Source of the DNA: Plasmodiophora brassicae
Taxonomy: Eukaryota
Assembly: GCA_036867785.1 (NCBI GenBank)
Contig: CP145411.1
Span: 62,001-126,000 of the forward strand
Length of the DNA stretch: 64,000 nucleotides
Direction of reading: 5' to 3'
The first letter of the stretch is position 1. Every line of letters starts with the position of its first letter. The position numbers were made by a program, and so were the translations under genes. Of the stretch, positions 1-64,000 are shown piece by piece. The notes under the pieces were generated by a model, which had not been told where the DNA came from, made no database searches, and saw nothing but the letters and a program-made list of their open reading frames with translations.

Positions 1-10762: not shown

Positions 10763-12552
10763 GTCCATCTGATGCTGCCCGACCCTCTCACTACTAGGAA
10801 GTAAAAGCATACTGTACAACCGAGCCGCCGGTCGTACTCAGGGTGGTATCGTTCGCACGTTGGCAATGGCGGATCCAATCGACCTTCTGTCTCAGACGAT
10901 TGACGTCGCAGCATATATGACGGTCCCTCGCTGCTACTACAGTCTGGGGATACTGGGCATCGACGCTGTCTTGACTTGGGCGGCTGGGTACTGTCCCGGG
11001 TTGGACCAGACAGGCACAGACATTCGTCGGTACGGTCCACAGGGCCTCTCGTCAGCCAGTGAGCCACATCAAACAGCCGGCACGCCGTAACGACGAATCA
11101 AGGCATCTGATTAGGTGGCGTTACTGGGATGATTTGCGAGTTTCCCCATCGGGTACCGCATCCCATTGAGTGCCAATGACTCAGGTTGTGTCCTCGCGTC
11201 TACTGATCATCCACGAGTACGGCCCTATCGAACCTGCTATGTATTAAGTGGTTGCATGAGCCCGGGAGCGTCCTTGCCCAGCTGCTGGCGGAGGGCGTTC
11301 CTGCCCTCCCTAGTGTACGTTATCGGCGTGCATGGGGCGGTTACATTCCCAGGCGCGATTGATGGCCCGCTGCAAGGGGTGTCGATCTACTCCCCGCCCG
11401 AGACGTCCTTCATTGGGCCACAGCCGGACGACAGCTGGGTCACGTCGATAACCGGACCGATGGCTGTTGTCGATGGCGACCTATGCGAACCCCTGTCGCT
11501 GAACGCCAGTGGCCATGTCGTTCTGGCCACTGTCGACGCGGTGTACGCCGTCTACTGCTCAATGGAGACGGCGTATTTGAACATGATCGGGACGGGTGCG
11601 GCTGCCTACCTGTGTAAGGAGAGATGACTGCTGCTCGCCGGTCCATTGACGGTGCTGGTAGGGGCAAACCTTGAGCAGCCTCCATGCAATTCGGTCTACT
11701 GGCATGATGGGTGGCGGGGCGCCCGCACCCGTCACCTGGCGGTGCCGTTCCTGGCGATACAGCCGGCGCCGGAAGTCTACCAGGCAATGCTCGATCAACC
11801 GGCCCGTGTCAACGTCACTGTCTACCCAGACAGAAACGTGTGGGTCCCCTATCTGGCGTCGTGGCCCTACCAGCTGTTCGTCCGCGTCATCCCCAGCGCA
11901 ATACTGCTGGCCTCTGGGGCGGTCGCCACCTCGTTCTACATCTTCCATATGGTCATCCTGAACGACAAGTTCTGCGATACGACGATCGCCTCCAAGCGCA
12001 CGATAACGTGGCGCCTGAAGTTCGCCTGGCGGTACATGGACGTGCCACACGTGATCCTGGCGATTGAGATGGTCACAGCAACTCTAGCTGGAATTGTTCT
12101 TGCGGTCGGTGGGTACCATAGTACCGCGAACCTGCCAGCGCCCGTGACGAACTATTTCACGACGTTGCTAGGCGGATGGGGATTCGCCGCCTCCACACTT
12201 TCCGCATCGATCTGGGCCCAGAAGCTCAGCTTCATCATGCCCTCCGCCGACCAGATCCTCGTTGTACGTGTCATACGTGGCGACTACCGGCTGGTGACAG
12301 TGTCACTCTGCGTTATTCCCGTTATGCTCGACACGGCCATGAACCTATCGTTCGCGTCGTATTATTTCGCGCCGTCCATGGTCGCCGCCGAGTCTGCGAT
12401 CATGTTCACGTTTCAACTGGGTATAAGCACCTCCGTTCTTTGGACGCTCGTCCACTACCGCCGAACCGCCAATCGTATCCAGGTTGGGGTCGCCGGCACT
12501 GTCCGAGACGACGAACGTGGCGTGGATCGGCTGTTAGCCCCAAACTCCGTGG

Positions 12553-12622
12553 ATGACATACTATGTCATGCAGGGCTCGGGTGTCAGAAATAGCTTTTCC
12601 GTTGTATGACATAGTATGTCAT
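12553..12622. repeat. Left subterminal palindromic repeats ATGACATA(C/G)TATGTCAT x2
   Basis: Copies at 12553-12569 and 12606-12622. Confidence 0.9.
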
Positions 12623-13453
12623 GTATGGGGGTGATTTCCGGTGGCCTGTTGCAACGGCTAGACTGACAACTATGCTGTCTGAATCGGTTCGAATGGCGTA
12701 GTCCGCCGTGCGGCGTTACCTGCGGACTTTCGTCCGATTTGAAACCGAGTGGGTTCCATGGAGGAAGACCGCAAAGTGTGGGAGGCGGCTGTCCGCATGC
12801 TGCGGGCTGCATATGACGATGATCATGTCCGAGCACAGTGGTCTCAACCCGACGACGAGGTCAACGATGATGGGCAAACAATGTACGTAGGCTTTCCGGT
12901 ATGACTACGAGAGCAGCTGCTCTCGTGGCCGAGTTGGGCGGTCCGGTCTACATGATATATGATAACAGGGCCTATGAACACTTCTCGAGCGAAGCAAGTT
13001 TACAGTGTCGATGCATGGCTTCTTGCAAATGCGAGGCTCGTCGTACCTATTGTTTGCGACGACATCAAAATAGTCGTTGAACAAGACGTCCGCGACCAGT
13101 CTCATCATGGTGTCGGATGTTAGCAACCTGTGTCTACAGTACTCTTGTTTCTTTGATGTTCCGGTGCGTTGCCTTCTGACATCCTTGCAGGCCATTGTTT
13201 TCGCATCTGTCGACGGCTGTTAACAGCCAACGGGCTACCGCCCATTTGTCGCGCTTGAATCCCGATGCGATATGGGCGATGAGCCTCTACGCGACGACGC
13301 CGACTGATACCTTCGACCCTGAGTGGTCGGATTCGTATCCACTGGCGTTTGCCGTCGAGAAACAAGCATGGTGGGATGTACATCGAGCACTTCAGTGCTG
13401 TGTGCTGTCTTGGTAACCGTTCCTGGCGTTTTGCGTGAACACGTGAACATTAC

Positions 13454-14250
13454 TTGCTTGCTTGTCAGCGCATCGGGGACAAACATGCTGGACCTGCGCA
13501 GATCGACGCTTTACCCGTACCCACTCTGGAACACGCGGTTGATCACCACATTGTTAAGTTCTGGCGACAAATGAAGCAAGCGCTTCTTCAATGCCGAAGC
13601 CCACCTCCTGCCCACGAAATCGTCCCAGCCGCTGTCTGGTTCTGAAATCATGTGAAAGGCGGCCAGGACGTTGTCTCGAGAGAGAGAGATGAACAATGTT
13701 AAGGTATGCAAATACCGCGATGTATGAGATCCATTACTGAACAGTGGCACCAGGTCGATTTCCGGCGACCGTCCCAAGACGTTAAATTGGCAGCGGCTTT
13801 GTTTCGTGTGCATGCTAAATGCGCACGAGCTGTGGCGTCTGCAGCAGCTGCAATCCCGTATTGCCGATGTGTCCAGTTTCGACAAATGGAAACATTTGTT
13901 GAACGATGAGGGTCCTTCAAATATTTTCTTCGGCTGGCCTGCCTGAGTGCCTTCTGAATTGCAGCGTGCAGCAGAGGCAGCTGACAATCCAGTGCCGCTC
14001 CTCCAGCCACCTAAGCGGAATCGTCGGTTGTTCTTCCTGACTGAGGACGGTCGCGCGCTCCGTTTCAGACAGGGCATACGTTGTCCAGCGCTCTGGCAAT
14101 AAGGGGGATGTTTACTGGGTCAATATCGGGAACCGAATGGGACATGTCGACAATGCAGCACGACGGTGTGGTGCAGCATTTGCCAAGTGCCGTTATGCAA
14201 GACGAGATTCGGTTCAAATACGTTATCATGCTTCGACAGATTCCATGATC
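13454..14250 (+). pseudogene. Degenerate piggyBac-like transposase remnant
   Basis: PAAVWF*NHVKGGQDVVSR (~13625-13681) resembles the YNxxKGGVD catalytic motif; C-terminal Cys-rich CRQCSTTVWCSICQVPLCK..SCFDRFHD (14142-14249); interrupted by stops and frameshifts. Confidence 0.7.
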
Positions 14251-14581
14251 CCGGTGATGTCAACCTGTCTGTGCAGTTCCGCCCTGACAGTCGGACCGGG
14301 GAACGTGTATTCGACTTGGGCGTTCTGACGAACGATCGCCGTCCTCTCCTGAAGGTGGTTTGGACGCATTACTGCTTGCAAGTGGAGGACCTACAGTGCA
14401 GTCCATCGGCGGACGCCCATGACACGATGTGGCCACTTTACCCTCGGAAAACCCGGCAAGCAATCGCTCCGGACGCCGCTCGCGTGGACCAGTGACACGC
14501 TCGCAGTCCAGTCGATGATCGCATCCCCTTTGATCTTCTTGAGAATGCACCAGAGTATCAATACAGGCAAAAGTGTGTTGC

Positions 14582-14823
14582 ATGACATACTATGTCATGC
14601 TGCCTTTGCATGACATACTATGTCATATGCACCCAAAATAGAAGCATGGGAGAGCCTGATTTCGTGAGAGCACTGGAACGAAACACAACGTCGACAGGAG
14701 TCCGAACCTTCGGGGCGAGGTGGAGGCTGGCATGGACTATCCAGGATGGAAGCTACCATTCGCCTCCAAGGTCCTCATTTTTCGCTACGTCCTGCCAAAC
14801 ATGCATGTCATATTATATGACAT
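14582..14823. repeat. Right subterminal palindromic repeats ATGACATACTATGTCAT x2 plus an inverted-arm variant
   Basis: Copies at 14582-14598 and 14610-14626; ATGTCATATTATATGACAT at 14805-14823 next to the TIR. Confidence 0.9.
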
Positions 14824-15435
14824 AATCCACGGAGTTTGGGGTTAGCGCGACTGAGCAACTCCGTTCTTGGCGTGGCACTATCAACGCTCATGGTCTGCAT
14901 AGGCTCTGCCATATGGGGCGTAGAACCTGGCTTTGCCATGAATCCATCTTGGGGCTGGATCTTCTCCTGGGGGGTCATCTATATCGGACGCGCCCTCGAC
15001 AGCGCCTTCCGTGTGTCCATGTTCAAACCCAACCGGGAACCCCGTCCAGCACGGCAAGCACCGAAACCAACGAAAACAATCGGGATCGCTGGCAAACATT
15101 AAATACTGCATCCGTGAATACCACAGACAGTAGTGTGAGACCTCCGCGATCCAGGGAGCGGCAGCCCGCGTAGGCGCTCGTTGCCTCAGCTAAGGGTGAG
15201 TTAACAACATCAACCGTCTCAAGAGACGCCATCTACGAGACCAACTCGTCCCGCACTGCTCGAAACGTGCCGATTCTGGCGACGATAGTCGTTGCTGAGT
15301 GCGCGTCGTCGTTCGTGACTTAAGGCATTAGGTAGGTCCGCGACTCCGCGCGACGGACCTCGGAATGCGCGCGGCGGACCTCTACGGACTCCGCGAACGG
15401 GTCGCGCTGCTCGTGACAGACGCTGACACGACACC

Positions 15436-16464
15436 ATGACATCACCTGCGGCGACACTGCGAACCTCCATCATTGATGCTCTTGAAGCATCCAATGCATG
15501 TACGTCACGACAGGCCCGGCTGGCGTTGCTGTTCACTTTGATCTTACAAAACATGGCAGATTTTGAGACCATGTTGAACATGGTCCCTGCATCGGTGTAT
15601 TTCGCGTCAGCTGCGGCCGCCGTCGACATCCCTGTCAAGGTACCGCGCTGTCCCGATGGTCCTGTGAACAGTGTATGGGTATTTACACGGCCACAGGGGA
15701 AGTACATACATAACAAGGGTGGCGTTGAGGTTGCCGAACACAAGCGCCGGCGGACCAACAAGGACAAGGTACGCACGTCGATTGACATTGCAGCGACGTG
15801 GACCTGACAGACGCCTCAGTTCGAGGATGTGACTGTTACTGCTGTCCAGGCAGCGGCGGCAGCAGCAGCATCTGAACCCAAACCTGCCCCGCCCGCGGCG
15901 CTTCACGACAAGCTTGCGTCCCGGCTCGCCGAATTGAGGCGGAAACGTACGCGGGACGCTAGCAAACCTGACAAACGCAAACGACAGAAGACAAACGCAA
16001 AGCCGGGGAAGCAGACGCCTTCGCCGGCCCCATCAAAAGCGGAACAGCCGGAAGCCACACCCGACGAGGCTGGTGCTGACCAGAAGAACAGCAACGCCGA
16101 CGACATTGCATTCGGCAACCTGCAGGTGGAATCGGGTTTGACGGCGAGTGCGCCGAAGAAGAAGGGCAGCAAGCGAGCGCGGCTGGAACGTGCGCTGAAG
16201 AAGGCGGACTCCATGGGTGCCAAGCTACGCGCGATGGCACCCGCCGACCAGGTCAAGCTGCAGCAGGATGCCAGCACGAAGCTGGCGCTGCTGAAGGCGC
16301 AGGGCGTCAAGGTTAAGACCGACGCCAAGCTCCTGAAGCAGTCCATCAAGAAGTACGACGACAAGAAGAAACGTAGCGCCAAGAAGTGGGCGGGACGGAT
16401 ACACGCCGACGCCAAGAAGAAAGCGGAACGCGCCGACGAGATACGGGCCGATATCGGCGGATAA
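15436..16464 (+). CDS. SURF6: SURF6/RRP14 ribosome biogenesis protein; introns ~15500-15559, ~15640-15695, ~15769-15810
   Basis: Spliced N-terminus NAYFETMLNMVPASVYF matches the RRP14 N-domain; KAQGVKVKTDAKLLKQSIKK..KKRSAKKW matches the SURF6 domain. Confidence 0.85.
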
Positions 16465-16552
16465 ACCGGTACTGAACGTTACGCCCAACAGTCCCCAAAC
16501 AGGTGCACGGTCGACAGGGTCTCTGGGGGTGGACAACACTGTTGCGAGCCGT

Positions 16553-16984
16553 TTAGTGTTGCGATTCAGTGGCCCTGATGCACTGGGCGATATTGTCCGG
16601 GACCTTCATCTCGACCGTGGTGACATGGTGGACGAGGAGGTCGACGATCTTCTTGCCGTTCTTCGCGTACGCCGCTGACAGCCTGTCCAGGGCGGCCTTC
16701 GTGTCTCGGTCCAGCTGCACCCGGTACAATTTGTCGGACCCGACTTCATCGTTCGACTCGGCGTCGAACCGGGCCTTCATCTCGGCGCGGTACGCAGCGA
16801 TCTCCGCCGCCGCCGCCTGCTCCGCCGACTTCAGCTTCGTCTTCCGGTCTGCAGCGCCGTCAGGCCGCCGGCACGGCTCGCCCCGATCCTACATTCACCT
16901 ACAGTTGCGCGCGTCGTTGACGATGTTGGAGGCTTCGGCCTCAGCCGCCAGCAGCTGCTGGATGCCCGCGTTCCCAGACGCCAT
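16553..16984 (-). CDS. VMA10: V-type ATPase subunit G; one intron ~16850-16902
   Basis: MASGNAGIQQLLAAEAEASNIVNDARN..RKTKLKSAEQAAAAEIAAYR. Confidence 0.92.
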
Positions 16985-17251
16985 CGAGACACGACGACTG
17001 CGCCGCCGGCAAAAATGACGGCATACAAATCCGACGTTTCTTTTGGCGTTCACCTGATGCCCAGTCAGGCGGGCCGGGCCGGGCCGGGCCGGGCGACGCG
17101 CGGGAATCCCCCGCTGCAGTCGCGGGGTACTCCTGTCCGACGTCGGAACGGCAGGTGGCACACAGAGCAGTGACCTTAGAGAAAGGGGATCGTTTATTGA
17201 GCATTGCGCCAATGCAAACGGGGGCGGTCCTGCTGCCGGCTGCGATCGGAT

Positions 17252-17671
17252 CTAGGCGCGGTCGTTCTCGAACGAGGGGCCCTTGACGATGAAGGCGTCG
17301 CGGCAGAAGTAGGTGACGACGGCGAACGCGTTCAGAGACACGGCGAGCAGGCCGCTGAACGCTGCAATGACCTTGTCATCGGGGAGGCCTTGGTTGGCGA
17401 AGTCGACCGCCTCGATCAGGGCGACCTGGCCGAGGAAGAACGCGCCGCCGATAACGATGCCCGTGTTGATTTCCTTGCGCAGGTCGCGCTTCAGGACCAG
17501 GACGGACGACATGACACCGTAGGCGATGTAGATGAACGATTCCCAGACCAGGCGGAAGTCTTCGGCGGGCAGGGACAGGCCCTGGATCTGGCCGGCGGCC
17601 GCCCAGCACGAGATCGAGATGCAGAAGATGAGCAGCGCATTGATGACGCACAGGATCTGAACAGCCACCAT
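17252..17671 (-). CDS. Small 4-TM membrane protein, unknown function
   Basis: Four hydrophobic segments and GC-rich third codon positions. Confidence 0.6.
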   Translation of the reverse strand: MVAVQILCVINALLIFCISISCWAAAGQIQGLSLPAEDFRLVWESFIYIAYGVMSSVLVLKRDLRKEINTGIVIGGAFFLGQVALIEAVDFANQGLPDDKVIAAFSGLLAVSLNAFAVVTYFCRDAFIVKGPSFENDRA

Positions 17672-18022
17672 CGGTCCACCCACTCGTCGCACGACGCTGC
17701 CGCTACGACCCGCTGATCGTAATGGATACCGAGGGGACCAGTTCGACCCGCCCGGGGCGACCTAATCGTTTAATTGCTGTACCCTTGGACTAGGTTCGCG
17801 GGTGATCGACCTCTGTGTACCGGTGGAAGCCTAACGTTGACCGGGGAAGACCATTTGGGGGAAGGTTGCCGCCCTTTGACCCATAGGCCCTGCAGTAGGG
17901 GCGCACAGGTATTCCGACGTGTACCGTACCACTTTCGCCAGCTGTGCTGCGCGCTATAGCCCCTTGGAATCCCTTGGTGCGATCCACGCCGTTTGATACG
18001 ATAGACCGGTCGGCATGGAGCT

Positions 18023-18250
18023 TTATTCGCGTTTGACGATAGGCTTCATCTCGACGTTGTCGCCCGCCTGCGCGAGCTTGAGGTTGTCGGCGTTAACGTC
18101 GGGTACGGAGCTGACGAAGCTCATGATCCATCCCCACGGCGACGTTCTCCACTCGGCGAGATCGGCCCTGTACTTCTCGAGACGCGCTCGATTCACCGCT
18201 GCGGCCTGCTGGAAGGCGCCCGGTCCCGACTCTGGTCCATCAGGATCCAT
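18023..18250 (-). CDS. Hypothetical 75-aa protein
   Basis: ATG-started ORF with gene-like codon usage; no recognised motif. Confidence 0.4.
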   Translation of the reverse strand: MDPDGPESGPGAFQQAAAVNRARLEKYRADLAEWRTSPWGWIMSFVSSVPDVNADNLKLAQAGDNVEMKPIVKRE

Positions 18251-18421
18251 GCTCGCTCACGCCTAACGATCAAGTCGTTACGACGCATGTGGCGCGTGCC
18301 CTACATTGTACTATCGCTCGAGCATGAACCCACTTTGTACCGTTGGATCGCATGGAAGCTGTTTACTAACGGTTGAGCTAGATGGTCAGGACCAGGGCCG
18401 GCGCAAACGAACGATTAAATA

Positions 18422-20079
18422 TTACAGATCGGGTCGAACGCTGGATAAAGGTCTCAACGCTCCCTCGTTGGCGTCCGCTTCAGCGGACGTCGGAAACGGC
18501 CGCTTGACGCCGGCCGTCGGGCGGCTGGCGCGGAACGATTCCAGCAGCCGATGTTGCTCGTCGACATCGACGGCCGCCAGGTCGAACTGGGCGGCGACAG
18601 CGACGAGCTCGGCCGACGACTGAACGGCGGGCATATCGCCAATTGACGATACCGTCGTTTCGGATACGTTCGCACAGAAGTAGGTCTCCAGGGTGCCCGC
18701 CGCCACACTACCCATGCCCGGCGAGAACCTTGCCGTTGTAGGGAACGTTGGCACCTGACGACACACGCGCGCACACACACGTTCATGACTGACACTCGCA
18801 GACACGTTCCGCTGAGCGTACCTGTCGTAGGCGCACGGGACGGTTCGAGGAGCCGCGTTTCCTGCCTTCGGGGGCCGGCGCCTTCTGGAAATACGACGAG
18901 ATCTTCGACTTGTCCTTCGAGGTGTCGCGAAGGTCGTTGAAGCAGTCCAGAATGCGCTTCCGGTCGGACGCAGCGTTGCGCGACGACGTCACCGTCGGGA
19001 TGATGTTCTTCGGGCTCAGGAACGCGACAAACGCCCGCAGCTCGTCGTAACTGCTGTGCTCAGAATACGGCGCCTAATCACAACAAGGCCAGGCTGAGAC
19101 AATGAGGGCGACAATCACACGGCACCAACATTAACAATGACGACGGAATCGTTCTGGGTGACCGTCACGTCGCGCTTGGCCGTATGGGTCCATCCTGTCG
19201 GTCGGACAGCCACCATGGTTGTAAATGACGCCGTCCGGGACAGCCGTTCCCGAGCACGGGGCAGGTTCTGCCAGGACAAGTCGTCCAGCGGGACGACGTG
19301 AACGCGACTCGCCCCGGTCGTGAACAACTCGTTGACGTCGTCGGCAGGCAGGGACATCATCAGGTCCTTGAACCTGGCGGAACTGACGCGAACCCTGCAC
19401 TGGAACTCGCGTGCCAACCGTACCAGAAGACGCTCCTTGCCGACCGAATACGTCCCGATGAGGAGCAGCGCGTCGCCCGACGCGTAGTACGGCCTGCAGA
19501 TGTCGACGACGCGGGCGATGATGACGTCCTGCGGCGGGAACCTGTACTTGGGGTCGCAGTACGTCGTATCCAGGTAGAGGTGGTCGATCTGGACCGGCGG
19601 CGCCAGGCTCGGGAACGATTGCATGCGCGCGTCATACCGCATGTCGCCGCAATGCAGAATCGACTCGCCGGAACGGTGCTGGAACAGGATCATGGCGCTA
19701 CCCGGGCAGTGGTTCGCATCCAGGAACGTCACGAGGACGTCATCGATGACCACGGCGCTGCCCAGGGCCACACTGCGAACGCATCGGGCCGGCACGCGTA
19801 ACTTCGCCTGCACCAGGCGGCTCGTGCAGGGCGTACAGTATATCAGACCGCCCGCGAACGACTTGTCCAGCCCGGCGTAGTGATCCGAATGGAAATGCGT
19901 CAGGAACCAGTGCGACGTTTCTGCGCGACGACGTCATCAGACACGCCGGCCGCGACGAAGGGGCGTCCCGGCGTACCTGCGCATCGTATCCTGAACCCGT
20001 CGACGAGGAACGTGCGCCCCGGGACCTTGTGCCGCTCAGGGACCAGGCGGTGCGGCAGCGTCCGGACCGACCCGAACAT
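18422..20079 (-). CDS. SNM1: SNM1/PSO2 (DCLRE1A-like) DNA crosslink repair nuclease, MBL-beta-CASP; several introns
   Basis: TFLVDGF, WFLTHFHSDHYAGL, DANHCPGS, LHCGDMR, LYLDTTYC, GTYSVGKE, PTGW, PYSEHSS. Confidence 0.92.
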
Positions 20080-20213
20080 CACGTGCGCCAATGAATCGAC
20101 TCTGGACTGATGATGCGGCGGCGGACCGCCCCCCGTCTCCCCTCCGCCCGCGCAGCTGCACAGCTGACGGACATTGTGCGGTCGGCAGTTCGTGTCGCGT
20201 GGCGGGGTTGACG

Positions 20214-45179: not shown

Positions 45180-48100
45180 ATGTCGTTGATCGTAGTGTAT
45201 ATGGCCCTTGTCGCCATCGTCGTCGGTCTGCCGGGGCGACCGGATATCGCCAGCCTGTCGCCAGCGCAGCTGAACGCGTATCGGGCCGCGTTCAGGACCG
45301 TCCAGGCGTCCAGCGACCACTGGGACACCTTTTCCAGACTGTACGCCAGCTGTGGGCCACTGCTGTCTGCCCCGACGCCCCTGGCCGTCGTCACGACCGT
45401 CTTACGCCATGTCGAGGGTCGCCTCGGCCAACCCATCCCGTACTGGGATTTCCCAGTCTCGCCTACCGTACCGGTGGCGTTCCTCGAAGCGACCGACAAC
45501 GAACCTGAACGCCTGCCGAATCCTTTGTACGGGAACTGCCAGCTGGCGGCCCACGAGATCGATTCCAGGACGTTGAAGGAGATCCAGGAGCGCGTCCACT
45601 TGTTGCCCCTGGTGTCGGAGCCCGGCGACCGCTTCGGATTACTGTTCGACGCCCTGAGCGCCGCCCAGGGATCGTTGGCCGGGTGCCTGACGTCGTTGGA
45701 GACGGCCGCCAGTCATCCATTGTGGTTCAGCATGCTCTCCTATGTTGTCACCATGCAGGAGACGTCGTGGGATGACGCCGAGCGCACGACCCAGTGCCCG
45801 GCCGAGCTCGTGGTCCCACCACCGTCCACCGCAACGATGCTGCCCGACACGCTTGTTCAGAATAATCTGGGCCAGGCGATACCGGCGGTCCAGCGTGACG
45901 CCCCTGCTTCGTCGAACACTGTGCAACTGTTCGTCCCAGGCGCCGATGGAACCATGCAGCCTGGGCCAGTGGTCACGAGGGCAACGCTGCGCGCCCTGGC
46001 CGATCTGCAGAAGGCGCCCGCCGGCGTGTCTGGCGCCGCCAACACGGGCCCTTCGCACGGTTCCCCAGTACCAGCAGGCGAGTCGCCGCCGAATACGGTC
46101 CAGTTGTTCCTCCCGGGCGCCGATGGCGACTTGCAACCGGGGCCTGTTGTAACGCAGGCCACGTTACGCGCCTTGACCGAGCTTCAGAGCGGTACCCGGA
46201 TTCCCGGCTTGGGTGGCCCCGTGCCAGGTGGCTCGCCTGGAGTCAGCAGGCCACCAAGTGCATCGACGAGCAATACCGGAGGTTCAGGAGCCGGCCCGGC
46301 GGGCAGTCAGCCGGATGGCGGATCCACCACGCCAACGTCACCGGGGGCACCAGACGACGAATCACCATTGTCTGGGGAGCTCCCGCCGGCCGACACCCGA
46401 TCTGGCTCGAACACGTTTCCGGGGCGCCCAATGTCGCCGCCTGAAACGGGCACCGGCAGCAATGTGTCACCCACGATCAGCGGGAAAGCGGCTGGGCTCC
46501 CGGGCACTGCATCTTCCAGCACCATGCCGGGTGGACGACCGGGCGGTCCGAATTCAGCAGGGCGTTCGACAATGGGCAGCGGGCGGCAACCGACCGGAAG
46601 CCATCTTTTTGAGGCACTGCCAGCGGGAGGCGAACCAGCTGCCGCTGATGCTCTCTTGTCAGACGACACGGTCCCGACATCAGGTATGCCGTCAACGCCA
46701 TCACAAGCGCCGCGCCAGCCGCGCCTTGGCCTGGCTGATTCAGGGCGTTCCCCTGGCGAGTCTCCAACGGGCCCACGACCACGGGCGCAGACTGGAACTG
46801 GAGAATCACCTTTGGAGACCGACGAATCACTACCGGGGTCCGATCAGGCATCTCCAGGTGCTGACCGGGCGGGCGGGTTTCCAAATGGGCAAGGTTCCCC
46901 TGCCGTGCCCGGCAACGCTACGCCTGACAGTGGCCGATCAGCGGTTAACTCGGTCTCGTCCCCCGCTGTCGACAAGGCTTCTCCAGCAGCGGGGCAGCGG
47001 ACAGCACAAGGAACGAAACCGCTGTCTGGAAGTGATTCCCCTGCGCGGGGCCGTTCGCAAGCATTGACGTCATCGGCACAGCGTCCGACGTCAGATTCGG
47101 CACCGTCGTCGGGTACTGGAAGCGCATCGACGGTCCCTAAGCCGAGGCCTGATGATGAATCTTCTCCAGTCCCCTCGCGTCGTTCATCGTCAGTCGGTTC
47201 GCCGTCTTCCGGATCGCCCGATTCGACAGCGGCTCCTGCACAAGGGCGCCCAACAGGGTCTGCTGGAGCGCGTGCGTCGCCAACGCCACCACCAGCGTCT
47301 GCTAGGTCATCTTCAGGAGTCGCCGACCAGAACGGCACTGGTGGGCGACCTACCGGTGACAATGGTGCGGGGGCGCCCAATGAATCGTCCCAAACATCGC
47401 AGACGATCGCCCCGCTGACGCCAATGCCGCCCAACACACCGCCACCGCTCCCCTTGCAATTGCTCGGCAGCGCACCTACCCCACAGCAACCACCTCAGAA
47501 GCAACAGACGCCTCAACAGCAACAGGCGCAACCGCAGCCCCCGTCTCCTCAGCAGCAACCGTCGCCTCAGCAGCCACCGTCTGGGCAGCCCAACAACCAG
47601 CAACAACCAAAGCAGGATGGTGCTCCGCAAGGCCAACAACAGCCTCAACAGGGCCAGAAGCAACAGCCTTCACAGCTGCCTCAACAATCTCCTCAGCAGC
47701 AAAAGTCCCAGCAGCAGCAGCAGCAGCAGCAGCAACCGCCGCAGCAACCTCAGCGACAACAGCAGGGGCAGCAGCAGCCGCCGCCACCACCACAGCAGGG
47801 GCAGCAACGCCAGCCACAACCCTCGCCGCAGTCCCCCCAAGTGATAACGCCACCTGGAGGATCATCGCCCCAGGTGATCACGCCGCCGGGCGGTTCCGGC
47901 CCGCAGATCATCACGCCTCCATCGCCGCCGATCATCATGCCCCCGTCACCGCCCAAGGTCGCCCCACCGTCCGCCATTGTCGGCCCGATCGCGCTACCGC
48001 CTCTGCCGGCCATGCCAGCGCCGAACGCGGCCGGCCCCATGATGTCGCCGCTACCGGGCAGCAATGCCGAGGTATCGCGTTCGAACAACGTCCAAGCGAC

Positions 48101-48608
48101 GCAGAACTCGGCACAGTCCATCTCGCAGCCGTCCCCGTTCTCGGTATCGTCGTCGGCCAGCGCCTCGCAGTCCATGTCGGCCGGCAGCAGCGACATGATG
48201 ATGCAGGAGCAGCCGATGATGATGCACGACCCGATGATGATGATGCATCACCCGATGATGGTCCTGGAAGACGCGTCCAGCACCGCTGACGTCGCCGCTG
48301 GATCTCGCCTGATCCTGCACCTGTTCCTGCCCGCTCTGGCAACGAAGGCAACCGTCATCAGCGTCGTCGCCAACATGCGCCAGATCGGCCACGTCTTCAT
48401 CGTTGGCGGACCCGGCAGTGACATCGGCCTGCCGACTGGCCTGAACCTGCACCGCATGCTGGACGTGACGCGCGCCTACAACGCGTTCCTGAATAGGGAC
48501 GACGCGCAGCCCATCCAGCTGGCATTCACGACAACGGCGCTGGACAACCCTGACAGGCCTCAAGCCTACCAGGTATCCGCCTATTTCGAATGGGTCTGTA
48601 CACAGTGA
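45180..48608 (+). CDS. Secreted/anchored tyrosinase-fold-like protein lacking Cu ligands, with a very long P/S/G/Q-rich insert
   Basis: Hydrophobic N-terminus; RPDIASLSPAQL..YRAAF, IPYWDF, PNPLY, AASHPLWF; C-terminal IGHVFIVGG..MLDVT; start uncertain (ORF open from 45108). Confidence 0.6.
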   Translation: MSLIVVYMALVAIVVGLPGRPDIASLSPAQLNAYRAAFRTVQASSDHWDTFSRLYASCGPLLSAPTPLAVVTTVLRHVEGRLGQPIPYWDFPVSPTVPVAFLEATDNEPERLPNPLYGNCQLAAHEIDSRTLKEIQERVHLLPLVSEPGDRFGLLFDALSAAQGSLAGCLTSLETAASHPLWFSMLSYVVTMQETSWDDAERTTQCPAELVVPPPSTATMLPDTLVQNNLGQAIPAVQRDAPASSNTVQLFVPGADGTMQPGPVVTRATLRALADLQKAPAGVSGAANTGPSHGSPVPAGESPPNTVQLFLPGADGDLQPGPVVTQATLRALTELQSGTRIPGLGGPVPGGSPGVSRPPSASTSNTGGSGAGPAGSQPDGGSTTPTSPGAPDDESPLSGELPPADTRSGSNTFPGRPMSPPETGTGSNVSPTISGKAAGLPGTASSSTMPGGRPGGPNSAGRSTMGSGRQPTGSHLFEALPAGGEPAAADALLSDDTVPTSGMPSTPSQAPRQPRLGLADSGRSPGESPTGPRPRAQTGTGESPLETDESLPGSDQASPGADRAGGFPNGQGSPAVPGNATPDSGRSAVNSVSSPAVDKASPAAGQRTAQGTKPLSGSDSPARGRSQALTSSAQRPTSDSAPSSGTGSASTVPKPRPDDESSPVPSRRSSSVGSPSSGSPDSTAAPAQGRPTGSAGARASPTPPPASARSSSGVADQNGTGGRPTGDNGAGAPNESSQTSQTIAPLTPMPPNTPPPLPLQLLGSAPTPQQPPQKQQTPQQQQAQPQPPSPQQQPSPQQPPSGQPNNQQQPKQDGAPQGQQQPQQGQKQQPSQLPQQSPQQQKSQQQQQQQQQPPQQPQRQQQGQQQPPPPPQQGQQRQPQPSPQSPQVITPPGGSSPQVITPPGGSGPQIITPPSPPIIMPPSPPKVAPPSAIVGPIALPPLPAMPAPNAAGPMMSPLPGSNAEVSRSNNVQATQNSAQSISQPSPFSVSSSASASQSMSAGSSDMMMQEQPMMMHDPMMMMHHPMMVLEDASSTADVAAGSRLILHLFLPALATKATVISVVANMRQIGHVFIVGGPGSDIGLPTGLNLHRMLDVTRAYNAFLNRDDAQPIQLAFTTTALDNPDRPQAYQVSAYFEWVCTQ

Positions 48609-48957
48609 CTTTAATTCCAATGTGATACGTAAGACGGTATAAAGCGTCCACAGTTGAGTTAGGCTCGCGGTCGATCAGAACGGCATTGCATAGGACATTT
48701 GGTGATGTGGGTACGTTCCTGGCAGGTCCTACAGGTTGAGATCGGTCATGCTGATGCACCACTGCCCAAGGTGCACCTGGCGCAACCCCCGTCCATGTGC
48801 CCACCAAACTGGCAGGATCCTATGCGGCAACCAGAGGCAACGCGTTCGGCCTCTGGATTCGGTGACGATCAGCGCTCCGCTCTATGCGATGTACGATCGA
48901 CCCAGATCGGTTCGCGCCTGCCTGTTCATAGTCGGCCGCCAGCGATGTTTCCATTTA

Positions 48958-49926
48958 ATGGTTGCCTTTCTGGCTGGCTACGTGCTGCTCGTCGTGATCG
49001 CCTCGGTCAAGTCGGTCGAAGCGAGCCTTTCTGGGTTGGCCTCCCGATCGACGCTGTCTTCCACATTGCGCGCTTCGCCTCAGCAATGGCCTGTCCCCAG
49101 GGTCCCACCTGGGTCATCGCATGCGTCTAAACTCGGGTTCCTGTCCGCCAACAAGCTCATCGCGTTCACCTTGTACGGTGGCCGGTCGATTGACATCGAG
49201 GGTGGAGCGCTGAACGCGCGAGCCATGCCGCTAGCCTATCTTGGCTGGCGCGTTCGCTTCTACATTGACAGCACTGTGCCCCAGTCCACCATCGACAGGC
49301 TAACGGGCGCAGGCGCCGAAATCTCGTTCGTTGACCCAGACATGGAATCGTGGCTGGACGCCAGGAGGATGTATCGATTCCTGGCGATTGACGACCCCGA
49401 TGTGGAATTCGTTATGTTCAGGGACGCCGATTCCCTGCCGTCGTTACGGGAAGTGTCGGCCGTCAACGCATGGCTGATGTCGAACAAGACGTTTCACGTC
49501 ATGCGCGATCACCAATTCCACACGACGCATATCCTGGCAGGGATGTGGGGAGTGCATGCGCCGACGCTTCGTCAGCGTTTACATCCGGAAACGATCCGCG
49601 CATCCATGCAAAGATACGTCGAGAACAGGATCAGTCCCGACATGAAGCGTGACACCGACCAGGATTACCTGTCGGACGTCATCTGGCCGTATGCGAAAGG
49701 CGACGTCCTCGAGCACGACGCGTTCCACTGCCCAGGCTCGCAGCCGTACATCGATGACCCGCAGCCGTTCCCGGTACCTCGCGACTCCACCGGCGACTTC
49801 GTCGGCAACATCAAAGCGCCCGACTACTCGGACTCCAGTGCCTACGTCAGGAACGGCAAGTGGCAGTTCCAGGGCCTTGAAACGCCCCCGGAATGTCGCC
49901 TGGACCCGAAGTACATATATGGATGA
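48958..49926 (+). CDS. Type II membrane glycosyltransferase-like protein, copy 1
   Basis: N-terminal TM; IAFTLYG..GALNA..GWRVRFY, RFLAIDD, FRDADS, FHVMRDH, ILAGMWG, DQDYL, FVG. Confidence 0.65.
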   Translation: MVAFLAGYVLLVVIASVKSVEASLSGLASRSTLSSTLRASPQQWPVPRVPPGSSHASKLGFLSANKLIAFTLYGGRSIDIEGGALNARAMPLAYLGWRVRFYIDSTVPQSTIDRLTGAGAEISFVDPDMESWLDARRMYRFLAIDDPDVEFVMFRDADSLPSLREVSAVNAWLMSNKTFHVMRDHQFHTTHILAGMWGVHAPTLRQRLHPETIRASMQRYVENRISPDMKRDTDQDYLSDVIWPYAKGDVLEHDAFHCPGSQPYIDDPQPFPVPRDSTGDFVGNIKAPDYSDSSAYVRNGKWQFQGLETPPECRLDPKYIYG

Positions 49927-50090
49927 GATCCCTCAGCAGGTGCTCGCTCGCTCGGCTCCGGCACGTTGCAGCTCCAGCCACGCGCAAGACGCAGTTTCGC
50001 GTAGATCCAGGGCGAGGTCTCCGACCAGAGATCACAGACGGGCGGCCTGTCGTAGTAGATATTCCCGTTCTGGGATACGATCGACTGCCT

Positions 50091-51107
50091 ATGCAGGGGC
50101 CTGCGGGAATGTCGTGGGATCGGAGGCAACGATGGTCGGGTCTGCTCGTCACGATCGGCGCCTGCGTCGCCGTCCTGATCATCGTCCAGGTCTGGATCGG
50201 CATCGTCCACGACCTGGTGTTACGCTCGCCCATTCGGCTGGGCCAGTTCGCAGAATCCACAGTGGGCCAGGCGCCGCCAGAGGGCGATGCACCAGAAACG
50301 CCTCACATCTACCGGTCCAGTTACCGAACGGCCAAGAAAGTCGTCGCGTTCTCCGTGTTTGGGAACCGCACCATCGACGCCGATGGAGCCGTGTGGAATG
50401 CCCGATCAATGCCATTCGCGTACGCCGGTTGGAAGGTCCGGTTCTACGTCGATAGCACGGTTCCAGTGGGGACGCTGGACCGGATCCGCACCACAGGTGC
50501 CGAGATCAGGCGGGTGCCGCCCCAGATGGAGACCTGGCGGGAAGCGCGTCGGATGTTCCGCTTCATGGCGTTGGTGGACGACGACGTCGACTACGTCATG
50601 TTCCGCGACACGGATTCGTACGTGTCGATGCGGGAGATCACGGCCGCCAACGAATGGCTGATGACGAACCGAACGTTCCATGTCATGCGCGACCACCAGT
50701 TCCACACGACGCATATACTAGCGGGAATGTGGGGCGCTTACGCCCCAGTGCTACGCCAGAGAATGCAGCCGAGCACTGTCTATGATTCGATGAGGGACTA
50801 CGTGACGCCAATGATCGACGGCTACATGAAGCGCGATGTGGACCAGGACTACCTGTCCGAGTTCGTCTGGAAGCACGCAGTAGGCGACGTTGTCGAGCAC
50901 GACGCTTTCAATTGCCCGGGCTCGCAGCCCTATGTCGACCAACCGCGTCCATTCCCGCTGCCCAGGGACGAATCCGCGGATTTCGTTGGCAACATTCGTC
51001 GCCTGGACTTCTCGGCCACGAGCAACTATGTCATTCACGGCGGTTGGCAATTTCGCAATCGGACGCCGGTGGCGTGCAGGCGCGACCCACAATACATTTG
51101 GGGGTAA
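50091..51107 (+). CDS. Type II membrane glycosyltransferase-like protein, tandem copy 2
   Basis: Same motif order as copy 1, including identical FHVMRDHQFHTTHILAGMWG and CPGSQPY. Confidence 0.65.
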   Translation: MQGPAGMSWDRRQRWSGLLVTIGACVAVLIIVQVWIGIVHDLVLRSPIRLGQFAESTVGQAPPEGDAPETPHIYRSSYRTAKKVVAFSVFGNRTIDADGAVWNARSMPFAYAGWKVRFYVDSTVPVGTLDRIRTTGAEIRRVPPQMETWREARRMFRFMALVDDDVDYVMFRDTDSYVSMREITAANEWLMTNRTFHVMRDHQFHTTHILAGMWGAYAPVLRQRMQPSTVYDSMRDYVTPMIDGYMKRDVDQDYLSEFVWKHAVGDVVEHDAFNCPGSQPYVDQPRPFPLPRDESADFVGNIRRLDFSATSNYVIHGGWQFRNRTPVACRRDPQYIWG

Positions 51108-51168
51108 CTGGCCGTGCTTCTATCGGAGCGATACTGCCAGCACGTTCCGGCGGACAACGAGTAGACCC

Positions 51169-51175
51169 AAAAAAA
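51169..51175 (-). terminator. Pol III oligo-T terminator of the tRNA
   Basis: T7 run on the minus strand 4 nt after the discriminator base. Confidence 0.8.
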
Positions 51176-51179
51176 GTAG

Positions 51180-51251
51180 AGCCGCAAGCGGGACTCGAAC
51201 CCGCAACTTCTGGTTCCGAAGACCAGCACGCTGCCATTGCGTCATTGCAGC
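51180..51251 (-). tRNA. tRNA-Arg(UCG)
   Basis: Cloverleaf: acceptor GCTGCAA/TTGCGGC, D-arm ACGC/GCGT, anticodon stem CTGGT/ACCAG with loop CTTCGGA, T-arm GCGGG-TTCGAGT-CCCGC. Confidence 0.93.
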
Positions 51252-51668
51252 GGCCGAGCTGCATGACCATCGCACAGACGGGACCTTATTGAAATTAAAA
51301 GGAGTAGAGACATATAGTGCAAGGTTGATGGAAGAATTAAAATGTGATGGTCACGCGCCTCGGCAATTGCTTTCGGGCCCGTGTAGCCGGCTCAGGGCTC
51401 CACACTAGCTCTCAGAACGCCCGCGCAATCGATTGCACTTCCTCCGAGGCAATCCCGCTCATCAAGAAGGAGAGCGGAGGTGCGCATCACTCGAACTTGC
51501 ACATCGTATCACTTTGAAATTACGTGAAAGCCCATTTTCCGAGAAAGGTTCGGTGCGCTGCCGCCCAGGCACGGCTGCAGGTGTGAATACGTACATAGCT
51601 CCGTATGTAGCAATTTGAACGTTTGCATTGCGGCCTGCGGGTCCGGATCCGGGGCGGGGCGTTGCGTT

Positions 51669-51676
51669 TTTGGCGC
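51669..51676 (+). promoter_or_regulatory. Putative E2F site upstream of RNR1
   Basis: TTTGGCGC matches TTTSSCGC, about 180 nt before the ATG; RNR genes are known E2F targets. Confidence 0.45.
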
Positions 51677-51855
51677 GCTTTGGACAGGGGGTGTCACAGT
51701 GGCGGCGAGGCGCAAAATTGCCGTGCGCGCGTCTGGCTGCCCCGGGTGTCACCCCGCCCCGCGTTCGCCAGACGCCCCGCCAGCCCCGCAGCCCGCTGCA
51801 CAATTTTCCCGTTTGGGACGACGACGCCGGTGCCCCGACGCCCACCGCCGCCAGC

Positions 51856-54265
51856 ATGTACGTTGTCAAGCGCGATGGCCGCAAGGAGCAGGTGCACTTC
51901 GACAAGATCACGTCGCGCATCAAGAAGCTCTGCTATGGCCTGTCGGAAACGTTCGTCGAGCCGGTCAAGGTCGCCCAGAAGGTCGTCATGGGCGTCTATC
52001 CGGGCGTGACCACCGTCGAGCTCGATGAACTCGCCGCACAGACCGCCGCCTACATGTCGACGCAGCATCCCGATTACGCGCTGCTCGCGTCCCGCATCTC
52101 TGTCTCCAACCTGCACAAGCAGACGACGAAATCGTTCGTCGAGACCGCACGACGCCTGCACGACTGGGTCAACCCGAAGACGCGCCTGGAATCGCCGCTG
52201 ATCGCCGACGACGTCTGGGAAATCATCGAAGCGAACGGCGAACTCCTCGACTCGTCCATCATCTACGATCGCGATTTCGACTTTGACTATTTCGGCTTCA
52301 AGACCCTGGAACGGTCGTACCTGCTGAAGGTCGACGGCAAGATCGCCGAGCGCCCACAGCACATGCTGATGCGCGTCGCCGTCGGCATCCACAAGTCGGA
52401 TATCGCGGCGGCCATCCAAACGTACAACCTCATGTCCGAGAAGTGGTTCACGCACGCGTCCCCGACCATGTTCAACGCCGGCACGCCCGTCCCGCAAATG
52501 TCGTCCTGCTTCCTGGTGGCGCTCAAGAACGACTCCATCGAGGGCATCTACGACACGCTGCGCGAATGCGCCATCATCTCCAAGTCGGCCGGCGGCATTG
52601 GCGTCCACGTGCACAACGTGCGCGCCACCGGCTCCTACATTCGTGGTACGAACGGCACGTCGAACGGCATCGTCCCCATGCTTCGCGTGTTCTCCGACAC
52701 TGCCCGCTACGTCGACCAGGGCGGCGGGAAACGCAAGGGCGCGTTCGCCGTGTACCTGGAACCGTGGCACGCGGACATCTTCGAGTTCCTGGAGCTGAAA
52801 AAGGTACCCTGGGTTGAACAGCTGCCTCCCAACGTATGTCTCTGAGCTTTCGGTGCAGAACCACGGCAAGGAAGAGGAACGTGCTCGTGACCTGTTTTAC
52901 GGCCTTTGGATTCCCGATCTGTTCATGCAGCGTGTGCAGGCCGACGCCCACTGGTCGTTGTTCTGCCCGAACGAGGCGCCCGGTCTGGCGGACGTCTGGG
53001 GCGACGAGTTCGCTGCGCTGTTCGAACGCTATGAGAACGAGGGCCGGCAACGTAAGACGATCAGGGCGCAGGACCTGTGGTTCGCGATCCTGGAGGCCCA
53101 GGTCGAAACGGGGACGCCCTACATGATGTACAAGGACGCTTGCAACAGCAAGTCGAACCAGAAGAACCTGGGGACGATCAAGAGCAGTAACCTGTGCACG
53201 GAAATCGTCGAGTACACGTCGGCGGACGAGACGGCCGTCTGCAACCTGGCGTCGATCGCACTGTCCAAGTTCGTCACTGACGCCACGTTCGACTTCCATA
53301 AGCTGTACGACGTGACGTACACTGTAACGCTGAACCTGAACAAGGTGATCGACGGCAACTATTACCCTGTGCCCGAAGCGCGCCGATCGAACATGCGACA
53401 CAGGCCCGTCGGAATCGGCGTCCAGGGCCTTGCGGACGCCTTCATCCAGATGCGGTACCCGTTCGACTCGCCGGAGGCGCGCGCACTGAACCGCGACATC
53501 TTCGAGACGATCTACTTTGCGGCCTGCACTGCCTCCAAGGATCTGGCCGTTAAGGACGGCCCCTACGAGTCGTTCCCTGGCAGCCCGGCGTCCCAGGGCA
53601 TTCTCCAGTTCGACATGTGGAATGTAAAGCCGTCGTCGCGATGGGACTGGGACGCGCTGAAGGCCGATATCGCCCGGCATGGCATGCGGAATTCGTTGCT
53701 GCTCGCGCCGATGCCCACAGCGTCAACCAGCCAGATCCTGGGGAACAACGAGTGCTTCGAGCCGTACACGAGCAACATCTACGCGAGACGTGTGCTGGCT
53801 GGTGAGTTCACCGTCATCAACAAGCACCTGCTGGTGGACCTGATCAACCGGGGCCTGTGGGACGACGACTTGCGCCACCAGCTGATGGCACACAACGGGT
53901 CGGTCCAGAACATTGACCGAATCCCGCAGGATCTCAAGGACCTGTACAAGACCGTTTGGGAGATCAAGCAGAAGTCGCTGATTGACATGGCCGCCGATCG
54001 CGGCGCCTTCATTGACCAGTCGCAATCGTTCAACGTCCACATGACCGACATTAACTTTGGCAAGCTGACGTCGATGCATTTCTACGCCTGGACTAAAGGC
54101 CTCAAGACGGGCATGTACTACCTGCGATCTCGGCCCGCCGTCGACGCCATCAAGTTCACCGTTGACCAAGACGCTCTCGCGTCTGCCACCAATGACGTCG
54201 CCAAACGCCAGGCCATGGCCTGCTCGCTTGCCAACCGTGACGAGTGCCTGTCCTGCGGATCGTAA
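51856..54265 (+). CDS. RNR1: Ribonucleoside-diphosphate reductase large subunit; intron 52804-52858
   Basis: ATP cone [46 protein letters not shown]-terminal CLSCGS. Confidence 0.98.
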
Positions 54266-54488
54266 TCACACTTGGATGCTCTCGTCCCTCATATTCTCAG
54301 TGTCGAAGTAAATTACATAAGTGAATACGCGACCGTCTGCCTACCTATCACGTCGTACAGGTCGGAAGAGGTTACCCGTGGCGTATTTTGGGGGGAGCGG
54401 GATCCTCTCCGACTGCGGAGGGGTACTACGACTACGTCGTGAGCTGCAGGGCGATCGATCGTCATTTGGCAATTGGTTGGTCGGAGGG

Positions 54489-56173
54489 ATGCGTGGCCTG
54501 CGGCCCCGATCGCTGAAGCAGGTGCTGGCGCTGATGCTCCTGCGACCGGGATGTACCGGCGATCTCGTGCAATGCTTGAAGGGACGCGCGACGCTGCTGG
54601 CACCGATCAACGACGACGCCGTCGTCGGCGCGCTGGCCATCGCGTGCTGGACGCTGCAGCGCGACGACGCACGGCATGTTATTGAATCGCTGTCGCCGTC
54701 AATCACAGAGCGATCGAGCGCGAACACGATTTTCGCGTTCGTTCGCGCGCACGCTTTGCAAACGCTCAGTCTGTCCGAGCACCACCTGAAGGTCGCACGA
54801 TCCGTTGATCTGGGCCGACTGGACCTCCACGATTCCCGGCTCTTCTTCCGCGCTATGATGAGGATTGGCGCCGTTGACGTGGACACGATCCAGCGCATGC
54901 TGAAACGCATGCTCGAAGAACGATCTCGCGATCTCGACGGACAATTAATATCGGATTTCCTGTGGCAATCGCTGCATGTTCAGGGCGCCAGCGCCCGCGA
55001 CGTTGAACCTCTCCTCGTTGGCTTGATATACACTCCGGGATGGCATCAACGCTTCACCGGTAAGCAGCTGCGGTTGGCGGTCTCGGCCGCCAACAAGATT
55101 GGCGTCAACGGCCGGGCCCGATTGCGACCTTTCTTTGAGACCGGTACGATGTCCCCCTTGTAAACGCTGACAATCACGCTGACGGTGCTGCAGCTGTAAG
55201 ATTGACGCATCAGGATGCGCTCGACAACCAGCTGCCCAGCTGGGAGCTGTCCGATTTGCTGATGACGCTCGTGACGTCCAGGACGTATGGGCCCACGACA
55301 TTGCAATCACTGGTGCCGTTATGCATGCGGACGCTGCCAAAATCGGAGCCGCCTGTCCGGTTGCAGATCCAGTGGGCGTACGCGGCCGCCAGCGAGCTGA
55401 GCCCGCCGCTCTTCAGCGAGCTCGCCAAGGCCGAGCAGATTGCCCTGCACGAACACAAGCCGCATGGCATCGCGACGATCGCTTGGGCATTCGCGCAGCT
55501 GGGCCAATTCGAGTTCGAGCCGCTTTTCGAACGAATCGCTACGCGATCCACCGAGATCGTCGACTGCTTCGATATGCGCGGTCTCGCGTCGATCGTCTGG
55601 GCGCTATCCGGCTATGCGCTCCAGGATATCAATGCGCGTGAGGCTATGGCACACGATGTCGTTGTGCCGTTATGGTCCTACGCTGCGTCAAGACTGTCGA
55701 TGGCCGACGGCAACGTTGTGATTCACTTGCTGAACGACGCGCGCCTTGCGCTGCTTCACACTCGCTGCAAACTCGATTTCGAACTTGCGCGTCGTGTCGC
55801 ATCGCTGGCCAGAGAGAATCCGAAGCCACGCTCGGAAAAGAAACAGTTCATCTACGACCAGATCGAGTCGTACCTGCAGCACCTTCGGGTGGGTCGGGTT
55901 CGCAGGTGGGCGGCTTGCCCATTCACGGGCCTTGAACTACCATTGGTCATCGACCAGATGGAGGCGTCGCGCGACCCGATTGTCATCGAAGTCCTCCTGC
56001 GACCCGAATTTGTGAATGGCAACCAGGTCCAGATGTGTGGCGGGGCGTTGAACAGGACGCACTTCCTTCGGCATAACGGCTTCTGTGTCGTTGTTGTTTC
56101 CGAGCAGGACTTCCTGAAACCCACGGAACACTTTGACCGCATCAACCTTCTCGTCGAGAAGTTGCAGCTGTAA
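54489..56173 (+). CDS. Helical-repeat RAP-domain (FASTK/OPR-like) organellar RNA-binding protein; intron 55144-55193
   Basis: PHGIATIAWAFAQLG and MRGLASIVWALS repeats; C-terminal IVIEV..NRTHFLRHNGFCVVVVSEQDF. Confidence 0.65.
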
Positions 56174-56248
56174 CGTTGTGAAGGTCGGCACGCAGGTGAT
56201 TTGAACGCGGATCTTTATCTTCTAACGGCTTGGAATTGTCGCAGCGCA

Positions 56249-64000: not shown

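Follow-up and report, generated by a model that had tools for sequence, protein, structure and literature searches.

A TTAG-flanked, internally deleted and probably piggyBac-like DNA transposon interrupts a coding exon in Plasmodiophora brassicae

Here we describe an element of 2304 bp (12538-14841) in a 64-kb stretch of Plasmodiophora brassicae DNA, referred to below as the window. The element is probably a non-autonomous, internally deleted cut-and-paste DNA transposon of this species, whose transposase is of a very divergent piggyBac-like type, about 1000 amino acids (aa) long, carrying a SAP domain and an extensive insertion that separates the second from the third conserved Asp block (Asp2-Asp3). 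The data establish a recently mobile DNA transposon family in the compact P. brassicae genome, where such elements have barely been described, together with an exon-disrupting insertion polymorphism between isolates of this clubroot pathogen. With regard to the species, two proteins identical to the window's translation (P0002 and P0026) are named P. brassicae by their sources.

Insertion site and empty allele

The element is bounded by perfect 17-bp inverted repeats reading CCCC...GGGG, the left one (CCCCAAACTCCGTGGAT) at 12538-12554 on the forward strand and the right one, its exact reverse complement, at 14825-14841 on the reverse strand. It is flanked on either side by TTAG (12534-12537 and 14842-14845), which occurs as a single copy in the empty-site contig described below. 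Both the inverted ends and the flanking direct repeat had been proposed in a first-pass annotation of this DNA, and both are confirmed. When CCCCAAACTCCGTGGAT was searched across the 64-kb window at up to three mismatches, the two terminal sites were the only ones found (0.15 matches expected by chance), and in a shuffle control for this 17-mer two matches were reached in 1 of 100 shuffles. Terminal inverted repeats of about 12-19 bp, starting with CCC and ending with GGG, are given as the rule for the piggyBac superfamily in the published excerpts on which we draw, and the ends seen here follow it. G12533, the letter before the left TTAG, is repeated on the right side as 14841, and C14846, the letter after the right TTAG, equals the first C of the left end. 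An Rfam scan and a tRNA scan of the element gave no match, nor did a blastn search against plasmids.

The element inserted at TTAG within a coding exon, and the TTAG was duplicated. Alignment to paralogs places the upstream part of the split host exon, which belongs to a P. brassicae gene family encoding multi-pass membrane proteins, at 11628-12537 (forward strand), and the downstream part at 14845-15102 (forward strand); without the intervening 2308 bp the two parts share one reading frame. An intact tandem paralog at 9611-10759 on the same strand (P0037, 383 aa; tblastn, 100% identity) served as a ruler for the insertion point: its residues 7-303 align to 11649-12536 and its residues 303-367 to 14842-15036, the two halves abutting without a gap.

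The empty site itself was recovered in sequencing run X15, where a 15,031-nt contig joins 12532 to 14841, skipping 2308 nt with six ambiguous letters and keeping a single GTTAGC. Since one other letter differs on each side, this contig comes from another strain, and since its allele carries GTTAGC once, TTAG is the original target and not a mutated TTAA. In run X1 both borders are crossed by contigs leading from a flank into the element, one at 12300-12567 and the other at 14631-15100, and at least half of the words sampled from the stretch are present in 20 runs from seven studies. Some isolates carry the element and another lacks it exactly; the exact empty allele is compatible alike with the state before insertion and with precise excision.

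Subterminal palindromes and a nested repeat

Inside the ends lie four copies of a 17-bp palindrome, ATGACATA[C/G]TATGTCAT, starting at 12553, 12606, 14582 and 14610, where 0.01 would be expected by chance. Two make up the left subterminal region (12553-12569 and 12606-12622, spanning 12553-12622) and two the right (14582-14598 and 14610-14626, spanning 14582-14626). A census of half-sites added a fifth, degenerate palindrome at 14805-14823, which has its half-sites in the opposite order and adjoins the right end. Published passages on piggyBac and piggyBat document palindromes bound by dimers of the Cys-rich domain, and by analogy with these the left palindromes may be where the transposase binds with its Cys-rich domain.

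One X15 contig skips a 93-bp stretch of the element (12905-12997). The 46-bp segment at 12907-12952 reaches 50-150 times the flank depth, with many loose contig ends on both sides, which indicates a short dispersed repeat nested in the element. This repeat has a hairpin, and no second copy of it was found within the 64-kb window.

Related copies and target choice

Related copies of the element exist elsewhere in the genome: in both DNA runs contig depth rises from 64-73 in the flanks to 214-308 inside the element, and X15 holds variant contigs of the element with substitutions and small indels. The target was read in one copy, where it is TTAG and not TTAA. As for the others, two X15 contigs leave the right end directly after 14841 with a flank consensus that starts with ATAA (agreement 0.68). 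Because flanks starting with TTA would have extended the match to 14844, this two-contig consensus hints that other copies do not lie at TTAx.

The site is most simply accounted for if TTAG were the usual minor off-target of a TTAA-preferring enzyme. The ends would have been bound in trans by the transposase of a full-length relative, the subterminal palindromes probably being bound by its Cys-rich domain, as in piggyBac and piggyBat. DDD chemistry would make the cuts, and the ends would be joined to a 4-bp staggered cut at TTAG. For canonical piggyBac in human HEK-293 cells, Table 1 of PMC3499496 gives TTAA at 23026 of 23417 sites, CTAA at 110 and TTAG at 100. CTAA and TTAG are the same site read on opposite strands, and together (210 of 23417) they are the commonest canonical off-targets. 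TTAG is also named among the rare duplications in passages of a survey of animal piggyBac elements (PMC10813416). A single TTAG site is within normal piggyBac behaviour.

It is possible, though unlikely, that, as the first-pass annotation had inferred, the whole family instead has a shifted or relaxed target (TTAG, a looser xTAx or any 4-mer) and does not use TTAA with rare slips. The sole copy with a verified empty site did use TTAG, but it is one copy only, and the tetranucleotide is the very one that canonical piggyBac uses most often off target. The two other X15 right-end flanks read ATAA directly after 14841 where TTA might have stood, yet they form a two-contig consensus of 0.68 agreement, and rearranged or related ends could have produced them. 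A transposase as far from canonical piggyBac as the one described below could plausibly have a different target pocket. Logan contigs have a word size of 31. The X1 flank contig stops at 12567, 30 letters into the element, as expected at that word size if the letter before 12538 differs in other copies, but a different letter at this position would fit TTAA equally well.

Transposase remnant and transcript

Comparison with the related protein P0029 by tblastn recovered three blocks of a transposase gene on the forward strand, with a combined E of 3e-31. These are an N-terminal helical remnant at 13267-13404 (P0029 residues 123-168; 41% identity, E 6e-9), a remnant at 13442-13684 that includes NHVKGGQD (residues 707-788; 49% identity), and a C-terminal helical region with the remnant of a Cys-rich zinc domain at 13773-14303 (residues 801-996). 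Since the blocks are limited to these three segments of P0029, the copy is an internal-deletion derivative. The deletion junction lies at 13405-13441 on the forward strand, as placed by the tblastn coordinates and the alignment of relatives, and about 540 codons are missing there (P0029 residues about 169-706), comprising the first two conserved Asp blocks, the SAP domain and an uncharacterised middle domain. The NHVKGGQD codons (13646-13669) form a candidate third catalytic Asp block, and the Cys-rich block, at about 14145-14246, has Cys and His columns that are nearly invariant among the relatives. The first-pass annotation had picked out these two features as a transposase remnant; both match conserved blocks in 24 public proteins at E <= 0.001, and, with so much of the gene deleted, the word remnant was well chosen.

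The rest of the gene has decayed, with three in-frame stops, at least two frameshifts and conserved blocks lying in three frames. One of the stops, a TGA at 13643-13645, aligns with an invariant Trp of the relatives, and the others are at 13944-13946 and 14100-14102. The spliced RNA has no frame longer than 130 aa, which falls short of the intact transposase frame that marks an autonomous copy; the window copy cannot encode transposase or move itself. RIP-type decay was considered and rejected, the TA/AT ratio being 0.51 in the element and 0.52 in the window.

The element nonetheless gives rise to a transcript with three spliced introns and a poly(A) end. In the contigs of X14 and X19, runs from two studies that are guessed to be RNA, the transcribed span is 12741-14615 on the forward strand, with its 5' limit at about 12741-12779 and with a poly(A) run followed by sequencing adapter after 14615. 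None of the runs listed as holding the stretch was given as RNA. Three GT..AG joints are seen in X14 and X19 and in neither DNA run: intron 1 at 13139-13190 (52 nt), intron 2 at 13413-13468 (56 nt), which overlaps the deletion junction, and intron 3 at 13704-13753 (50 nt), all on the forward strand. Intron 2 may be new or cryptic, since it removes codons that still match the relatives. In one frame of the spliced RNA a block conserved among the relatives is encoded across the exon junction of intron 3, so that this intron is probably an original one of the transposase gene.

Full-length relatives and affiliation with piggyBac

Full-length relatives are about 1000 aa long and carry a SAP domain, and their second and third Asp blocks lie about 450 residues apart. 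Of three conserved Asp-containing blocks, each is present wherever a relative covers its position, and the window copy keeps the third only. Relatives were also found at six metagenome loci from AT-rich organisms. Loci L002 and L003 diverge after a common 3' stretch, with no matching 5' end found, and an exact search of metagenome contigs with the left-end 23-mer gave 0 matches.

The first-pass annotation had called the element piggyBac-like and named the Pfam model DDE_Tnp_1_7 (PF13843) as a check, but this model recognises neither the ORF pieces nor the relatives. Ten stop-to-stop ORFs of the element gave no relevant Pfam match (PF13843, 0 of 10), and PF13843 recognised none of three full-length relatives (E <= 5) and none of 20 relatives (E <= 10). 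Searches of PDB sequences at E <= 10 with profiles of 5 and of 20 relatives returned SAP domains and ribosomal eS27-type zinc ribbons only, and no chain of piggyBac. Word-based protein searches found nothing of near length with the read-through C-terminus and, with P0029, its own cluster only.

More remote comparisons point towards piggyBac. The nearest ESM-Atlas clusters of P0029 residues 100-470 carry PF13843 and those of residues 730-1005 carry PF13843 and PF13842, at scores of 0.83-0.84 that the tool grades as leads only. PF13842 matched 2 of 20 relatives, with a best E of 0.024 that is below the cut-off, and PF01609 matched P0028 at E 0.047. The full-length AlphaFold model (pLDDT 39.5) was too poor for structure search and the C-terminal third alone was usable. 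This part was modelled on P0005 from 22 sequences with a mean pLDDT of 65.8, rising above 90 in the Cys-rich part (residues 220-310). In three structure comparisons of the P0005 model the piggyBat transposase 9c0f ranked first: in Foldseek at E 0.54 and prob 0.89, where no match reached E 0.001; in a VIA second look at 105 chains (Z 6.8, 124 aligned, rmsd 13.2; next Z 4.7); and in an independent VIA search of 48,161 chains (Z 6.3, 128 aligned, rmsd 17.9; next Z 5.3), both VIA values lying below the Z of 8 from which the tool advises trust, with large rmsd. The VIA alignment sets model residues 104-301 on chain residues 416-572, colinear from the third Asp block to the C-terminus. By simple offset the Asp of the GGQD block (P0005 residue 101) would fall on piggyBat D413, which passages of PMC11707139 give as the third catalytic Asp of piggyBat.

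We find it rather doubtful that the family constitutes a separate superfamily, new or non-piggyBac, in which the CCC ends, 4-bp duplication and Cys-rich tail came to be alike by convergence or very deep ancestry. The lack of PF13843 and PDB sequence matches, the odd architecture (length, SAP domain and the long spacing between the second and third Asp blocks) and the structural Z of only 6.3-6.8 speak for such a separation. Yet the Atlas neighbours of two separate parts of the protein are piggyBac families, and none of the 48,161 representative chains scores higher than one of the piggyBac family, to which the match is colinear. The matches to PF13842 and PF01609, though weak, add to these, and the ends, duplication length and palindromes are all compatible with piggyBac. 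The piggyBac-like identity is supported by remote evidence: the CCC...GGG ends, a probable 4-bp TTAx duplication and the subterminal palindromes fit it, and the standard sequence models do not recognise the protein.

Length of the duplication

The letters common to both junctions, as read from the sequence and the empty-site contig, are six (G-TTAG-C), which leaves two symmetric readings: a 4-bp duplication with 17-bp ends, or a 6-bp duplication (GTTAGC) with 16-bp CCC...GGG ends. The first-pass annotation had raised the prospect of a duplication longer than 4 bp; the extra shared letters are real, but it had weighed 5 bp only and missed the symmetric 6-bp reading. The empty site gives a duplication of 4 to 6 letters, within which the contig evidence, which is indirect, favours 4. 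The 6-bp version, with 6-bp staggered cuts, accounts for all six shared letters just as symmetrically, but we judge it improbable: the two other X15 copies match through G14841, suggesting that the fourth G belongs to the element (chance about 1 in 16), and the X1 flank contig ends 30 letters after 12538 and not after 12539, on the same word size. An insertion at TTAA with both flanks later mutated to TTAG, or an assembly artefact, is scarcely credible given the single TTAG of the other strain's empty allele, the 20 runs holding at least half of the sampled words and the X1 contigs that cross both borders.

Duplications of 3 bp (TTA or TAG) or 2 bp (TA) occur in other transposon superfamilies. 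As readings of the present site they were rejected, the terminal bases of the ends then being unequal and the protein evidence pointing elsewhere.

Comparison with known systems

The element resembles piggyBac of Trichoplusia ni and piggyBat of Myotis lucifugus in its short CCC...GGG ends, in a duplication, probably of 4 bp, that is one letter off TTAA, in its exact presence or absence with the target restored, and in palindromic subterminal repeats that lie near both ends and are arranged differently on each side. The relatives' transposase may share with theirs three Asp blocks, the last of them followed by a helical part and, at the C-terminus, by a Cys-rich zinc domain, and piggyBat provides the best structural match of the modelled C-terminal third. 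Unlike in those systems, the target is TTAG, the ends start with CCCCA, the gene has introns and the window copy lacks the catalytic core. Whereas piggyBac and piggyBat transposases have 572-594 aa, the relatives have about 1000 and a SAP domain, and PF13843 does not recognise them; the spacing of about 450 residues between their second and third Asp contrasts with the insertion domain of about 60 residues given for piggyBac in published excerpts. In its use of TTAG the element is like rare non-TTAA piggyBac insertions, which are minor events of TTAA-preferring elements.

piggyBac owes its special standing, as a mechanism and as a tool, to seamless excision and the targeting of TTAA. It would be informative to have a natural lineage that follows another target rule, but the window does not establish one. 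A more far-reaching proposal, to which we give little weight, is that the family forms a distinct deep piggyBac-like branch in plasmodiophorids and unidentified protists. In such a branch the Asp2-Asp3 insertion domain would have grown to about 450 residues, with the SAP DNA-binding module and a further, uncharacterised domain, and target choice would have been freed from TTAA, with TTAG taken here and flanks of other copies that do not open with T. Its activity would have been recent enough to produce gene-disrupting presence/absence differences among isolates of a crop pathogen. The standard Pfam model does not capture the transposase family, so that annotation pipelines may overlook it or give it a wrong label. 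Passages of a preprint (10.1101/2025.07.30.667784) report that RepeatModeler labelled some repeats of P. brassicae genomes 'DNA/PiggyBac-X'; these share the species and a piggyBac-like automatic label with our element, a likeness by label only, as the passages give no sequence, ends or target site.

In keeping both ends while losing the middle of the transposase, the element is like other non-autonomous DNA transposons that arise by internal deletion, and the metagenome relative L002 has a comparable internal deletion. Unlike other such derivatives, the P. brassicae copy is still transcribed and spliced.

A polymorphic insertion within a membrane-protein gene

The element at 12538-14841, present in some isolates and absent from another, is a transcribed and non-autonomous copy of a divergent piggyBac-like transposon, a finding that upholds and extends the observation made in the first-pass annotation. 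Twenty public sequencing runs from seven studies contained at least half of the words sampled from the stretch, and the contigs of four runs were examined. In one DNA run (X15), a 15,031-nt contig connects position 12532 to 14841, skipping 2308 nt (6 letters ambiguous) and keeping a single GTTAGC. As one further letter differs on each side of this empty site, the contig represents another strain. Contigs of a second DNA run (X1) enter the element from each flank (12300-12567 and 14631-15100). The element is a real insertion with TTAG as its target; since the empty site keeps one GTTAGC, the target read TTAG before insertion, or after precise excision. The same empty site excludes a TTAA duplication that later mutated to TTAG.

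The frame at 11628-12537 resumes in frame at 14845 after removal of 2308 bases, and its relatives are membrane proteins of P. brassicae, including one that NCBI names 'TRP C-terminal domain-containing protein'. A tandem paralog (P0037), encoded in the window at 9611-10759, aligns through residues 7-303 with 11649-12536 and through residues 303-367 with 14842-15036. When the two halves are aligned with the paralog across the insertion point, they meet without a gap or an overlap and stay in frame, so that the element interrupts a coding exon. The paralogs (9611-10759 and 11628-15102, the downstream one being the interrupted gene) are 64% identical and belong to a P. brassicae multi-pass membrane-protein family; no confident Pfam domain was found in this tandem paralog family. 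The window also holds very long intron-free frames of 1075-1593 aa, at 2483-7264 (-), 19995-23222 (+) and 45081-48608 (+), none of which matched a Pfam family at E ≤ 0.001.

Terminal structure and length of the duplication

Both the 17-bp CCCC...GGGG inverted ends and the flanking TTAG described earlier were confirmed by the sequence and by a search with the terminal 17-mer. The left TTAG (12534-12537) precedes the left terminal inverted repeat, CCCCAAACTCCGTGGAT (12538-12554), while the right repeat (14825-14841), its exact reverse complement, is followed by the right TTAG (14842-14845), giving an element of 2304 bp. With up to 3 mismatches allowed, the 17-mer occurs at only two places in the 64-kb window (chance expectation 0.15). 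Because both junctions share 6 letters, there are two symmetric readings of the duplication. A 4-bp duplication with CCCC...GGGG ends is favoured: two further right ends in X15 keep matching up to and including G14841 and diverge only beyond it, and in X1 the flank contig ends exactly 30 letters past 12538, as expected if the contig word size is 31, which we take it to be, and the repeated part starts at 12538. The six shared letters also permit a 6-bp duplication with CCC...GGG ends.

Inside both ends of the element lie 17-bp palindromes, ATGACATA[C/G]TATGTCAT, at 12553, 12606, 14582 and 14610 (chance 0.01), with a fifth, degenerate one at 14805-14823. The word TGACATA occurs five times in the window, always within the element. 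GC content drops to about 0.54-0.56 in the element, from about 0.60-0.65 around it. In both DNA runs a 46-bp internal segment (12907-12952) is covered 50-150 times more deeply than the single-copy flanks, with many differing loose ends on either side, and one X15 contig leaves out 93 bp (12905-12997). The segment occurs only once in the window, and neither Rfam nor a tRNA scan matched it. Its appearance is that of a short and highly dispersed repeat that carries a GAGAGCAGCTGCTCTC hairpin and is nested within the element.

A decayed transposase with an internal deletion

None of the stop-to-stop ORFs of the element matched Pfam. When the longest broken frame (13728-14495) was read through, with X at its 3 stops, and used in an exhaustive HMMER search, 24 proteins were found at E ≤ 0.001. 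Their clusters include full-length forms of 991-1008 aa (P0028, P0029 and P0030, the last a P. brassicae 'SAP domain-containing protein'). Two short predicted proteins (P0002, P0026), named Plasmodiophora brassicae by their sources, are identical to the window's translation, in keeping with the GC content, with introns of roughly 50 nt and with the association of the runs with plants. By tblastn, residues 123-168 of P0029 are represented at 13267-13404, residues 707-788 at 13442-13684 (49% identity) and residues 801-996 at 13773-14303. The 24 matches and these three blocks substantiate the transposase remnant that the first-pass annotation had reported.

About 540 codons are absent from the element, between residues 169 and 706 in P0029 numbering; in the relatives the first and second of the conserved Asp blocks fall in this stretch, as do the SAP domain and a middle domain that is uncharacterised. 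In addition, a TGA (13643-13645) stands where the relatives have an invariant Trp, further in-frame stops occur at 13944-13946 and 14100-14102, and the conserved blocks within 13646-13850 are spread over three frames. This copy cannot make transposase. In X15, variant contigs carry small indels exactly where the window copy shifts frame, and less damaged copies therefore probably exist in that strain.

A metagenome scan returned six loci with relatives at 30-33% identity, all from AT-rich organisms (GC 0.36-0.48). One of these loci (L002, 1-1533) is likewise an internal-deletion copy, with the first Asp block joined directly to the middle domain, implying that deletion derivatives recur in this transposase family. 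A 365-aa metagenome protein (P0003) consists of three tandem 'PKRNR...Cys-rich' C-terminal modules of the family with no core, and is possibly a DNA-binding array that was domesticated or has decayed. In the full-length relatives P0028, P0029 and P0030, the interval from the second Asp block to the third (about 430-700 in P0029) contains the SAP domain and, after it, some 170 residues that include conserved blocks. These blocks may resemble a PD-(D/E)xK or YqaJ-type nuclease pattern; searches of Pfam and PDB sequences gave no support for it in this stretch.

Transcription and splicing

The element is transcribed. Contigs of two runs from two studies (X14 and X19, guessed to be RNA) carry GT..AG joints that remove 13139-13190, 13413-13468 and 13704-13753, all absent from both DNA runs examined. 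The same contigs have a 5' limit at about 12741-12779 and, after 14615, a poly(A) run and adapter. The third intron (13704-13753) is probably original, since in one frame its exon junction lies within the coding sequence of a block that is conserved in the relatives; the second (13413-13468), which overlaps the deletion junction, is possibly new. In the spliced RNA no frame exceeds 130 aa.

Relationship to piggyBac

The ends, the probable 4-bp duplication, the palindromes and the top-ranked structural match fit a piggyBac-like assignment; the searches with PF13843 and of PDB sequences speak against it. PF13843 (DDE_Tnp_1_7), by which Pfam defines the family, matched none of three full-length relatives at E ≤ 5 and none of 20 relatives at E ≤ 10, and no piggyBac chain emerged when PDB sequences were searched with profiles built from 5 and from 20 relatives. 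PF13842 matched weakly in 2 of the 20 relatives (best E 0.024), and PF01609 gave E 0.047 against P0028. In the ESM Atlas, the clusters nearest to P0029 residues 100-470 bear PF13843, and those nearest to residues 730-1005 bear PF13843 and PF13842 (174-187 shared features), with scores of 0.83-0.84 that the tool rates as leads only.

The model of a full-length relative was useless (pLDDT 39.5). A model of the C-terminal third (P0005), built from 22 sequences, had a pLDDT of 65.8, rising above 90 over residues 220-310. Among 350,542 PDB chains searched with Foldseek, no match reached E 0.001, and piggyBat transposase 9c0f took ranks 1 and 2 (E 0.54, prob 0.89). The same structure led a VIA alignment of 105 chains (Z 6.8, 124 aligned, rmsd 13.2; next Z 4.7) and a separate VIA search across 48,161 representative chains (Z 6.3, 128 aligned, rmsd 17.9; next Z 5.3), values below 8 being ones that, by the tool's warning, may reflect a common arrangement. 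The match is colinear, model residues 104-301 lying on chain residues 416-572, from just past the GGQD block to the C-terminus, and by simple offset the GGQD Asp (P0005 residue 101) falls on piggyBat D413, its third catalytic Asp (PMC11707139).

Several DNA features fit piggyBac: ends of the CCC...GGG type, a TTAx duplication that is probably 4 bp long, a precisely empty site in another isolate, and palindromes close to the ends. In piggyBac and piggyBat, the Cys-rich domain binds such palindromes as a dimer. Taken together, the element most likely works like piggyBac and is part of a deep piggyBac-like branch. Blocks of piggyBac may also be resembled by the one that includes NHVKGGQD and by those preceding the first Asp.

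Target preference

The target could be read for one copy only, as TTAG. In the tabulated HEK-293 insertions of canonical piggyBac, TTAA accounts for 23026 of 23417 sites, CTAA for 110 and TTAG for 100 (PMC3499496, Table 1), CTAA and TTAG being one site on opposite strands. TTAG is listed among rare duplications in a survey of animal elements (PMC10813416), and a survey of 157 elements describes non-TTAA duplications as rare and in single copies (PMC5381638). A single TTAG insertion is therefore ordinary, and the relaxed or shifted preference proposed in the first-pass annotation, which rests on one copy, requires many. Two X15 contigs depart from the right end straight after 14841, with a flank consensus of ATAA... 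(0.68 agreement) among the loose ends listed. Since flanks beginning TTA would extend the match by 3 letters, this is a tentative hint against a simple TTAA rule.

A literature search covering main texts found no description of the element, its ends or its target. A 2025 preprint on P. brassicae genomes, alone among the papers searched in using the term, reports 'DNA/PiggyBac-X' repeats close to effector genes (10.1101/2025.07.30.667784). In a 2026 pangenome preprint, 11-14% of each P. brassicae genome is put down to transposable elements, in passages that do not name this family.
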